From Nitrospirota bacterium (lineage in GTDB: Bacteria > Nitrospirota > Thermodesulfovibrionia > Thermodesulfovibrionales > JdFR-86): 64,000 nucleotides of DNA. Numbering within the stretch: the first letter of the stretch is position 1; each line of letters starts with the position of its first letter. The stretch is from the NCBI GenBank assembly GCA_963721805.1, contig CAVRJY010000001.1:768001-832000 (forward strand), in the 5' to 3' direction. Both the position numbers and the translations under genes were made by a program. The notes beneath the pieces are model-generated. The model did no database searches. It had not been told where the DNA came from and saw only the letters and a list, made by a program, of their open reading frames with translations. Positions 1 to 64,000 of this stretch are shown here, piece after piece.

Positions 1-585
1 GACGCAGGCTTCATGGCCGTGCGCCACATCGAGGCCCCATCTTTAGAGGGCTACCTGTTCCCGGATACCTATATCATCCCAAAGGGCATGCCCGTCGAGG
101 AGATCGTGACCATGATGGTGCGCCGCCTGAGGCAGAAACTGACCCCTCAGATGCTGCAGCGCGCGCGCGCGATGGGGCTTAACGAGCGCGAGGTCCTCAC
201 CCTGGCCTCGATAGTCGAGAAGGAGGCCCGGCTCGACCGCGACAGGCCGATGGTCGCTGAGGTCTACCTCAACCGCCTGAAAATGCGGATGCCGCTTCAG
301 TCCGACCCCACCGCGGTCTATGGCATAAAGCCGCTCGGCGTGGGAGTTACCCCGAGGGACCTAAAGAACCGCACGGAGTATAATACCTACATGATTGCCG
401 GGCTTCCGCCGGGGCCGATAGCCTCGCCGGGGCTCAAGTCGATAGAGGCAGTGCTGAACCCGGCCAGCGGGCCGTGGCTGTACTTCGTCGCTGACGGCAG
501 GACCGGCGGGCATGTGTTTTCGGCCACTGAAAAGGAGCACGAGCGCGCGGTCGCTGCTTATCGAAGAGCAATGAGGCGACGGTAA
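1..585 (+). CDS. mltG: Endolytic transglycosylase MltG (YceG family), 5' truncated by window edge
   Basis: Motifs LEGYLFPDTY, LASIVEKE, LQSDPT, YNTY..GLPPGPI; frame open from base 1. Confidence 0.93.
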   Translation, partial: DAGFMAVRHIEAPSLEGYLFPDTYIIPKGMPVEEIVTMMVRRLRQKLTPQMLQRARAMGLNEREVLTLASIVEKEARLDRDRPMVAEVYLNRLKMRMPLQSDPTAVYGIKPLGVGVTPRDLKNRTEYNTYMIAGLPPGPIASPGLKSIEAVLNPASGPWLYFVADGRTGGHVFSATEKEHERAVAAYRRAMRRR

Positions 586-599
586 TCACAGAGGGAAAG

Positions 600-1661
600 A
601 TGATAAAGCGCAAAAAGACCAATACGATCCAAGTAGGCCCGGTCGCGATAGGCGGCCGAAGCCCGATCAGCGTGCAGTCCATGACCAAGACCGACACGCG
701 GGACGTCCGCGCCACGTCGGCCCAGATCAGGGCGCTCGCAGCCGAGGGCTGCGATATCATACGCATCGCGATCCCTGATATCGAGGCCGCTATGGCGCTC
801 GGGCCGATAATAAAGCGCTCTCCGATCCCGGTGATCGCGGACATACACTTCGACTGGAGACTCGCGCTCGAGGCCATACGCCAGGGCGTGGCCGGCCTGC
901 GCATCAACCCCGGCAATATCGGGGCCGGGTGGAAGGTGCGCGAGGTCGTCGAGGCGATGAAGGACAAGGGCATCGCGCTTCGGGTAGGCGTAAACGCAGG
1001 GTCGCTGGAGAAGGACCTCTTAAAGAAATACGGCCACCCGGTAGCTGAGGCCCTGGTCGAGAGCGCCGAGCGCCATGTCTCGATGGTAGAGGAGCTTGGT
1101 TTTCATAACGTGAAAGTATCCTTAAAGGCATCCGGTGTCCTGCCCACGGTCGAGGCCTACCGCCTTTTTAGCAAGCGCCACCGCCACCCGCTGCACATAG
1201 GCATATCGGAGGCCGGGCCGCTGGAGCCTGGGCTGGTCAAGAGCGGAGTTGGGCTAGGTATTCTCCTGAACGAGGGGATCGGCGATACGGTGCGCGTCTC
1301 GCTCACGGCCGACCCGCGCGAGGAGGTCCGCGCCGCGTTCGAGATACTGCGCTCGCTCGGCCTTCGGAATCACGGGGTCGAGCTGGTCTCATGCCCCACC
1401 TGCGGCAGGACTTGCGTCGACCTGAAGGGCCTGGTGCGCGGCGTGGGCAAGAGGCTGCGCGGCATCCATACCCCGATGACCGTCGCTGTGATGGGATGCG
1501 CCGTCAACGGCCCCGGCGAGGCGCGAGAGGCGGACTTCGGCATCGCCTCGGGCAAGGGCACGGGGCTGGTATTTAAGAAGGGCAAGGTCATAGCGAAGGT
1601 AGCGGAAGACAGGCTCGTAAACACGCTCATGGCCGAGATAGAGAAATCGGGGGTCAAGTAA
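600..1661 (+). CDS. ispG: 4-hydroxy-3-methylbut-2-en-1-yl diphosphate synthase
   Basis: SVQSMT, ADIHF, RINPGN, SCPTCGR, MGCAVNGPGE motifs. Confidence 0.97.
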   Translation: MIKRKKTNTIQVGPVAIGGRSPISVQSMTKTDTRDVRATSAQIRALAAEGCDIIRIAIPDIEAAMALGPIIKRSPIPVIADIHFDWRLALEAIRQGVAGLRINPGNIGAGWKVREVVEAMKDKGIALRVGVNAGSLEKDLLKKYGHPVAEALVESAERHVSMVEELGFHNVKVSLKASGVLPTVEAYRLFSKRHRHPLHIGISEAGPLEPGLVKSGVGLGILLNEGIGDTVRVSLTADPREEVRAAFEILRSLGLRNHGVELVSCPTCGRTCVDLKGLVRGVGKRLRGIHTPMTVAVMGCAVNGPGEAREADFGIASGKGTGLVFKKGKVIAKVAEDRLVNTLMAEIEKSGVK

Positions 1662-1663
1662 TC

Positions 1664-2509
1664 ATGGAGATCATACGCATACCGAGGATAATGCAGGACA
1701 CCTCGCTCGGCCACATCCTAAGGAGCCGGACAATCGGGTTCGTCCCGACGATGGGGGCTTTGCATGACGGGCACCTATCGCTGATGCATGCCGCGAAGCA
1801 GGAAAATGACGTAGTCGTCGCGAGCGTATTTTTGAACCCAACGCAGTTCGGCCCCAATGAAGACCTCTCGGATTACCCGCAGGACTACGAGGCCGATATC
1901 AAGACGCTGAGGTCCACCGGCGTGGACTACGCCTTCGTGCCCGCGCCCCGGGCCATGTACCCCGAGGGATACTCTACGACCATACACGTCGGGGGCATAA
2001 CCGGACGGCTCTGCGGCGCGTTTCGGCCCGGGCACTTCGACGGCGTTGCGACGGTCGTCGCGAAGCTGTTGACGATAGTCCGGCCGAAGAGGGCTTACTT
2101 CGGGCTCAAGGACTATCAGCAGTGCCAGGTGATCGAGCGGCTCGTGGCCGACCTGAACCTCCCGGTCGAGGTCGTCGAATGCCCCACGGTGCGCGAGCAC
2201 GACGGGCTTGCCATGAGCTCGCGCAACAGATACCTGAGCGAGACCGAGCGCAAGGCCGCAACTGTGGTATACCGCACGCTTGAGGCCGCGGCATGCGAGG
2301 CCCGCGCGGGCGGCAAGACCGGCCCCCGGATAGACGAACTGATGGCCGCCGCGCTCCGCGCAGAGCCGCTCGTAACGGAGATCCAGTATGCCGGCGCGTT
2401 CGACCCCGATACGCTGGAACCCGTCGCTGGAACGCTCGGGGAGCGCACGCTCCTTGCGGTCGCGCTTAAGATAGGCAAGACGAGGCTGATCGACAACCTG
2501 GTGGTATAG
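1664..2509 (+). CDS. panC: Pantoate--beta-alanine ligase
   Basis: GFVPTMGALHDGH, NPTQF, RPGHFDGV, GLAMSSRN, RLIDN. Confidence 0.97.
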   Translation: MEIIRIPRIMQDTSLGHILRSRTIGFVPTMGALHDGHLSLMHAAKQENDVVVASVFLNPTQFGPNEDLSDYPQDYEADIKTLRSTGVDYAFVPAPRAMYPEGYSTTIHVGGITGRLCGAFRPGHFDGVATVVAKLLTIVRPKRAYFGLKDYQQCQVIERLVADLNLPVEVVECPTVREHDGLAMSSRNRYLSETERKAATVVYRTLEAAACEARAGGKTGPRIDELMAAALRAEPLVTEIQYAGAFDPDTLEPVAGTLGERTLLAVALKIGKTRLIDNLVV

Positions 2510-2526
2510 GGCAGGGGGAGCGGCTG

Positions 2527-4233
2527 TTACGGGTGCGTCAGGCGCGGCAGCGTGACCCTGAACTCCGTGCCGCCCTCGCCGAGCACTTCAATCTCGCCGT
2601 CCATCTGAGTGGCGAGTGACCTTACGAGCGACATCCCGAGCGAGTCGGTCTTGCTTATATTGAAGTCCGGGCGTATCCCGGCCCCGTTGTCCTTCACGCC
2701 AAGCCTCCAGACGCCGTCACCGGCCTCGCGCAGGTATACCTCGATCAGCCCTGAGCGCCCTTCCGGGAAGGCGTACTTTATGGCGTTCGTCACGAGTTCG
2801 TTTATGATAAGCCCGCAGTAGTTCGCGGTGTCGACGTCCAGTGAGATCTCCGGCACGCTGGTCACGATCCTTATGTCCGGGTTTTCTAGCCTGTAGGTGC
2901 TCAGTATCTGGTCCGTGAGCCTTTGGGCAAACTCAGAGAAATCTATCCTCGATCCCTCGGGGGATTTCTGTAGCCGCTCGTGGATCATGCCCATAGCCGC
3001 CACGCGGGAGCGGCATTCGTTCAGGAGCTGCTTGGCGTCCTCGTCCTCGGTGCCGTGCGACTGGAGTTTCAGCAGGCTGGTTATCACGTTTAGGTTGTTC
3101 TTGGCCCGGTGGTTGATCTCCTGCGTGAGGATCTCCTTTTCCCTGAGCAGCTGCTCGAGCCGCAGCTCCTGGAGCTTCCGGTCCGTGATGTCCCTCATCA
3201 CGACGAGCTTGGCGAACCCGCCGTCGGGTTTCACGATCCTGATCTGGTGGCTCTCGAAGTATTTGTTCAGGTGAGCCATGTGCCGCTCCATGATCACGTT
3301 GCTGCCGCTGAAGACCTCCGCGTTGCGGCACCAGGGGCAGGGGGCGTCAAGCTTGTGCTGGTAAGCGTAGCACTTCGTGCCGCGCGCGCAGGGGCCGAAG
3401 AGCTTTTCACACGATTTGTTCGCGAACTCTATCTCGAAGTCCTGGTTGGTGATGTTTACGGCGTCGAGCATCGAGTCGTATATGAGCTTGAAGTGCTGGA
3501 ACCCTTCATCAGTCTTAAGCAGGGAATTGAGCTTGTTCTGGAGCGTCTTAAATTCCGTGATGTCGTCGCCGATGAGCACGAAGCCGCCGTCGCCCCCGGC
3601 GGGGATCAGGCTGACCTTCCACCAGGCGTGGTAATCGTTGCGGATGCGGACGGCCTCCATGGTGCGTTCCTCGCCCTGAAGCACGCGCTTCATCTCGGCC
3701 TCGGCCAGCTCCCGGAACTCATCATGCCAGATGTCCTGAAACCGGCTCCCGAGGATCTCGTCCCCGGCCCCCATCTTCTTGAGGCCTTCCCTGTTGATCG
3801 TCAGGCATGTACCATGCCTGTCAAAGGTCATCGCTCATATCGGGGCGAAATTCTCGATTATCCGGTTGCCGAGGCCCTCGTCCGTGGCGCGCCGGGGCTC
3901 CCTGGCCTCTTTCGCTATATGGATGAGGGCGGTCATGTCGCCCTTCTGGTCGAACTGGGGGATCGCCCTTAGCTGTATGAACTTCCCGACCTTCGGCTCG
4001 AAGTACTCGTGAGCTATCTCCTTCTTCGTCTGCCAGCAGCCGCAGCTCAGGCAAAACTCGGGAGGGGCGTTGAGGCCGTGATAGTGGCTGTAGCATTTTC
4101 CGGCCCTCTGGGGGTCGATCGCGAAGAAGGCCTCGGCCGCCTTGTTGGCGTACAGGACGTTAAAGTCCCTGTCGTGGACCGTGATGGAGTCCGTCAGGGA
4201 AAGGAAGGTGTCTAAGAGATTAACTTTTCCCAT
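2527..4233 (-). CDS. Three-PAS sensor histidine kinase (HisKA_2-type, EINHRAKNN) with a single in-frame TGA at 3837-3835; 568 aa if read through
   Basis: ORFs 3835..4233 and 2527..3831 are in one frame, separated only by TGA-GCG. The junction IIENFAPI*AMTFDRHG reads as a continuous PAS N-terminus. HATPase boxes ELVTNAIKYAF, DNGAG, SLGMSLV. Confidence 0.85.
3802..3820 (-). other. Candidate bacterial SECIS-like hairpin
   Basis: Minus strand CAGGCATG-GTA-CATGCCTG: perfect 8-bp stem beginning 14 nt after the in-frame TGA, loop starts with G. Confidence 0.4.
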
Positions 4234-4400
4234 ACCGATGGTGAACGGCTATCCCCCTCCTGTGTGAATATTAGCCTTATCGCAACTGTTAAGTCAATGA
4301 TTTTCATGCCGCCCGGCGGCGGCTGGCGCGAGGGGGCGTTCAGTGCGCCCGGCCGCCGGGGACGGGGCGGTTGCAGCCCCATATATCTCCTTATTACTAT

Positions 4401-4430
4401 TTGACAAATCCACCACCCCGAAAGTATCAT
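4401..4430 (+). promoter_or_regulatory. Sigma70-type promoter for the glutamate synthase operon
   Basis: TTGACA-N18-TATCAT. Confidence 0.65.
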
Positions 4431-4519
4431 AAAATTTCACGGCAAGTGATGGCCGTTTTTTGCGCGCCACAGCTATCGGCGCTTAACCGGATGCCGGAAA
4501 GAGGCGGAATAATAAGGAA

Positions 4520-5633
4520 ATGTGCAGACTAGCGGCCATAACGTCAAGTAAGTATTTCTCACCGATCGAGAACGTCATCGCGCTTGAGACGATGAAAGAG
4601 GGCCATGACGGCTCGGGCATGGGCCTTGCGCTTCAGGACCTCGGGGGCGAGTTCCGCGAGCTAAAGAGCTACCCCGTGCTCTCCGGCATATGCTCGGACG
4701 AGGGCATGCAGGCCCTCAACGCGTACATGGGCAAGCAAGGGTTCAAGGAGGTCCACTCCTGGAGCCCGAAGCTCAGGCCCGTAAAGGGCATCACGCCGCG
4801 CGACCAGTACTTCGCCAAGTTCTACAAGCTCCCGGCCGCCTACAAGGGCAAGTCGAAAGAGGAGCAGGAAGAGTTGCTCGTGCGCACGCGCCTGGCGCTT
4901 CGCATACTCGGCGAGCAGCGACGAGTCCATAGTCGTTTTCTCGTTCTACCCCGACGTGCTCATATTAAAGGAAGTCGGCGACCCGCTGGAACTTGCCGAG
5001 TTCTTCAGCCTCGACAACTCCAGCCTCAAGGCCAGGGTGATACTCGCGCAGGGCAGGCAGAACACGAACTACGCGATCAACCTCTACGCCTGCCATCCGT
5101 TCTTCCTCCAGGGTTTCTGCTCGATGACGAACGGCGAGAACACCGCGTTCATCCCCATCCGCGAGTACCTGCAAAGCCGCTGCGTGCCCGGCTATGTCGG
5201 CTATAACAGCGACAGCGAGGTCTTCACGCACATCCTGCACTACGCGGTCAACGTGCTCGGATTCCCGCTGACGTACTATAAGGACATCATCACCCCCATG
5301 ACGCAGGCCGAGATCGCAAATAGGCCGGACGCCCAGGCGCTCACGCTCCTCAAGCAGAGCCTCCGCATGCTGACCATCGACGGGCCGAACTGCAACATAG
5401 GCTTCCTGCCGGACGGAACGTGCTACATGGTGCAGGACGCCAAGAAGCTCCGCCCCGGCGCGGTGGGCGGCATCGCGGGCGAGAAGTTCGCGCTGATGAG
5501 CGAGGAGTGCGGCGTGGAGAAGGCCGTGCCCGGCCGCGACAAGGGCCTCGACATATTCCCGATGAAATACGACATGGTAATCATAGCCCCAGGGGCGAAG
5601 GAGGTCAGGGTATGGAATCAGCTCAAAGGTTAG
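4520..5633 (+). CDS. Class II glutamine amidotransferase subunit of a split glutamate synthase; +1 frameshift near 4919
   Basis: N-terminal Met-Cys (Ntn nucleophile), GHDGSG; continues in the second frame as ..DESIVVFSFYPDVLILKEVGDP..GRQNTN..CHPF..NGE..SDSEV. Confidence 0.85.
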
Positions 5634-7267
5634 ACAATAACCACGAGATCACCCTCAAGGACCTCCCGTACATCATAAGGTGGAGCGACGCGCGCTGCAA
5701 GCGCTGCGGCCGCTGCACCGCGATCTGCCCGGTGAAGGCCATCGAGCCGACGGTCAACGTCAGGCGGCACGTCTACTCCGAAGAAGCCGCGCCCAATCCC
5801 AAGGCCACCCGCCGCATCGTGCACACGGTCGAGCAGGTCAAGGAGATCAACCGCTACTGCACGGGCTGCGCCATGTGCCAGCTCGTATGCCCCAACGAGG
5901 CCATCGAGCCCGAGTTCAACCCGAGGCACAAGTTCCTCACCTTCAAAAACCAGGGCGGCGAGCCCCACAAGCGCGGCGGCCGCAGGAACGACCCCTCGAT
6001 CTCGACGCTGGACAAGCTTAAATTCACGCGCATCTCGATGCTCACGGACCCGGCGCTCGACGCCGGACGGCACGAGTTCCGCATACGCACCTACCTGGGC
6101 CGCATACTGCCGCCCACCGGGCTTCCCCTGGCGCGCGATGGCGAGAGCCTCGTCGTCACCCCCGGAGGGTTCGTCCCGCCGGTGCGCGAGATATACCCCA
6201 TCATGATCGGCAGCATGTCTGTCGGCGCGCTCTCCCCGCATATGTGGGAGGGGCTCGCGATGGGCGTGGCCTACCTAAACGAAGAACTCGGGCTGCCGGT
6301 CGTGATGGCCTCCGGAGAGGGCGGCCTGCCGCAGCGCCTGCTGAAGTCCCGCTTCCTGAAATACTTCATCCTGCAGATCGCCTCGGGATATTTCGGCTGG
6401 GACGAGATCGTCCGCTCCCTGCCGCACATGGTCGAGGACCCCTGCGCTATAGAGATAAAGTACGGCCAGGGCGCGAAGCCCGGCGACGGCGGCCTGCTGA
6501 TGGCCTATAAGGTCCTGAAGCTCATAGCCAGCATCCGGGGCGTGCCGATGTACGTCGATCTCGCATCGCCGCCGACGCACCAGACGAAGTACTCCATCGA
6601 GGAGGCCGTGGCCAAGATGATCCAGTCGATGTCGATGGCCTGGGGCTTCCGCGTGCCGGTCTATCCGAAGATCTCGGGCACCAAGACCGCGCGCGCGGTG
6701 CTCAACAACCTCGCCCGCAACCCTTATGCGGCCGGGCTTTATATAGACGGCGAGGACGGCGGCACCGGCGCGGCCTATAACGTATCGATGGACAAGATGG
6801 GCCACCCGATAGCGACCAACCTGCGCGAGTGCTACCTCGACCTGGTAAAGCAGGGCAAGCAGAACGAGCTTCCGCTGATCGCCGCAGGCGGCGTGGGCAA
6901 GAAGGGCAACCTCGCGGCCAACGCAGCGGCGCTCATCATGCTCGGGGCCTCCGGCGTGGCGATCGGCAAATACATCATGCAGGCCGCGGCCGACTGCCTC
7001 GGCGACGAGAACAACCGTTGCAACCTCTGCAACACCGGGCGCTGCCCGCGCGGCATCACCACGCAGGACCCGAAGATCTACCGCAGGCTGGACCCGGACA
7101 AGGTCGCCGAGCGCGTCGTGGACGTGTTCAAGGCCGCTGACATTGAACTGAAAAAGATATTCGCGCCGATGGGCCGGAGCACCGAGCTCCCGATAGGGAT
7201 GTCCGACGGCCTTAGCGTTTCGGACAAGGCCATCGCCGAGAAACTGGGAATAAGCTATGCCTGCTAA
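5612..7267 (+). CDS. Glutamate synthase FMN-binding subunit with N-terminal 2x[4Fe-4S] ferredoxin domain
   Basis: RBS AAGGAGG before ATG 5612; CKRCGRCTAICP, CTGCAMCQLVCP; MSVGALS, SGEGG, IEIKYGQGAKPGDGG, CNLCNTGRCPRGITTQDP. Confidence 0.92.
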   Translation: MESAQRLDNNHEITLKDLPYIIRWSDARCKRCGRCTAICPVKAIEPTVNVRRHVYSEEAAPNPKATRRIVHTVEQVKEINRYCTGCAMCQLVCPNEAIEPEFNPRHKFLTFKNQGGEPHKRGGRRNDPSISTLDKLKFTRISMLTDPALDAGRHEFRIRTYLGRILPPTGLPLARDGESLVVTPGGFVPPVREIYPIMIGSMSVGALSPHMWEGLAMGVAYLNEELGLPVVMASGEGGLPQRLLKSRFLKYFILQIASGYFGWDEIVRSLPHMVEDPCAIEIKYGQGAKPGDGGLLMAYKVLKLIASIRGVPMYVDLASPPTHQTKYSIEEAVAKMIQSMSMAWGFRVPVYPKISGTKTARAVLNNLARNPYAAGLYIDGEDGGTGAAYNVSMDKMGHPIATNLRECYLDLVKQGKQNELPLIAAGGVGKKGNLAANAAALIMLGASGVAIGKYIMQAAADCLGDENNRCNLCNTGRCPRGITTQDPKIYRRLDPDKVAERVVDVFKAADIELKKIFAPMGRSTELPIGMSDGLSVSDKAIAEKLGISYAC

Positions 7268-9671
7268 GAAGACGACGAAGAAGACCGTGGCCAAGGCCGC
7301 GGTAAAGAAGGCCGACAAAGTTAAGATACTTGAGGGAAATATAGTGCCCTCTAACGTGATCGAGGGCAACGTAAACGGCAACCGCGTACCTTCGCGCATA
7401 CTCGAGGAGCGCGTGCAGAAGGCCGTCGCGGACGGCATGCGCGAGTTCACGGTTATAGCCGACGGCCAGCACGGCATCGGCGGCCGCATCTGGCCGCGCC
7501 CGGAGCCGGTGCGCATCACTATCGAGGGCCGCGCCGGCCAGCGCGTCGGCAGCATGGGCATGGACGGCACCGAGATCGTGGTCAAGGACTCAGCATCTGA
7601 CGACGTCGGGTGGATCAACTGCGGCGCGAAGATCACCGTGCTTGGCGACGTCACCAACGGCGCGCATAACGCTGCGGCGCAGGGCGTGCTCTACGTCCAG
7701 GGCGGCGGCGGCGCGCGCTGCGACACGATGACCAAGCACAATCCAAGATTCGCCCCGCCTCAGTCGTGGTATTTCCGAAACGTAGGCGACACCTTCGCCG
7801 AGTTCAAGGCCGGAGGCATCGCGGTCGTGTGCGGCGTCAACCCGCGCGACCCCGAAAACATCCTAGGCAACCGCCCGTGCGTGGGCATGGTCGGGGGCGT
7901 GGTCTACTTCCGCGGCCCGATCCGCAACTACAGCACAGGCGACGTAAAGCTCGCCGAACTCACCCCGCAGGACTGGGAGTGGCTTACAGAGAACATGAAG
8001 CCGTATCTCAAGGCCATAGACCGCGAGGGCTATTATAAAGAGCTAACCAACTCCATCACTGACTGGAAGAAGTTCATCGCATACACCCCGGCCGAGAAGG
8101 TGCAGCTAAAAAAGAGAAAGCTCGGCGCCGAGGAGTTCAGAAAGACGGTATGGGAGAAGGAAGTCGGCGTCGGCGGAATTTTCGGCGCATACCTCACGCA
8201 CGACCGCACGATACTGCCATACGTCACGACCGGCAACGAGCGCAGAAACAAGCCGGTATGGTCCAATGACAAGTACCTGCCGCCGTGCGCGTACAACTGC
8301 CCCACCCGCATCCCTTCGCACAAGCGGGCCACCCTCATACGGCAGGGCCGCGTCAAGGAAGCGCTGAACCTCGTGCTCAACTACAGCCCGCTCCCGGCGA
8401 CCGTATGCGGCGAGATATGCCCGAACCTCTGCATGCAGCACTGCACGCGCGGCAGGGTGGACAGGCCGCTTAACATCAAAGAGTACGGCAAGCTCGCGCT
8501 CGAGCTCCAAGCGCCAAAGCGCGCGCCCTCGACCGGATACAAGATCGGCATCATCGGCGGCGGCCCGGCCGGGCTCTCGGCCGCATGGCAGCTCGGCCTG
8601 AGCGGCCATACCGTGAACCTCTACGAGGCCGTCGACAAGCTCGGCGGCAAGCTCGAGCTCTGCATCCCGCGCGAGCGGCTTCCGCAGGCCGTGCTCCAGA
8701 AGGAGCTATCCCGCTTCGGAGAGGTCGGCGTCAAGGTCCACCTGGGCCAGAAGGTCAACCGCGCCGAGTTCGACCGCATATACGCAGAAAACGACGCGGT
8801 GATCGTCGCATGCGGCGCTCACAAGCCGCGCATCATACAGTTCCCCGGCTCAGAGAGCGTCATACCTGCAATAGACTTCCTCAAGGGCGTGAACTTCGGC
8901 AAGCCTATCGCGCTTGGCGGCAAGAATGTAGTGATCATAGGCGCGGGCAACGTCGGCATGGACGTCGCCGTTGAGGCGTACAACTGCGGCGCGGCCTCCG
9001 TGACCGCGATAGACGTGCAGAAGCCCGCGGCGTTCGGCAAGGAGCTTGACGCGGCAGCCGCCCGCGGCACCAAGGTCCTCTGGCCCCGCTTCACCGACCA
9101 CTATGACCACGATGCGCACCTGCTTCATTTCAAGGACGGAACGACGCTTGAGGCCGACGAGGTCATCATGTCCATAGGCGAGGTCCCTATGCTCGATTTC
9201 CTGCCGCCCGAGATCCATACCGAGCGCGGCTGGCTCAGCGTCAACAACCTGATGCAGACGACCGACATCAAGGTCTACGGCATAGGCGACGCCACGCGCC
9301 CCGGCCTCGTTACGCACGCGATAGGGCAGGGCCGCGACGTGGCCGAGGTCATTCACTCCGTGCTCATGCACTACGACTACCAGCCAGAGGTCAGGCAGCC
9401 GATAGCTTACGACCGCATCAAGACCGAATACTACGACATATGCCGCCTCAACGAGTTTTCGGCCGAGAAGGAGGCCGACGCCTGCATGTCGTGCGGGAGC
9501 TGCCGCGACTGCGGGATGTGCGAGCAGACCTGCTACTGGGGCGCGATCAGCCGCGTGGACCACGAGGGCGGCTCTTACGAATACGTCGTGGACCCCGATA
9601 AGTGCATAGGCTGCGGGTTCTGTGCGGGCGTATGTCCCTGTGGCGTCTGGGAGATGGTCGAAAACATCTGA
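7257..9671 (+). CDS. Fusion of GltB C-terminal (GXGXG) domain, GltD-like FAD/NAD(P)H oxidoreductase and C-terminal ferredoxin
   Basis: GQHGIGG/GQRVGSM beta-helix region, CAYNCP, CGEICPNLCMQHC, GGGPAG, GAGNVG, CIGCGFCAGVCP. Confidence 0.88.
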   Translation: MPAKKTTKKTVAKAAVKKADKVKILEGNIVPSNVIEGNVNGNRVPSRILEERVQKAVADGMREFTVIADGQHGIGGRIWPRPEPVRITIEGRAGQRVGSMGMDGTEIVVKDSASDDVGWINCGAKITVLGDVTNGAHNAAAQGVLYVQGGGGARCDTMTKHNPRFAPPQSWYFRNVGDTFAEFKAGGIAVVCGVNPRDPENILGNRPCVGMVGGVVYFRGPIRNYSTGDVKLAELTPQDWEWLTENMKPYLKAIDREGYYKELTNSITDWKKFIAYTPAEKVQLKKRKLGAEEFRKTVWEKEVGVGGIFGAYLTHDRTILPYVTTGNERRNKPVWSNDKYLPPCAYNCPTRIPSHKRATLIRQGRVKEALNLVLNYSPLPATVCGEICPNLCMQHCTRGRVDRPLNIKEYGKLALELQAPKRAPSTGYKIGIIGGGPAGLSAAWQLGLSGHTVNLYEAVDKLGGKLELCIPRERLPQAVLQKELSRFGEVGVKVHLGQKVNRAEFDRIYAENDAVIVACGAHKPRIIQFPGSESVIPAIDFLKGVNFGKPIALGGKNVVIIGAGNVGMDVAVEAYNCGAASVTAIDVQKPAAFGKELDAAAARGTKVLWPRFTDHYDHDAHLLHFKDGTTLEADEVIMSIGEVPMLDFLPPEIHTERGWLSVNNLMQTTDIKVYGIGDATRPGLVTHAIGQGRDVAEVIHSVLMHYDYQPEVRQPIAYDRIKTEYYDICRLNEFSAEKEADACMSCGSCRDCGMCEQTCYWGAISRVDHEGGSYEYVVDPDKCIGCGFCAGVCPCGVWEMVENI

Positions 9672-9681
9672 GGCCCCCACT

Positions 9682-10098
9682 ATGGAGTGGAAACAGGAGT
9701 ACTCGGTCGATATAGAGATCATAGACGCACAGCACAAGGAGCTTTTCAAGCGCATCAATAACCTTGTGCAGGATATAAAGCTCAAGCGCTGCAAGCTCAC
9801 GATTGACGGGACCACGAAGTTCCTCGAGGACTACGTGGTCAGCCACTTCGGCGCGGAGGAGCGCTATATGCAAGAATGCGGATACCCCGGCCTGGAGCTG
9901 CACCGCGCCCACCACCAGAAGTTCATGGCCGATTTCGAGGCCCTGAAGCGTGAGCTCGCGGCCGAGCACAGCTCCTATGGCCGTTCGGTGCGCACGAACC
10001 AGATCGTCGTGGACTGGATCATCGGGCACGTCACGAGCGAGGACCGCGAGTTCGGCGCATACCTCAAGGAAAAGGGCATCACGCTTAGGCCTCACTGA
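9682..10098 (+). CDS. Bacteriohemerythrin
   Basis: W....SV....IDAQHKELF, HFGAEE, HRAHH, W..GH...ED di-iron ligand pattern. Confidence 0.92.
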   Translation: MEWKQEYSVDIEIIDAQHKELFKRINNLVQDIKLKRCKLTIDGTTKFLEDYVVSHFGAEERYMQECGYPGLELHRAHHQKFMADFEALKRELAAEHSSYGRSVRTNQIVVDWIIGHVTSEDREFGAYLKEKGITLRPH

Positions 10099-10161
10099 CG
10101 CCACCAGCCGATGCAACCGTACGAACCGACAAATCCTGAAGGAACAGGGGCCTGAGGCCCC

Positions 10162-10893
10162 ATGGATACCACCCTCGACAGCATCCGCGAGCTCAGGTTC
10201 TACCAGTCCAAAGACGGCTACCGCTTCTCGATGGACCCGGTGCTTCTAAGCGATTTTATCTCGATGAGGTCGGCCAGACGGATACTGGACCTGGGTGCGG
10301 GCTCGGGCGTGCTCGGCCTCATGCTCGCCGCCCGCTATCCGAAGTCACATCTCACGATGGTCGAGCTTCAGGCTGGCCTGCATGCGCTGTGCGGGCGCAA
10401 TATCACTCTTAACGCGATGGCCGCGCGCGCCGAGGCAATCAAGGCCGACCTTGCCGCGTTGCCCTCTGAATATGCGGGCGCGTTCGACCTCGTCGTCTCG
10501 AACCCCCCGTTTCGGAGGCCGGCAACAGGGCTTTTGAGCGAGGGCGAGGAGCGCATGGTCGCTCGACACGAACTCAGGATGGACCTGAACGGGCTCGTCG
10601 CGTCCGCAGCGCGCGCGCTTAAGGAGCGCGGCAGGTTCGCTCTCGTATATCACCCCGCGAGGCTTGCCGAACTCCTGAGCGCAATGGCAGCCGCCTCGCT
10701 CGAGCCCAAGTGCATCAGGTTCGTGCATGGGAGGTTAGATAGCGAGGCCCGCATAGTGCTGGTCGAGGCCGTTAAGGGCGGCCGTCAGGGCGGGCTGAAG
10801 GTCCTCCCCCCGCTGGTCGTATACGGCGACGGGGGCGGGTATTCGGACGAGGTGCGCCGGATTTACAAGCTCGATGACCAAGGAATTGTATAA
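10162..10893 (+). CDS. tRNA1(Val) A37 N6-methyltransferase-like SAM-dependent methyltransferase
   Basis: YQ..GYRFSMD, LDLGAGSG, SNPPF, ARHE. Confidence 0.88.
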   Translation: MDTTLDSIRELRFYQSKDGYRFSMDPVLLSDFISMRSARRILDLGAGSGVLGLMLAARYPKSHLTMVELQAGLHALCGRNITLNAMAARAEAIKADLAALPSEYAGAFDLVVSNPPFRRPATGLLSEGEERMVARHELRMDLNGLVASAARALKERGRFALVYHPARLAELLSAMAAASLEPKCIRFVHGRLDSEARIVLVEAVKGGRQGGLKVLPPLVVYGDGGGYSDEVRRIYKLDDQGIV

Positions 10894-10899
10894 TAGGGG

Positions 10900-11460
10900 A
10901 TGAGCATGAGCCCCGCACGCAAGATACTGATCGTGGTGCTGTCGCCCGTAATCCTGCTGGGCGCATACCTCCTGGGCCTTCTGGCCACTGACAACTTCCA
11001 CGCGATCACGCCGGGGGAGGCCTACCGCTCCGGGGTGATAGGCAGGCACCATCTCGAAGAATATATAAACCAATACGGGATCAAGAGCATCGTCAACCTG
11101 CGCGGGCCTTACAAGAAATCCGAGTGGTACAAAGACGAGCTCAGCCTGAGCGGGAAGTACGGCATCAGCCACTACGACCTCAAGCTCGACGACGCCTCCG
11201 AGCCCACGCCCGAGCAGGCGGCCGAGCTAGTGCAGATCATCACGACCGCCCCGCGGCCCGTGCTGTTTCACTGCTACCACGGGGCCGACCGCTCGGGGCT
11301 CGCGGCCGCGATGTGGAAGGTGCTCATAGATAACGAGCCCGCCAGTGACGCCTCCGGGCAGCTCTCGATAAGATACGGCCACATCCCGGTCGGAAAGACG
11401 ACCGCGATGGACAGGTTCTTCGCCGACTGGGCCGCGAACCGTAGGCAGTGCCCGCATTGA
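10900..11460 (+). CDS. Membrane-anchored tyrosine/dual-specificity phosphatase family protein
   Basis: CX5R motif HCYHGADRSG; hydrophobic N-terminus; YRSG, IVNLRG. Confidence 0.85.
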   Translation: MSMSPARKILIVVLSPVILLGAYLLGLLATDNFHAITPGEAYRSGVIGRHHLEEYINQYGIKSIVNLRGPYKKSEWYKDELSLSGKYGISHYDLKLDDASEPTPEQAAELVQIITTAPRPVLFHCYHGADRSGLAAAMWKVLIDNEPASDASGQLSIRYGHIPVGKTTAMDRFFADWAANRRQCPH

Positions 11461-11882
11461 GCGCGCTCCGGCTGGAGGACGACGGCTACTGCTTCGCGTG
11501 CGGCAGGCGCAACCCTATAGGCCTCAGGCTTGAGTTTCAGTGGGACGGCGTCTCGCTGAGCAGTTCGTTCACCCCCAAGAAAGAGCACCAGGGCTATACC
11601 GATGTCATGCACGGGGGGATCATCGCGACCCTGCTGGACGAGTGCATGGCGCAGGCCGCGATAAAGGGGTTTTCGGTGATGGCCGCGACCGCCGAGTTCT
11701 CGATGCGGCTGCGTGCCCCGCTGGCCCCCGGCGAGGAGGTCCTGGTCAGCGCCCGGGCCGAGCGGCCCTCGCCGAGGCTCATCACCGCGGCTGCCGAGGT
11801 CCATCGCAAGGCCGATGGCGTCCTGATAGCCTCGGCCACCGCCAAACTCATCCCTGTGAAGGTTGCTCCTCAGCCCTTGTAG
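11448..11882 (+). CDS. PaaI/hotdog-fold thioesterase
   Basis: CFACG..NP.GL, HQGY..VMHGGIIATLLDE. Confidence 0.88.
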   Translation: MPALSALRLEDDGYCFACGRRNPIGLRLEFQWDGVSLSSSFTPKKEHQGYTDVMHGGIIATLLDECMAQAAIKGFSVMAATAEFSMRLRAPLAPGEEVLVSARAERPSPRLITAAAEVHRKADGVLIASATAKLIPVKVAPQPL

Positions 11883-13114
11883 ACCGTCCGGTTCCTGCCC
11901 GCGGCCTTCGCCTCGTAGAGCGCGGAGTCCGCGCGGTACAGCATCCTGTCTACCGATTCCCCTTCTGCCCTTATGCACGATACGCCGGAGCTGATAGTTA
12001 CCCTGATGGCCATCGGCCCGAACGGCTCGGCCTCGATTGCGGCGCGCACGCGCTCCGAGATCCGCATGGCGTCCTCGGCCGACGACTCAGGCAACAGCAC
12101 GAGGAACTCCTCGCCGCCGTAGCGCCCGATCAGGTCGTAGGGCCGCAGCATCATGCTTGAGCGCCTGACGGTCTCTCTGAGCACCTCGTCTCCGGCCTGG
12201 TGGCCGAGGGCGTCATTGATGAGCTTGAAGTGGTCGAGGTCGAACATGATGACGCAGAAGCCGTGGCCGGTCCTCTCGGCGCGCAGGAGCTCCTCTGTGA
12301 AGCGTTCCAGTATGTGCCCCCGGTTGAAGCAGCCGGTGAGCGCGTCGGTCGTGGCCAGGACCTCGATCGTACGCCGCGACTCGGAGACCTTCCTGATCAG
12401 CCGCCGGGTGAAAAACCAGACGAGGCCCAGCAGCAGCGCGGTCGCGAGCGCGGCGAACGCGAGGATCTGCAGGGCGTTCTCGAAGAGCTTTTTCCTGATC
12501 GTCCCTATCGGGATGTTGACGCTTATGCCGCCGCGTATGTCGCCCACCTTGTATCCCTGCGCCGCATGGCACTGCAGGCATAGCTTCTCGGTCCTGAGCG
12601 GGGCCATGTACCGCATGAACGGCACGCCGTCGATCTCCTCCTCCCAGTACGCCTCTTTCTTCCCGCTCTCAAACGAAACCAGCGCCCTGCGTTCGCTCTC
12701 ATCCGGCGCGTTTGCCGGGTTCAGGGGTTTTAGGCTCGTGATGTGATAGCTGAACTCGCGGCCCTTCCGCGTGAGTTCGGATATCTCCCGAGTCATCATC
12801 GCCGGGGTCCGGATCGTGAAGGTCCTGCCGTCGGCCGTGGTGATATCGGGGTTATTGATGTAAGGGGTGGACTGGACGCCGTCCTTCTTCTCGACGTATA
12901 CGCCCCCGTAACTCGCGTTCCACTGGCGGGCCAGCACGATAGTGGCGAACTGCGCGCGCGCGTCCTCCAGTATCTCGTCGTCGATCAGGCCGCGGGTGCG
13001 GACGTTCATGCCGAGGAATATCCCAGCGAGGCAGAGTGCGACCGTCAGCGTGATCGAGATGCGGAAGGTCTTGTATATGCCTTTTTCTTCGTTATCCCGC
13101 ACCCGGTCCCCCAT
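11870..13114 (-). CDS. Diguanylate cyclase with periplasmic c-type heme (DUF3365-like) sensor domain
   Basis: Two TM segments flanking a domain with SLKPLNP.N.PD and CLQCH; GGEEF with RxxD I-site (RPYD). Start could be 13114 or 13120. Confidence 0.88.
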   Translation of the reverse strand: MGDRVRDNEEKGIYKTFRISITLTVALCLAGIFLGMNVRTRGLIDDEILEDARAQFATIVLARQWNASYGGVYVEKKDGVQSTPYINNPDITTADGRTFTIRTPAMMTREISELTRKGREFSYHITSLKPLNPANAPDESERRALVSFESGKKEAYWEEEIDGVPFMRYMAPLRTEKLCLQCHAAQGYKVGDIRGGISVNIPIGTIRKKLFENALQILAFAALATALLLGLVWFFTRRLIRKVSESRRTIEVLATTDALTGCFNRGHILERFTEELLRAERTGHGFCVIMFDLDHFKLINDALGHQAGDEVLRETVRRSSMMLRPYDLIGRYGGEEFLVLLPESSAEDAMRISERVRAAIEAEPFGPMAIRVTISSGVSCIRAEGESVDRMLYRADSALYEAKAAGRNRTVYKG

Positions 13115-13203
13115 GGACATATTATACCGCTCCGTCGGCGTATCCGCCCGTCTGGCGCTTCAACTCCGGTCATAAGTTATAATTAAGCAGACAGGAGGCG
13201 TGG

Positions 13204-13779
13204 ATGCGCATTCGAAGGTTTATGGTCTTGGCTGTGTTTTTCGCGCTCGCCGCGGCCTCGTTCGCCGTTCCGGCCTTGGCGCTTACTCCCATTGGCGTCC
13301 GCACCCGCATCGATGCGATCCAGCAGAAGATTGACGCCGGGATCAGTGCGGGCGCGATCACGCCCGAATCCGCCCGAACGCTTAACTTCAGGCTGGGTGA
13401 GGTACGCAAGATGCTTGTCCCCTCCATGCCCCCCTCCGCCTTGGGCGAACTCTCCGCCCGCCTCGACGCGCTTGAGCCGATGGTCCCGAGGCCGATGAAA
13501 CCGCAGACGCCCGAGGCGGCAATCGAGGGCCAGCTCGCACAGATTCAGGCCGCGATCATCGAGGGCGAGTCCAGGCGAGTGATCGTACCTTTCGCCGCGC
13601 AGGCCCTGCGCTCTGAGCTCGCCTCGATCAGGGCCGAGTTCGATGCCGCCCGGGGGAGAGGCCCGCTCATTGAAGGCGAGGCAAAGCGCCTCGAGATCAG
13701 GATAGGGCGGCTTGCCGCGCAGGTCAGGAAATACGGCGCTCCCCACAATCAGTATGAGACCATCAAGCACTTCAAGTAG
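13204..13779 (+). CDS. Secreted hypothetical protein with two internal helical repeats
   Basis: RBS AGGAGG; signal peptide ending ALA; repeated I..G.....I....A..L...L..(V/I)R pattern. Confidence 0.7.
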   Translation: MRIRRFMVLAVFFALAAASFAVPALALTPIGVRTRIDAIQQKIDAGISAGAITPESARTLNFRLGEVRKMLVPSMPPSALGELSARLDALEPMVPRPMKPQTPEAAIEGQLAQIQAAIIEGESRRVIVPFAAQALRSELASIRAEFDAARGRGPLIEGEAKRLEIRIGRLAAQVRKYGAPHNQYETIKHFK

Positions 13780-13791
13780 AAAGGCTGCTTA

Positions 13792-14445
13792 ATGCAGATC
13801 ATGATCCGCGATAAGAAGCTCCTCGACCGCGCCTACGCCCTTGCGGTCGCTACAGTAGCCTATAACGTCCTGGAGGGGCTGCTCTCGGTCGCCCTGGGGA
13901 TGCAGGACGGGACTTATGCGCTGATGGGCTTCGGACTCGATTCCTTTGTCGAGGTCGTCTCCGGCATAGGCATCTGGCACATGGTCCGGAGGATGCGGGC
14001 CGCTGCCGCGGACGAATCGCCTGACCGCTTCGAGCGCACGGCGCTGCGCGTGACCGGGCTCTCTTTCTATGCGCTCTCGGCGGGGCTTGCTCTCAGCGGG
14101 TTCTACGGGCTGATGGAGGACCATGCGCCGGACACTACGCTATGGGGCGTCGTCATATCGCTGCTCTCGATAGCGTCCATGTGGCTGCTGATCAGGATGA
14201 AGCTCAAGGTCGGGCGCGCGCTTCGAAGCGACGCGGTCTTGGCCGACGCGCATTGCAGCCGCGCATGCATGTATTTTTCGGTCGTGCTCCTGGCCTCGAG
14301 TGCGGGGTATGAACTCACGGGCATAGGCGGGCTCGATGCCCTGGGCGCGCTCCTGATAGCCGCGCTTTCGTTCAGGGAGGGGCGTGAGGCGATGGGGAAG
14401 TCCCGCGGCGGAAAGTGTAACTGCGGCGGAGAGTGCGGCGGCTAG
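13792..14445 (+). CDS. CDF-like cation transporter (membrane domain only)
   Basis: YNVLEG..S, FGLDSFVE, ADA.C..AC, about 6 TM segments, Cys-rich tail. Confidence 0.8.
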   Translation: MQIMIRDKKLLDRAYALAVATVAYNVLEGLLSVALGMQDGTYALMGFGLDSFVEVVSGIGIWHMVRRMRAAAADESPDRFERTALRVTGLSFYALSAGLALSGFYGLMEDHAPDTTLWGVVISLLSIASMWLLIRMKLKVGRALRSDAVLADAHCSRACMYFSVVLLASSAGYELTGIGGLDALGALLIAALSFREGREAMGKSRGGKCNCGGECGG

Positions 14446-17400
14446 AATTCTACGTCCGCCTCCATCTCCTTGGGGCCGAGCAGGAAGCGCTCCCTCAGGA
14501 ACTTCACGCGGGCCTTGTCCCCCGGCCGCTTCTCAAGGAGTATGATCTTCAGGTCATCGAGGCCCTTGAGCTCCTTGCCGTCGACAGAGACTATCACGTC
14601 GCCTTCTTGCATGCCCGCGCGCTCGGCCGGGCTGTTCTGGCCGAAGTTCTTGATCTTAAACCCTGAGGCGCCGGGCTCCTTTGACTCATCCAGGAAGACT
14701 TGCAGCTTGGCGCTGAACGGGGGCTCGATCTGCGGCGAGAAGATCACGTAGTCCGCGATGCCTGGCTTGAGGCTGCGCTCGGCCGAGTCGATGAGTGTGG
14801 CGTAGTCCTTGCCCGTGCGGCGCTTGGCGCGTCCGGGGACGCCCGAGCCGAACTCGACGTGACCCTGCCCGCAGAGCACGACCATCTGGCTTTTGGGGTG
14901 CTTTCCGATATACTCCGCGACGGATTGCGCCATGACCTCGTCCCACAGGATCTGTGACTGGTAGAAGTTGTCGAAGTTCCGCGGGGCGTTGCCCTGGCTT
15001 CGGTGCATCTCGTATATGTCGTGGATCCGCTCGCGGTATCCCGGCACGGCCATGTCCATATCAGCAGGAAGCGACTTGCGGTCCTCGGCGCTCAGGGCGT
15101 CAAGGCCGCCTTTCGATACCGCATCGATGATCTCTTTTTTGACGTTCAGGGCCACGACCGGGATGCCGTTGGCCTGGGCGTACAGGAGCACCTCGCGGTA
15201 ATTGTTATAGTCATAGCCCCAGCGCTTGAAGTACTCCGTCTGGCGCAGCATCCCGGTCTCGTCCGTCTTGCCCGAGATGTACTCGTCGAGGCCGGACTGA
15301 TACGGCGTCTGGAACATCTCCATCCCTATCGCGAACTCGCGGCCCTGCTCGTGGAGGCGGCGCACGAGCGCGAGCTGCACGAGGTGGTCCTCGTAATTGG
15401 TGTGCCCCTCGCCAACGTAGATCACCGGCTTGCCGGCCACCGCGTCGATGACCTCGCTAAGCGGCAGCGCGCCGCCGGGCCGGACGCCCACGGCGTCCAA
15501 GGTAAGCTCGCCGCGCATCCCGCGCGGGGGATCGTACGCCGTCTTGAGCGTGTTAACGCCAGCCTTGAACTCGAGGGTGCCGTAACGGCCATAATGCAGG
15601 ATCTTTCCGGCTGCCGCGTTGATGGACTCGGCCGTCAGCGAGCCGGACATGAGCGCGACGACATGGGCCGACGGGTCCATCGGGTGATCGCGCACCTCCA
15701 GCCTCAGGGCATCAGGGTCTGCCGGCGGCGTTGCGGCGCGGGCGAAGAGCCTGAGCGCCGTTGGCCCTACGGGGTCGGTCAGCAGCAGCGAGGAGTGCTC
15801 TATCTCCTCATCTTTGATCTCGCCCTCATCCTTCACCGTAAAGCCCGCCTGTACGAATGCGGTCTTAAGCGGGAGGTATTTCAGGTCCGCACCGGCCACC
15901 AGTATCTTGTGCTCGTCCCCGGCAAGCCGCGTGATGACGGGCGCATACTCCGCGTCCGACAGCATCCGCATCACGTCATAGTCCGGGTCGAAGGCGACCG
16001 AGACCGGGGTGCCGGCATCGACAGGGACCTCGAAATACTCGCGCTCCTTGCTGAGCTCGACCGAGCGCGTGAGGCTTTCTTTGCCGCCCTGAAGCTTTAT
16101 CTCAAGAGGGAGTTTAAAACGGTACGCGTCGCCGTGCTGCTCTGCATAAAACGCGACGTTAGGGACCGCGCCCTTTCGGTATATGACGCGCAGGTCCCCG
16201 ATCCCGATGTCCGGGGCGGCCTTGCGCGTAAGCCATTCCGAGAAGAACCACCCGAGGTCATGCCCCGTGGCGCGCTCGAATTCCGTCCGGATGTCCGCCC
16301 ACGATGCGGTGCTGAACCGTCTGTCGCGCACGAAGGCGCGCAGGGCGCCGTAAAACGCCTTGTCCCCGACCTCGCCCTTGAGCATGTGGAACACCATCGC
16401 AGTCTTGTCGTAGCCGACCGCGCGGGTGGCGTTGTCCGTGCGCCCGGCGAACTCCGCGACAGTGATCTCTTTGTCCGGCTGCACGTAGGCCATATAGTCC
16501 GTGAGCATCGAGCGGCGGTATCTCCAGCCCTCGCCCCTGTCGGCCTCGAACTGGTGGTCGGCCAGATAAGTGGTGAGCCCCTCAGTCCAGTTGCCCCGGC
16601 CGCTTGAGTACACTGAGCAGCCGAACCACTGGTGCAGGATCTCGTGGCCGAGCGAGGTATGGCGGATAAACGGCAGGCGTATCACCTCTCCGCCCAGAAG
16701 CGTGTAAGTAGGCAGCGAATACCCGGACTGCAGGAAGTTTTCGACAATCGCGAAGCGCTTGTATGGATAGTCGCCGAGCAGGGCCGAGTAGCGCTCGATA
16801 AACTCCCCGGCGCTCTGGATGTAATCGTCCGCGAGCGAGGCGTCATCGGCCGAGAAGTACGTCAGCACCTCGGTGGCTCCGATCCGCCTGGACTTGACCT
16901 CGTAGATGCCTGCGACGAGGCTCATCCCCTCGCGCGGGTACGGGAAATCGAACGAGTAGGAGGTATTGCCGTCCGCGGCGGTCGTGGAGCTGACCGAGTC
17001 GGCCTCCGAGACCGCGGTGAGGCCGCCCGGCACCTCGGCCGAAAGCGAGTAGTATGCGGTATCCGCGCCCACGATCTCCGGGTACCAGCCCGAGGTCAGC
17101 GACGCCCCGAGCGCGGTGATCGCCCCGCCGGGCACCACCCCTACGTTCACCGGGGACGAGCCGTCAGGGCCGCCCTTTGAAAACGATGCCTCGTAAGTTA
17201 TGTCCACCACGCCCTTCGCCCTGACCGTATCTGAGCCCGAGAGCGTCTGCTCCTTGCCGTTGACCAATACTTTGACAGGCTTGATCCAGGGCGTCCGGAC
17301 GAGTACGTCCATCTCCGAGGGCAGCTCGATGCGCGCGCGGCCGTTCAGATTGGCGCCCTTGGTGTTTATGCGTACCTTGAGGTCGTAGCGCGGCAGGCCG

Positions 17401-17492
17401 CTGCCGGCCTCGGCTGCTGCACACGTGAAGGCTATCGAGATGGCCATTATGTAAGCTATTATACGCGGCATTCCAGTTTTTGATTCTATCAC
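14442..17492 (-). CDS. Exported M1-type zinc metallopeptidase fused to ChaN-like domain and C-terminal PDZ
   Basis: GHEILHQWFG..NWTEGL, YDK..MVFHML; VIYVGEGH, IGMEMFQ, Q.LWDE.MA, G.GHV.FG.G; SPAERAGMQEGDVI. Start codon uncertain. Confidence 0.85.
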   Translation of the reverse strand: MIESKTGMPRIIAYIMAISIAFTCAAAEAGSGLPRYDLKVRINTKGANLNGRARIELPSEMDVLVRTPWIKPVKVLVNGKEQTLSGSDTVRAKGVVDITYEASFSKGGPDGSSPVNVGVVPGGAITALGASLTSGWYPEIVGADTAYYSLSAEVPGGLTAVSEADSVSSTTAADGNTSYSFDFPYPREGMSLVAGIYEVKSRRIGATEVLTYFSADDASLADDYIQSAGEFIERYSALLGDYPYKRFAIVENFLQSGYSLPTYTLLGGEVIRLPFIRHTSLGHEILHQWFGCSVYSSGRGNWTEGLTTYLADHQFEADRGEGWRYRRSMLTDYMAYVQPDKEITVAEFAGRTDNATRAVGYDKTAMVFHMLKGEVGDKAFYGALRAFVRDRRFSTASWADIRTEFERATGHDLGWFFSEWLTRKAAPDIGIGDLRVIYRKGAVPNVAFYAEQHGDAYRFKLPLEIKLQGGKESLTRSVELSKEREYFEVPVDAGTPVSVAFDPDYDVMRMLSDAEYAPVITRLAGDEHKILVAGADLKYLPLKTAFVQAGFTVKDEGEIKDEEIEHSSLLLTDPVGPTALRLFARAATPPADPDALRLEVRDHPMDPSAHVVALMSGSLTAESINAAAGKILHYGRYGTLEFKAGVNTLKTAYDPPRGMRGELTLDAVGVRPGGALPLSEVIDAVAGKPVIYVGEGHTNYEDHLVQLALVRRLHEQGREFAIGMEMFQTPYQSGLDEYISGKTDETGMLRQTEYFKRWGYDYNNYREVLLYAQANGIPVVALNVKKEIIDAVSKGGLDALSAEDRKSLPADMDMAVPGYRERIHDIYEMHRSQGNAPRNFDNFYQSQILWDEVMAQSVAEYIGKHPKSQMVVLCGQGHVEFGSGVPGRAKRRTGKDYATLIDSAERSLKPGIADYVIFSPQIEPPFSAKLQVFLDESKEPGASGFKIKNFGQNSPAERAGMQEGDVIVSVDGKELKGLDDLKIILLEKRPGDKARVKFLRERFLLGPKEMEADVEF

Positions 17493-17512
17493 AACGGGGT
17501 TAGACGGGCCAA

Positions 17513-17617
17513 CTGGGGTTGGGGCGGCCGTCCCTCCTCCCCGGGCGGAGCTTCGCTTCGCCCAGCCCCCATCCCTACCTATACCGCCGCGCGAAGGGGG
17601 TAGATGCCCCTTTTTTT
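17513..17617. other. Structured intergenic segment ending in a + strand terminator-like hairpin
   Basis: GGGGTTGGG..CCCAGCCCC enclosing GGGCGGAGC-TTC-GCTTCGCCC; then AAGGGGG-TAGATG-CCCCTTTTTTT. Confidence 0.45.
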
Positions 17618-17674
17618 AGGTGAGCGGGTCACCCCGCGAATATTTGCCGGGGGGCGCGGCCCCCGGCACCCAAA

Positions 17675-17704
17675 TTGACTGCGGAAAACCCGATGTGGTA
17701 TAGT
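17675..17704 (+). promoter_or_regulatory. Sigma70 promoter for tRNA-Gln-prs-rplY-pth
   Basis: TTGACT-N18-TATAGT with extended -10 TG. Confidence 0.7.
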
Positions 17705-17724
17705 TTTTTTTCCTAAAAAACTCT

Positions 17725-17796
17725 TGGGGCGTCGACAAATGGCAAGTCAGGAGATTTTGGATCTCCCTACTGGAGGTTCGAGTCCTCCCGCCCCAG
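17725..17796 (+). tRNA. tRNA-Gln (anticodon TTG)
   Basis: Acceptor TGGGGCG/CGCCCCA, D arm GAC..GG..GTC, anticodon arm GGAGA-TTTTGGA-TCTCC, T arm GGAGG-TTCGAGT-CCTCC; usual position before prs; followed by TCCA rather than CCA. Confidence 0.95.
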
Positions 17797-17818
17797 TCCA
17801 GGGGAAGGAGCGCGCGCC

Positions 17819-18760
17819 GTGCCGGATTGTATTGTATTGATCTCTGGGAACGCCCACCTCGGGCTGGTTGGCGAAGTTGCCAAGGCGATGGGGCAACATG
17901 TCTGCAACACCCATATCGCACGGTTCAGCGATGGCGAGATATCGGTGCAGATCAATGAGAACGTCCGTGGTACGGACGTATTCGTGGTGCAGCCGACCTG
18001 CACGCCCGTCAACGAAAACCTCATGGAGCTGCTACTTTTGATAGACGCCCTCAAGCGGGCCTCGGCGCGCAGGATAACAGCCGTGATCCCGTATTACGGG
18101 TACGGGCGGCAGGACCGCAAGGTGCAGCCCCGCGTGCCGATCTCCTCAAAGCTCGTGGCCGACCTCCTTACGGTCGCCGGGGCCCACAGGGTCGTATCCG
18201 TGGACCTTCACGCCGGGCAGATCCAGGGGTTCTTCAATATCCCGGTGGACCACCTGTACGGCACTCCGGTGCTGATTGAGTATTTCAAGCAGTGCGAGTT
18301 CAAGGACTTGGTCGTCGTCTCCCCCGACGCGGGCGGCGTCGAGCGCGCCCGGGCGTTCGCAAAGAGGCTGGACGCCTCGCTCGCCATCGTGGACAAGCGC
18401 CGCGAGAAGGCCAACGTCTCGCAGGCCATGCACGTCATAGGCGACGTTAAGGACAGAGACACGATACTGCTGGACGACATGATAGACACCGCAGGGACTA
18501 TAGTGCAAGCCGCCGCCGCGCTTAAGGAAAAGGGCGCGCGCCGCGTCTTCGCCGCATGCAGCCACGCGGTGCTCTCCGGCCCTGCAGTGGACCGCATAAA
18601 CAACTCAGCGATCGAGGAGCTGATCGTCACCAACACGATCCCGCTCGATGACAAACAGTCGCTATGCCCCAAGCTCAAGGTGCTCTCGATAGCGCCGCTG
18701 CTGGCCGAGGCCATAACCAGGATACACGAGGAAACCTCGATAAGTTCCCTCTTCGTATAG
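17819..18760 (+). CDS. prs: Ribose-phosphate pyrophosphokinase
   Basis: [40 protein letters not shown] + GTG. Confidence 0.97.
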
Positions 18761-18801
18761 ATAATAAAACTTTCTCTTAGCGGAGAATTCGGAGGTAAAA
18801 G

Positions 18802-19461
18802 ATGGAAAGAATGAAACTCGCAGTCGAGAAAAGGGAAACCGCGGGCAAGGGCATCGCCCGAGCCCTCAGGAGGGGCGGCTTCGTGCCCGGCGTGATATAC
18901 AATAACGGCAGCGCCTCGTCGCTCAAGATCGGCACGAAGGACATGCTGCAGTTCATCGAGGCGACCGCGGGCGAGCAGGTCATAGTGGACCTGCGGTACC
19001 CGGACGAGAGCAGCACGATCGCGCTGATGAAGGAATACCAGCGCGACCCGATCATGAGCGAGCTGCTGCACGTGGACTTCATGGAGGTCTCGCTCACCGA
19101 GGAGATCACCGTCACGGTGCACGTCATAACCAAGGGCGAGCCGATAGGCGTCAAGCGCGACAAGGGCATCCTGCAGCACGGGCGCACCGAGATCGAGGTC
19201 TCGTGCCTCCCGGACAAGATACCGGGCCACATCGAGGTGGACGTCACCGACCTGGCCGCCGGACACACGATTCACGTCAGCGACATCGTCCTCCCCGAAG
19301 GGATCACGGTCATCACCGACGGCATGGAGCCGGTCGCGATGGTCACGATCCCCGTGACCGAGGCCGTGGCGGCCGCGCCTGTAGTGGCCGAGGCCGGTGC
19401 AGCACCCGCAGCGCCTGAGGTCGTCAAGAAGGGCAAGAAGGAAGAGACCAAGGAGGGATAG
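18802..19461 (+). CDS. rplY: 50S ribosomal protein L25/Ctc
   Basis: GKG.AR.LRR.G.VPGVIY, HVDF, C-terminal TL5-like domain. Confidence 0.95.
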   Translation: MERMKLAVEKRETAGKGIARALRRGGFVPGVIYNNGSASSLKIGTKDMLQFIEATAGEQVIVDLRYPDESSTIALMKEYQRDPIMSELLHVDFMEVSLTEEITVTVHVITKGEPIGVKRDKGILQHGRTEIEVSCLPDKIPGHIEVDVTDLAAGHTIHVSDIVLPEGITVITDGMEPVAMVTIPVTEAVAAAPVVAEAGAAPAAPEVVKKGKKEETKEG

Positions 19462-19464
19462 CCC

Positions 19465-20061
19465 TTGTGGGCCATCATCGGTCTCGGCAATCCGGGCGCG
19501 AGGTACGCGCACACGAGGCATAACGTCGGCTTCGCCGCGCTCGAGGAATTGTGCAGGGCGGCCGGGCTTCAGCTTAGCGAAAAGTCCGCTTACATGATAG
19601 CGAGGGGTTCCATCGAGGGCGAAAAGGCCGTCCTGGTGGAGCCCCTTACGTTTATGAACTTAAGCGGCCAGGCGGTCTCGGACGTAATGCGCCGCAATCC
19701 TTTGGAACCAGCCAACCTCATCGTGGTCCACGACGACATCGACCTGCCGACGGGCGCGCTCAGGGTGAGGTCCGGCGGCTCCTCCGGGGGGCACAAGGGC
19801 GTGGAGTCGATCATCCAGTCGTTGGGCACGCGCGAGTTCATCCGCGTGCGCATCGGGGTCGGGCGCGACGGGTCGCAGGATGTCAAGGATTTCGTCCTGA
19901 GCAAGTTCCGTCCGGAGGAGAAAGTGCTGGTTGGCGAGGCGGTGAGCCTCGCGTGCGATGCGGTCAGGACGATTATCTCACGCGGGCTGCAGGCCGCGAT
20001 GAACAGCCACAACCGTCGTCCGAAGCCCCCGAAGGCCCCGAAGCCGGAGGAGCAGGGCTAG
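19465..20061 (+). CDS. pth: Peptidyl-tRNA hydrolase
   Basis: IGLGNPG..Y..TRHNVGF, P.TFMNLSG, HDDID, GGHKG. Confidence 0.96.
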   Translation: MWAIIGLGNPGARYAHTRHNVGFAALEELCRAAGLQLSEKSAYMIARGSIEGEKAVLVEPLTFMNLSGQAVSDVMRRNPLEPANLIVVHDDIDLPTGALRVRSGGSSGGHKGVESIIQSLGTREFIRVRIGVGRDGSQDVKDFVLSKFRPEEKVLVGEAVSLACDAVRTIISRGLQAAMNSHNRRPKPPKAPKPEEQG

Positions 20062-20978
20062 AGGTTCGCCGGGTGCGTGACGACCTTGTTCCGGCCGGCC
20101 CGCTTGGCCTCATACAGGGCGTCGTCGGCCTCCCTCAGGAGCATCTCCATGTTGACGGTGTCACGCCTGATCTGCGTCACCCCAAGGCTGATCGTGAGCC
20201 TGAGCGTATCGTCCCCGCAGAGGAATTCGGTCTCGGACGTGGTCTCCCTCATCCGCTCGGCCACGGCCAGCACGTCCGCAAGCTCGGTCTCCGGCAGCAC
20301 GCAGCAGAACTCCTCGCCGCCGTACCTGGCCAGCAGGTCGATTTTCCGGAGCTTTGAGGCCGCGATCCCCGCTATCTCGATCAGCATGTGGTCGCCGCAC
20401 TGGTGGCCGAAGTTGTCGTTTACGCGCTTGAAGTGGTCGACGTCGAGCATTATGAGCCCTACGGGGCGGCCGTGGCGGCGGAAGCGCTCGAACTCCTCCC
20501 TGAGCCTCGAGGTCAGGTGGCGGCGGTTGTAAACCCCGGTCAGGCCGTCCTGGATCGAGAGCCCGATCAGCCTCAGCTCATAGGCCACGACGTCGGTCAT
20601 GTCGTTTATGCAGACGCAGACGCCGATGATCTCCCCGCCGGTGTCCCGCATCGGGAATAGCGAACAGCTCTGCTGCATGTGCGTGAACTGTCCGCCCAGG
20701 CTGCTTGGAGTCTTAAGCGGTATCAGGTAACTGTGCAGCTTCTGTGATAGGAACGTGTGGTTTCCGAACGCCAGGATGGTCCGGCACGTCCGGATGAACT
20801 TCGGGTTTTCGAGCATCGGAAAGCGTTCGAATACCGCCCTTCCGACTATCTCCGAAGGCGCGATCTCGCTGTGCACGTCCATCCAGCGGTTCCAGTAGCG
20901 GACGATGAAGTCACGGTCTATGACGAATATGCCGGTGTCGATGGTCTCGCAGATCTGCTCAAGCAGCGTAGGGTTCAT
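20058..20978 (-). CDS. PAS-domain diguanylate cyclase
   Basis: PAS N-terminus (GIFVIDR..VRYWNRW); DGLTG..NRR, GGEEF, RKID I-site; ATGA overlap with upstream gene. Confidence 0.9.
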   Translation of the reverse strand: MNPTLLEQICETIDTGIFVIDRDFIVRYWNRWMDVHSEIAPSEIVGRAVFERFPMLENPKFIRTCRTILAFGNHTFLSQKLHSYLIPLKTPSSLGGQFTHMQQSCSLFPMRDTGGEIIGVCVCINDMTDVVAYELRLIGLSIQDGLTGVYNRRHLTSRLREEFERFRRHGRPVGLIMLDVDHFKRVNDNFGHQCGDHMLIEIAGIAASKLRKIDLLARYGGEEFCCVLPETELADVLAVAERMRETTSETEFLCGDDTLRLTISLGVTQIRRDTVNMEMLLREADDALYEAKRAGRNKVVTHPANL

Positions 20979-21610
20979 AGGTGTTTTGCTATGTAATCCG
21001 CGATGGATTTCTTGAGCCATGCGACCGACTCGTAGCTGCTGATCAGGAACATGTAGCCGTCTATGTTCTTGCCCTCGAAGTGAAATACCGTCTTAAGCAG
21101 TATGACGTACCGCTCGCCCTCGAACAGCTCGCGCGGCAGGTCCGAGGCGTAGGAGCTGCCGCTGATGATGCGCGGCGGAAGGTACGTGACCACGTCGCCC
21201 ACGAGCTCGGCTATCCGGCTTACGCAAACGCCGATGACGATGTTGCCGATCTCCATCAGGGCCTCCTGCTCGAGCAGGTCCAGGCCGTAGGTGCCGGTAT
21301 CGCGGGGCTCTGCCCCGAGGAGCCCCAGCAGCTGCTGGCCGCTCTTTGTGGGCAGCATCAGGTATGCCAGGCCCTTGGACTTGCCGACGAAGTACTGCTC
21401 GACGAGGTTGAACCCTGAATCCGGCCTGACCTCCTTTTTGATGAACTCCTCGAGTTCGTGCGGCTTAAGGAGGTCCAGGTGGGGGACGTTCATGAAGACA
21501 TAGAGGTTGATGATGTCGTTTAGCTCAGAGGCCGCCTTCCCGAGAGCTATGTTTATGATCTCCTTGAGCGCATCGCGTTCGAACTCGTCAAGGTAATAGT
21601 CTTCGGTCAT
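20975..21610 (-). CDS. CheC-family phosphatase
   Basis: Two ExxN motifs (DALKEIINI, ALMEIGNI). Confidence 0.85.
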   Translation of the reverse strand: MTEDYYLDEFERDALKEIINIALGKAASELNDIINLYVFMNVPHLDLLKPHELEEFIKKEVRPDSGFNLVEQYFVGKSKGLAYLMLPTKSGQQLLGLLGAEPRDTGTYGLDLLEQEALMEIGNIVIGVCVSRIAELVGDVVTYLPPRIISGSSYASDLPRELFEGERYVILLKTVFHFEGKNIDGYMFLISSYESVAWLKKSIADYIAKHL

Positions 21611-22008
21611 GCAGCGCCCTTCGCGCGCTCCGAGGCCTTGCAAAACGCGTCCAGGACTTCCTCCCTGCGTGGGGGCTTGTTCAGGACCATGAAGGCCCCT
21701 CCGGCGTTGACGCGCTCGAGCGTTGAGCGCTGCGTGTCAGCGGTAAGCACTATTATCAGGGCCTCCGGCGAGGCGTTGCGCATGAGCCTGAGGGCCTCAA
21801 AACCGTTCATATTCGGCATCGTGAGGTCGCAGAGCGTCAGGTCCGGGGAGATCTCGATGAACTTCGAAAGGCCCTCGACGCCGTCGGAGGCCTCGTAGAT
21901 CTCGAGCCCGGGCAGGTCTGACAGGCACTTGCGCACGGCCATGCGCGCGAGCATGGAATCGTCTACTATCAGGATTTTTCGGATAATTGACACGGCTCCC
22001 CCCATCAT
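21607..22008 (-). CDS. Stand-alone response regulator (CheY-like receiver)
   Basis: ILIVDDS, DLTMPNMNG, LTAD, KP. Confidence 0.9.
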   Translation of the reverse strand: MMGGAVSIIRKILIVDDSMLARMAVRKCLSDLPGLEIYEASDGVEGLSKFIEISPDLTLCDLTMPNMNGFEALRLMRNASPEALIIVLTADTQRSTLERVNAGGAFMVLNKPPRREEVLDAFCKASERAKGAA

Positions 22009-22086
22009 CGTCCCCCCTGCATTTGGCCATGAGGCCGGTTAGATTATATCAGAAACAGTACAATTTTGTTGAGGCATGGACCAGGT

Positions 22087-22120
22087 AAAAAAACAGGCCC
22101 GGCAGTGCTGCCGGGCCTGT
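22087..22120 (-). terminator. Intrinsic terminator after cooS
   Basis: 12-bp stem ACAGGCCCGGCA/TGCCGGGCCTGT with U-tract on the minus strand. Confidence 0.85.
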
Positions 22121-22144
22121 CCGTGCTGGTCAGATCCAAGGCTG

Positions 22145-24151
22145 CTAGACGATGCCCTGGTGGGGTTTGACCGCCTTGTCCAGCTCGCGGCGAGCGGCCA
22201 TGTCCATCAGGACGCGCTCGGTGCCGAAGCGGCCCGGCTCGTACTTCTTGAGCTTCAGGGCGTCTCTGGCGTCGTCGATGAACTTAAGGGCGAGCGCGAG
22301 CATCTTCTCGGGCTCCTCCTCGAATACCAGGCAGCCCTTGTACCGCTCCATCCAGACGTCGGTCATTATGCGCGTGACCTCGGAGCTCGCGCCGTAGGGG
22401 TTCTCGCCGCCAAAGATGCAGGGCACCCCGGACGCAGCGAAGTAGCAGCCGATCGCGATGGCCTTCTCGGACATCCACTCGGGCGCTATGCCCACGGCGG
22501 GCATCCCGCCGATCTCGTCCGAGAGCCCGCCCTCGTTCGCCATTGCGGAGGCGATGGTCAGGATGCGGGAGTTGTCCACGCAGGCCCCCAGGTGCAGGAT
22601 CGGCGGTATGCCGATTGCCTCGCAGACCTCGCGGAGGCCCGGCCCGGCGTGCTCGAGCGCGGTCTCGGGCGTCAGGTATCCGAGCGCGCCGCATGCCTGC
22701 GAGCCGCAGCCGGTCGAGACGATCAGGACGTCGTTTTTGATCAGCTCCATTGCGAGGTAGGTATGCAGCCCCGTGGACTCCACGCGCGGGTTGTCGCACC
22801 CGGCGAGGCCGACCACGCCGCGCACGCGCCCTGCCATGATCGCGTCGTTAAGGGGCCTGAAAGATCCGCGGAACTGGCCGCCCTGCATGTACTCGATATA
22901 CTCGTGCGAGAAGCCTCCGATAAGCGGGTTTTTCTCGGTGACGTGGCTGCCGATGTGCTTGCGGTTCGGGAAGTTGTCTATCGCCATGCGGACGATCTTG
23001 CGGGCGTAGTCCTTGGCGTGGTGCTCGTCAAAGGGCATATGGGTCGCGCCCTGTATCATCGCCTTCTCGTTCGTGGTCACGAGGATCGTGTGGAACTTCC
23101 TGGCGAGCTCGCTTAGAGAGGGCATGATGCACTGCACGTCGACCGTGAAGAGGTCGATCAGGCCGGTCATCATCCCGAGTTCCTGGTTGGTGAAGCCCCC
23201 GGCAGTGGGTATGCCGTGGCGCATCAGGACCTCGTTTGCCGAGCAGCACATGCCGCCGACGTTTATGCCCTTGGCCCCCTTGCTCTTGGCGTATTCCACG
23301 AGTTCCGGCTCGTCGACGACCGAGATCAGCATCTCGGGGAACAGGGGCTCGTGGCCGTGGATCACGACGTTGACCTCGTCCTCCTTGAAGATGCCGAGGC
23401 TCGCCTCGGCGAAGACCGGCTTGGGCGTCCCGAACAGGATGTCGGTGATATCGGTCGAGATCATGCTCCCGCCCCAGCCGTCGGCGAGCGCGGTGCGCAG
23501 GCCGTGCGTGAGCAGGTGGTCGGGGTCGTGGTCGACGCCGATATTGGTGCGGTGCATCGCCTCGGCGATCTCGCGGTCGACCGCGCGCGGGGTGATCCCG
23601 TACTTGGCCCAGCGCTCCTGGGTCTTCTTCGGGGCGCGGCTTGTGTAGTTTATATGGCCCGGAAGCTGGCGGCCGAAGTCGTTAAGGAACGCCATGGCCA
23701 CGTCGCGCGCGACGTCCATGATCTCGCGGCCCTCGCCGTACTCGATGCCGAGATATCCGGCCACGCGGTAGAGCTTCTTGACGTCCGTGACCTGAAAATC
23801 CTTGGCCTCGCCGTTTGCGGCCGCGAGCAGCGCCAGGACCATCCCGCGCGCGTGGTCGGAGTGCGCGGCCGTTCCGGCCGCTATCTGGCGCAGGAGCTTC
23901 CTGGCCGATACGGTCTCGAGCTTCGCGCCGCATACGCCGCGGCCTTCCTCCTCGGCGGTCTTGCCGGTGAAGCGGCAGGGGCCCATGTTGCAGATGCTGC
24001 AGCACGCCCCGCTCGAGCCGATAGGGCAGGCCTTCATGCTCTGCGCGCGGTCGAAGCAGGTGGTCATGCCGTGGCCTTCGCCCCAGTCCTGCACCGTGCG
24101 CGAGACCGGGTTGGCGCTGTGTATGGTCGTTATAGTCTTTTTAATCTCCAT
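22145..24151 (-). CDS. cooS: Ni-Fe carbon monoxide dehydrogenase catalytic subunit
   Basis: CPIG..G.CCSICNMGPC, HGHEP, GMCC, DVQC, AGCDN, TGCG, GACVDN, WMSEKA. Confidence 0.96.
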   Translation of the reverse strand: MEIKKTITTIHSANPVSRTVQDWGEGHGMTTCFDRAQSMKACPIGSSGACCSICNMGPCRFTGKTAEEEGRGVCGAKLETVSARKLLRQIAAGTAAHSDHARGMVLALLAAANGEAKDFQVTDVKKLYRVAGYLGIEYGEGREIMDVARDVAMAFLNDFGRQLPGHINYTSRAPKKTQERWAKYGITPRAVDREIAEAMHRTNIGVDHDPDHLLTHGLRTALADGWGGSMISTDITDILFGTPKPVFAEASLGIFKEDEVNVVIHGHEPLFPEMLISVVDEPELVEYAKSKGAKGINVGGMCCSANEVLMRHGIPTAGGFTNQELGMMTGLIDLFTVDVQCIMPSLSELARKFHTILVTTNEKAMIQGATHMPFDEHHAKDYARKIVRMAIDNFPNRKHIGSHVTEKNPLIGGFSHEYIEYMQGGQFRGSFRPLNDAIMAGRVRGVVGLAGCDNPRVESTGLHTYLAMELIKNDVLIVSTGCGSQACGALGYLTPETALEHAGPGLREVCEAIGIPPILHLGACVDNSRILTIASAMANEGGLSDEIGGMPAVGIAPEWMSEKAIAIGCYFAASGVPCIFGGENPYGASSEVTRIMTDVWMERYKGCLVFEEEPEKMLALALKFIDDARDALKLKKYEPGRFGTERVLMDMAARRELDKAVKPHQGIV

Positions 24152-24160
24152 CTCGTCTCC

Positions 24161-26359
24161 TTATATGATCGAGGCCATCTCGAGCGCCGGGTGGCCGACG
24201 CTCGCGAGGTGCTCCATCAGTTTTTCGGAATCCTCACATATCGTCTCGTCCGCTATCTTGTCGAGCAGGTTCGGTACGCCTTCCTCCGCGGCGCGCGCGC
24301 TAAACGCGTCCTTGAGGCTCTCCTTGAGGTTCTTCGTCATCCATACGATGCGCTTCAGGCCCCCGTCGCCGGCGAGGAACTTCTTGCTGACGATGAAGTT
24401 GCGGCCGATGCCCATGAAGCCAGGAGACTGCATTCCTCCGCCCACGGATCCCGCGAGCGTCGAGAACTTCATCCCCGCCGGCGTCATGCCGGTATGTCCG
24501 CGCTGGACGATCATTATGCCGTTTGCCTCGGGCACGAGCGCGATGATGCACTCGAAGCAGCCGCACGAGGTCATCGGGTTTTCCATGATCGTGTAGAGGT
24601 TCACCGTGGGCACCGCCCCGCCCGAGGCCTTGTCGACGTACTCGTCCACGCCGGTGTACCGGCCGTAGCGGTCGTCAATAAGCTCGCCCTTCTGGATCGG
24701 CTGGTTGCCGCCCGTGGGGTCGATCTCGAACGCGGCCTTGCAGTCAAGCCAGTTAAACGCGCCGCAAAGACCGAGGCGTTCGGGCGTGACTACGCAGAGG
24801 TGGCTCGGTGCGAAGGACTGGCACAGCAGGCACGAGTAGAACAGGTCGACGCTCTCGTCCGTCATCGAACCAAGGCGATGGTCGCGCTCCCTATATGTGG
24901 CGCGGGCCTCCTCGAGGTGCTCAAGCACGTCCGCCTCGTTTACGTAGAGCGTCACGGCCACCTTGTCCACGATGCTCTTAAACATGTGCTTCAGCATCGT
25001 GGTGAAGATGATGCCGAGGTGCTCAAGCGTGATGCCGTCCTTCTGGGCGCCGTTGCTTATGCGTATCCAGTTCATGTCGCGCTGGCCCATGTGCCATAGG
25101 CCCTGTGCCTCGTTTATCGAGTGGTGGACGCGGCGCTCGATGACCGATTCGAAGTCCGGCTGCATCTTGCGGCCCGCGACGTCTATCACTATGCCCAGCG
25201 GCATCTTGCCGCCCTTGGCGTAGGTCTCCTGCCAGTTGTCGCCGACTATCGTGATCTTGCCGTCCTCGACCTCGTCGATCTCCCTCATGCGCACGAGTTC
25301 GAAGCACGGCGTACGCTGGCCGCCCATCTCGATGTACATGTCCTCCTTGCGGATGCGCTCGCCCTCGAAGGCCGGGCCGTATGCGACCGGGATCGGGGGT
25401 TTCTCGAGCACGATCTTGAGCCCGCGCACCTCGATGGCCTTCTGGACGATCTTCGCGTGGTCGAACTCCTTGTCCACGTGCTCGTACGTGCAGACCCCGG
25501 TGGGGTGGATGACCGGTATGTCGCTGTCCGCGATGGCCGGGAAGCCCATGTTAATGGCCCCCGCTCCGGTCGTCCAGATCGTGTCGTCAAGCGGGCCGAG
25601 CACGATGGCGAAGGCGAAGACGCGGTCTTTTTGGTACATCAGGTGGCCCTTGAAGTCCGCGGGCTTCTTGTTGCCGAATATCAGCGAGGCGCGGACGGCC
25701 CAGTCGAGGGCATAGAGGGTGTGCTCCGTAAGCGGCCCCAGGGGGACGATGCGCGTGTCCCAGCCCATCGTGACGCGCTTTCTAAGGAGCTGCTTGGTCA
25801 CGCTGTTGCCGTTGACGTTGCCCGAGAGGAACGTGAGGATGTTTTTTTCCTGAAGCTCGCGGACGATCTTCACGGCGGTCTCGTCGTCCGGGGCCGCGCC
25901 GATGATGGCGGCGAAGCCGGGCATCGAGCCGTCGACGAGCTGTATTCCCAGGTTGCGCTGGATGGTGTCGGTTATGAAGCCGTTGTACTCGTACCCAGTC
26001 TCCTCGTCCCTGCACGGCTCGAGCCCGTTGATGTAGCGGCACGCGAGCCAGATTTCCTGTGCGAACAGGCTTGCCATGCCGGAGTCGAGCGCCTCGCCAA
26101 GGTAGGGCTTCCAGACGTGCTCCTCCGGGATCGGGTGCTGGAGGTCCTTGGCGAACCCGAGCGCGGTGTGCATGTCGCCCAGGGTCTTGGCCGCAAAGCC
26201 GGTAATCGCGTAGATCATCGGCAGGTAGTACGCCGTGTCCGGGAACTCGAACTGGAAGTCCGCCCCCTTCTCCGCTATGGTCTTGGCGAGGAGTTCCTCG
26301 GCCTGGTTGACCATATTATGGGAGCCGCGTATCGCGGCCGCTCCGATTATCTTAGACAT
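24161..26359 (-). CDS. acsB: Acetyl-CoA synthase (bacterial type)
   Basis: FPDTAYYLP, YSCLLCQSFAP.H.C..TPER.GLCG, PMTSCGCFE. Confidence 0.96.
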   Translation of the reverse strand: MSKIIGAAAIRGSHNMVNQAEELLAKTIAEKGADFQFEFPDTAYYLPMIYAITGFAAKTLGDMHTALGFAKDLQHPIPEEHVWKPYLGEALDSGMASLFAQEIWLACRYINGLEPCRDEETGYEYNGFITDTIQRNLGIQLVDGSMPGFAAIIGAAPDDETAVKIVRELQEKNILTFLSGNVNGNSVTKQLLRKRVTMGWDTRIVPLGPLTEHTLYALDWAVRASLIFGNKKPADFKGHLMYQKDRVFAFAIVLGPLDDTIWTTGAGAINMGFPAIADSDIPVIHPTGVCTYEHVDKEFDHAKIVQKAIEVRGLKIVLEKPPIPVAYGPAFEGERIRKEDMYIEMGGQRTPCFELVRMREIDEVEDGKITIVGDNWQETYAKGGKMPLGIVIDVAGRKMQPDFESVIERRVHHSINEAQGLWHMGQRDMNWIRISNGAQKDGITLEHLGIIFTTMLKHMFKSIVDKVAVTLYVNEADVLEHLEEARATYRERDHRLGSMTDESVDLFYSCLLCQSFAPSHLCVVTPERLGLCGAFNWLDCKAAFEIDPTGGNQPIQKGELIDDRYGRYTGVDEYVDKASGGAVPTVNLYTIMENPMTSCGCFECIIALVPEANGIMIVQRGHTGMTPAGMKFSTLAGSVGGGMQSPGFMGIGRNFIVSKKFLAGDGGLKRIVWMTKNLKESLKDAFSARAAEEGVPNLLDKIADETICEDSEKLMEHLASVGHPALEMASII

Positions 26360-26474
26360 CCGTCAAAAACCTCCTGGGTCCTGTTTCGCGGCCGCCCGCC
26401 GGGGCAAATGGCCGTAAGTATAATGTCAAATGGCCTCAGCCATTTTCGGCCGGTCCGTCTGATGCCCGGTCCGG

Positions 26475-27812
26475 TTATGCCTTGCCTTTTAAATAGACCG
26501 GAAGCTGGTTGGCCTCACGCGGCCCGACCGTGATCTTCCAGCCTTCGAGCTTGTCCTCGAGCGCGCCGCTTAAGATCGCGACATAGCCGGGGAGGGTCAG
26601 CTCCTTCGCGGCCATGGAGTTTTCGACTCCGCTTTCTTTGATAAACGCCGCGATCTTCGACGCAGTGAACTTTCCGGCCGCCCATGCCGTGAGCACCGAG
26701 AGACCCTCGCAGTCCATGACCGCGAGGCGGGTGGGCACCTTGCTGTTTTCCACCTCGCCCGAGACGATGAAGTACGTCAGCGAGAAGTTCGTCGTCACCA
26801 GCAGGGGGGACTTGTCCGTCACGTCCCCGATGTTGTAGATCTTCTGCTCGACCTGCATCGGCACCTGGGGGTCGGTGTATATGTTCTGGCGGAGCGTGAA
26901 GAGCGCGAGGCTCTTCCACTTGTCCACGGTGCTCATCACTATGATCGAGGAGTATTTGGCGATGCCGACCGAGGCGACGAGCGCCTCGAGCAGGCTGTCC
27001 TCGCGCTGGGCGAAGGTGACGACCGGGTAGCCCAGGGGCTTGAAGGTCTTCTTGATCGCGGCGCGCCTGACATAGGTGTTGTTCATCAGTATCTGCCCGG
27101 CGGTTTTAGAGTTGCAGTCGAGCACCATGTCGGCCACCCCGGCGGCCTTGACCTTCTCGGTCAGCTCGCTGAGTTCCTCGAGCGTGCCCGCCACGCCAAG
27201 CGATGCGCCGGCAGCCTTTGCGGTCGCGGCCATAGCCTCCAGGTTCGAGGCGTTCGCGCCGTGCAGCACCGGCTTTTTGCCGCTGAACGCCGCAAGCGCG
27301 GCCTTCGCGGCCTCGGCGTTGCCGGTCGAGAGCATCACCGGCAGGTCGGGCGCTGCGGCAGCCACGGCCTTTGCGGCAGCCGCGAACTTGGCGGCGTCGC
27401 CCGAGACGTTCGTGATGCATACCATATCGATGCGGAGCCTCTGCCCGACGCGCTCCATCTCGGAGGCGGCGACATCGGCCACGGTCTTCTTGATCTCGTC
27501 CTCGCTCGCGGTGTCCTTGATCTCGACCGCGAAGGCGCAGGGGTTTACGAACTTCTTCTCGTGGCGGAACATTACGGTCTCATCCCCGAGCTTTACGGCT
27601 TTGTCACCCGCGCCAATGACGATGGTCCTTACAGGCGGGGCCGAGGCCTCGCCGAGCTGGGCCTTGACGTCCTCCGAGACGTCCGGGCAGAGGTCTATGG
27701 TCGCCTGCCTCTGGGCAAGCTTCATCGCGAACGCCAGGCAGGTCGGAAACCCGCACTTCTTGCAGTTCGTCTTGGGGAGCATCTTGAATATCTCGACTCC
27801 GGTCAGTGCCAT
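26475..27812 (-). CDS. acsC: Corrinoid Fe-S protein large subunit
   Basis: LPKTNCKKCGFPTCLAFA, RQNIYTDPQ, TTNFSLTYF, AWAAGKF. Confidence 0.96.
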   Translation of the reverse strand: MALTGVEIFKMLPKTNCKKCGFPTCLAFAMKLAQRQATIDLCPDVSEDVKAQLGEASAPPVRTIVIGAGDKAVKLGDETVMFRHEKKFVNPCAFAVEIKDTASEDEIKKTVADVAASEMERVGQRLRIDMVCITNVSGDAAKFAAAAKAVAAAAPDLPVMLSTGNAEAAKAALAAFSGKKPVLHGANASNLEAMAATAKAAGASLGVAGTLEELSELTEKVKAAGVADMVLDCNSKTAGQILMNNTYVRRAAIKKTFKPLGYPVVTFAQREDSLLEALVASVGIAKYSSIIVMSTVDKWKSLALFTLRQNIYTDPQVPMQVEQKIYNIGDVTDKSPLLVTTNFSLTYFIVSGEVENSKVPTRLAVMDCEGLSVLTAWAAGKFTASKIAAFIKESGVENSMAAKELTLPGYVAILSGALEDKLEGWKITVGPREANQLPVYLKGKA

Positions 27813-27818
27813 GTTTGC

Positions 27819-28763
27819 CTATCCCTCCATCTCTGCGATGAGCTTGTCTACTGCTGCCACGGCCATGGGGTGCCTCATGATGATGAGTTCAGCCCCCGCC
27901 AAGAGGAACGCCGAGGCCGTAACTGCCTCCCACGCCACGCCGCGCTCCTCCAACGAGCCCCATGCCGGGAGGTCGGCCTCCGGGGCCTGCGTTTCCTTGA
28001 CCTTCCAGACGTACATGCCCACGTCGGCAAGCATCGGGGGCTGCATCGTCAGGTCGTTTTGCGTAAGCGCGGCAAGCCTGATGCGCTCCATGACCGAATA
28101 GGTGTACTCAAGCCCGTAGCCCAGAGCGGAGGACATCGGGTCGGTGATGAGCTTCTCTTTCTCGAAACCCATCTGCGTCAGCAGGATGTTGAGCTGCTTT
28201 GAGAGGTTGATGTCGAGTTCGCTCATCGCAATGAGCTTGTGGTCGTTGGCCATCGCGGCCGCGGCGATCGTCTTGTAGTTGGCCTCCTGGGCCTTGCCGA
28301 GGAGTATGTTGCGGCCCTTTGCGGCCTCCGCGACCCTAACGAGCACGGCGGAGTCCTTCTCGACCTGGTTGCTGCCCATTATGATCAGCGGGATGTCGAC
28401 CGCGTTCATCACGTCCGTGACGGTCTTGACGGCTTCCTCGGCCGAGCGGTTCTCGCGGTCCGGGTGCGTGCCGATCAGGCGCAGGGCAATGGCCTTCGCG
28501 CCGAGTTTTTCCTTGCAGTGCCTGGCCCAGGTGACGGGGTCGCCCGAGACGCCCTCATACGCGGCCTGTACGGAAGCGGGCCAGTCCGTCGGGGGGACGT
28601 CCTGGATCTCGTATGCTATGACGGGCTTGTTCGGGGTAACGCCCTCGAAGCCGTGGAACTGCAGCACGTTTTCCCCTCCAACGGTGACGGACGCGCTCCC
28701 GGTGCCGATCGTAACGGGGTAGACCTTGCCGGAGTAAGTCTCTTTCGGCGGTGTGAATGCCAT
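27819..28763 (-). CDS. acsD: Corrinoid Fe-S protein small subunit
   Basis: DINLSKQLN, ALGYGLEYTYSVMERIR, MRHP. Confidence 0.95.
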   Translation of the reverse strand: MAFTPPKETYSGKVYPVTIGTGSASVTVGGENVLQFHGFEGVTPNKPVIAYEIQDVPPTDWPASVQAAYEGVSGDPVTWARHCKEKLGAKAIALRLIGTHPDRENRSAEEAVKTVTDVMNAVDIPLIIMGSNQVEKDSAVLVRVAEAAKGRNILLGKAQEANYKTIAAAAMANDHKLIAMSELDINLSKQLNILLTQMGFEKEKLITDPMSSALGYGLEYTYSVMERIRLAALTQNDLTMQPPMLADVGMYVWKVKETQAPEADLPAWGSLEERGVAWEAVTASAFLLAGAELIIMRHPMAVAAVDKLIAEMEG

Positions 28764-28802
28764 GCTGAAAAGCCTCCTTGTATATTATTGTTGTTACGTT
28801 AG

Positions 28803-29585
28803 TTACATTTCAAGGTACGAATGCGCGTACAGCGTCCTACCCTGGATGATGTCAAGGGTCTTGACGACCTCGTTTACCTCGTGGGCGTCCGCGATGACGG
28901 CTGTCAGGCCCTCGTACATCAGGAGCTCGAAGAAGTACTTGTTGATGATCGGCCTCATTAGCTTGGGCGCGCCGTTTGAGATGTTGCTGAGCCCGACGAC
29001 GGTCTTCATCGGCGGATCGTTGAGCTCCTGGAACATCTTGATGGCTTTGATGACGTGCAGGGCCTGGTCCTGCGTGGTCGCTATCTGAAGCACGAGGGGA
29101 TCGAGGTAGAGGTCCTCGACCGGGACGCCGTATTCCATGGCGCGGGCCATCATCTCGGCCGCTATGCCGCAGCGCTCCTCGGCGTCGGCCGGGAGGCCGC
29201 CCTTGCCGACCGTCAGGGCGATGACCTGACAATTATATTTGGCTGCGAGTTCGAGGATTGGGAAGCGCTCGGGGTCGTTGGACGTTGAGTTGATGAGCGC
29301 GCGGCCCCATGCGTTATTGTGGACCTTGAGGCCGGCCTCGATGGCCTTGCCGTTCGTGGTGTCGAGGCAGACCGGAAGCTGTACGACCTCCTGGATGGTC
29401 GTGACCATCCACTGCATGAGGTCCTCGCCCCCGTCCTCGGCAGGGCCTATGTTGGCGTCAATCATGCCCGAGCCCTCTTTGGCCTGACGAAGTGCGATCT
29501 CCTGGATCGGGCCCTTGTCCCGGCTCATCATCGCCTCTCTGACTCTCTTTGCGATAATGCTCAGTTTTTCTCCTATAATCAGCAT
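28803..29585 (-). CDS. acsE: Methyltetrahydrofolate:corrinoid Fe-S protein methyltransferase
   Basis: MLIIGEK, CLDT.N, INS, LDP, GLSNISNG pterin-binding barrel; operon context. Confidence 0.92.
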   Translation of the reverse strand: MLIIGEKLSIIAKRVREAMMSRDKGPIQEIALRQAKEGSGMIDANIGPAEDGGEDLMQWMVTTIQEVVQLPVCLDTTNGKAIEAGLKVHNNAWGRALINSTSNDPERFPILELAAKYNCQVIALTVGKGGLPADAEERCGIAAEMMARAMEYGVPVEDLYLDPLVLQIATTQDQALHVIKAIKMFQELNDPPMKTVVGLSNISNGAPKLMRPIINKYFFELLMYEGLTAVIADAHEVNEVVKTLDIIQGRTLYAHSYLEM

Positions 29586-29886
29586 CCCCTGGTACTCTCC
29601 CTTCTTCGCGGTGTTAGTATCAAGACATTTTTTCCGGTTGTTCGTATAACGTTAAACACATAAGATAACATGGGGCCTGCGGAAAATGGCAGTGAGAAAT
29701 TTTTATGGACCGATAAGCGCTAAAGAACCTTCCGGATTAATAATGATATTTAATAAATCAAAATATCAAGCTGCCTTAACCGTGCGGCAGATAGGGATAT
29801 TTTATTGCATCGCAGCCCCTGAATGCTCATTGCGGGTTTCGGGGTGATGGGGTATAGTATAGGTGACGCATGTAAAGGAGGAAGCC

Positions 29887-30294
29887 ATGGAAACCATAAG
29901 GATCGCCTTGATTTTATTATTTATTTCAGTGGCTCTCGTATCATGCACGAGCGTCGAAATGCTGCCGGACGAGGAGCCGCAGGCGGCTCGTCCGGGGGTA
30001 CCGGGGCCGGCCCCTTTCATTATGATGGCCTTCCCGCACTACGAGACGGTTTTCAGTATGCCGGGCATGCCGCCGGAGCAGCCTGCCGGGCTGGACATGT
30101 CGTGGTTCAGCCGCTGCTCGGGGTACTTCGACATGACAAGCGGCATGAGGAGAGACCTCCTGCTTAAGGAATATGATTACTACGAGGCCGTGCGGAGGGG
30201 CCGGCTCGCCATGGCCCGGCTGGGCATGCTGCAGGCTGACATCGAGACTCTCATGAGGCAGATCGACGTCGCGACGCCGGTCCAGTGCCGGTAG
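29887..30294 (+). CDS. Met-rich lipoprotein with ZraP/Spy-like helical C-terminus
   Basis: RBS AAGGAGG; lipobox LVSC; 11 Met after the lipobox; ends 23 bp before copA. Confidence 0.65.
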   Translation: METIRIALILLFISVALVSCTSVEMLPDEEPQAARPGVPGPAPFIMMAFPHYETVFSMPGMPPEQPAGLDMSWFSRCSGYFDMTSGMRRDLLLKEYDYYEAVRRGRLAMARLGMLQADIETLMRQIDVATPVQCR

Positions 30295-30317
30295 CAGCCC
30301 ATATACCGTAACCGCTG

Positions 30318-32777
30318 ATGGAAAAGGACGGTAAGGAAAGGGCTGAGATCCCAATAACCGGGATGTCCTGCGCCGCGTGCTCGGCCCGCATTCAGGAGTC
30401 GCTCTCGGAGCTGCCCGGCGTCAGCTCCGCCTCGGTGAACCTCGCGGCCGAACGCGCCACGGTAGTCTACGACCCCCGGAAGCAATCCATAGACGACTTC
30501 ATCCGGCTCATCGAGGACATGGGCTACGGCGTCGGCGTCGCGCGCCAGGTGCTCCCCGTAAAGGGCATGACCTGCGCGGCATGCGTGGGCGCGGTGGAGC
30601 GAGCGATAGCCGGGCTTCCGGGAATCCTCAATGCCTCGGTGAACCTCGCGACCGAACGCGCTACGGTTGAGTACCTGCCGACGATGACCGGCCTGGCCGA
30701 GATCAGGCGCGCGATCAGGGACGCGGGCTACGAGGTGCCCGAATACGCCGGGCAGGACGCTGTCGAACGCGAGCGCGAGGAGCGCGAGGCCCGCTACAGG
30801 GCGCTCAGGCTCAAGGTAATCCTCGGCGCGGCCCTCACAGTGCCCATCATGCTCCTGATGTACTGGGACAGGCTGGGGCTTATGTCCATCGCCCATATCC
30901 CGATGCGGCTGGGTTTCATCGCACAGCTCGTGCTCGTTATCCCGGTCCAGTTCTGGATTGGAGGGCAGTTCTACTCGGGCGCGATAGCCGCTGCGCGCCA
31001 CCGCACGACCAATATGAACACGCTGATCGCCGTAGGCACCTCGGCAGCGTTCATATACAGCGTCATCGCCACGTTTTTCCCGGCGGTCTTCACGGTCAAG
31101 GGCTACGCCCCGGACGTCTATTACGACACCTCGGCGATGATCATCGTGCTGATACTGCTTGGCCGCCTCTTTGAGATGCGGGCCAAGGGGCATACGTCCG
31201 AGGCGATCAAGAAGCTGATCGGGCTTCAGCCTAAGACCGCGCGCGTCCTGCGCGGCGGTGCAGCGGCCGACATCCCGGTTGCGGACGTCGAACTCGGGGA
31301 CCTCGTGGTCGTCCGGCCCGGGGAGAAGATCCCGGTTGACGGCACGGTGGTCGACGGCTCCTCTGCGGTGGACGAGTCCATGGTCACCGGCGAGTCGATG
31401 CCTGTCGAGAAGAGGCCCGGAGACCGCGTGATCGGGGCCACGATGAACCGGATTGGAACATTGACGCTTGAGGCCACCGCGGTTGGGCGCGAGACCGTGC
31501 TTGCGCACATCATCTCGATGGTGCAGGAGGCGCAGGGCTCCAAGCCCCCGATAGCGCGGCTCGCTGACAGGATAGCCTCGGTCTTCGTGCCCTCCGTAAT
31601 GGGGATCGCGGCCGTTACGTTCGCCGTGTGGTTTACGCTCGGCCCGGAGCCTAGGCTCACATACGCATTCTTAAACGCGATAGCGGTGCTCATCATCGCC
31701 TGCCCATGCGCGCTCGGTCTGGCGACCCCGACCTCGATTATGGTCGGCACCGGCATGGGTGCGCAGTTCGGCATCCTCATCCGCGGGGGCGAGGCGCTCG
31801 AGACCGCGCACAAGATCAAGACCGTCGTCTTTGACAAGACCGGTACGATCACGAACGGGACGCCGTCGGTGACGGACATCGTGGCAGCGGCCGGCGAGAG
31901 CGAGGCGCATGTAATATACTTCGCCGCATCGGCCGAACGCGGCTCCGAGCACCCGCTTGGCGAGGCGATAGTGAAGAAGGCCTCCGAGATCGGCGTGGCG
32001 CTTTCCCCGGCCTCCGGGTTTAAGGCCATGCCCGGCTACGGGGTCTCGGCCGTGGTCGATGACAGGCCGGTGTTGATCGGAAACGAGACCTTGATGGAGC
32101 GCGAAGGCGTCGCACTAGGCGAGCTGGCGCAGAAGGCCGCGGCGTTCGCCTCAGGGGGCAAGACCCCGATGTTCGTCGCGCTCGGGGGCAGGCCGCTTGG
32201 GATGCTCTGCGTGGCCGATACAATAAAGGACGGCGCTGCCGAGGCGATCTCGGCCCTCAAGAGGCTCGGCGTCGAGGTGGTGATGCTCACCGGAGATAAC
32301 CGCCGCACCGGCGAGGCCATGGCGCGCCAGGCCGGGATCGGACGCGTGCTCGCCGGGGTCCTCCCGGACCAGAAGGCCGAGGAGGTGCGACGGCTTCAGT
32401 CCGGTGGACGGGTGGTCGCGATGGTCGGCGACGGCATAAACGACGCGCCAGCGCTCGCCCAGGCCGACGTCGGGATCGCGATAGGCACAGGGACGGACGT
32501 TGCGATGGAGGCCTCCGACATCACGCTCATCAGGGGCGACATCCGCCTGATCGCGGTCGCAATCGCGCTGTCGCGCGCGACGATCACGAATATCAGGCAG
32601 AACCTGTTTTGGGCCTTCGCGTACAACACCGTCCTGATCCCGATTGCGGCCGGCGTGCTGTTTCCGTTTTTCGGCATACTGCTAAACCCGATACTCGCGG
32701 CCGCGGCGATGGGCATGTCATCGGTCACGGTCGTGAGCAACGCCCTCCGGCTCAAGAGGTTTTCCCCGGACCGCTGA
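30318..32777 (+). CDS. copA: Cu(I)-exporting P1B-type ATPase
   Basis: GMSCAAC and GMTCAAC metal-binding domains, [31 protein letters not shown]. Confidence 0.96.
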
Positions 32778-33061
32778 TAACGGCCGCGAGAGAAGCGGCC
32801 CTCCAACGGCGGTCAATCCCGGCCCTCCTTTCCCGTCCCGAATCAGACCGGCGGAGACCCCCACAATGGCGGCGCAGAGCCCTTATAAGCCTTAGCCTAT
32901 CTATCAATAATATTTTTTTATTTGACCGAGACCATGCGGGTATATTACCTTCATACACCGCCGTCATAGGGGGAGAACTCATAATTCTGTATCTGGGCGG
33001 CGTTTTGAGGGTGGAGTTTCCATCACGATAACTGATTCAAAATAAAGAAGGAGGACGTACA

Positions 33062-33397
33062 ATGGCAAGTTTTGATTTTCAGGGCAGGGCGATTGAGATC
33101 GATGATGACGGATACCTCGTCAACCTCGGCGACTGGGTACCGGAAATGGCACAGTCCCTTGCGGACCAGGACGGCATCAAGCTGACCGAGGCCCACTGGG
33201 AGGTCATCAACTTCCTGAGGGACTACTATGCGAAGTACCAGATTGCGCCGATGATCAAGATCCTCGTGAAGGAACTTGGCAAGGCTATGGGCCCGGAGAA
33301 GGGCAACACGAAGTACCTCTACGAGCTGTATCCCGGCGGTCCGGCCAAGCAGGCCTGCAAGTACGCCGGTCTTCCTAAGCCCACGGGCTGCGTATAA
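33062..33397 (+). CDS. dsrC: Dissimilatory sulfite reductase sulfur carrier DsrC
   Basis: DDDGYL, LTEAHWEVI, C-terminal CX10CV (ACKYAGLPKPTGCV) with both conserved Cys; RBS AAGGAGG. Confidence 0.95.
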   Translation: MASFDFQGRAIEIDDDGYLVNLGDWVPEMAQSLADQDGIKLTEAHWEVINFLRDYYAKYQIAPMIKILVKELGKAMGPEKGNTKYLYELYPGGPAKQACKYAGLPKPTGCV

Positions 33398-33414
33398 CAA
33401 GCCAGCGAATGTCG

Positions 33415-33441
33415 TCGGGGGGCCGCATGGCGGCCCCCCGA
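33415..33441 (+). other. GC-rich hairpin between dsrC and dsrT, no U-tract
   Basis: TCGGGGGGCCGC-ATG-GCGGCCCCCCGA, 12-bp perfect stem. Confidence 0.6.
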
Positions 33442-33515
33442 TTCCTGATATGGCGTCCGAGGGGAGAAGTGCAGGGCGCCATTGCTAAAAACGGGGAGGG
33501 GTCGGGCTACAGGGG

Positions 33516-34007
33516 ATGAGCCTTACAAGCCGAAAGCTGGAGATGAAACGGGAGGTCCTTACCTCCTGGTTCGAGCACGTTCTGGGTACGTATCCGGAGG
33601 CGTCCGCAAAGGCTATCCGCGGAAACCCCGACCGTTTCGCCAACCCCGTCGGAAACACCCTCAAAGAATCCCTCTCAATCCTCTACGACGAACTCAGGGA
33701 GGGCGCGGACCTTCATAAGGCCGGCGCCGCCCTCGACGGCATCATCCGCATCCGCTCGGTCCAGGACTTCACCGCATCAGGCGCGGTCGGCTTCATCACG
33801 GCGCTTAAGGGCATCATGAGGCGCACCCTCGGCGAAGACGTCGGCAGCGCGGCCGAGTGGCGCGCCCTGGACGAGAGGATCGACGCGATGCAGCTCGCCG
33901 CCTTCGACATATACACCGAGTGCAGGAAGTCCATTTACGAGATAAGGGTCGAGGAGGTCAAGCGACAGGTTTACATGCTCCTCAAGAAGGCGGAGGCGGT
34001 CCCGTAG
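33516..34007 (+). CDS. dsrT: DsrT (RsbRD-N domain protein)
   Basis: W....L.TYP, DRFANPVG, LDGIIRIRSVQDF..S.AVGF, AFDIY.ECR; directly upstream of dsrM. Confidence 0.9.
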   Translation: MSLTSRKLEMKREVLTSWFEHVLGTYPEASAKAIRGNPDRFANPVGNTLKESLSILYDELREGADLHKAGAALDGIIRIRSVQDFTASGAVGFITALKGIMRRTLGEDVGSAAEWRALDERIDAMQLAAFDIYTECRKSIYEIRVEEVKRQVYMLLKKAEAVP

Positions 34008-34064
34008 GGCTCGCACCGCTTTTTTTTCGGAAAAACATTCATATAGACAGCGAGGTGCTACGAG

Positions 34065-35091
34065 ATGAGGGTGATAATTCCCTTGGTTGCGGTGGTGGTG
34101 CTGATACTGCTCGGTTACGTGGGCGGGCAAGCACCGGGGCTGCACTTCCTATTCGGCGTGGTGGTGCCGTACATCGCGGCCGCGGTCTTTATAGTGGGCT
34201 TTCATGGCCCGCGTCGTCAGGTGGGCCAAGTCCCCCGTGCCGTTTAGGATCCCCACCACCTGCGGCCAGGAGAAGTCTCTGCCGTGGATCAACTGGAGCA
34301 AGCTGGACAATCCCGACAGCACCAAGGGCGTCATCGGGCGCATGCTGCTGGAGGTCCTGTGTTTCCGGTCGCTGTTTAAGGGCACCTCGTCCAAGGTCAA
34401 AGAGGGGCCCCGGATCACCTACCAGACCAGCCTCACTCTCTGGCTCGCAGGGCTCGCCTTCCACTGGTCCTTCCTCATAATATTCATCCGCCACTTCAGG
34501 CTGTTCACCAACCCCGTGCCGGGCTTCATCGGCATGATCGAGAGCGCGGACGGGTTTTTCCAGATCACGCTGCCGACGTTCTACATGACCGACGCCATAC
34601 TGGTCGCGGCCGCGACTTACCTGTTCATCAGGCGGCTCACCAACCCGCAGGTGAAGTACCTCTCGCTCGCGGCCGACTATTTCCCGCTCTTCCTTATATT
34701 CTCGATAGCCTGCACCGGCATATCGATGCGCTATCTCTTCAAGACCGACATAGCGCACGTAAAGCAGATGATCAACGGCATCATGACCTTCAGCCCGGTC
34801 GTCCCGGAGGGCATCAGCCCGATGTTCTACGTGCACATATTCCTCGTCAGTTCGCTGCTGGTCTACTTCCCGCTGAGCAAGCTGATGCACATGGGCGGAG
34901 TCTTCATGAGCCCCACCAGAAACCTCGCCAACAACAGCCGGCAGGTGCGCCACATCAACCCGTGGAACCCCGAGGTGAAGTTCCACACATATGCGGAATA
35001 CGAGGCCGAGTTCTGGAAGGCCATGAAGTCCGTGGACCTGCCCCTTGACAAGGACTACGAGGGTGAAGAACAGAAACAGGGGGATCACTGA
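34065..35091 (+). CDS. dsrM: DsrM cytochrome b subunit; +1 frameshift at about 34200
   Basis: W..SPVPFRIPTTCGQ, AFHWSF..I.IRH.R, FY.HI, SKLMHMGG; removing one T from GGCTTTCATG joins the two ORFs. Confidence 0.93.
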
Positions 35092-35093
35092 GA

Positions 35094-36747
35094 ATGGCCA
35101 AGAATATAAAGCCAGCCGAGATTATAGACAGCCTCATAAAGAAGCCGAACCTGCTTCAGGGACTGCCGCCGGCGACCGAATGGTTCGATACCCCGGTCGT
35201 ATTCGAGCCCGGCAATTTCTGCCACGCGGGCAAGGCGAAGATAGTCGAGTACCATCACTTCCCGAACCCGAGGGAGTGGAGGGCCACCGACGAGGACTGG
35301 AAGCTCCCCGAGAACTGGAAGGAGATAATCATCGAGGGCATCAGGGAACGCCTCGACAAGTTCCGCTCCTTCAAGCTCTTTATGGACATATGCGTGCGCT
35401 GCGGCGCATGCGCCGACAAGTGCCACTTCTTCATCGGCTCCGGCGACCCCAAGAACATGCCGGTGCTGCGCGCCGAGCTCATGCGCTCGATCTACCGCGG
35501 CGAGTTCACGACCGCCGGCAAGATCCTCGGGCGCATCGCCGGAGGCCGCAAGCTCACCAAGGACGTGATCAAAGAGTGGTTCATGTACTTCTACCAGTGC
35601 ACCGAGTGCCGCCGCTGCTCGGTCTTCTGCCCTTATGGCATTGACACCGCCGAGGTCACGATGATGGCCCGCGAGATCATGCACCTCGATAGGCGTCAAC
35701 ATCAACTGGATCCTTGAGCCCGCGGCCAACTCAAACCGCACCGGCAACCACCTGGGCCTGCAGCCCCACACCATCAAGAGCAACCTCGAGTCCTTAAGCG
35801 ACGACCTCTTCGATGCCACCGGTATCCGCGTGGACGTCCCCTTCAATAAAAAGGGCGCCGAGGTCCTGTTCGTCATTCCTTCGGCCGACGCCTTCGCAGA
35901 CCCCGGCGTCTACACGATGATGGGCTACATGCTGCTGCTCAAGCACATCGGGCTCGACTACACGATGAGCACGTACGCATCCGAGGGCGGCAACTTCGGC
36001 CTCTTCACCAACACTACGCTGATGAAGAAGCTGAACGCCAAGATATACCACGAGTCCAGGCGCCTCGGCGTCAAGTGGATACTGGGCGGCGAGTGCGGCC
36101 ACATGTGGCGCGTCCTGAACCAGTACATGGACACGATGAACGGCCCGGCGGATTTCCTTGAAGTCCCCAAGAGCCCGATCACCGGCACGGTGTTCGAAAA
36201 CGCCAACTCGACCAAGATGATCCACATCTCCGAGTTCACGGCCGACCTGATCAAGCACGGCAAGCTCAAGCTCGATCCCAAGCGCAACGACCACCGCAAG
36301 GTCACGTTCCACGACTCGTGCAATACGTCGCGCGGCATGGGCCTGCTCGAGGAGCCCCGCTACATACTCAATAATGTGGTGAACAACTTCCACGAGATGC
36401 CGGAAAACACGATACGCGAGCAGACATTCTGCTGCGGCTCGGGCACAGGCCTTAACACCGACGAGCTGATGGATGTCAGGATGCGCGGAGGCCTTCCGAG
36501 GGCAAACGCGGTCAAGCACGTCGCTGACACGCACGGCGTGGACATGCTCAGCTGCGTCTGCGCGATCGACCGCGCCACGCTGCTTGCGGCCATGCGCTAC
36601 TGGGTCCCCGGCGTCGAGGTATGCGGCGTCTCCGAACTGGTGGGCAACGCGCTGATCATGGACGGCGAAAAAGCTAGAGACAAGGACCTCAGGGGCGACG
36701 ACCTCGTCGCACCCACGGGGCCGATGGCTGAAGGAGGTGACGCGTAA
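35094..36747 (+). CDS. dsrK: DsrK catalytic Fe-S subunit; +1 frameshift at about 35684
   Basis: CVRCGACADKCH, CTECRRCSVFCP, GNHLG, GECGH, HDSC..FCCG..C.ID. Confidence 0.94.
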
Positions 36748-37124
36748 TGTACGACGCGGGAAAAGTAATCACCGGGCTGGTAATATTCGCGGTGCTCATG
36801 ACCGCGCCTTTCTGGCTCAACACCGGCACCGCCGAGTTCCCCAAGGTGGAACTCCCGACCGTGGAGAAGAAATGCATCGAGTCCAAGGAGTACATGCTGC
36901 AAAACCACATGCAGATGCTCGACGCCTGGAGGCTCGAGGCCGTACGCGAGGGTGAGCGCACCTACACCTCGACTGACGGCAGGAAGTTCGACAAGAGCCT
37001 CACTCGCACCTGCCTGCACTGCCATGACAACAAGAAGAACTTCTGCGACCGCTGCCACGAGTACGCAAACGTCAGGCCCTACTGCTTCGAATGCCATGTA
37101 GACCCGAAGAAGGAGGTCCAATAA
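36747..37124 (+). CDS. dsrJ: DsrJ triheme cytochrome c
   Basis: CLHCH, CDRCH, CFECH, plus C.E..EYM...HM..L..WR. Confidence 0.94.
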   Translation: MYDAGKVITGLVIFAVLMTAPFWLNTGTAEFPKVELPTVEKKCIESKEYMLQNHMQMLDAWRLEAVREGERTYTSTDGRKFDKSLTRTCLHCHDNKKNFCDRCHEYANVRPYCFECHVDPKKEVQ

Positions 37125-37125
37125 T

Positions 37126-37911
37126 ATGGGAATGGACAGAAGGGAATTTCTGAAAATCGGAGGTGTCGCTGCGGCGCTCGGCCTAGGGGCCATCGCCACC
37201 GGCGACGTCCTTTTGGGAAAAGGGCTCGGCGCGGCCGAGACGGCGCCCGAGGTCTCAAACATCGTGCCCAGTTCCGACGTCAAGTGGGGCATGGTCATAA
37301 ACACCAAGAAGTTCACCGAGGAAGACTACAAGCGCTGCATCGAGGCATGCCATACCATCCACAACGTCCCCGACTTCGGCAACCCGAAGGACGAGATCAA
37401 GTGGATATGGACCGCCCCGTTCCAGAACGCCTTCCCCACTCTGGAGAACAAGTTCCAGGGTACGGAGACCGAGGAAAAGCCTGTCGGGGTGCTATGCAAC
37501 CACTGCTCCGAGCCGCCATGCGTCCGGGTCTGCCCGACCAAGGCCACGTTTAAGAGCGCGGACGGCATCACGCAGATGGACATGCACCGCTGCATCGGGT
37601 GCCGCTTCTGCATGGCTGCCTGCCCTTACGGCGCGAGGAGTTTCAACTGGCGCGACCCGAGGCCCTTCATCAAGAAGATCACCCCGGACTTCCCGACCAG
37701 GGAGCGCGGCGTGGTCGAGAAGTGCAACTTCTGCACCGAGCGGCTCGCCAAGGGGAAGATCCCGGCATGCGTCGAGGCCTCTAACGGCGCGATGGTGTTT
37801 GGGAATCTCAAGGACCCCAATTCCGAGATCAGGAAGGTCCTCGCGGAGAATTTCAACATTCAGCGTAAACCCGAGCTGGGCACAATCCCCTCGGTTTACT
37901 ACTTAGTGTGA
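37126..37911 (+). CDS. dsrO: DsrO periplasmic Fe-S protein (Tat)
   Basis: DRREFLK, CNHC..PPCV.VCP, CIGCRFCMAACPY, KCNFC. Confidence 0.94.
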   Translation: MGMDRREFLKIGGVAAALGLGAIATGDVLLGKGLGAAETAPEVSNIVPSSDVKWGMVINTKKFTEEDYKRCIEACHTIHNVPDFGNPKDEIKWIWTAPFQNAFPTLENKFQGTETEEKPVGVLCNHCSEPPCVRVCPTKATFKSADGITQMDMHRCIGCRFCMAACPYGARSFNWRDPRPFIKKITPDFPTRERGVVEKCNFCTERLAKGKIPACVEASNGAMVFGNLKDPNSEIRKVLAENFNIQRKPELGTIPSVYYLV

Positions 37912-37918
37912 GGGTGAT

Positions 37919-39091
37919 ATGCTAGAAAAAGCGTTTACAGGCGGCAAGACTTACAAGATGTGGATGGGCTTCCTCTTCCTCCTTGTGGTGATGGGCTCGC
38001 TGGCCTATCTGCAGCAGTTCAACCACGGTCTCGGGATCACGGGCATGAGCCGGGACGTCTCGTGGGGCGTGTACATCTCTCAGTTCACGTTCCTGGTCGG
38101 CGTTGCGGCATCGGCCGTGATGCTCGTCCTTCCGTACTACCTGCACGACTATAAGACGTTCGGCAAGATAGTCGTCCTCGGGGAGATGCTCGCGGTCTCG
38201 GCCATCGTGATGTGCCTGACCTTCATCATGGCCGATCTCGGCAAGCCGATGAGGGCCCTCAACGTCCTTCTGCACCCCACGCCCAACTCTATCCTATTTT
38301 GGGACATGATAGTGCTCAACGGATACCTCTTCCTTAACCTGCTGTGCGGCTTCGTGGCGATGGAGTCCGAGCGCAACGAGACGGCCCCGCCGAAGTGGAT
38401 AAAGCCGTTCATCTACCTCTCGATACCGTGGGCAGTCAGCATCCACACCGTAACGGCGTTCCTGTATGCCGGCCTACCGGCGCGCCACTACTGGCTCAGC
38501 GCGATCATGGCCCCCCGCTTCCTCGCGTCCGCGTTCGCGGGCGGCCCGGCGCTACTGATCATCCTTGCGCTGATCGTCAGGAAGTTCACCGGGTTCGACG
38601 CCGGCAAGGCCGCGATCCAGAAGCTCGCGGTCATCGTCACCTATTCGGCCCTGCTGAACGCCTTCTTCATCGGGCTGGAGGTATTCACCTCGTTTTACAG
38701 CAACATCCCCGAGCACAAGACCACATTCCAGTACCTCTGGCAGGGCATCGACGGCCATAACGTACTCGTGCCGTTTATGTGGACCTCGGCGATACTCGGC
38801 GTAATATCGATCGCGATGCTCTTGTTCCCGAAGGTCAGGCAGGACGAGTCGAAGCTCGTGTGGGCCTGCGTCATGCTGTTCATCTCGCTCTGGATAGACA
38901 AGGGCATCGGCCTCGTCATCGGCGGCTTCGTCCCGAGCCCGATGGAGCAGGTCACGGAATACCACGCCACCGGGCTCGAGATCATGATCACGGTCGGCAT
39001 CTGGGCCCTGGGGTTCTTTATCCTCAGCGCGCTGTACAAGGTCGCTATAGACATCAAGCTCAGCAAGGGAGGCGTCGAGACCCCACATTAG
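37919..39091 (+). CDS. dsrP: DsrP NrfD/PsrC-family membrane subunit
   Basis: GL.ITGMSRDVSWG.YI, ADLG.P.R, SIPWAVSIHTVTAF, APRFLASAF. Confidence 0.94.
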   Translation: MLEKAFTGGKTYKMWMGFLFLLVVMGSLAYLQQFNHGLGITGMSRDVSWGVYISQFTFLVGVAASAVMLVLPYYLHDYKTFGKIVVLGEMLAVSAIVMCLTFIMADLGKPMRALNVLLHPTPNSILFWDMIVLNGYLFLNLLCGFVAMESERNETAPPKWIKPFIYLSIPWAVSIHTVTAFLYAGLPARHYWLSAIMAPRFLASAFAGGPALLIILALIVRKFTGFDAGKAAIQKLAVIVTYSALLNAFFIGLEVFTSFYSNIPEHKTTFQYLWQGIDGHNVLVPFMWTSAILGVISIAMLLFPKVRQDESKLVWACVMLFISLWIDKGIGLVIGGFVPSPMEQVTEYHATGLEIMITVGIWALGFFILSALYKVAIDIKLSKGGVETPH

Positions 39092-39211
39092 ACCGATCGA
39101 CCCCCTGTCTGGGCAGTTCGGCTGCCGGGACAGGGGGTTGGACTTTTCTGCGGACAGCGGATTAAACTATAACAAGATTATAAAAACCCTTATATCAAGG
39201 AGGTGAGAATC

Positions 39212-39397
39212 ATGTACATGGTAACAGTTGACACCGAGAAGTGCACTGGCTGCGAGGAGTGCGTAAGCGTGTGCCCCAATGAGGTATTCCAGATGACCGA
39301 CGGCAAGTCCGACCCGCACCAGACCGGCGAGTGTGTGTTCTGCGAGAGCTGCATCGGCGTATGCCCCTCGGGTGCGATCACTATCAACGAGATGTAA
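39212..39397 (+). CDS. 2x[4Fe-4S] ferredoxin
   Basis: CTGCEECVSVCP and CVFCESCIGVCP; RBS AAGGAGGT. Confidence 0.92.
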   Translation: MYMVTVDTEKCTGCEECVSVCPNEVFQMTDGKSDPHQTGECVFCESCIGVCPSGAITINEM

Positions 39398-39416
39398 TTC
39401 ACCCAAGGCTAATTAG

Positions 39417-39452
39417 AGAGGGACGCCCCGAGAGGGGTGTCCCTCTTTTTTT
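39417..39452 (+). terminator. Intrinsic terminator after the ferredoxin
   Basis: AGAGGGACGCCCC-GAGA-GGGGTGTCCCTCT followed by a T run. Confidence 0.88.
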
Positions 39453-39626
39453 ATGGTTTGAAGGGGCGTCCTCACGGCCCGGCAATTACGCTGCCGCAGG
39501 GTCGGAGTTCAAATCTGAAAGCACCTCCTCAACTTCAATTTGGCTGGCTATTTTTCCGCTTGTGCATTCGTGGTATATTAAGATGATTTTCCGCATCCAT
39601 ACACCAAAATACGAGGTGCCAGCGAT

Positions 39627-41532
39627 ATGGGCAGACATGACGATTTCGCTACGCAAGGCCTCTTGCGATTGCGGCGGCTTCTGGGCCAGGGCAGCCGAGG
39701 CCATAGACTGGAACAAAAAATGGGACACCGTGCTGGACGACTCGAACCCGCCGTTTTACCGCTGGTTTCAGGGCGGCGAGCTCAACACCTGCTATAACGC
39801 CCTTGACCGCCACGTCGAGCGGGGCCGCGCGGACCAGGTCGCGCTCATATACGACAGCCCGGTGACGAACACGATCGAAAAGTTTACTTACGCGGAGCTG
39901 CTTGATAAGGTCGCCTCATTTGCCGGCGCGCTCAAGGGGCTCGGTGTGGTGAAGGGCGACACGGTCGTGATCTACATGCCGATGATCCCCGAGGCGGTCG
40001 TGGCGATGCTCGCCTGCGCGAGGCTCGGCGCGGTGCATTCGGTCGTCTTCGGCGGGTTCGCCCCGCATGAGCTCGCCCTGCGCATCGACGACGCCAGGCC
40101 GAGGGTCGTCGTCTCGGCCTCGGGCGCGATAGAGGTGACGCGCATTATCGAGTACAAGCCGCTTCTCGATAAGGCCATCGACCTTGCCGACTCACAAGCC
40201 CGAGCGAGTGCGTGATATTCCAGCGCTCGCACGTGAAGGCGTCGCTGAAGCAGGGCCGCGACCTCGACTGGGACCGAGCTTGTCTCGAAGTCCGAGCCTG
40301 CCGGGTGCGTGCCCGTGCTCGCGACCGACCCGCTTTATATCCTCTATACCTCTGGCACGACCGGCAAGCCCAAGGGCGTGATGCGCGACAACGGCGGGCA
40401 TGCGGTCGCGCTCCGCTGGAGCATGGAGAACATCTACGACGTACACCCGGGCGACGTGTTCTGGTCCGCCTCGGACGTGGGCTGGGTCGTTGGGCACTCA
40501 TATATCGTCTACGGCCCTCTGCTTACGGGCTGCACCACCGTGCTCTACGAGGGCAAGTCCGTCGGCACGCCAAACCCCGGCGCCTTCTGGCGCGTGATCG
40601 CGCAGCACGGCGTCAAGGTGATGTTCACCGCGCCGACCGCGTTTAGGGCGATCAAGAAAGAGGACCCCGAGGGCAGGTACGCGGCTGACTATGACCTGAC
40701 TGAGTTCAAGTACCTGTTCCTGGCCGGGGAGCGGCTCGACCCGGACACTTACCACTGGGCATCGAGGATCCTGCGCCGGCCAGTGATCGACCACTGGTGG
40801 CAGACCGAGACCGGATGGCCGATAGCCTCAAACTGCATGGGGATCGAGCAGTTCCCGATCAAGCCCGGCTCTCCGTCGAAGGCCGTGCCGGGCTTCGACG
40901 TCAGGATCGTGGACGGCGAAGGCAGGGAGCTGGGCCCCCATCAGGAGGGAAACATAGTAATCAAGCTCCCGCTGCCGCCGGGCACCCTGCCGACGCTCTG
41001 GATGGATGACCGCCGATTCGTCGAGTCATACCTCAGCACATACCCCGGCTATTACCTGACTAGCGATGGCGGCTACATGGACGAGGACGGTTATCTATTC
41101 GTGATGGGCCGCGTCGACGACGTGATAAACGTGGCCGGCCACAGGCTCTCGACCGGCGAGATGGAGGAGGTCATCGCCACGCACCCGATGGTGGCCGAGT
41201 GCGCCGTGATCGGCGCGGCCGACTCGCTTAAGGGCCAGCTACCGCTGGGCCTGATCGTGCTTAAGTCCGGGGCGGTCACGGACGAAGAGTCGCTGGGCAG
41301 GGAACTGACACGCATGATCCGCGACCAGATCGGCCCGATCGCGTGCTACAAGACCACCGCGATAGTAAGCAGGCTCCCAAAGACGCGCTCCGGCAAGATA
41401 CTGCGAAGCACGATGCGCAAGATCGCAGACGGGGCCGACTTCGCGGTGCCCTCTACTATCGACGACCCCGCGATACTGGACGAAATCGGCAGGGACCTGA
41501 GGCGCGCCGGGTACCCCGCGTGCAAGAAATAG
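39627..41532 (+). CDS. prpE: Propionyl/acetyl-CoA synthetase (AMP-forming) with at least four frameshifts (sequencing error or pseudogene)
   Basis: WF.GGELNTCYNALDRH, LYTSGTTGKPKG, DHWWQTETG, GR.DDVINVAGHR, LPKTRSGK; extra bases near 39650, 40189, 40205, 40275. Confidence 0.85.
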
Positions 41533-41603
41533 CCTAAGGCAAGCGCCGGCAGAGACTGAGGCACTTAACGGCACTTGCATCATGGCGGCACCTAAAAATA
41601 TCT

Positions 41604-41622
41604 TAACAAAAATATTTTGTTA
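41604..41622. promoter_or_regulatory. Palindromic operator upstream of the HTH regulator
   Basis: TAACAAAA-ATA-TTTTGTTA overlapping TTAACA-N18-TATTCT. Confidence 0.65.
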
Positions 41623-41638
41623 GTGGTATTCTAGATGC

Positions 41639-42269
41639 ATGGTTCAATTTTTAGATGAGAGCCCGATGCGACAGAAGATCCTTCTTCTGCTGAAGAAATC
41701 CGAGAGGTTGAGCATGGCCGATCTCGGCCGCGAGACCTGCATCACTCCCTATGGCCGTCCGTCAGCACCTGATGGCCCTCGAGAGAAAAGGCATCGTCAC
41801 GCGCAGCGCGAAGAACAACGGTGTCGGCCGCCCGATATACGTCTATTCGCTCACCGAGAAGGGCACCGGCATCTTCCCCCACGCATACGTGAAGTTCTGC
41901 CTCGACATCCTGCGCCTGATCGAGAAAGACCGCGGCCGAGACGGCGTGATCGAGCTGCTCAAGGCCCGGAGCGCCGAGAGCTGCGACGAGCTCCTCAGGG
42001 TCTGCCCGCGCCACTGCACGTGCACTGAAAAGGTTTCCAATTTTCTTGAGCACAAGAACTCCAAGGGCGGCATGGCCGAGGCCAAGAAGGTCGGCGACAC
42101 GCACGTGATCGATATCTACAACTGCATTATCTCCGAGGTCGCGCACAGGTATCCCGAGGTCTGCAAGTTCGAGCTCGATGCCATGAAGGGGGTCTTCGGC
42201 CGCGGCATCAAGCTCGAATACCACATGTTCGACGGGTTCGCCGCCTGCCGTTTTACGGTCCCCTGCTGA
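41639..42269 (+). CDS. SufR-like (ArsR/HTH) transcriptional regulator; +1 frameshift at about 41748
   Basis: R.KIL.LLK, ITP-MAVRQHL..LE..G.V, GRP..VY.LTEKG...FP..Y; C-terminal YNC..CKFE..ACRF. Confidence 0.8.
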
Positions 42270-42292
42270 CGCCGTCAGCCCGCCGCCTGCCC

Positions 42293-43615
42293 CTACAGGA
42301 CGTTGACGCCCTTCTTCTTCCGCGCGCTCTCGACCTCTTCGCGCTTGGCCTCGTAGCCCTCGCGCCCCATCATGCCGTATGTGAAGTTCTTGCCCTCCTC
42401 GACCGAGGGCTGGTTGAAGGGGTTGACGCCGTACAGGAACCCGGCGTATGCCGTGGCGATCTCGAAAAAGTAAAAGAGCTGCCCCAGGTGGTATGCGTCT
42501 ATTCGGGGCACGGTGATCGTCATGTTCGGCCTGCCGTTCTTGGCCAGGCACAGCTCGGTGGATTCCTCCTCGGCGTTCATGAGCTCGGCGAAGCTCCTGC
42601 CGCAGAGATACCCAAGCCCGCTTTTCTCGAACACCTTGGGTATGGTCACGTCCGCGCCGTGGTCTTCGACCTTGATGAACACGATCACCTTGTCCTCGGG
42701 CCCCTCCATCCAGAGCTGAAGCTGCGAGTGCTGGTCCGTGGTGCCCACCGAGGGGTAGGGCGTCGTGCCCATCCCGAGCTTCCCGAGGCTCTCGGCCCAG
42801 AGCTGGCAGAACCACTCCGAGAGGGGTTTTAAGCGGTCCGAGTATGGGATCATGACGTTTATGTTGCGCCGCTCCTCGACGTCCATCAGGTAGAGGATCG
42901 TCGCGAAGAGGTAGGCGGGGTTTTTCATTACATCCGGCTCGGAGCACCGCGAGTGCATATCGCGGGCGCCCCTGAGCATTTCGTCCGAGGATATGCCGGC
43001 GACCTCGGCGGGCAGCAGCCCCACGGGGCACAGGACCGAGTACCGCCCCCCGACGCCCGATGGCACCGGGAGAGAGCGCATCTTGAGTTCCTTGACGAGC
43101 TTTCTGAGGTACCCCTTCTCGGGGTCCGTGGTGCAGACGATCCGGTCCGCATGGTCGCGCATGCGGTCGTAGAGCACCATGAACGAGGCCATGGTCTCGG
43201 CCGTGCTGCCGGACTTTGTCACGGTGTTTACGAAGGTGGTTTTCAGATCCACGGCAGAGAGGATGTTGCTGAGCGTCATCGGGTCTACGTTGTCGAATAT
43301 GAATATGCGGGGTGTTCTCAGGATGTTGTGCATCGGGCTTAGCGCCTCGATGATCGTCTTGGGCCCGAGCGCCGAGCCTCCGATGCCCAGGTGCACGAAG
43401 TCGGTCGCATCGGTGCGTATCCGCGCGGCGAGCTCCTTGATCTCGGCGAGGTCCTGGCTGATCAGGTCCATGAAAGCGAGTTCAGGCCTGCTCCGGCCGG
43501 CGATTTCGGCGTGCGCCTTGGCGGCCTTCTCGCGCACCGCGTCTATCCGGGATTTCTCGATGCCTTTTTCGCCGATGATATCAGAGAGGACGTTGGTGTA
43601 GTTCAGGCCGAGCAT
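42293..43615 (-). CDS. pgi: Glucose-6-phosphate isomerase
   Basis: GIGGSALG, TKSGSTAE, VGGRYS, QLWAESLGK, DQHSQLQ, NPFNQPSVE.GK. Confidence 0.96.
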   Translation of the reverse strand: MLGLNYTNVLSDIIGEKGIEKSRIDAVREKAAKAHAEIAGRSRPELAFMDLISQDLAEIKELAARIRTDATDFVHLGIGGSALGPKTIIEALSPMHNILRTPRIFIFDNVDPMTLSNILSAVDLKTTFVNTVTKSGSTAETMASFMVLYDRMRDHADRIVCTTDPEKGYLRKLVKELKMRSLPVPSGVGGRYSVLCPVGLLPAEVAGISSDEMLRGARDMHSRCSEPDVMKNPAYLFATILYLMDVEERRNINVMIPYSDRLKPLSEWFCQLWAESLGKLGMGTTPYPSVGTTDQHSQLQLWMEGPEDKVIVFIKVEDHGADVTIPKVFEKSGLGYLCGRSFAELMNAEEESTELCLAKNGRPNMTITVPRIDAYHLGQLFYFFEIATAYAGFLYGVNPFNQPSVEEGKNFTYGMMGREGYEAKREEVESARKKKGVNVL

Positions 43616-43677
43616 TATATTGGATAACCTCCCAGGGACCGGAAATTTGGGGAACTCCCCCCCCGATCCCGATTATA

Positions 43678-44031
43678 TCACGCGCCGCCGCGGCGCGTTG
43701 AGAAAAACCCCTCTGTAACCGTGCAGGTGAGCACCACGGTGAAACCGACCAGCAGCCCCACGAGGTGCACCGTGCGCGTCAGGGCCAGGAGCACTATCAC
43801 CGCGCCAAGCGCGAGCAGCCGTACGAGGCTCCGGACCATTATGCGCGCCTTGGGGTCGGGCTCGGACGTGAGGGCCTCGAGCCCGCGGGCCATGCCGCGG
43901 AGGTTGAGCATCCCGAGCACCCCGCCCGCGATCACCCCGGCCGGGAACCGCCAGCCTCCGTATACGAGGCCGAGGGCCGCGAAGACGAGCGTGCCGACCG
44001 TTGCGTTCCTATAGATCCTTTTTAGATTCAC
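43678..44031 (-). CDS. atpI: ATP synthase protein I-like membrane protein
   Basis: Four TM segments, GG.LG.LN, RL, GLLVGFTV; overlaps atpZ. Confidence 0.7.
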   Translation of the reverse strand: MNLKRIYRNATVGTLVFAALGLVYGGWRFPAGVIAGGVLGMLNLRGMARGLEALTSEPDPKARIMVRSLVRLLALGAVIVLLALTRTVHLVGLLVGFTVVLTCTVTEGFFSTRRGGA

Positions 44032-44263
44032 CGTTGTCCTGCTTGGATTGACCGTTATCCTGCTTTGCAAAACGGAACAGGTCTCGAAACCCGGCGACTA
44101 TGCCGAGGCACAGAAATACCCATTTCAGCCATGATGTCTTCAGGAAGCTGTCCAGGAAATACCCGATCCCAAACCCGACGAATGTCGATACGACGAGGTG
44201 GATCCCAACCATGCTGGCATTCAGCAGGCCTTTCATCACCGATCTGTCAAACCACGTTCCCAT
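44009..44263 (-). CDS. atpZ: AtpZ/AtpR-family (ATPase gene 1) protein
   Basis: S.VGI.LV.ST.VG..IGYFLD..L.T, LGIVAGFR. Confidence 0.82.
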   Translation of the reverse strand: MGTWFDRSVMKGLLNASMVGIHLVVSTFVGFGIGYFLDSFLKTSWLKWVFLCLGIVAGFRDLFRFAKQDNGQSKQDNGESKKDL

Positions 44264-44282
44264 AGCGTGCCCCTATCATAAC

Positions 44283-44320
44283 AAAAAAAGCGCGGGGGCG
44301 ATTCGCCGCCCCCGCGCTTT
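44283..44320 (-). terminator. Intrinsic terminator after the multiheme cytochrome
   Basis: AAAGCGCGGGGGCG/CGCCCCCGCGCTTT stem with U-tract on the minus strand. Confidence 0.85.
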
Positions 44321-44344
44321 AAGGCATCGTTGTCCAGGTCCCGG

Positions 44345-45334
44345 TTATTTCAGGAACTTCTGCGGGTCCTTGACCGCCGGGTGGCACTGGGTGCATTTCG
44401 CTGAATTCAGTACGTCAGGCTGCACCACCCAGAGGTGGGGCTTGTGGCAGTCGAGGCACTTGTTCATGCCCATGCCGAAGTGCAGGCCGTGCTTGCCCTT
44501 CTTAGCCATGCCCTGGTGGCAGTTCTCGCAGTCCTTCTGCGTGAGCTTCAGCTGGGTGTGCGGCTTGTGGCAGTCGCCGCAGGGATAGAGCATAGGGCTG
44601 CGCTCCGTGAACTTGATCCTCGTGGCCGCGTTGATCATTGCGAGCTCCGGCGGGTATGTCCTGGAGATGTCCTTGCGCGTGGCCATGATCTTGGCGCGCG
44701 TCTCGTCGTCGCCGTGGCACGAGAGGCACTTCTCGCGGTCGGGCTGCGCGATCTTCAGCGACCTGACGTTATGGCAGTCGAGGCACGGGACGTGCTCCAT
44801 CATCTGGCAGCTGGGGTCGCCGGCGCACTTCTTCTTGTCGCCGTGGCAGTTGGCGCAGAGCGTGACTATCGGCTCGAACTTGTGGATGATCTTGCCGTGG
44901 CACTCCACGCACTCGCGCTTCTTGAACCCGGCGTGTTTTTCGTGGAACGGGTTGTCGGTGATCGTCGGCGCCTGCGGGTACCGCGGGTCCTTGTCCACGT
45001 GGCAGTTCTCGCAGACATGGGTGCCGACGATGATCTTGCCGTGGCGCGGCGGGACCGCGCTGAGGTTCTTGAAGATGAAGCTGTGCATGAGGCCGACCAT
45101 CTCTATAGGCGCGAGGTGGTGGCACTCGTGACAGTTGATGCCCTTGTGCGAGCTCATGCTCCAGGCATCCCAGGCGTTCTTCATCAGGTGGCAGGATACG
45201 CAGAAGTTCGGGTCGTCCTGCGTGTACCTGTAAAACTTGTAGTTGACTACCCCGGCGATCAGGATCAGAATAGCGAGCGTGATGGCCAGGTTCCGTTTGG
45301 TCTTCTTCGACCACCTATCAAAAAACTTAAACAT
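44345..45334 (-). CDS. Membrane-anchored multiheme cytochrome c (11 CxxCH) with NapC/NirT-like N-terminus
   Basis: TM helix, T.DDPNFCVSCH.M..AW..W..SSH; 11 CxxCH counted in 329 aa. Confidence 0.9.
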   Translation of the reverse strand: MFKFFDRWSKKTKRNLAITLAILILIAGVVNYKFYRYTQDDPNFCVSCHLMKNAWDAWSMSSHKGINCHECHHLAPIEMVGLMHSFIFKNLSAVPPRHGKIIVGTHVCENCHVDKDPRYPQAPTITDNPFHEKHAGFKKRECVECHGKIIHKFEPIVTLCANCHGDKKKCAGDPSCQMMEHVPCLDCHNVRSLKIAQPDREKCLSCHGDDETRAKIMATRKDISRTYPPELAMINAATRIKFTERSPMLYPCGDCHKPHTQLKLTQKDCENCHQGMAKKGKHGLHFGMGMNKCLDCHKPHLWVVQPDVLNSAKCTQCHPAVKDPQKFLK

Positions 45335-45370
45335 TCCGCCTTCCCCTTTCGGTGCTAAGTTATCCGCTAT

Positions 45371-46660
45371 TTATAAAGAACGCATGGTGTCGTAAGCCGC
45401 CCTTGCGGTTTTCTCTATATCGGCCCCGGAGTGCGCGAGCGACATGAAACCGGCCTCGAACTGGCTGGGCGCGAGGTTCACGCCGCGCCTGAGCATCCCG
45501 AGGAAGAACCTGCCGAAACGCTCCCTGTCGGCCTTGCATGCGGTCGGCCAGTCGTAGACCTCGGCATCGGTGAAATAAGTGCAGAACATCGTTCCGGCCC
45601 TGTAGAACTTCGTCGGCACGCCGGCCCGCTTCGCAGCGTCCCTGAGCCCCTCTTCCAGGGCCTCGGCCCGCTCGAGGATGCGCTCGAAGTTACCCTTTCG
45701 GGAGAGTATCTTCAAGGTCTCGATGCCCGCGGTCATCGCTATGGGGTTGCCTGACAGCGTTCCGGCCTGATAGACCGGGCCGTCAGGGGCAACCAGCTCC
45801 ATGATCTCCTTCCTGCCGCCGTAGGCTCCCACCGGGAGCCCGCCGCCGATTACCTTGCCCAGGCACGTCATGTCGGGCTTGATCCCGTAGGCCGCCTGCG
45901 CCCCGCCGTATGCAACGCGGAAGCCGGTCATCACCTCGTCGAATATGAGCACTATGCCGTGCTCCCTGGTTATCTTCCTGATGCCCTTCAAAAAACCCGG
46001 CTTAGGCAGCACGCAGCCTATGTTGCCCACGACCGGCTCGAGGATCACGCAGGCAATAGAGCGCCAGTTTTTCTTGACCATGCGCTCGAAGGCCTCGAGG
46101 TCGTTGTAGGGAAGGGTGATCGTATCCGATGCGTATGAGGCCGGAACCCCGGCGCTGTCGGGGGTGCCGAACGTAGCGAGGCCCGAGCCGGCTTTCACGA
46201 GCAGGCCGTCCGCGTGGCCGTGGTAGCAGCCCTCGAACTTTATCAGCTTATCGCGCTTCGTGAAGCCGCGCGCGACGCGTATCGCGGACATCGTGGCCTC
46301 GGTGCCGGAGTTCACCATCCGGAGCTTCTGCATCGAGGGGTAGGCCTTGATCACCATCTCGGCCAGCAGGATCTCGAGTTCGGTCGGCGCGCCGTAGCTC
46401 GTGCCGCGCTCGAGGGCCTGCTTGAGCGCGGCGATGACCTTCGGGTGGGCGTGGCCGATCACCATCGGGCCCCACGAAAGCACGTAATCTATATACGCGT
46501 TTCCGTCGATGTCATAGATCATCGAGCCCTTGGCCTTGTCGATGAAGATCGGGTTTCCGCCTACGGCCTTAAACGCCCGTACAGGGCTGTTTACGCCGCC
46601 GGGAAAGAGTTTTAAAGCCTTTTTGTAAAGCCATCTGGACCTTCGGGTAACTGTATTCAT
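45371..46660 (-). CDS. hemL: Glutamate-1-semialdehyde 2,1-aminomutase
   Basis: [53 protein letters not shown]. Confidence 0.97.
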
Positions 46661-46741
46661 AACCCATAAGATTAACATTACGGCCGGATATGTGTCAAAA
46701 TAGTATTGCTTATAGGGCTATTGCATCGGGAAATGGGGGGA

Positions 46742-46773
46742 CGGCCGGAATCGGCGGCCGGAATCGGCGGCCG
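46742..46773. repeat. 13-bp tandem repeat, about 2.5 copies
   Basis: CGGCCGGAATCGG CGGCCGGAATCGG CGGCCG. Confidence 0.8.
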
Positions 46774-46796
46774 TACCGAGGGGTTTTTTTAAAGCG

Positions 46797-47120
46797 TCAG
46801 TCCTTGAAAAGGTCCTCGAATTTCTTGCGCGCGTCTTCCTTGTCCTGAGTGCCCCCGCCGCCTATCGAGAGATCTCCGCCCCGAGCCCCGCGCGACTTCG
46901 GAGCGCTGTCTCTGAACTCGAAGAACTCGCAGAAGTTCGCCCGGTCACGCGTGCGCTGGTGCTCGGCCCTGGGCTCGGCGCACTGGTTGTGGCTGCTCGG
47001 GGCGTGAAACCGGCAGTTGATGCAGATGTGAAGGTCTCCACCGCACTGCGGGCAGGTCGCCTTGTGAGAGACGAACCTCTCGATGCTGACTTCCTTGCCG
47101 CACATCACGCACACCTTCAT
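46797..47120 (-). CDS. Small 8-Cys zinc-ribbon-like hypothetical protein
   Basis: CVMC, CPQC, CINC, C, NFC; RBS GAGGAGG; promoter upstream. Confidence 0.8.
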   Translation of the reverse strand: MKVCVMCGKEVSIERFVSHKATCPQCGGDLHICINCRFHAPSSHNQCAEPRAEHQRTRDRANFCEFFEFRDSAPKSRGARGGDLSIGGGGTQDKEDARKKFEDLFKD

Positions 47121-47158
47121 CCCGAAGCCCTCCTCATGGCACATTGACCACGAAAGGC

Positions 47159-47187
47159 ATTATATCCATTCCCCCTCCCCAATTCAA
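47159..47187 (-). promoter_or_regulatory. Sigma70 promoter whose -35 overlaps the end of the repeat element
   Basis: Minus strand TTGAAT-N17-TATAAT. Confidence 0.7.
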
Positions 47188-47442
47188 GGGGCCGACTGGC
47201 CCCTCTCCCTATTCGCAGGGTCACAGACCCCTCTCACAATTCGCGCCACAGCGCTCATCTCTAATCAAAGCTGTTGACCTTCGGGGCGCGGGGGGCTTCC
47301 GTTATCCTCGCCCCCCGAAAGCGCGCCCAAATCGGCTTCAGACAAGGCAGGGCGAGAAGACCGTCCGATGGTGTACTGTGACGTACATAGAGGGCGAGTC
47401 TTTGATGCCCAACGCAGTATCAAGCGATTTGGGCGCGCTTTC
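47185..47442 (-). repeat. Structured dispersed repeat, copy 1 (MITE/REPIN-like or ncRNA)
   Basis: Reverse complement aligns over about 250 bp with 58041-58289; 126-bp imperfect palindrome at 47317-47442. Confidence 0.85.
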
Positions 47443-47514
47443 AATAGGTGCTAAACCTTGATTGCAATAGGTTATTGCTGTTAATATATACGTTCAACGG
47501 GGGTATATACGGCC

Positions 47515-48582
47515 ATGGACGAACTCAAAAAGCTCAGGCAGGGCATCGACAAGATCGACGAGGAGATACTCGGCGCCCTAAACCGCCGCGCCAAGGTGGT
47601 GCTCGAGGTCGCGAAGATCAAGCGCTCGGCGAACGCGAAGTTCTACTCCCCGCTGAGGGAGCAGGAGATAATAGACCGTCTGAGGGGCATCAACAAGGGG
47701 CCTTTCCCTAACAGCGCCCTGAGGCCGGTCTTCCGCGAGATCATGTCCGCGTCCCTGTCGATAGAAAGCCCGCTTAAGATCGCGTTTTTCGGCCCGCAGG
47801 CCACGTTTACGCACCTGGCTGCGCTGCGCCACTTCGGCTCGTCCATGGAGTTCGTCCCTTTCGGGAACATAAGGGGCGTCTTCGATGCGGTCGAGACCGG
47901 CAAGGCCGACTTCGGAGTGGTCCCGGTCGAGAACTCAAGCGAGGGCGTGGTGAGCTACACGCTCGACATGTTCATGGACTATGACCTTAAGATCAGCTCG
48001 GAGGTGATGCTCGAGATAGCCGAAAACCTGCTTTCGAAGACCGGCGACCGCTCGAAGATCAAGAAGATTTACTCGCACCCCCAGCCTATAGGCCAGTGCC
48101 GCAACTGGCTCGATACGAACATGCCGGGCATCCCCGTGCTCGAAAGCTCGAGCACCGCTGCCGCGGCCGAACTCGCGGCCAAGGACCCGAGTGTCGCTGC
48201 GATTGCCAGCGAGCTCGCGGCCAAGATATACGACCTGCACTTCGTCGAGCGGCATATCGAGGACAGCAGGAGCAACTTCACGCGGTTTCTAGTGATCGGC
48301 AAGGAGCCGACCCCGCGCACGGGGCACGACAAGACCTCGATCATGTTCTCGATCAAGGACCGCGCCGGGGCGCTCTATGACATGCTCTCGCCCTTTAAGA
48401 AGGCGAAGATCAACCTCACGAAGATCGAGTCGCGGCCATCGAAGCGCAAGGCCTGGGAGTATATCTTCTTCGTCGACATGGCCGGGCATATCGAGGACCG
48501 GAAGGTCAGGCGCGCGATAGACGAGATGACAGAGACCTGCCTGTTTCTGAAGATCCTCGGGTCGTACCCGTGCGGGGAGTGA
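47515..48582 (+). CDS. pheA: Chorismate mutase/prephenate dehydratase
   Basis: LR..ID.ID, GP..TF, VPVENS.EG, SHPQ..GQC, NFTRF, LTKIESRP. Confidence 0.96.
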   Translation: MDELKKLRQGIDKIDEEILGALNRRAKVVLEVAKIKRSANAKFYSPLREQEIIDRLRGINKGPFPNSALRPVFREIMSASLSIESPLKIAFFGPQATFTHLAALRHFGSSMEFVPFGNIRGVFDAVETGKADFGVVPVENSSEGVVSYTLDMFMDYDLKISSEVMLEIAENLLSKTGDRSKIKKIYSHPQPIGQCRNWLDTNMPGIPVLESSSTAAAAELAAKDPSVAAIASELAAKIYDLHFVERHIEDSRSNFTRFLVIGKEPTPRTGHDKTSIMFSIKDRAGALYDMLSPFKKAKINLTKIESRPSKRKAWEYIFFVDMAGHIEDRKVRRAIDEMTETCLFLKILGSYPCGE

Positions 48583-48586
48583 CGCG

Positions 48587-49678
48587 ATGATAAGGGTGCC
48601 TGATTACGTCGCGAGCATCACGCCTTACAAGCCCGGAAAGCCTATCTCGGAGCTCGAACGCGAACTCGGCATCAACGGCTCCATAAAGCTCGCATCGAAC
48701 GAAAATCCGTTAGGCCCATCAAAGAAGGCGCTCGCCGCGATCAGGGCGAACCTCAGGGACCTCAACCGCTACCCCGACGGCGGCGGGTATTACCTGAAGG
48801 CCGCGCTGTCGGCCAAGCTCGGGGTGCGGGAGTCGCACCTCATACTGGGCAACGGCTCGAACGAGCTTCTGGATATCGCCGCGCGCACGTTCCTGCGTCC
48901 GGGTGACGAGGCCGTCATGGCCACGCCGTCGTTCGTAGTCTATTCGATGGCGGTGCGCCAGATAGGGGCCCGCGCGATAGAGGTGCCGTGCCTGAACTTC
49001 CGCCACGACCTCGCAGCGATGGCCAACGCGATAACCGAGCGCACGCGGATGGTCTTCATCGCGAACCCGAATAACCCTACCGGGACGATGAACTCCAAGC
49101 CAGAGTTCGACGCGTTTATGGATGCGGTCCCCGAGGACATCATCGTCGTGATCGACGAGGCATACTACGAATACGTCGTGAGCCCTGAGTACGCCGACAG
49201 CTTAAAGCACCTCAGGCAGGGCAGAAACCTGCTGGTGCTCCGCACGTTTTCGAAGATTTACGGCCTCGCGGGACTGCGCATAGGTTACGGCATGTCCTCG
49301 GCCGAGATACTCGAGGAGATGAACCGCATCCGGGAGCCGTTTAATACCGGCACGCTCGCTCAGGCGGCCGCGCTCGCGGCGCTCGACGATACGGAGCATG
49401 TCGAGCGCACCCGCAGGATCAACGGCCAGGGCAGGAAGTTCCTCTACCGCGAGCTCAGGAAACTGAAGCTTCGCTCCGTGCCGACCGAGGCGAATTTTAT
49501 CTACGTCCCGGTCCAGTTCGAGTCGTCCGCCCTCTACGATGCGCTGCTTCGAAAGGGCGTGATAATCAGGCCCGCCGGCCCCCATGCGGTGCGCATCACA
49601 ATAGGCACGATGGCCGAAAACAGGCGGCTCGCCGCGGCGCTCGAAGACGTGCTGCCCGGCCTCGTTGGAGGGCAATAA
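48587..49678 (+). CDS. hisC: Histidinol-phosphate/aromatic aminotransferase
   Basis: [41 protein letters not shown]. Confidence 0.94.
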
Positions 49679-50706
49679 TGGACATCATCGTACTTAAGCC
49701 CGGCGTAACCAAAGACGAGATCCGGCGGATCGAGAAGAAGCTGTTCGCCTGGAACCTCACGGCCAACATCACGATCAAGGGCACCGAGCGCACGATCATC
49801 GGCGTCAAGGGCGATACCTCGCGCATAACCCAGGATGAGGAAAACGCGGTGCGCGCGATGTCCGGCGTCGAGGAGGTCATGCGCATCCTCAAGCCCTACA
49901 AGCTCGCGAGCCGCGAGTTCCAGAAGGCGAACTCCGTGATCTCGGTCCGGGGCCGCAAGATCGGCGGCAAGAAGGTCGTGATCATGGCCGGGCCGTGCGC
50001 GATCGAGGGCCGCGATGTCATGCTCGACGTAGCCCGGAAGGTTAAAAAAGCAGGGGCTTCGTTCGTGCGCGGCGGGGCGTTTAAGCCGCGCACCTCGCCA
50101 TATGCCTTTCAGGGCATGGGTGAGGAGGGCCTCAAAATCCTCAAAGAGGTCCGTGAAGTTACCGGGCTGCCTGTCGTCACCGAACTGATGGACCCGCGCG
50201 ACATTGAGCTGCTCGTTAAATACTCCGACATCATACAGATCGGGGCGCGCAACATGCAGAACTTCCGGCTGCTCCTGGAGGTCGGGATGTGCAGAAAGCC
50301 GGTGTTGCTTAAGCGCGGCCTCTCGGCCACGATCAAGGAGTGGCTGATGGCGGCCGAGTACATCATGTCCAACGGAAACCACGAGGTCATACTCTGCGAG
50401 CGCGGCATCCGCACGTTTGAGACCGCGACCAGAAACACGCTGGATCTTAGCGCGGTGCCGGTGCTCAAGCAGCTCACGCACCTGCCGGTTATAGTCGACC
50501 CGAGCCACGGCGTCGGAAAGTGGGACCTGGTGGCCCCGATGGCCAAGGCCGCTGTCGCGGCCGGGGCGGACGGCCTGATGATCGAGGTGCACACGAACCC
50601 CTCCGAGGCCCTCTCAGACGGCGAGCAGTCGCTGACTCCAGATGCGTTTGCAAAGCTCGTTAAGGAACTCGGCCCGGTCGCGCGCGCGGTCGGAAGGACG
50701 ATATGA
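49678..50706 (+). CDS. aroF: DAHP synthase (type I-beta)
   Basis: [42 protein letters not shown]. Confidence 0.95.
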
Positions 50707-51554
50707 AGTTTAACAAGATAGCGGTGCTCGGCGTCGGGCTCATCGGCGGCTCGTTCGCGATGGCTATGCGGGCGCACGGGCTTGCCGGGCATATAAGCGG
50801 GTATGGCCGCACCACAGAGAACATAGAAAAGGCGCTCAAGCGCGGCGTGATCGATTCGATCTCGACCGACCCGGCAGAGGCCGTGGCCGGCGCGGACCTC
50901 GTCCTGCTCGCTACCCCTGTCGGGCATTTCGTGACGATTGCCGGCCTGATACGCGGGTCGCTCAAGCCGGGCGCGATAGTGACCGACGCCGGGAGCGTCA
51001 AGGGCGCGGTGGTCGGTGAGATCGAGGCCCTGATGCCGGAGGGCGTGAGCTTCGTCGGCGCGCACCCGATAGCGGGCAGCGAGCGCGCGGGCGTTGATAA
51101 CGCGCAAGAGGCGCTGTTTAAGGGGGCGACCTGCATAATAACCCGCACGCCCCGCACCGACGAGAATGCGATCAGGGTTGTCAAGGAGCTATGGCTGGAG
51201 CTAGGTGCGCATATACGCGAGATGACCCCCGATGCGCACGACAGGGTCTATGCCCTCGTGAGCCACCTGCCGCACGCGGTTGCCTATGCGCTCGTAAACA
51301 CCGTGGCCGACGCGGACCCCGCATACCTGCGGCTCTCGGGCCGGGGGTTTAAAGACGCCACGCGGATAGCGATGAGCCCTCCGGACCTCTGGAAAGAGAT
51401 ATGCATGCTTAACCGCGAGCATATGATCGAGGCGCTCGCCGGACTTCGGCTGAACCTCGACAGGATAGAGGCGCACCTCAAGGCCGGGGACGCCGAGGCC
51501 CTGCGTGCCGAGTTCGAGCTCGCACGCTCGATGAGGGTCGGCCTTGGAAATTGA
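50703..51554 (+). CDS. tyrA: Prephenate/arogenate dehydrogenase
   Basis: [23 protein letters not shown]...A.VSHLPH. Confidence 0.94.
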
Positions 51555-52854
51555 GGTAACGCCCGCCAGTCGGCTTAAGGGCGAGATCACCCCTCCGCCG
51601 GATAAGTCCATCTCGCACCGTTCTATAATGCTCGGCTCGCTCGCGACCGGCAGAAGCGTGGTAAGAAACTTTCTCCGCGCCGCAGACACGTTAAGCACCG
51701 TTGGGGCGTTTCAATCAATGGGCGTTGAAATCAAGGTTGCCTATGCTGCCTATGAAAACTTTACAGGTATTGAGGTCGTGATAAACGGAGTCGGGCTACA
51801 CGGATTAAAAGAGCCCGTGGCTCCTATTGATTGCGGAAACTCAGGCACGACTATGCGGCTCATCTCGGGCATACTCTCCGGCAACCCGTTCTCTAGCGAA
51901 CTGGTCGGGGACGAATCCCTGAGCACGCGGCCCATGGGAAGGGTCGTCGAACCCCTGAGGCTCATGGGCGCGAATATTGACGGCGCTAGAAGAGATAACA
52001 AGATATATCCGCCCCTTAAGATCAAGGGCGGCGGGCTGAAGGGCATACGGTACGAGCTCCCGGTGCCTAGCGCGCAGGTGAAGTCCGCGATCCTGCTTGC
52101 GGGGCTATACGCCGAGGGCACTACCGAGGTGGTCGAGAGGGTGCGCTCGCGCGATCATAGCGAACGCATGCTCCCGGCCTGCGGTGCCGATCTGGTGGTC
52201 GACGGCCTGACCGTCCGCATAAAGGGCGGGGCCGAGCTCCACGCAAACGAGTTCATAGTCCCGGCGGATTTTTCGTCCGCAGCGTTCTTCATCGCGGCCG
52301 CACTCATCACCAAAGGTTCGGAGCTATTGATCAAATCAGTCAACATGAACCCGACGCGCACAGGGCTATTAAGCGTGCTTAAGGCCATGGGTGCGTCTAT
52401 TGAGATATTAAACGAGATGACCGTGGCCGGAGAGCCGATAGCCGACCTGCTGTGCAGGAGTTCGTCTCTGAAGGCCGTGACGGTCGACGAGGCTTTGATG
52501 CCGTCTATGATCGACGAGGTCCCGATCCTCGCGGTGCTCGCGGCATGCGCCGAGGGGACCACCGTGATACGCGGCGCTTCCGAGCTTCGCGTGAAGGAGA
52601 CCGACCGGATTAAGACGATAGCCGAGGGATTAAGGGCCATGGGCGTTGAGGTCGAAGAATTCCCTGACGGCATCGCGGTGACCGGCGGCCCGCTTAAGGG
52701 CGCGAACGTCCAGAGCCACGGCGACCACCGCATAGCGATGTCTCTGGCCGTGGCAGGGCTCGTGGCCGAGGGCAACACAAGGATAAGCGGCGCGGAGGCG
52801 GTCGATATATCGTTTCCGGGGTTCTTTGGGATGCTTGAGGGGCTCAAGGGCTGA
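51544..52854 (+). CDS. aroA: EPSP synthase (class II)
   Basis: DKSISHRS, CGNSGTTMR, SAQVKSA, RDHSERML, ELRVKETDRI, DHRIAM. Confidence 0.96.
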   Translation: MEIEVTPASRLKGEITPPPDKSISHRSIMLGSLATGRSVVRNFLRAADTLSTVGAFQSMGVEIKVAYAAYENFTGIEVVINGVGLHGLKEPVAPIDCGNSGTTMRLISGILSGNPFSSELVGDESLSTRPMGRVVEPLRLMGANIDGARRDNKIYPPLKIKGGGLKGIRYELPVPSAQVKSAILLAGLYAEGTTEVVERVRSRDHSERMLPACGADLVVDGLTVRIKGGAELHANEFIVPADFSSAAFFIAAALITKGSELLIKSVNMNPTRTGLLSVLKAMGASIEILNEMTVAGEPIADLLCRSSSLKAVTVDEALMPSMIDEVPILAVLAACAEGTTVIRGASELRVKETDRIKTIAEGLRAMGVEVEEFPDGIAVTGGPLKGANVQSHGDHRIAMSLAVAGLVAEGNTRISGAEAVDISFPGFFGMLEGLKG

Positions 52855-53504
52855 TGCGTGTTATCGCTATCGACGGCCCCTCGGGCGCGGGAAAGAGCTC
52901 GGTCGCGAAGCTGCTGGCCGCCGCGATGAAATTCAACTACCTCGATACCGGTGCGCTTTACAGGGCAGTGGCGCTCGCGCTCAGGCGCAAGGGCATCGAG
53001 CCCGAGGCCGCGGATGCCGAGATAACGCGTGCGCTTGAGGGCGTCTCGGTATCATTCAGAAACGGTGCGGTCATACTCGACGGCGAGGACGTCTCGGGTT
53101 TAATACGCACGACCGAGATGGGGCATTTCTCCTCGGTCTTCTCGGCGCGCCCGCCTGTCAGGAAGTTCCTGATGCCTGTGCAGCGCGAGGCCGCCCTTCA
53201 CCACGACCTCGTGGCCGAGGGCCGCGACATGACCACGGTGGTGTTCCCCAACGCCTGGAAAAAAATATACCTTGACGCGACTGTCGAGTCCCGCGCGATG
53301 AGGCGGTTCCTGCAGCTTAAAGACACCGGGGGAGTTACGCTTGAGGCCGCGACCGCTGACGTGGTCGAGCGCGACCGCCGGGATTCCTCGCGCGATATCG
53401 CCCCGCTTCGGCGCGCCGATGACGCGCATTACATCGACTCCTCGGCCCTCACGTTAGAGGAGACCGTGGCCGACGCGATCGCACACATAGGGGCCGGGGC
53501 GTGA
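52854..53504 (+). CDS. cmk: Cytidylate kinase
   Basis: AIDGPSGAGKS, LDTGALYR, EGRD..TVVFP, RD.RD..R..APL. Confidence 0.96.
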   Translation: MRVIAIDGPSGAGKSSVAKLLAAAMKFNYLDTGALYRAVALALRRKGIEPEAADAEITRALEGVSVSFRNGAVILDGEDVSGLIRTTEMGHFSSVFSARPPVRKFLMPVQREAALHHDLVAEGRDMTTVVFPNAWKKIYLDATVESRAMRRFLQLKDTGGVTLEAATADVVERDRRDSSRDIAPLRRADDAHYIDSSALTLEETVADAIAHIGAGA

Positions 53505-54352
53505 ACGTCCGCGTGGCGAAGACCGCAGGGTTCTGCTTCGGGGTCAAGAGGGCCGTGGACAGGGCCTTCGAGCTCGCGAGGCGAAACCCCGAGGGCGGGG
53601 CCTGCACGTACGGCCCGATCATCCATAACCCCCAGGTGGTGACGCAGCTCGCGGACGAGGGCGTCCCGCCTGTCAGGGACATCTCCGAACTCAGGGGCGA
53701 CGGGCACAGGACGGTCATAATCCGCACCCACGGGGTCTCGCTCGAGGTCATGGACGCGCTGGCCTCGATGGGCCGGGAGATCATGGACCTGACCTGCCCT
53801 TTCGTGACAAAAGCCCAGCAATATGCTAAACTTTTAAGGATCGAGGGCTATCAGATCATCATCCTCGGCGAGGAGGAGCACCCGGAGGTCGTAGGCATCA
53901 AAAGCTACGCGGGCGAGGACGCCATAGTAGTGAGGGGCGCCGAGCAGCTTCCGGAACTTCGGAGTAAAGTTGGCGTAGTCGTACAGACCACGCAGCAGAC
54001 CGAGACCCTCAAAAAACTGCTTTCGGCCCTGGTAGAGCACACCAAGGAGCTGAAGGTATATAATACTATTTGCAATTCGACCGCCATGCGCCTTCGCGAG
54101 ACGAAAGAGATGGCAGAGAGCGTGGACGTCATGGTCATCGTGGGCGGCCGGAACAGCGCCAATACGACGCAGCTTGCGACGCTCTCGCGGTCCCTGGGGG
54201 TGCCTACGCACCACATCGAGACCGCCTCGGAGCTTCAGGATGAGTGGTTCGAGGGCGCTAACACCGTTGGGATCACCGCCGGGGCATCGACCCCCGAGTG
54301 GATCATACAGGAAGTAAAAAAACGCATAAGCGATATAGGAGGAATGGGATAG
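53501..54352 (+). CDS. ispH: 4-hydroxy-3-methylbut-2-enyl diphosphate reductase
   Basis: AGFCFGV.RA, IIHN, TCPFV, HPEV, TICNST, SANT, GITAGASTP. Confidence 0.96.
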   Translation: MNVRVAKTAGFCFGVKRAVDRAFELARRNPEGGACTYGPIIHNPQVVTQLADEGVPPVRDISELRGDGHRTVIIRTHGVSLEVMDALASMGREIMDLTCPFVTKAQQYAKLLRIEGYQIIILGEEEHPEVVGIKSYAGEDAIVVRGAEQLPELRSKVGVVVQTTQQTETLKKLLSALVEHTKELKVYNTICNSTAMRLRETKEMAESVDVMVIVGGRNSANTTQLATLSRSLGVPTHHIETASELQDEWFEGANTVGITAGASTPEWIIQEVKKRISDIGGMG

Positions 54353-55944
54353 TGGTGGACAACGAGGAAATCAACGAAGACGAGCTCGAGCACGAAGACT
54401 TCGAGCAACTTTACGCCGACAGCTTTCAGGGCATCCAGAACGGCTCGGTCCTGAAGGGCAAGGTCGTGACGGTCAAGCAGGACACGGTGATCGTCGACGT
54501 GGGCTACAAGAGCGAGGGCGTCATCAGGGGCAGCGAGTTCACGCCCGAGGAGCTTGCGGCCCTTAAGCCCGGCGACGAGATGGAAGTCTACGTCGTCGCG
54601 GTCATAGACTCCGAGGGCACGATCATCCTGTCGAAGGAGAAGGCATCGCGCATCAAGTCCTGGGACGTGATCGAGGAGGCCTTCAAAAACGGCACTCCGG
54701 TGGAGGGCACCTTCCGCGAGAAGACCAAGGGCGGCATGTTCGTCGACATATCGGGCGTCAGGGCGTTCCTGCCGGCCTCGCACGTGGACCTCAGGCCCGT
54801 AAAGGACCTCGACGCGCTCGTAGGCCAGAAGGCCGAGTTCAAGATCATCAAGATGAACAACAAGCGCTCCAACATCATCGTCTCCCGCCGCGTGCAGCTC
54901 GAGGAGACCCGCTCGAAGCTCAAGAGCGGGACGCTCGAGGGCCTGGCCGAGGGCGCTATAATAAAAGGCACGGTCAAGAACATCACCGATTACGGCGTGT
55001 TCATCGACCTTGGCGGCATAGACGGCCTCCTGCATATCTCCGACATCTCCTGGGGCAGGATCACGCACCCCTCCAAGACCTTCACCGTCGGGCAGGAGGT
55101 CGAGGTCAAGGTCCTGAGCTTCGACCGCGAGACCGAGCGCGTCACGCTCGGGTACAAGCAGAAGTTCCCTGACCCCTGGAGCACGGTCGAGGAGAAATAC
55201 CCCGCCGGCACCCGCGTCAAGGGCAAGGTCGTGAGCATCACGGACTACGGGGCGTTCATCGAGATCGAGGACGCGCTCGAGGGCCTCGTGCACGTCACAG
55301 AGATCGAGTGGGGCACGCGCCCCAAGCACCCTTCTAAGTACCTCTCGCCCGGCGACGAGGTCGAGGCCGTGGTGCTCAAGGCCGACAAGACCGAGAGACG
55401 GCTCTCTCTGAGCATCAAGCAGATCAAGCAGAGCCCGTGGCAGCTCGTATCTGAGCGCTACCGCCCCGGCCAGACGATCTCCGGCAAGGTGCGCGGCATC
55501 ACCGACTTCGGGGCCTTCATCGGGCTGCCGGAGGGCGTGGACGGCCTCGTGCATATCTCCGACATGTCATGGACTCGCCACATAAAGCATCCCTCCGAGC
55601 TCCTCAAGAAGGGCCAGACGGTCGAGGCGGTCATACTCTCGATAGAGCCCGAGAAGGAGCGCATTGCGCTCGGGATCAAGCAGCTCACCCCAGATCCGTG
55701 GATCAACGACATACCGCAGCGCTTCACGATAGGCGACGAGGTCGACTGCATCGTGCTCAAGCAGACCGAGTTCGGCATATTCGTCGAGCTCGAAGGCGGC
55801 ATCGAGGGCCTGATCTATTCCTCCGAGGTGGTGCCGACCGAGGTCCCGATCTCAGACGGCGACCAGATCACGGCGCGGATCATCAAGGTCGACCTGGTTA
55901 ACAGGAAGATCGGCCTCAGCATGAAGAACCTCACAGGGGAATAG
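54352..55944 (+). CDS. rpsA: 30S ribosomal protein S1
   Basis: Repeated S1 domains (DVGYKSEG, ITDYGVF..LGG.DGLLHI); RBS AGGAGG 9 nt before GTG 54352. Confidence 0.96.
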   Translation: MVDNEEINEDELEHEDFEQLYADSFQGIQNGSVLKGKVVTVKQDTVIVDVGYKSEGVIRGSEFTPEELAALKPGDEMEVYVVAVIDSEGTIILSKEKASRIKSWDVIEEAFKNGTPVEGTFREKTKGGMFVDISGVRAFLPASHVDLRPVKDLDALVGQKAEFKIIKMNNKRSNIIVSRRVQLEETRSKLKSGTLEGLAEGAIIKGTVKNITDYGVFIDLGGIDGLLHISDISWGRITHPSKTFTVGQEVEVKVLSFDRETERVTLGYKQKFPDPWSTVEEKYPAGTRVKGKVVSITDYGAFIEIEDALEGLVHVTEIEWGTRPKHPSKYLSPGDEVEAVVLKADKTERRLSLSIKQIKQSPWQLVSERYRPGQTISGKVRGITDFGAFIGLPEGVDGLVHISDMSWTRHIKHPSELLKKGQTVEAVILSIEPEKERIALGIKQLTPDPWINDIPQRFTIGDEVDCIVLKQTEFGIFVELEGGIEGLIYSSEVVPTEVPISDGDQITARIIKVDLVNRKIGLSMKNLTGE

Positions 55945-56799
55945 ATGAAGAAGCTCCTCATCGCAGGGCTCGTGCTGCTGGTGGTGCTGGTCCTCATCAG
56001 CGCCGTCGTCGCGATGATGGGCTCCGACGCGCTCCCCATAGGCGAGAAGGTCGCGGTCCTCAAGATCGAAGGCCCGATAGTGGACGCCGACAAGACCATC
56101 GAGGAACTCAAGGGCTACGTCGATGACACCTCGGTCAAGGCCATAGTCGTGAGGGTCAACAGCCCGGGCGGCGCGGTGGCCCCCTCGCAGGAGATATTCG
56201 AGGAGATCAAGAAGGCTACCTCGATTAAGAAGGTCGTGGCCTCGATGGGCGCCGTGGCCGCATCCGGCGGGTTTTACGTCGCGGTCCCCGCAAACAGGAT
56301 CGTGGCCAACCCCGGCTCGGTCACCGGCTCGATCGGCGTCATCGTCGAGATCCCGAACATCGAGGGCCTGATGCAGAAGGTCGGCGTCCGAAGCGACGTG
56401 ATCAAGAGCGGCAAGCACAAGGACATGGCCTCGATGTTCCGCACGATGACCCCCGAGGAGCGAGCCCTGCTGCAGGGCGTGGTCGACGACATCCACGACC
56501 AGTTCGTTGACGCCGTTGCAAGCTCGCGGAAGATGCCGGTCGAGAAGGTCAGGCGCATAGCGGACGGCCGCGTGTTTTCGGGCCGGCAGGCCAAGGAGCT
56601 CGGGCTGGTCGACGAACTCGGCGATCTCAAGGACGCCATAAACCTCGCGGCTAAGCTCGCGGACATAAGCGGCGAGCCGAAGGTGGTCACAAGGAAGGAA
56701 AGGACGTCCCTGTTTGAGATGCTCAAGGGGATGTTCAGCGGCAACATATCCGGAAGCTTTTTCCCCGGCTTCGGCATAAAATACATGATGGTCCCGTAG
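55945..56799 (+). CDS. sppA: Signal peptide peptidase SppA
   Basis: NSPGG, AASGG.Y, TGSIGV, KSGKHKD, GLVDELG. Confidence 0.94.
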   Translation: MKKLLIAGLVLLVVLVLISAVVAMMGSDALPIGEKVAVLKIEGPIVDADKTIEELKGYVDDTSVKAIVVRVNSPGGAVAPSQEIFEEIKKATSIKKVVASMGAVAASGGFYVAVPANRIVANPGSVTGSIGVIVEIPNIEGLMQKVGVRSDVIKSGKHKDMASMFRTMTPEERALLQGVVDDIHDQFVDAVASSRKMPVEKVRRIADGRVFSGRQAKELGLVDELGDLKDAINLAAKLADISGEPKVVTRKERTSLFEMLKGMFSGNISGSFFPGFGIKYMMVP

Positions 56800-56810
56800 G
56801 AGGTCTCCGC

Positions 56811-57134
56811 ATGACGCGATCAGCGCTTATCGAGAAGGTGTCAGAGAGGGTCGAGGGCCTCACGCTGAGCCAGACCGAGATAATCATCGAGACGGTCTTC
56901 GACAGCATTCAGGAGGCGCTCGTAAAGGGCGAGAAGGTCGAGATACGAGGGTTCGGGAACTTCCGCCTCAAGCAGCGCCAGCCACGCAAGGCCCGCAACC
57001 CGAAGACCGGGGAGAGCGTCGACGTAAGCGAGAAGCAGGCGATCCGCTTCAAGGCAGGCAAGGCCTTAAGAGAAGCGCTGAATCCCGGCCTCGCCGACAA
57101 AGAAGACAAAGAAGATAAAGAAGAAGAGGACTAA
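56811..57134 (+). CDS. ihfB: Integration host factor beta / HU-family protein with acidic tail
   Basis: VEIRGFG.F, RNPKTGE.V, FK.GK.LR; position after rpsA-sppA. Confidence 0.88.
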   Translation: MTRSALIEKVSERVEGLTLSQTEIIIETVFDSIQEALVKGEKVEIRGFGNFRLKQRQPRKARNPKTGESVDVSEKQAIRFKAGKALREALNPGLADKEDKEDKEEED

Positions 57135-57150
57135 TTTATCCAGACTATAG

Positions 57151-57182
57151 GCCACACCCGGTTATGCCGGGTGTGGTTTTTT
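57151..57182 (+). terminator. Intrinsic terminator after ihfB
   Basis: GCCACACCCGG-TTATG-CCGGGTGTGGT plus T run. Confidence 0.88.
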
Positions 57183-57220
57183 ATTGGCCTTGCAACCCTG
57201 GCCTTACAAGGAGGTACGTT

Positions 57221-58042
57221 ATGGGGCTTTTCACTGTCGAGCGCGAGCTCTGCATGCGCGACGGGGTATGCGCCGCCGAGTGTCCGAGGAAGATCATAGG
57301 CACTGATGCGGACGGATTCCCAATACCGGCCGAGGGCGCTGAGGCGCTCTGCGTGGACTGCGGCCACTGTGTGGCGGTATGCCCCACCGGTGCGATCTCG
57401 CTGGCCCGGATGCCGAGGGAACTCTGCGCCATCATCGAGGACGGCCTCAAGTTGAGTCCTGAGCAGGCCTCGCAATACCTCAAGTCCCGCCGGTCTGTCA
57501 GATCTTACAAGAAAGAGCCGCTCCCGCGCGAGGTGATTCTTAAGATCATGGACATCGTGCGCTATGCGCCCACGGGCATGAATACGCAGGACGTGCAGTG
57601 GACCGTGATCGGCCCCGAGGGCTCGCGGCGCGTCGCGGAGTCCGTGATCGGCTGGATGCGTGCGCTCGTCGCGCTCGGCTCTCCGATGGCCGGGGCGTAC
57701 AACGCCAAGTCCATCGTCGAGGGCTGGGAGGCCGGGACGGACTTCATAATGAGGGGTGCGCCCCAGCTCGTCGTGGCCCACGCGCACAAAGACAACGCCC
57801 TGGCCCAGATCGACTGCACCATAGCGCTGACGTACCTCATGCTGGCCGCTATCCCCTATGGAGCCGGGACCTGCTGGGCCGGGTTCGTGCAGCTTGCGGC
57901 CGCGATGTCCCAAGACGTGCTCAAGTCCCTGGGGCTGCCCGAGGGACATAGGTGCAACGGGGCGATGATGCTCGGGTTTCCGTCCCACGAATTCCAGCGC
58001 ATCCCGTCACGCAAGGAGCCGGTTATTAACTGGGTGGTGTGA
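57221..58042 (+). CDS. Nitroreductase family protein with N-terminal ferredoxin domain
   Basis: CMRDGVCAAECP, CVDCGHCVAVCP, RRSVR.Y, APTG.N.Q, GTCWAG; RBS AAGGAGG. Confidence 0.9.
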   Translation: MGLFTVERELCMRDGVCAAECPRKIIGTDADGFPIPAEGAEALCVDCGHCVAVCPTGAISLARMPRELCAIIEDGLKLSPEQASQYLKSRRSVRSYKKEPLPREVILKIMDIVRYAPTGMNTQDVQWTVIGPEGSRRVAESVIGWMRALVALGSPMAGAYNAKSIVEGWEAGTDFIMRGAPQLVVAHAHKDNALAQIDCTIALTYLMLAAIPYGAGTCWAGFVQLAAAMSQDVLKSLGLPEGHRCNGAMMLGFPSHEFQRIPSRKEPVINWVV

Positions 58043-58289
58043 AAGTGCGTTAAAGTCGCGTGATACGTTGTCACGGCTTCGGAAATCCGTCCTCCAGAGT
58101 ACGTCTCAGTACACTTGCGGACGTTTTCCTCGCCGTTCCTAGTCTGACGCGCTTTATCGCACTTTATGGGGTTGGTCGCGGCTCCGCCGCTGGACCCCAT
58201 GCCCCAAGGTCAACGGCTTTAATTAGAGTGAGCGCGGAGCGCGAATAGGTGAGCGTAGCGAATAGGAACAGGGGCCAATCGGCCCCTTG
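58041..58289 (+). repeat. Structured dispersed repeat, copy 2
   Basis: Homologous to the reverse complement of 47185-47442; 126-bp imperfect palindrome at 58041-58166. Confidence 0.85.
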
Positions 58290-58330
58290 GCACGGTTCTT
58301 GTTTACCTGTCTCGCCCCATGTGTTAATAT
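58287..58330 (+). promoter_or_regulatory. Sigma54-like site overlapping a sigma70 promoter upstream of lptCAB-rpoN
   Basis: TTGGCACGGTTCTTGT (GG-N10-GT) at 58287-58302; TTTACC-N17-TAATAT with extended -10 TG at 58302-58330. Confidence 0.55.
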
Positions 58331-58343
58331 ATAGCCATACATT

Positions 58344-58841
58344 ATGGAAAAAGTTCTGCTGGCCGTGCTGGTTGCGATCGTGATAGTGATACCTATGTAC
58401 CTGGTGGAGACCGCCGAGAGGTTCCAGGGCAGGGGGGACACGGCCTCGATCATAAGCAACGCGGTGATATCGAACAAAAAAGACGGCAAAATCACATGGT
58501 TGATAAAGGCCAATAAGATGTCGATCGCGCCTGACATCTCAAACGCGATACTAAACGGCATAACGGTCGACGTGACCTCGGAATCGGCTAAAGTGGCGGC
58601 TGACCGGGGGGATTACGATTTCGGGACGCGAAACCTGCTGCTTACAGGCGGCGTACAGGCCGTCACGAAGGACCTTGTAATCACCGGCGACACGGCCATG
58701 GTCAAGGCCGAGACCGGCGAGATCACCTCCGATGGCGAGGTCAAGGTCACGGGCAAGAACATCAGTCTCACTGGCACCGGGCTATGGATGCTCGGCAATA
58801 AAATGAAGGTGATAAGAAATGTCAGAGCGGACGTCAAGTAA
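58344..58841 (+). CDS. lptC: LPS export protein LptC
   Basis: N-terminal TM, W.IKA, A..G.Y, G.G beta-jellyroll pattern; precedes lptA-lptB. Confidence 0.8.
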   Translation: MEKVLLAVLVAIVIVIPMYLVETAERFQGRGDTASIISNAVISNKKDGKITWLIKANKMSIAPDISNAILNGITVDVTSESAKVAADRGDYDFGTRNLLLTGGVQAVTKDLVITGDTAMVKAETGEITSDGEVKVTGKNISLTGTGLWMLGNKMKVIRNVRADVK

Positions 58842-59424
58842 ACATATCAAGGGTGCTGCCGCGGCCATCGCCATGGCGTGCTCGGTGCTTTGCCTGTGCC
58901 CTTCGCTGTCAGCGGGGGCGCCGGCCGCCGGCAAGGCCCCGGCGGTCAGCAACTCCGCCGCGGTCGCGAACGCCCCGAAGCCGGGCTCGGAGCTCGGCAC
59001 CGGGCCGATGGTCATAACCTCGGCCACGTTTTCTACCGACCGCCAGGCCGGCACCGCGCTTTTTGAGGGCACGGTCGCGGCCAAGAACAACGACGTCACG
59101 CTGCACGCCGACAAGATGCTCGTCTATTACGCCGAAGGCGGTGACGTCACGCGCATAGACTCCACCGGCCACGTCAGCTTTGCGACAAAGGACGGTACGA
59201 TCACCTCCGACTACTCGGTCTATTACGCGGACGACAAGAGGCTAGTCTTCACCGGCGAGCCCAAGGCGGTCGAGGGCTCGAGCGTCGTCACCGGCAAGGA
59301 GATCGTCTACTACATCGACAAGGAAAAATACAACGTCAAGGGCAGCAAGGTCCTCTTCGTGGGCAAGAGGAAAGAGACCCAGCAGCAGCCTCAGGCGCAG
59401 CCTCAGCAACCACCACAAAAATAA
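58819..59424 (+). CDS. lptA: LPS transport periplasmic protein LptA
   Basis: Signal peptide, P.VITS, F.G.V.A, L.AD.M.VYY, G.P, VTG.EI.Y. Confidence 0.85.
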   Translation: MSERTSSKHIKGAAAAIAMACSVLCLCPSLSAGAPAAGKAPAVSNSAAVANAPKPGSELGTGPMVITSATFSTDRQAGTALFEGTVAAKNNDVTLHADKMLVYYAEGGDVTRIDSTGHVSFATKDGTITSDYSVYYADDKRLVFTGEPKAVEGSSVVTGKEIVYYIDKEKYNVKGSKVLFVGKRKETQQQPQAQPQQPPQK

Positions 59425-59436
59425 GGCGGGCCATAC

Positions 59437-60159
59437 ATGCATACACTTTCGGCCACCGGACTCTCGAAGAGCTACGACAAGAAGCTGATAATAAGTGACA
59501 TCAACGTCAGCGTACGCTCCGGCGAGATCGTCGGGCTCCTGGGCCCCAACGGCGCGGGCAAGACCACGACGTTTTACGGCATTGTGGGCATGGTCAGGCC
59601 CGACACCGGCACGATCACCCTCGACGGCGAGGACATAGGCGGCCTGCCGATGTACAAGCGATCTCTCAAGGGCCTGAGCTACCTGCCTCAGGAGCCCTCG
59701 GTCTTCAGGAAGCTTACGGTGCGCGACAACCTGCGCGCCGTGCTGGAGATCCGCGGCATCGAGGGCGGCGACATCGATGCGCGCATCGAGAAGCTGATAG
59801 AGGAGTTCGACATGCACAACTTCGCGGACCGCGAGAGCATCAGGCTCTCGGGCGGCGAGCGCAGGCGCACCGAGATCGCCCGCTGCCTGGCCACAGAGCC
59901 CAAGTTCATACTCTTTGACGAGCCGTTCGCTGGCATCGACCCTATAGCGATCATCGAGCTCAAGAAGATGCTCGCGTACCTGAGGGACTCCGGCCTGGGC
60001 ATCCTGATCACCGACCATAACGTGCGCGACACGCTCTCGATCACCGACCGGGCCTATATCCTTAGCGGCGGGGGCATATTGGACGAGGGCAATCCCGAGA
60101 TGCTGGTCGCGAACCCCAAGGTCCGGGACAACTACCTCGGCGAGGGTTTCTCTCTCTGA
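59437..60159 (+). CDS. lptB: LPS export ABC ATPase LptB
   Basis: GPNGAGKTT, YLPQE.S.FR.L, LSGGERRR, DEPFAGIDP, TDHNVR, YLGE.F. Confidence 0.96.
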   Translation: MHTLSATGLSKSYDKKLIISDINVSVRSGEIVGLLGPNGAGKTTTFYGIVGMVRPDTGTITLDGEDIGGLPMYKRSLKGLSYLPQEPSVFRKLTVRDNLRAVLEIRGIEGGDIDARIEKLIEEFDMHNFADRESIRLSGGERRRTEIARCLATEPKFILFDEPFAGIDPIAIIELKKMLAYLRDSGLGILITDHNVRDTLSITDRAYILSGGGILDEGNPEMLVANPKVRDNYLGEGFSL

Positions 60160-60198
60160 TGGCCGCAGCCTCAGGCATAAACGCGGAGGTCACGCGCG

Positions 60199-61650
60199 AT
60201 GGCGCTTGAGCAGCGCTTAGAGCTCAAGATGCTCCAGAAGCTGATCCTCACCCCGCAGCTTCAGCAGGCGATCAAGCTCCTGCAGATGCCCCAGCTTGAG
60301 CTCTCGCAGACCCTCCAGAGCGAGCTGACCGAAAACCCCTTCCTCGAAGAGACCACCGAGGAGCCGGTCCGCGAGGAGTCCGAGCAGGAGGTCCAGAACT
60401 CGCCCGAGTCCGACTCGCTGGCGATGGCCTCCGACGACGTCGAGACCCCGCTTGAGGGGCTGATGGGGTTTTCGGTGGACGATTATTTCGAGAGCCGGAG
60501 CTTCGACGGCCGCGACCTCGGGTACTTCACGCCGGACACTACCGCCTCGGAGACCGTCGAGCAGTTCATAAACGAGGGCGAGGGCCTGATCGAACACCTC
60601 AACTGGCAGCTCCGTATGTGCAAGGCCCCCGACAGGGTGCGCATCGCGGCCGAGACCGTGATCGGCAACATCGACGACCGCGGGTACCTGCAGTCCACCG
60701 GTGAAGAGATGTCGGGGAACGCCGGGCTGGCGCTGCAACTCATGAGAGAGGCGATCGCGCTCGTCCAGTCGTTCGACCCTTGCGGGGTCGGGGCACGGGA
60801 CCTCAGGGAGTGCCTGATACTTCAGCTAGGCCCGCTCGAATTGCGCGGGAGCATGGTAGAGCATATAATTCAAGATAACCTCGAAGACGTAGAGAAGCGC
60901 AGGTACCAGAAGATAGCGCAGCAGTACGCCTGCACGCTCGAGGACGTCAAACACGCGATACGCGTGATCGAGTCCCTCGAGCCCAAGCCCGGGCGCGGCA
61001 TGGCCGAGGCCTCGACGGTCTATATCAGGCCCGACGTCTACATAATCCGCGACGAGGAGGAGTTCCGCATAGTGCTCAACGACGAGAACATCCCGAACCT
61101 CAGGATAAACGGCTACTACCGCAAGCTCATGATGCAGAAAAACAGCCTCTCGAAGGAAGACCGCGATTTCCTCGAGGACAAGAAGCGCGCGGCCGAGTGG
61201 CTGTTAAAAAGCCTCGACCACCGGAACAAGACGATCTACCGCGTGACGCAGAGCATACTGAACTTCCAGCGCTCGTTTTTCTTTGAGGGCGTCTCGCGGC
61301 TGCGCCCCCTGAACCTCAAGGACGTGGCGCAGGAATTGGGCATGCACGAGAGCACCATCAGCCGCGCCACCTCGAGCAAGTACCTCTCGTGCGAGCACGG
61401 GATCTATAACTTCAAGTACTTCTTCTCCAGTGCGGTTAGCGTGGACACCGGGGCGGTCTCTTCGACCTCGGTAAAGGAGATAATAGGCAAGATCATCGGC
61501 GAGGAGGACATCAGAAAGCCCTGCAGCGATCAGAAGATCTCGGAGATGCTGAAGGAACGCCACAACATCACCGTGGCCCGCCGCACGGTCGCGAAATACC
61601 GCGAAGAGATGCAGATACAGCCGCAGAACCTGCGGAAGAAAATAGACTAA
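60199..61650 (+). CDS. rpoN: RNA polymerase sigma-54 factor
   Basis: PQLQQAIKLLQ, HESTISRA, RpoN box ARRTVAKYRE. Confidence 0.97.
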   Translation: MALEQRLELKMLQKLILTPQLQQAIKLLQMPQLELSQTLQSELTENPFLEETTEEPVREESEQEVQNSPESDSLAMASDDVETPLEGLMGFSVDDYFESRSFDGRDLGYFTPDTTASETVEQFINEGEGLIEHLNWQLRMCKAPDRVRIAAETVIGNIDDRGYLQSTGEEMSGNAGLALQLMREAIALVQSFDPCGVGARDLRECLILQLGPLELRGSMVEHIIQDNLEDVEKRRYQKIAQQYACTLEDVKHAIRVIESLEPKPGRGMAEASTVYIRPDVYIIRDEEEFRIVLNDENIPNLRINGYYRKLMMQKNSLSKEDRDFLEDKKRAAEWLLKSLDHRNKTIYRVTQSILNFQRSFFFEGVSRLRPLNLKDVAQELGMHESTISRATSSKYLSCEHGIYNFKYFFSSAVSVDTGAVSSTSVKEIIGKIIGEEDIRKPCSDQKISEMLKERHNITVARRTVAKYREEMQIQPQNLRKKID

Positions 61651-61671
61651 AAACCCAAAGGAGAACCCGCC

Positions 61672-62211
61672 ATGAACATCACGGTAAACGGCAGACACGT
61701 CGAGATCACACCGGCCCTCAGGAGCTACGCCGAGGACAAGATAGGGAAGTTCGACCGCTACTTCACGAACATCACGGGAGCGGTCGTCACCTTAAGCGTG
61801 CAGAAATACCTCCATACGGCCGAGGTCCTGCTGCACGCCAACGGCACCCTGATCCAGGCCCAGAGCACCACGAACGAGCTCTACTCGGCCATAGACGAGG
61901 TCGCTGACAAGCTCGACAGGCAGGTCAAGAAGCTCAAGGAGAAGGTCTCCTCGCACCGCAAGGGCGGCGAGGAGAAGGCCTCGGCCGCCGCGCCGGCCCC
62001 GAAGGCCTCGGCCGCCAAGGACGAGGAAGTCGGCGTGATCTTCAAGCGCGAGCGGTTCGACGCAAAGCCGATGTCGGCCGAGGACGGCGCGATGCAGATG
62101 GAGACGCTCGGCAGGGACTTCTTCGTGTTCATGAACTCCGAGACCAGCGAGATGAACGTGCTGTACAGGCGCACGGACGGCAACTACGGGCTTATCGAGC
62201 CCGCGAAATAA
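61672..62211 (+). CDS. hpf: Long-form ribosome hibernation promoting factor
   Basis: GRHVEITPALR.YA..K, LY.AID...KL.RQ, KPMS.E, V.YRR.DG.YGLIE. Confidence 0.94.
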   Translation: MNITVNGRHVEITPALRSYAEDKIGKFDRYFTNITGAVVTLSVQKYLHTAEVLLHANGTLIQAQSTTNELYSAIDEVADKLDRQVKKLKEKVSSHRKGGEEKASAAAPAPKASAAKDEEVGVIFKRERFDAKPMSAEDGAMQMETLGRDFFVFMNSETSEMNVLYRRTDGNYGLIEPAK

Positions 62212-62262
62212 CCGGCTCGGCACTGCCTGTGCGGGCGGCCCGGCGGGGTCGCATATAAGCTA

Positions 62263-63120
62263 TTGAAAAGCACCATAGTCATCATAAGCGGGCTCTCGGG
62301 CTCGGGGAAGACCGTGGCCCTCAGGGCCATGGAGGACGCGGGTTTCGTGTGCGTCGACAACCTCCCGCCCGAGCTCATAGACTCGCTCGCCTCGACCATA
62401 GTCGAGAAGGGCTCCCCCGCGCGCATCGCGGTAGGCGTGGACATCCGCGAGAAGGACTTCCTCAACACCGTCCGCGACGTCCTGCCCGCCCTGCGGCTGA
62501 AGTACGACCTGCGCATCCTGTTTCTGGAGGCCGAGCAGGACGTCCTGCTCAGGCGGTTCAAGGAGACTCGCAGGCCCCATCCGCTGATGGTCTCGGGCAT
62601 CCGGGACCTGCAGGACGCGCTGCGCGTCGAGCGGCCCCTGCTCGAGCCGCTCAGGGACGAGGCCGAGAAGGTGATCGAGACCGGAGCGCTCAGCCCCCAT
62701 CAGCTAAGGAGGCTCATACGCGAGATGTTCGAGCCCCAGACGAGCCCCGACAGATCGATGCGCGTGGCGCTCCTGTCTTTCGGGTTCAAGTTCGGCCTGC
62801 CGCAGCACGCGGACCTGGTCTTCGACGTCCGGTTCCTCCCGAACCCGTTTTTCGTGCCTGAGTTAAAGGACCTTGAAGGCACGCGCCGGGAGGTGCGGGA
62901 ATTCGTGCTCGGCAAGCCCGCGAGCGGGGAGTTCATCGAGAGGCTCTGCTCGATGCTGGATTTCCTGATCCCGCAATACGCGGCCGAGGGCAAGAGCTAC
63001 CTCACCGTGGCCATCGGCTGCACCGGGGGGGTACACCGCTCGGTCGTGATATGCGAGGAAGTGTCGCGGCGGCTCTCCGCGAAGTCCATCAACGCCGAAC
63101 TCGTGCATCGCGAGTTATAA
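62263..63120 (+). CDS. rapZ: RNase adapter RapZ
   Basis: SGLSGSGKT, VDNLP, ETRRPHPL, SFGFK.G, DVRFLPNP, GCTGG.HRSV. Confidence 0.95.
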   Translation: MKSTIVIISGLSGSGKTVALRAMEDAGFVCVDNLPPELIDSLASTIVEKGSPARIAVGVDIREKDFLNTVRDVLPALRLKYDLRILFLEAEQDVLLRRFKETRRPHPLMVSGIRDLQDALRVERPLLEPLRDEAEKVIETGALSPHQLRRLIREMFEPQTSPDRSMRVALLSFGFKFGLPQHADLVFDVRFLPNPFFVPELKDLEGTRREVREFVLGKPASGEFIERLCSMLDFLIPQYAAEGKSYLTVAIGCTGGVHRSVVICEEVSRRLSAKSINAELVHREL

Positions 63121-63162
63121 CCAATTGCCAACCTGCAGGCCTCAGAGGGCCGCAAAGGAAAA

Positions 63163-64000
63163 ATGATAATCACCGCTGAAGAGGGCGCCGGGCGCCTTGA
63201 TAAGTACCTCGTCGCTAAGAGCGGCCTTACCCGCTCGCGCATACAGTCAATGGTCGAGCACTCGCTTGTGCTCGTAAACGGAGAGCCCGCCGCGAGGGCG
63301 GGGCAGGCCGTCAGGGCCGGAGACCTGATTGAGCTGAGCGACGAGTCCCCCAACGAGGGCGTGCTCGTCGCCGAGGACCTGCCGCTTGAGGTCCTGTTCA
63401 TGGACGACGACCTCGCCGTCGTGAACAAGCCGGCCGGGATGGTCGTATATCCCGCGCCGGGGCATGCCTCGGGCACGCTGCTAAACGCGCTTGCATACCG
63501 CGCCCCGCACCTCGCCACCGTGGGCGCGCCGCTTCGGCCCGGCGTGGTGCACCGCCTCGACAGGGACACCTCGGGCGTCATGGTCGTGGCTCTAAGCGAC
63601 GAGGCGTACTATTCGCTGGTCGAGCAGTTCAGGCTCAAGGAGACCGGCAGGCGGTATATGGCTCTCCTATACGGCAAGCTGCCGACCTCGCGCGGCGAGA
63701 CCGACAAGCCGATAGGCCGCGCCTCCTCTGACAGAAAACGCATGTCGACCCACACGCGCCGCGGCAAGGAGGCCAAGACCTCGTGGCGCGTGATCGAGCG
63801 CCTGGGGCCGGCCACCCTTATTGAAGCAATACTAGGCACCGGCCGCACGCACCAGATACGCGTGCACATGACCTTCAGCGGCCACCCTGTGCTCGGCGAC
63901 CAGACGTACGGCAAGAAGACCTCGGTAATGCTGAAAAACGGGCTGAAGCTCACCTTCCCGCGCCAGATGCTCCATGCCCGCTCGCTCGCGTTCAGGCACC
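63163..64000 (+). CDS. rluD: RluA/RluD-family pseudouridine synthase, truncated by window end
   Basis: Translated from ATG 63163: RLDKYL (S4 domain), VNKPAGMVV, GTLLNAL, RPGVVHRLDRDTSG, TGRTHQIRVHM, HPVLGD. Confidence 0.92.
   Translation, partial: MIITAEEGAGRLDKYLVAKSGLTRSRIQSMVEHSLVLVNGEPAARAGQAVRAGDLIELSDESPNEGVLVAEDLPLEVLFMDDDLAVVNKPAGMVVYPAPGHASGTLLNALAYRAPHLATVGAPLRPGVVHRLDRDTSGVMVVALSDEAYYSLVEQFRLKETGRRYMALLYGKLPTSRGETDKPIGRASSDRKRMSTHTRRGKEAKTSWRVIERLGPATLIEAILGTGRTHQIRVHMTFSGHPVLGDQTYGKKTSVMLKNGLKLTFPRQMLHARSLAFRH

Follow-up and report, generated by a model that had tools for sequence, protein, structure and literature searches.

Our analysis implies that the minus strand at 2527-4233 of the window, by which we mean the whole stretch of 64,000 nucleotides that was analysed, most probably holds a single gene, and that this gene encodes a cytoplasmic multi-PAS histidine kinase in which codon 133, a UGA, is decoded as selenocysteine (Sec) by SelB and tRNA-Sec. 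The hairpin downstream of the codon would be a bacterial SECIS element, and the interrupted domain would represent a PAS family with a nearly invariant Cys or Sec opening strand A-beta. The original prediction had proposed Sec at this UGA, and the proposal is supported by the Sec machinery of the genome, by a column of homologous domains that holds Cys or TGA, and by a hairpin that is linked to the TGA.

The interrupted kinase gene

The list of open reading frames bears out the original description of two minus-strand frames, 3835-4233 (132 residues) and 2527-3831 (434 residues), which share one frame and are separated only by a TGA (3837-3835); this codon is followed by GCG and then by ATG (3831-3829). 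The junction translates as ...GNRIIENFAPI-TGA-AMTFDRHGTCLTIN. It had been said to read as one PAS N-terminus, and indeed the Pfam PAS model (PF00989) matches residues 123-225 and so spans the stop at residue 133. The absence of an evident ribosome-binding site from the downstream ATG was also confirmed, as no GGAGG-like site lies 5-13 nt from it.

When the TGA is read through, translation and Pfam give a sensor histidine kinase of 568 residues (2527-4233, minus strand, as are all features below; stop codon 2529-2527) with the domain order PAS(Cys-rich), Sec-PAS, PAS(Cys-rich), HisKA_2, HATPase_c. The N-terminal part (residues 1-132, 3838-4233) contains the first PAS domain (Pfam PAS_4, E = 4.5e-07) with a C-x4-H...C-x2-C-x-C motif, followed by a variable linker and by the N-cap helix GNRIIENFAPI of the second PAS domain. 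This second domain, the Sec-PAS domain (residues 118-238, 3520-3882), carries the in-frame UGA (3835-3837) with the putative Sec residue 133 as the first residue of its strand A-beta; alignments A3 and A7 and the tree place it in clade (i), which has the motif SP[SNT]-U-[IAV]M-x-F. The third PAS domain has approximate limits (about residues 247-350, 3184-3495), is supported by Pfam PAS_8 at 247-298 and a second PAS_4 stretch, and carries a C-x5-H...C-x2-C motif. Pfam then places the HisKA_2 dimerisation and phospho-acceptor domain at residues 372-447 (2893-3120) and the HATPase_c catalytic domain at residues 475-564 (2542-2811), an arrangement that identifies the protein as a HisKA_2 / HWE-type histidine kinase. 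For the read-through protein the matches are HisKA_2 with 87 bits (E = 9.2e-25), PAS_4 with 77.8 bits (9.4e-22), HATPase_c with 48.3 bits (1.5e-12) and PAS, across the stop, with 31 bits; the sensory_box model of NCBIfam matches the PAS domain with 65.9 bits. The PAS profile match thus lies above the cut-off, and the structural model described below has the PAS topology. The C-x4-5-H...C-x2-C motifs of the two flanking PAS domains would fit a redox or metal theme. The kinase gene stands isolated, with a convergent pantoate ligase gene and divergent glutamate-synthase-type genes around it, in a genome of 60% G+C. The proteins that match it best over the full length bear names from Nitrospirota.

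The structure of the Sec-PAS domain of the window was modeled with AlphaFold2 from 49 aligned relatives, with Sec entered as Cys. The model has a mean pLDDT of 90.1 and a five-stranded sheet; in the numbering of the domain construct the N-cap helix covers residues 2-12 and strand A-beta residues 16-20. Sec is residue 16, and therefore it is predicted to open strand A-beta right after the N-cap helix, which connects the strand with the domain before it.

The same break is seen in related proteins. P0122 and P0123 (ENA, both 136 residues) share 86% and 77% identity with the upstream frame and end in the same ...IENFAPI, with a 4-residue indel within the linker. P0003 (JGI, 429 residues) is 47% identical to the downstream frame and has the N-terminus MTFDRHGACLTVN, with the same MTFDRHG start. 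A search of metagenome and genome contigs for the DNA of these three proteins returned only distant PAS loci with 34-37% identity. The sequencing runs found with the stretch were only three DNA runs with small shares (0.15, 0.08 and 0.06), and no RNA runs were listed. Contigs of relatives bridge codon 3835-3837 in X2 record 8 and X3 record 12, and none of the 40 differences listed for relatives' contigs (there are 116 more) falls on 3835-3837 or within 3799-3918. The simple mutation from TGC or TGG to TGA, which the original prediction had named as the main alternative, is ruled out by the conservation of the break in the 86%, 77% and 47% identical proteins.

Cys and TGA at one PAS column

When the first 238 residues served as the query of a search, three genomes from three families (G008, G289 and G104) turned out to have in-frame TGAs, and in each of them the TGA stands five residues ahead of the conserved Asp of strand A-beta, as it does in the window. 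The domains of these three and of the window were combined with that of one Ser relative into the profile A3, which has Cys at the column in four of its five rows, so that its ranking slightly favours Cys-bearing matches. With this profile, exactly one TGA was found in 23 of the 150 matches listed from 390 genomes of the class (37 more were not listed), and a TGA was found in 9 of the 120 matches listed from 401 genomes sampled from the phylum; TAA or TAG was found in none of the 150 and in none of the 120. Every one of the 27 loci examined, 23 of them fetched beyond the first four, has its TGA at profile column 16. The TGA loci number at least 27 and are spread over at least 25 genomes of at least seven families, another order and another class included.

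The expectation that homologues would hold Cys at the UGA column was borne out: among the 23 nearest relatives that lack the TGA, 22 have Cys, one has Ser and none has Trp, and 27 or more loci have the TGA itself. Column 16 reads TGT or TGC in all of the 20 best-ranked stop-free A3 matches of the class search (G136:C269, at a contig end, was skipped). G482 and G545 from the phylum search also have a Cys codon there, and the close relative G271:C141 has Ser (TCC). As a background, Cys occupies the column in 32 of 1258 PAS domains (2.5%) of the multi-PAS proteins found with A3 and in 1 of 143 PAS domains (0.7%) of kinase homologues. The former figure comes from a search of protein representatives, which returned giant multi-PAS proteins only, with no family members identified, and was used for the column background.

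A maximum-likelihood tree of 49 domains resolves two clades at 100/100 support. Clade (i), to which the window belongs, has the motif SP[SNT]-U-[IAV]M-x-F-D-R-Q-G-x-C-L, and clade (ii) has the motif APT-U-[VI]-K-L-[IL]-[AT]-A-D-G-x-L-Q-x-M-N-R-A. The domain of the window lies on a long branch, and its exact placement is therefore unsure. At least five changes between Sec and Cys are needed on this tree, three of them forced by well-supported branches. The Cys form in G482 is nested among Sec forms and still has the letters of the stem, which looks like a fossil SECIS.

The recoded domain occurs in several kinds of protein. G008 has a membrane sensor of the dCache type, G104 a transmembrane sensor fused directly to the Sec-PAS domain, and G537 a hybrid kinase that includes a receiver domain; in G289 the C-terminus is not a kinase. 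Since the architectures differ, the recoded unit is the PAS domain and not one orthologous gene.

The downstream hairpin and the selenocysteine machinery

The SECIS-type hairpin of the window occupies 3802-3820 on the minus strand, after a 14-nt spacer (3834-3821). Its arms in DNA letters are CAGGCATG (3820-3813) and CATGCCTG (3809-3802) around the loop GTA (3812-3810). As RNA it reads CAGGCAUG-GUA-CAUGCCUG with eight perfect pairs, which confirms on the sequence the claim of a perfect hairpin that starts 14 nt past the UGA and has its loop 22 nt away. The loop falls on a conserved Gly codon. In its 91-nt context the hairpin is unexceptional (z = -1.2; 27 of 200 shuffles fold equally well), and therefore its significance comes from the comparative data. 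Rfam at the gathering threshold reported tRNA only in the window, and a hairpin of such type is not expected in Rfam.

These comparative data link the hairpin to the TGA. We scored stems with six or more contiguous pairs that begin 13-21 nt past the codon in 23 TGA and 21 Cys/Ser sequences, and such stems were present in 21 of the former versus 2 of the latter. The two TGA exceptions are G008 with five pairs and G274 with 4+3 pairs around a U-U mismatch; the four TGA loci that came later have 7, 7, 7 and 5 pairs. Thus a hairpin in the same register, with at least five pairs or 4+3 around one mismatch, is found in all 27 TGA genes. The mean minimum free energy of the first 60 nt is -17.2 kcal/mol for TGA genes versus -13.5 kcal/mol for Cys/Ser relatives, with a Mann-Whitney p = 8.6e-5 that is overstated because the sequences are kin.

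The stem-loop is CAGGCAG-GGNNN-CUGCCUG in clade (i) and CUGCAGA-CGGGNC-UCUGCAG in clade (ii). The two stems differ in sequence and occupy the same place apart from a shift of one base in register, with the loop on the conserved Gly codon; across the TGA genes the apical loops are GUA, GGNNN or CGGGNC. The peptide AADGTL is written with hairpin-forming codons in TGA genes and with none in the Cys relative L106. We also counted pairs within the clades. In ten rows of clade (i), 98.6% of the cells are paired, and one pair is G-C in eight rows, A-U in one and U-A in one (G137, identical to G136, was left out of this count together with G134, which has a codon insertion, and G537). In ten rows of clade (ii), 90% are paired with no compensatory changes (G238a, identical to G237a, and three loci fetched later were left out). 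This thin covariation within the clades, one compensatory pair in (i) and none in (ii), counts against Sec, and so does the overlap of the stems with conserved codons (DRQGxCL and AADGxLQ).

The machinery that Sec insertion would need was found in the genome of the window (9 contigs, 94% complete), where the search for selA, selB, selC and selD returned selB with 380 bits, selA with 576, selD with 356 and tRNA-Sec with 71; the selD gene itself has an in-frame TGA. SelB and tRNA-Sec genes were also present in all five of the other genomes tested (G008, G289, G104, G271 and G264). A genome-wide scan for TGAs that lie in frame and are flanked on either side by coding signal gave 145 candidates, four of which have a Pfam domain spanning the TGA: an AhpC-TSA peroxiredoxin, an FdhA-type molybdopterin enzyme, a redoxin and a [NiFe] hydrogenase large subunit, the last with its TGA within the N-terminal metal-site motif. 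In this order, the distance from the UGA to the hairpin is 12, 11, 20 and 17 nt, the stem has 8, 8, 6 and 6 bp, and the loop is GGC, GUC, GGUCA and CGUGC. The hairpin of the window, with 14 nt, 8 bp and GUA, stands up to the comparison with the genome's own selenoprotein genes and is of the same kind and the same geometry.

Four other TGA junctions in G000 (C6:19896, C1:1098547, C1:363207 and C1:983377) have good coding scores and were set aside, as their flanks look like ordinary neighbouring genes: a TusA-like gene followed by PAS, a receiver domain followed by another gene, and tandem ACPs.

Alternative readings and comparison with known systems

It could be, although we regard it as rather unlikely, that the genes of clade (i) have two outputs. 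Sec insertion would give the full-length kinase when selenium is plentiful, and a stop with re-initiation at the AUG two codons on would give a fragment with the first PAS domain and a shorter kinase when selenium is scarce, so that the UGA would be a translational selenium gate. All of the support for Sec decoding applies to this reading as well. Sec insertion competes with termination at UGA, and all 13 TGA genes of clade (i) have a Met two codons past the UGA, which the three Cys relatives of that clade, with CVALF or CVVLF, lack. This Met would make re-initiation with a selenium-independent short kinase possible. However, the Ser relative also has it, and therefore this Met may have a structural role. 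In clade (ii) a start of this kind is missing: the codon after its TGA is mostly GUA, GUU, AUC or AUA, and thus a start codon is unavailable there.

The conserved TGA, the Cys relatives, the TGA-linked hairpin and the Sec machinery together make a sequencing error, a recent mutation and a plain split into two genes very unlikely. One would argue for two genes, with the UGA as a true stop that ends a 132-residue PAS protein and a kinase made by re-initiation, from the ATG 3 nt beyond the TGA in the window and the Met at the same place throughout the TGA genes of clade (i), from the output of gene callers, which in relatives consists of just these two products (P0003, P0122 and P0123), and from the plausible boundary between N-cap helix and A-beta at which the break occurs. 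However, a true stop leaves unexplained why the codon is always TGA among the matches listed, why relatives have Cys at the same column and why the hairpin tracks the TGA genes. Clade (ii) mostly lacks a start codon after the TGA, the ATG of the window has no Shine-Dalgarno site, a start with a ribosome-binding site is not common to all members, and a split in G104 and G008 would sever the membrane sensor from the kinase.

Read-through of the UGA by a standard tRNA (a near-cognate Trp, Cys or Arg tRNA) with stimulation by the hairpin would also fit a conserved UGA with a downstream structure. We consider it highly improbable, as Cys alternating with TGA at a single column is the hallmark of Sec, every genome tested has both selB and tRNA-Sec, and the geometry of the hairpin is that of selenoprotein genes in the same genome. 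A pseudogene, a recent nonsense mutation or an assembly error, which other apparent frame disruptions in the window such as the overlapping frames at 4520-5633 might suggest, can be dismissed, since relatives whose proteins are 86%, 77% and 47% identical have the same break, as do 26 further loci, both halves are still conserved, and two relatives' contigs bridge the codon with no difference on it among the 40 listed (116 more).

Under the Sec reading, SelB and tRNA-Sec would decode UGA 133 as directed by the hairpin 14 nt downstream, and the sensing group would be the selenol (or thiol) located where the N-cap helix hinges on the sheet. Its oxidation, its persulfidation or its ligation of a metal or cofactor would alter the packing of the PAS domain and, with it, the activity of the kinase. 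As a corollary, the full-length kinase would be made only when selenium is available. A redox- or selenium-gated kinase, as the original prediction had it, is thus plausible. A structure profile search found no solved structure of the Cys/Sec PAS subfamily, no characterised member of it is known, and NCBIfam offers only the generic sensory_box model for the Sec-PAS domain. The sensing chemistry of the subfamily may be a thiol/selenol redox switch at the Sec column.

We put forward more tentatively that these domains could form a new class of chalcogen-switch PAS sensors. In such a class a single selenol or thiol at the hinge of N-cap and A-beta, possibly as a diselenide or selenylsulfide across the dimer or as a ligand of a metal or cofactor, would report oxidants, reactive sulfur or selenium status to histidine kinases, and the UGA would tie the full-length Sec forms to the selenium supply. 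If this is true, they would be the first selenoproteins that serve signal perception and not catalysis. To our knowledge, nearly all known bacterial selenoproteins are redox enzymes, and a conserved Sec in the PAS sensor domain of two-component kinases would extend the use of selenium to the perception of signals. Within a large Cys-bearing PAS subfamily that had so far gone unremarked, the first residue of A-beta would stand out as critical for function, and it would be a direct handle on what these orphan sensors detect. Gene callers split such genes into two frames, with P0002, P0003, P0122 and P0123 as fragments; therefore the annotation would be wrong at these loci in at least 25 genomes.

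The predicted recoding itself follows a mechanism that is already known; its apparent placement in a signalling domain and the putative Cys/Sec PAS family were not found described in the literature searched. The prototype of a bacterial selenoprotein gene with a SECIS inside the reading frame that is read by SelB is fdhF of E. coli, and a consensus model of bacterial SECIS elements was reportedly given by Zhang and Gladyshev in 2005. [quoted passage not shown] It differs from them in its host protein, which is a signalling PAS domain of histidine kinases and not a redox enzyme, and it has no UxxC, CxxU or similar redox motif around the Sec. A full-text literature search found no PAS-domain selenoprotein, and none is mentioned in the available portions of PMC2702500 and PMC2398784. 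An in-silico search for UGA and SECIS lists "a histidine kinase" among the putative new selenoproteins of marine Deltaproteobacteria (Kivenson et al., 2021; PMC8318568). Sec is a prediction there as it is here, and the relevant passage of that paper names no domain, column or family.

On the side of PAS domains, the Sec-PAS domain has the same fold as those of the "Sensor protein" 3LUQ, of 3EWK and of the LOV histidine kinase 6PH3 (profile E-values from 1.7e-11 to 1e-7). It differs from 3LUQ, the best structural match, which has Ala at the Sec column. A weak NCBIfam match to PpsR/CrtJ, which has a redox Cys in a PAS domain, was also seen. A parallel in mechanism could be ArcB, in which Malpica and colleagues reportedly described in 2004 a PAS domain with the redox-active Cys180 and Cys241 and intermolecular disulfides that silence the kinase. 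In ArcB, as would be the case in the family described here, redox is sensed through Cys within a PAS domain of the kinase. The ArcB model of NCBIfam matches the Sec-PAS domain of G289 with E = 3.7e-9 (residues 6-120 to ArcB 157-273). By a coarse mapping of profile coordinates, the Sec column corresponds to about position 167 of ArcB and not to position 180 or 241, and the match of 35 bits stands against a cut-off of 838; the relation to ArcB is an analogy of mechanism and not membership of its family.

Domains flanking the Sec-PAS domain and neighboring frames

The candidate selenocysteine-containing PAS (Sec-PAS) domain of the window kinase lies between two other PAS domains, both encoded on the minus strand: the first (within 3838-4233) carries the Cys/His motif C-x4-H...C-x2-C-x-C and the third (about 3184-3495) carries C-x5-H...C-x2-C. 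Homologues of the first domain were found in 100 of the 317 genomes of the order (E <= 1e-12). Both domains may represent a metal- or cluster-binding PAS type. The Sec-PAS protein of a relative (locus L055, G289:C10) is a 596-aa frame without a kinase at the C-terminus and ends in a Cys-rich tail (ICSSCKKIRDDNGYW...HSICPDC), a putative output module.

Beside the kinase gene, two overlapping plus-strand ORFs (4520-5206 and 4956-5633) are located upstream of glutamate-synthase-type genes, and neither gave a match when searched singly against Pfam. The pair at 4520-5633 may be one of the apparent frameshifts pointed out in the window by the original prediction.

The codons following the UGA and a Cys form with a retained stem

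All 13 TGA genes of clade (i), the Sec-PAS group that includes the window kinase, encode Met two codons past the UGA (for example, at window 3829-3831, minus strand, and in loci L055, L056 and L114), and most of these genes read UGA-AUA-AUG; this Met is missing in all three Cys forms of the clade. Translation could re-initiate at this codon; alternatively, the codon could belong to the recoding context.

A Cys-form PAS domain (L118, G482:C38:44100-44870; APS-C-IKLITADGSLQ) is nested among Sec forms and retains the full stem letters CUGCAGA...UCUGCAG. It looks like a recent Sec-to-Cys change that left a fossil SECIS behind.

A hydrogenase gene with an in-frame TGA

Elsewhere in the window's genome, a [NiFe]-hydrogenase large-subunit gene (L123, G000:C1:1235466-1236188) also contains an in-frame TGA, situated in the N-terminal RxCGxC-type motif, which reads RICGV-U-TTVH. 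In contrast to this N-terminal position, the usual site in [NiFeSe] enzymes is C-terminal.

Follow-up and report, generated by a model that had tools for sequence, protein, structure and literature searches.

The window, which is the whole 64,000-nucleotide stretch of DNA analysed here, contains two structured elements of about 250 bp. Copy A is flanked by the divergent pheA (47515) on one side and by a small ORF (46797-47144) on the other, and copy B overlaps the stop codon of a nitroreductase-like gene and has lptC-lptA-lptB-rpoN downstream. A sequence-only reading had described two structured copies sharing five modules, and this description is borne out: the reverse complement of 47185-47442 aligns with 58041-58289, and all five modules are present in both. 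The number of identical bases is 90 of 126 in the long-hairpin core, 25 of 37 (copy A) or 41 (copy B) in the middle hairpin, 18 of 21 or 20 in the linker, and 54 of 74 or 62 in the tail. The fold z-scores of copies A and B are -5.3 and -4.2, and none of 200 shuffled sequences folded as well. The features of the two loci are as follows.

47317..47442, + strand (the folding, purine-rich strand; the sequence-only reading wrote the - strand): long-hairpin core of copy A, 126 bp, with a GTAC-N6-GTAC tip, tandem G.A pairs and a CAAGG/AACGCA internal loop; it scores 79.5 bits on + with the cross-phylum covariance model R2, of which it is a training row
47280..47316, - strand: middle GGGG..CCCC hairpin of copy A, which differs between the copies
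47259..47279, - strand: linker of copy A, GGTCAACAGC-TTTGATTAGAG, the conserved polar end of the main subfamily of this genome
47211..47258, - strand: REP-like tail units 1 (47258-47239) and 2 (47237-47211) of copy A, RTGAG-stem-loop-CGAAT
47188..47203, - strand: terminal hairpin of copy A, GGGGCC-AGTC-GGCCCC, the true end of the tail
47159..47187, - strand: sigma70-like promoter match TTGAAT-17-TATAAT (10 of 12 matches) of the small ORF 46797-47144; host sequence that abuts the tail
58041..58166, - strand (the folding strand): long-hairpin core of copy B, 126 bp, of another core subfamily; its first two + strand bases overlap the TGA stop of the nitroreductase-like gene (57164-58042), and it scores 74.1 bits on - with R2, of which it is also a training row
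58167..58207, + strand: middle hairpin of copy B
58208..58227, + strand: linker of copy B, GGTCAACGGC-TTTAATTAGA
58228..58263, + strand: REP-like tail units 1 (58228-58246) and 2 (58249-58263) of copy B
58271..58286, + strand: terminal hairpin of copy B, GGGGCC-AATC-GGCCCC, terminator-like on the - strand
58288..58302, + strand: TGGCAC-N5-TTG motif upstream of lptC, host sequence

Both elements had been seen to point toward a gene start, and they do so because they end exactly at the promoter motifs of their neighbours: the start lies about 64 nt beyond the tail of copy A (taken by eye as the ATG at 47120 behind GAGGAG) and 54 nt beyond that of copy B. The final TTG, which had been counted as part of the element, belongs to these host motifs. 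In copy A it begins the TTGAAT-17-TATAAT match (read 47187-47159), and in copy B it begins a TGGCAC-N5-TTG motif that is kept in relatives without the element. TGGCAC is retained upstream of lptC in five of seven relatives, and five of the seven have a short spacer only and no element there. We take TGGCAC-N5-TTG to be a sigma54-type consensus. As TGGCAC-N5-TTG(C), it is conserved just upstream of a sigma70-like stretch before lptC-lptA-lptB-rpoN (58288-58340; relatives L222, L223, L224, L225 and L230), and on sequence grounds it could mean that the rpoN operon is autoregulated. The small ORF beside copy A is cysteine-rich and lies behind its near-consensus sigma70-like promoter; Pfam and NCBIfam gave no match for it. 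A metagenome scan with the nitroreductase neighbour of copy B returned no close relative, the best full-length match being 44%.

Several familiar explanations for an element in this position were considered and set aside. A riboswitch or leader was rejected because both tails end at or before the promoter motifs, and an intrinsic terminator of the upstream gene because the T-run precedes the hairpin. A retron was rejected when flanking inverted repeats were not seen by eye. Since copy A lies between two divergent promoter-like sites (that on the pheA side identified by eye), it probably need not be transcribed, and on the written strand the unit has no promoter match ahead of it apart from one weak site that starts at its edge. 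In a search of Rfam release 15 at the gathering score, a tRNA was the sole match in the window; copy A reached a best E of about 1 and copy B gave nothing, so that the Rfam match which would have spoken against the sequence-only reading did not appear.

The description "present twice" holds within the window and fails for the genome, which has 237-240 related loci. In the 2.78-Mb genome, a profile built from both window copies detects 237 loci and extends into the tail in only 26, and a refined core-plus-linker profile finds 240, covering 37.8 kb in all, of which 175 are near full length; a large cluster of near-identical cores is present among the loci. The proposal of a non-autonomous multicopy repeat is upheld, in that the repeat is short, non-coding and present at about 240 loci, as MITEs are short, non-coding and multicopy. 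Terminal inverted repeats occur in the form found in relatives and in a minor subfamily here, and are missing from the 250-bp composite. The minor subfamily keeps a symmetric form with CCTRTCTCAAAA-type inverted ends (C1:175846-176019, 633947-634120 and 898699; C2:75463, 287608 and 542608; C4:94167). It was also correct that neither window copy has a target duplication, the longest flank match being 5 nt. Among the 175 near-full copies, flank matches of at least 10 nt occur in 2 and the rest follow the shuffled control, in a comparison that a 2-bp TA duplication would escape.

What follows the linker is variable. Nothing recognisable is found after 100 of the 175 near-full copies, a module designated T2 after 43, the T1 tail after 22 and a lone small hairpin after 10, where T1 is the tail of TGAG-hairpin-CGAAT units described above and T2 is an origin-like module with GTTCGGAT repeats. 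The T2 module (43 loci, for example C1:43352 (-) and C1:480439 (-)) consists of a TATA-CGCGCG-T-rich block and spaced GTTCGGAT repeats, and usually lies on one side only of an inward-facing core pair; presumably it resembles the primase-helicase replication origins of phage satellites. The analysis does not support the idea that the five modules make up one element. Of 36 T1 clusters, 21 are joined to a core, and for 13 the nearest core is over 300 nt away. On a tree of the cores, the T1 label needs 17 changes for 17 copies, compared to a mean of 16.5 for shuffled labels; this tree holds 147 of the 175 cores (the 28 without a pattern-found core end were dropped) in 125 columns, and many of its forks are unresolved. 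Because the tailed cores are scattered on the tree rather than forming a clade, and because copies A and B fall in different core subfamilies, the 250-bp form is a mosaic and not a lineage. About ten copies have a near-identical linker-tail junction, judged by eye.

The cores are also broken and interrupted in recurrent ways. At C4:138132-138428 and C1:1546416-1546714, a complete 131-nt core sits inside the tip of a second core that has the same orientation. About 14 of 65 partial matches are truncated copies that break at or beside the tip loop (by eye), and several tip-broken copies are tandem half-copies (C1:456398-456634, C4:172687, C4:189266 and C5:87002). The same inserted sequence interrupts cores at model position ~101 (C1:388438, 649225 and 759537; C2:368293 and 398244). 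Elsewhere the right core arm is replaced by two inverted small tail hairpins (C1:382898, 404900, 449115 and 489150; C4:98334), which argues that tail units also insert inside cores. Head-to-tail arrays of 3-4 core-like units with a period of ~120-190 bp are found in Clostridia (L172), in Bacillus (G454:C142:19509-19990) and in this genome (C1:962560-963043).

The elements are real, structured and under selection. The proposed selection on a single-stranded fold is supported by compensatory changes in 16 of 25 pairs within the genome and in 16 of 20 across phyla. In 72 cores, 89% of cells pair, compared to 83% in shuffles and 34-52% in slid controls. For 69 sequences from across phyla, covariation is 0.63 versus 0.22, in an alignment of which 48 of the 69 rows were selected with a pattern in which the letters of the tip and loop are fixed. 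The strand on which the core had been read must be reversed, since the opposite strand folds better in 66 of 72 copies with RNA energies and in 67 of 72 with DNA energies (the energy model is unable to tell RNA from ssDNA). Opposed mismatches on the written strand of the cores are C.T in 265 cases versus G.A in 48. On the folding strand, the core displays the GTAC tip, tandem G.A pairs and a symmetric C(A/T)AGG / (A/G)ACG(C/A) loop; its A.C/G.G loop presumably recalls helix 8 of SRP RNA. In the cross-phylum alignment, G.U-type variation is tolerated on one strand. The tail has T-GA-G opposite C-GA-A on the written strand, and core and tail are therefore of opposite polarity. A single RNA read on one strand, as originally envisaged, is not supported: core and tail have their G.A mismatches on opposite strands.

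The core lies close behind stop codons, in one polarity. Its start lies -1 to 40 nt from a stop codon in 100 of the 175 near-full copies, with gene calls from our own simple predictor, and TAG is over-represented at those stops (52 of 100 versus 32%). In 26 cases the tail faces a converging gene; in 12 of these the terminal hairpin sits directly against the stop codon of that gene, a TAG in 10. An apparent GTAG tag before the core was rejected, the signal being TAG stop codons at variable distance.

Comparison of orthologous sites shows that the core is absent from 18 of 19 relatives' lptC and pheA loci. The single match is in G003, where a core of a different subfamily occupies the lptC site in the same orientation. 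The core was found in none of nine pheA upstream regions of relatives. The G003 pheA upstream site (L232) holds a different repeat, with the same inverted ends and small CGTC-type hairpins. One contig from run X2 spans 58246-58739 with 38 differences and no gap, arguing that a related population keeps the end of tail B. Gene order shifts at copy B (56811-58344 compared with L222-L230): here lptC is preceded by ihfB and the nitroreductase-like gene, and in relatives by a different gene that, by eye, looks like shikimate dehydrogenase. Upstream of pheA, too, the gene differs among relatives.

The core is widespread. A covariance model built from this genome only (R1) matched 15 of 150 other genomes of the order, mostly with many copies, in a search that scored 23 candidates per genome. 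The blank result of BLAST with copy A (0 of 40 relatives) indicates that a covariance model is needed to see these relationships. The form found in relatives is a symmetric, TA-ended hairpin of ~175 bp, mostly with TAGAACCTRTCTCAAAA-type inverted ends, and the linker and tail are missing from the core in relatives and in other phyla alike. Scanning GTDB genomes with a motif gave at least 122 matches. The 80 of these that were examined are mostly from Desulfobacterota, with others from Nitrospirota, Gemmatimonadota, Planctomycetales, Patescibacteria, Bacillus, Clostridia and Alcaligenaceae. R1 gave 43 matches at E<=0.1 within 78 loci from the GTDB scan, and the same strand is preferred in 65 of 76 well-folding GTDB loci. 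With the wider covariance model, five genomes from other phyla each show 3-39 copies; every one of the five had supplied one training row to that model. A Patescibacteria genome of 0.8 Mb (G455) has 36 profile matches, of which 19 pass the motif filter. All 19 fold better on the purine-rich strand and keep the fold, yet no pair is more than 79% identical and median pairwise identity is 65%. A stop codon lies 7-28 nt away in 16 of the 19, behind housekeeping genes and with the polarity seen in the Nitrospirota genome. Such divergence with a conserved fold fits long-term selection at each locus as well as it fits mobility. The hallmarks kept from Nitrospirota to Patescibacteria are the fold, the unpaired loop bases and the polarity behind stop codons.

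The tail has a much narrower distribution. It is made of short GC-rich imperfect hairpins in head-to-tail clusters (56 units listed), and a strict pattern for it has 32 matches in this genome, compared to 0 for a reversed control; no genome among 400 others of the phylum has more than 2. Scans of viral contigs gave no match for either core or tail. As 20-40-nt, extragenic, imperfect, GC-rich, multicopy hairpins, the tail units conform to the definition of REP sequences, and they start like the GII REP 16-mer of SBW25 in the part of PMC3116915 consulted. The resemblance to the REP/REPIN/BIME and RAYT systems (PMC3116915, PMC3333891, PMC3733652) extends to clustering, to mosaics and to C|T ends above chance. 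A T follows the terminal C-run in 30 of 49 tail clusters (p=2e-6); stop codons and -35 boxes, whose first base on that strand is likewise T, confound this signal. Unlike REPs and REPINs, the tail units lack a GTAG tag, are arranged head-to-tail, occur in a genome in which no RAYT was found and are joined to a longer, unrelated hairpin. No GTAG (or CGTC) tag lies 5' of the tail stem, where the bases before TGAG vary (AGAGA, TTAAG, AATAG), and the REPIN layout of two inverted REPs forming one hairpin is not seen in the tail, inverted pairs occurring only as inserts in some cores.

The core family is not new: by eye, it has a published precedent. In Geobacter metallireducens, 24 "predicted short RNA elements" (Gmet_R1001-R1024) were reported as intergenic hairpins of 112-116 nt with unknown function (Aklujkar et al. 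2009, PMC2700814, as far as the consulted part of that paper goes), and the core matches the elements in its Fig. S1 by eye. Hallmarks in common with the depicted elements are CTGCGTT, TACGCCTCCG and GCCTTG, and the central palindrome pattern of Gmet_R10xx is exact at 18 of 19 letters in the core of a Nitrospirota relative (L065). The tips differ, being mostly GTAGC-GC-TGCTAC in the depicted Gmet_R10xx elements and GTAC-N6-GTAC here, and the consulted Gmet_R10xx descriptions are without the middle hairpin, linker and tail that are present here. The core has the CAAGG..GTAC tip..AACGC arrangement together with covarying stems, and on this basis belongs to the cross-phylum family.

By analogy, the architecture of the core is like that of ERIC (IRU/RU-1). 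Both are imperfect hairpins of ~127 nt whose purine-rich strand folds better, according to the ERIC literature in the parts consulted (PMC2229807, PMC3184786, PMC10969869), with a TAC-loop-GTA tip, tandem GA below the tip and an AAG/GCA internal loop 30-31 nt from the tip. ERIC is described in the consulted parts of reviews as having an orientation-dependent effect at gene 3' ends, destabilising transcripts depending on its orientation (PMC2229807, PMC10969869), and the core, likewise a strand-asymmetric hairpin of this length, is found near gene 3' ends. The TA termini of ERIC correspond to the relatives' form, whereas the main form in this genome is without TA-ended inverted termini. Neither covariance model detected ERIC in two distinct copies, which were fetched with a primer motif. 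In the same two-copy sample, ERIC profile scores are 9.3 and 4.2 bits compared to 42-128 for members, with 0-3 of 60 shuffles scoring as high, near p=0.05. Chunjie, a MITE from Geobacter uraniireducens, is, in the consulted parts of reviews, multicopy and highly folded, 178-235 bp long, with 21-bp inverted and 9-bp direct repeats. Compared by that description only, it is like the present element in copy number and folding and occurs in a phylum where the core is common, but it has direct repeats and a target duplication was not found for the element here. A search with a BOX primer motif gave a sole match, a chance coding match. No mechanistic study of the core family was found in the literature searched.

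Candidates for a mobilising enzyme were sought in several ways. In this genome (94% complete) no RAYT is over the cut-off, and the only Y1 genes are six identical IS200 copies (C1:42301, 366622, 1252034 and 1452182; C4:138543 and 146508), inserted after TAAC. The end hairpins of all six differ by eye from the ends of the element, and all six lie within ~1.5 kb of a hairpin element or tail. Searches of the genome for GIY-YIG and tyrosine recombinase proteins gave one 654-aa frame and 7 matches, respectively. Across the order, a RAYT profile is over the cut-off in 46 of 151 genomes and has no such match in four core-positive genomes. No core lies near the RAYT-like or Y1 genes of other genomes at 12 + 8 loci, and six RAYT-like loci read by eye have their own GTAG/GCAG-tagged hairpins with no tail pattern nearby. 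No transposase was found between the relatives' inverted ends in 20 stretches (G067/G002), and no cognate IS with the same ends was found in plasmids or, as paired ends, in 80 viral loci. The terminal-repeat pattern itself gave at least 120 matches, single in each of the 80 listed, and these were taken as chance. Clustering of 353 ORFs beside 103 loci revealed no recurring enzyme. When 755 ORFs from 725 kb of G455 were compared with this genome by BLAST, at least 271 proved to be shared, with no clear candidate among those listed, which by eye are housekeeping or toxin-antitoxin genes.

Neighbouring cores show a further regularity. There are 66 neighbour pairs with linkers facing inward, 50 of them within 3 kb and with a median spacer GC of 0.445, compared to only 5 of 63 outward pairs within 3 kb. 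No T1-tailed copy (0 of 22) and no small-hairpin-tailed copy (0 of 10) has DNA of less than 52% GC beyond the tail, whereas such DNA follows 60 of 100 untailed and 34 of 43 T2-tailed copies (p=1.5e-6). Copies A and B belong to the cargo-free class. Collagen-repeat and phage tail-collar ORFs lie between a T1-tailed copy and its inward partner at one locus (C1:117376-119154; L032:616-2394), which is one of few T1 copies in a pair. A 344-aa integrase-core ORF recurs in several cargo spacers. Pfam searches covering 3 window ORFs and 40 of the 57 cargo ORFs with locus references revealed no shared mobiliser.

Copy number, modularity, covariation, strand polarity, placement and absence at most orthologous sites in relatives can thus be stated from the data. 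The explanation that we favour, with slightly more confidence than doubt, is that a trans-acting enzyme, reading a folded single strand that is probably DNA, copies both parts as non-autonomous repeats, and that these survive in the gaps between gene ends and promoters and are joined locally. Each 250-bp copy would be a mosaic assembled at its own locus, in the manner of a BIME, from two such repeats. One would be the 126-bp polar long hairpin of an old cross-phylum family, which in this lineage may have lost its symmetric, MITE-like TA-ended termini and come to carry the middle hairpin and the GGTCAACGGC linker; the other would be the lineage-specific cluster of REP-like hairpins. The enzyme is envisaged to recognise the folded purine-rich strand through the tandem G.A pairs and the A.A/A.C/G.G loop, and its substrate would most likely be ssDNA, as HUH (Y1) enzymes treat REPs. 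According to the consulted part of PMC3333891, cleavage by TnpA-REP is at C|T and requires a mismatch in the stem, and the enzyme is a proposed source of BIME variability. Copies would be retained where they occupy the space from a gene end to the following stop codon or promoter, and tails would be gained or exchanged at each locus separately. That the family is mobile is inferred from its copy number, from nesting and from the empty orthologous sites, and the mobilisation chemistry by analogy only. The lack of any orientation bias of the copies along contig C1 was counted against this mobile-mosaic reading.

The main rival, possible although on balance unlikely, is an ERIC-like RNA element used by the host, in which the core at mRNA 3' ends or in antisense RNA would set decay, processing or read-through, mobility being secondary or past. 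The position of 100 of the 175 near-full copies just behind stop codons fits such a role, as do the 16 of 19 G455 copies of the same polarity behind housekeeping genes at 65% median identity, the tolerance of G.U-type variation on one strand, and the orientation-dependent destabilisation of transcripts by ERIC. One Geobacter copy is orthologous in two species (PMC2700814, consulted part), and one contig of a relative keeps the end of tail B before lptC. However, the strand that would be within the mRNA of the upstream gene is the worse-folding one, copy A lies outside any obvious transcript, and most relatives are without the element at the lptC and pheA sites. This role may hold in addition to the mobile reading. 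A less probable proposal, and one we regard as improbable, makes the inward core pairs a docking system that holds foreign cargo at the linker end, with the REP-like tail capping the empty state and both window copies being empty docks. The excess of close inward pairs with low-GC spacers and the failure of T1- and small-hairpin-tailed copies ever to face DNA of less than 52% GC fit it, and the G.A strand of the tail has the polarity expected of an inward-facing partner. However, in relatives and in other phyla the core stands without linker or tail, and islets can also gather passively at repeat-rich, tolerant sites, as the six IS200 copies illustrate.

The original proposal of a single 250-nt non-coding RNA family or unit mobile element is largely refuted, and we consider it very improbable. 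The five modules common to both window copies and the recurrent linker-tail junction speak for a unit, but the tail is found in only 22 of the 175 near-full copies, the tailed copies form no clade, core and tail favour opposite strands, and the written strand offers no promoter beyond the weak site at the edge. Least credible of all, and close to negligible, is that the copies are neutral relics, decayed MITEs with stems kept paired only by palindrome repair and gene conversion. Eroded termini, many truncated copies and the failure to find an enzyme would be expected of relics; conservation of unpaired loop bases while paired bases covary would not, and palindrome repair would have removed the strand-specific mismatches (C.T versus G.A) described above.

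Overall, the element is a MITE/ERIC-plus-REP mosaic in which a hairpin family already published, though unstudied, is combined with a local REP-like repeat. A broader conjecture, tentative and rather unlikely as a whole, is that the core represents one branch of a so far unrecognised superfamily of polar hairpin replicators that spans phyla and may include ERIC, with a TAC/GTA tip, tandem G.A pairs and an A.A/A.C/G.G loop. Its members would lie behind stop codons in fixed polarity and be moved by a class of enzyme to which no repeats of this sort have yet been linked, and here they would have acquired a docking end, capped by a REP-like tail when empty and holding foreign genes when filled. 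No paper naming a mobilising enzyme for the abundant ERIC-type repeats was found in the literature searched; with its few genes, the 0.8-Mb Patescibacteria carrier makes a search for a binding protein practical. What the present analysis adds is that T1- and small-hairpin-tailed copies never face low-GC DNA, and this split between tailed, cargo-free copies and untailed, cargo-facing copies provides a direct test of foreign-gene docking by these repeats.
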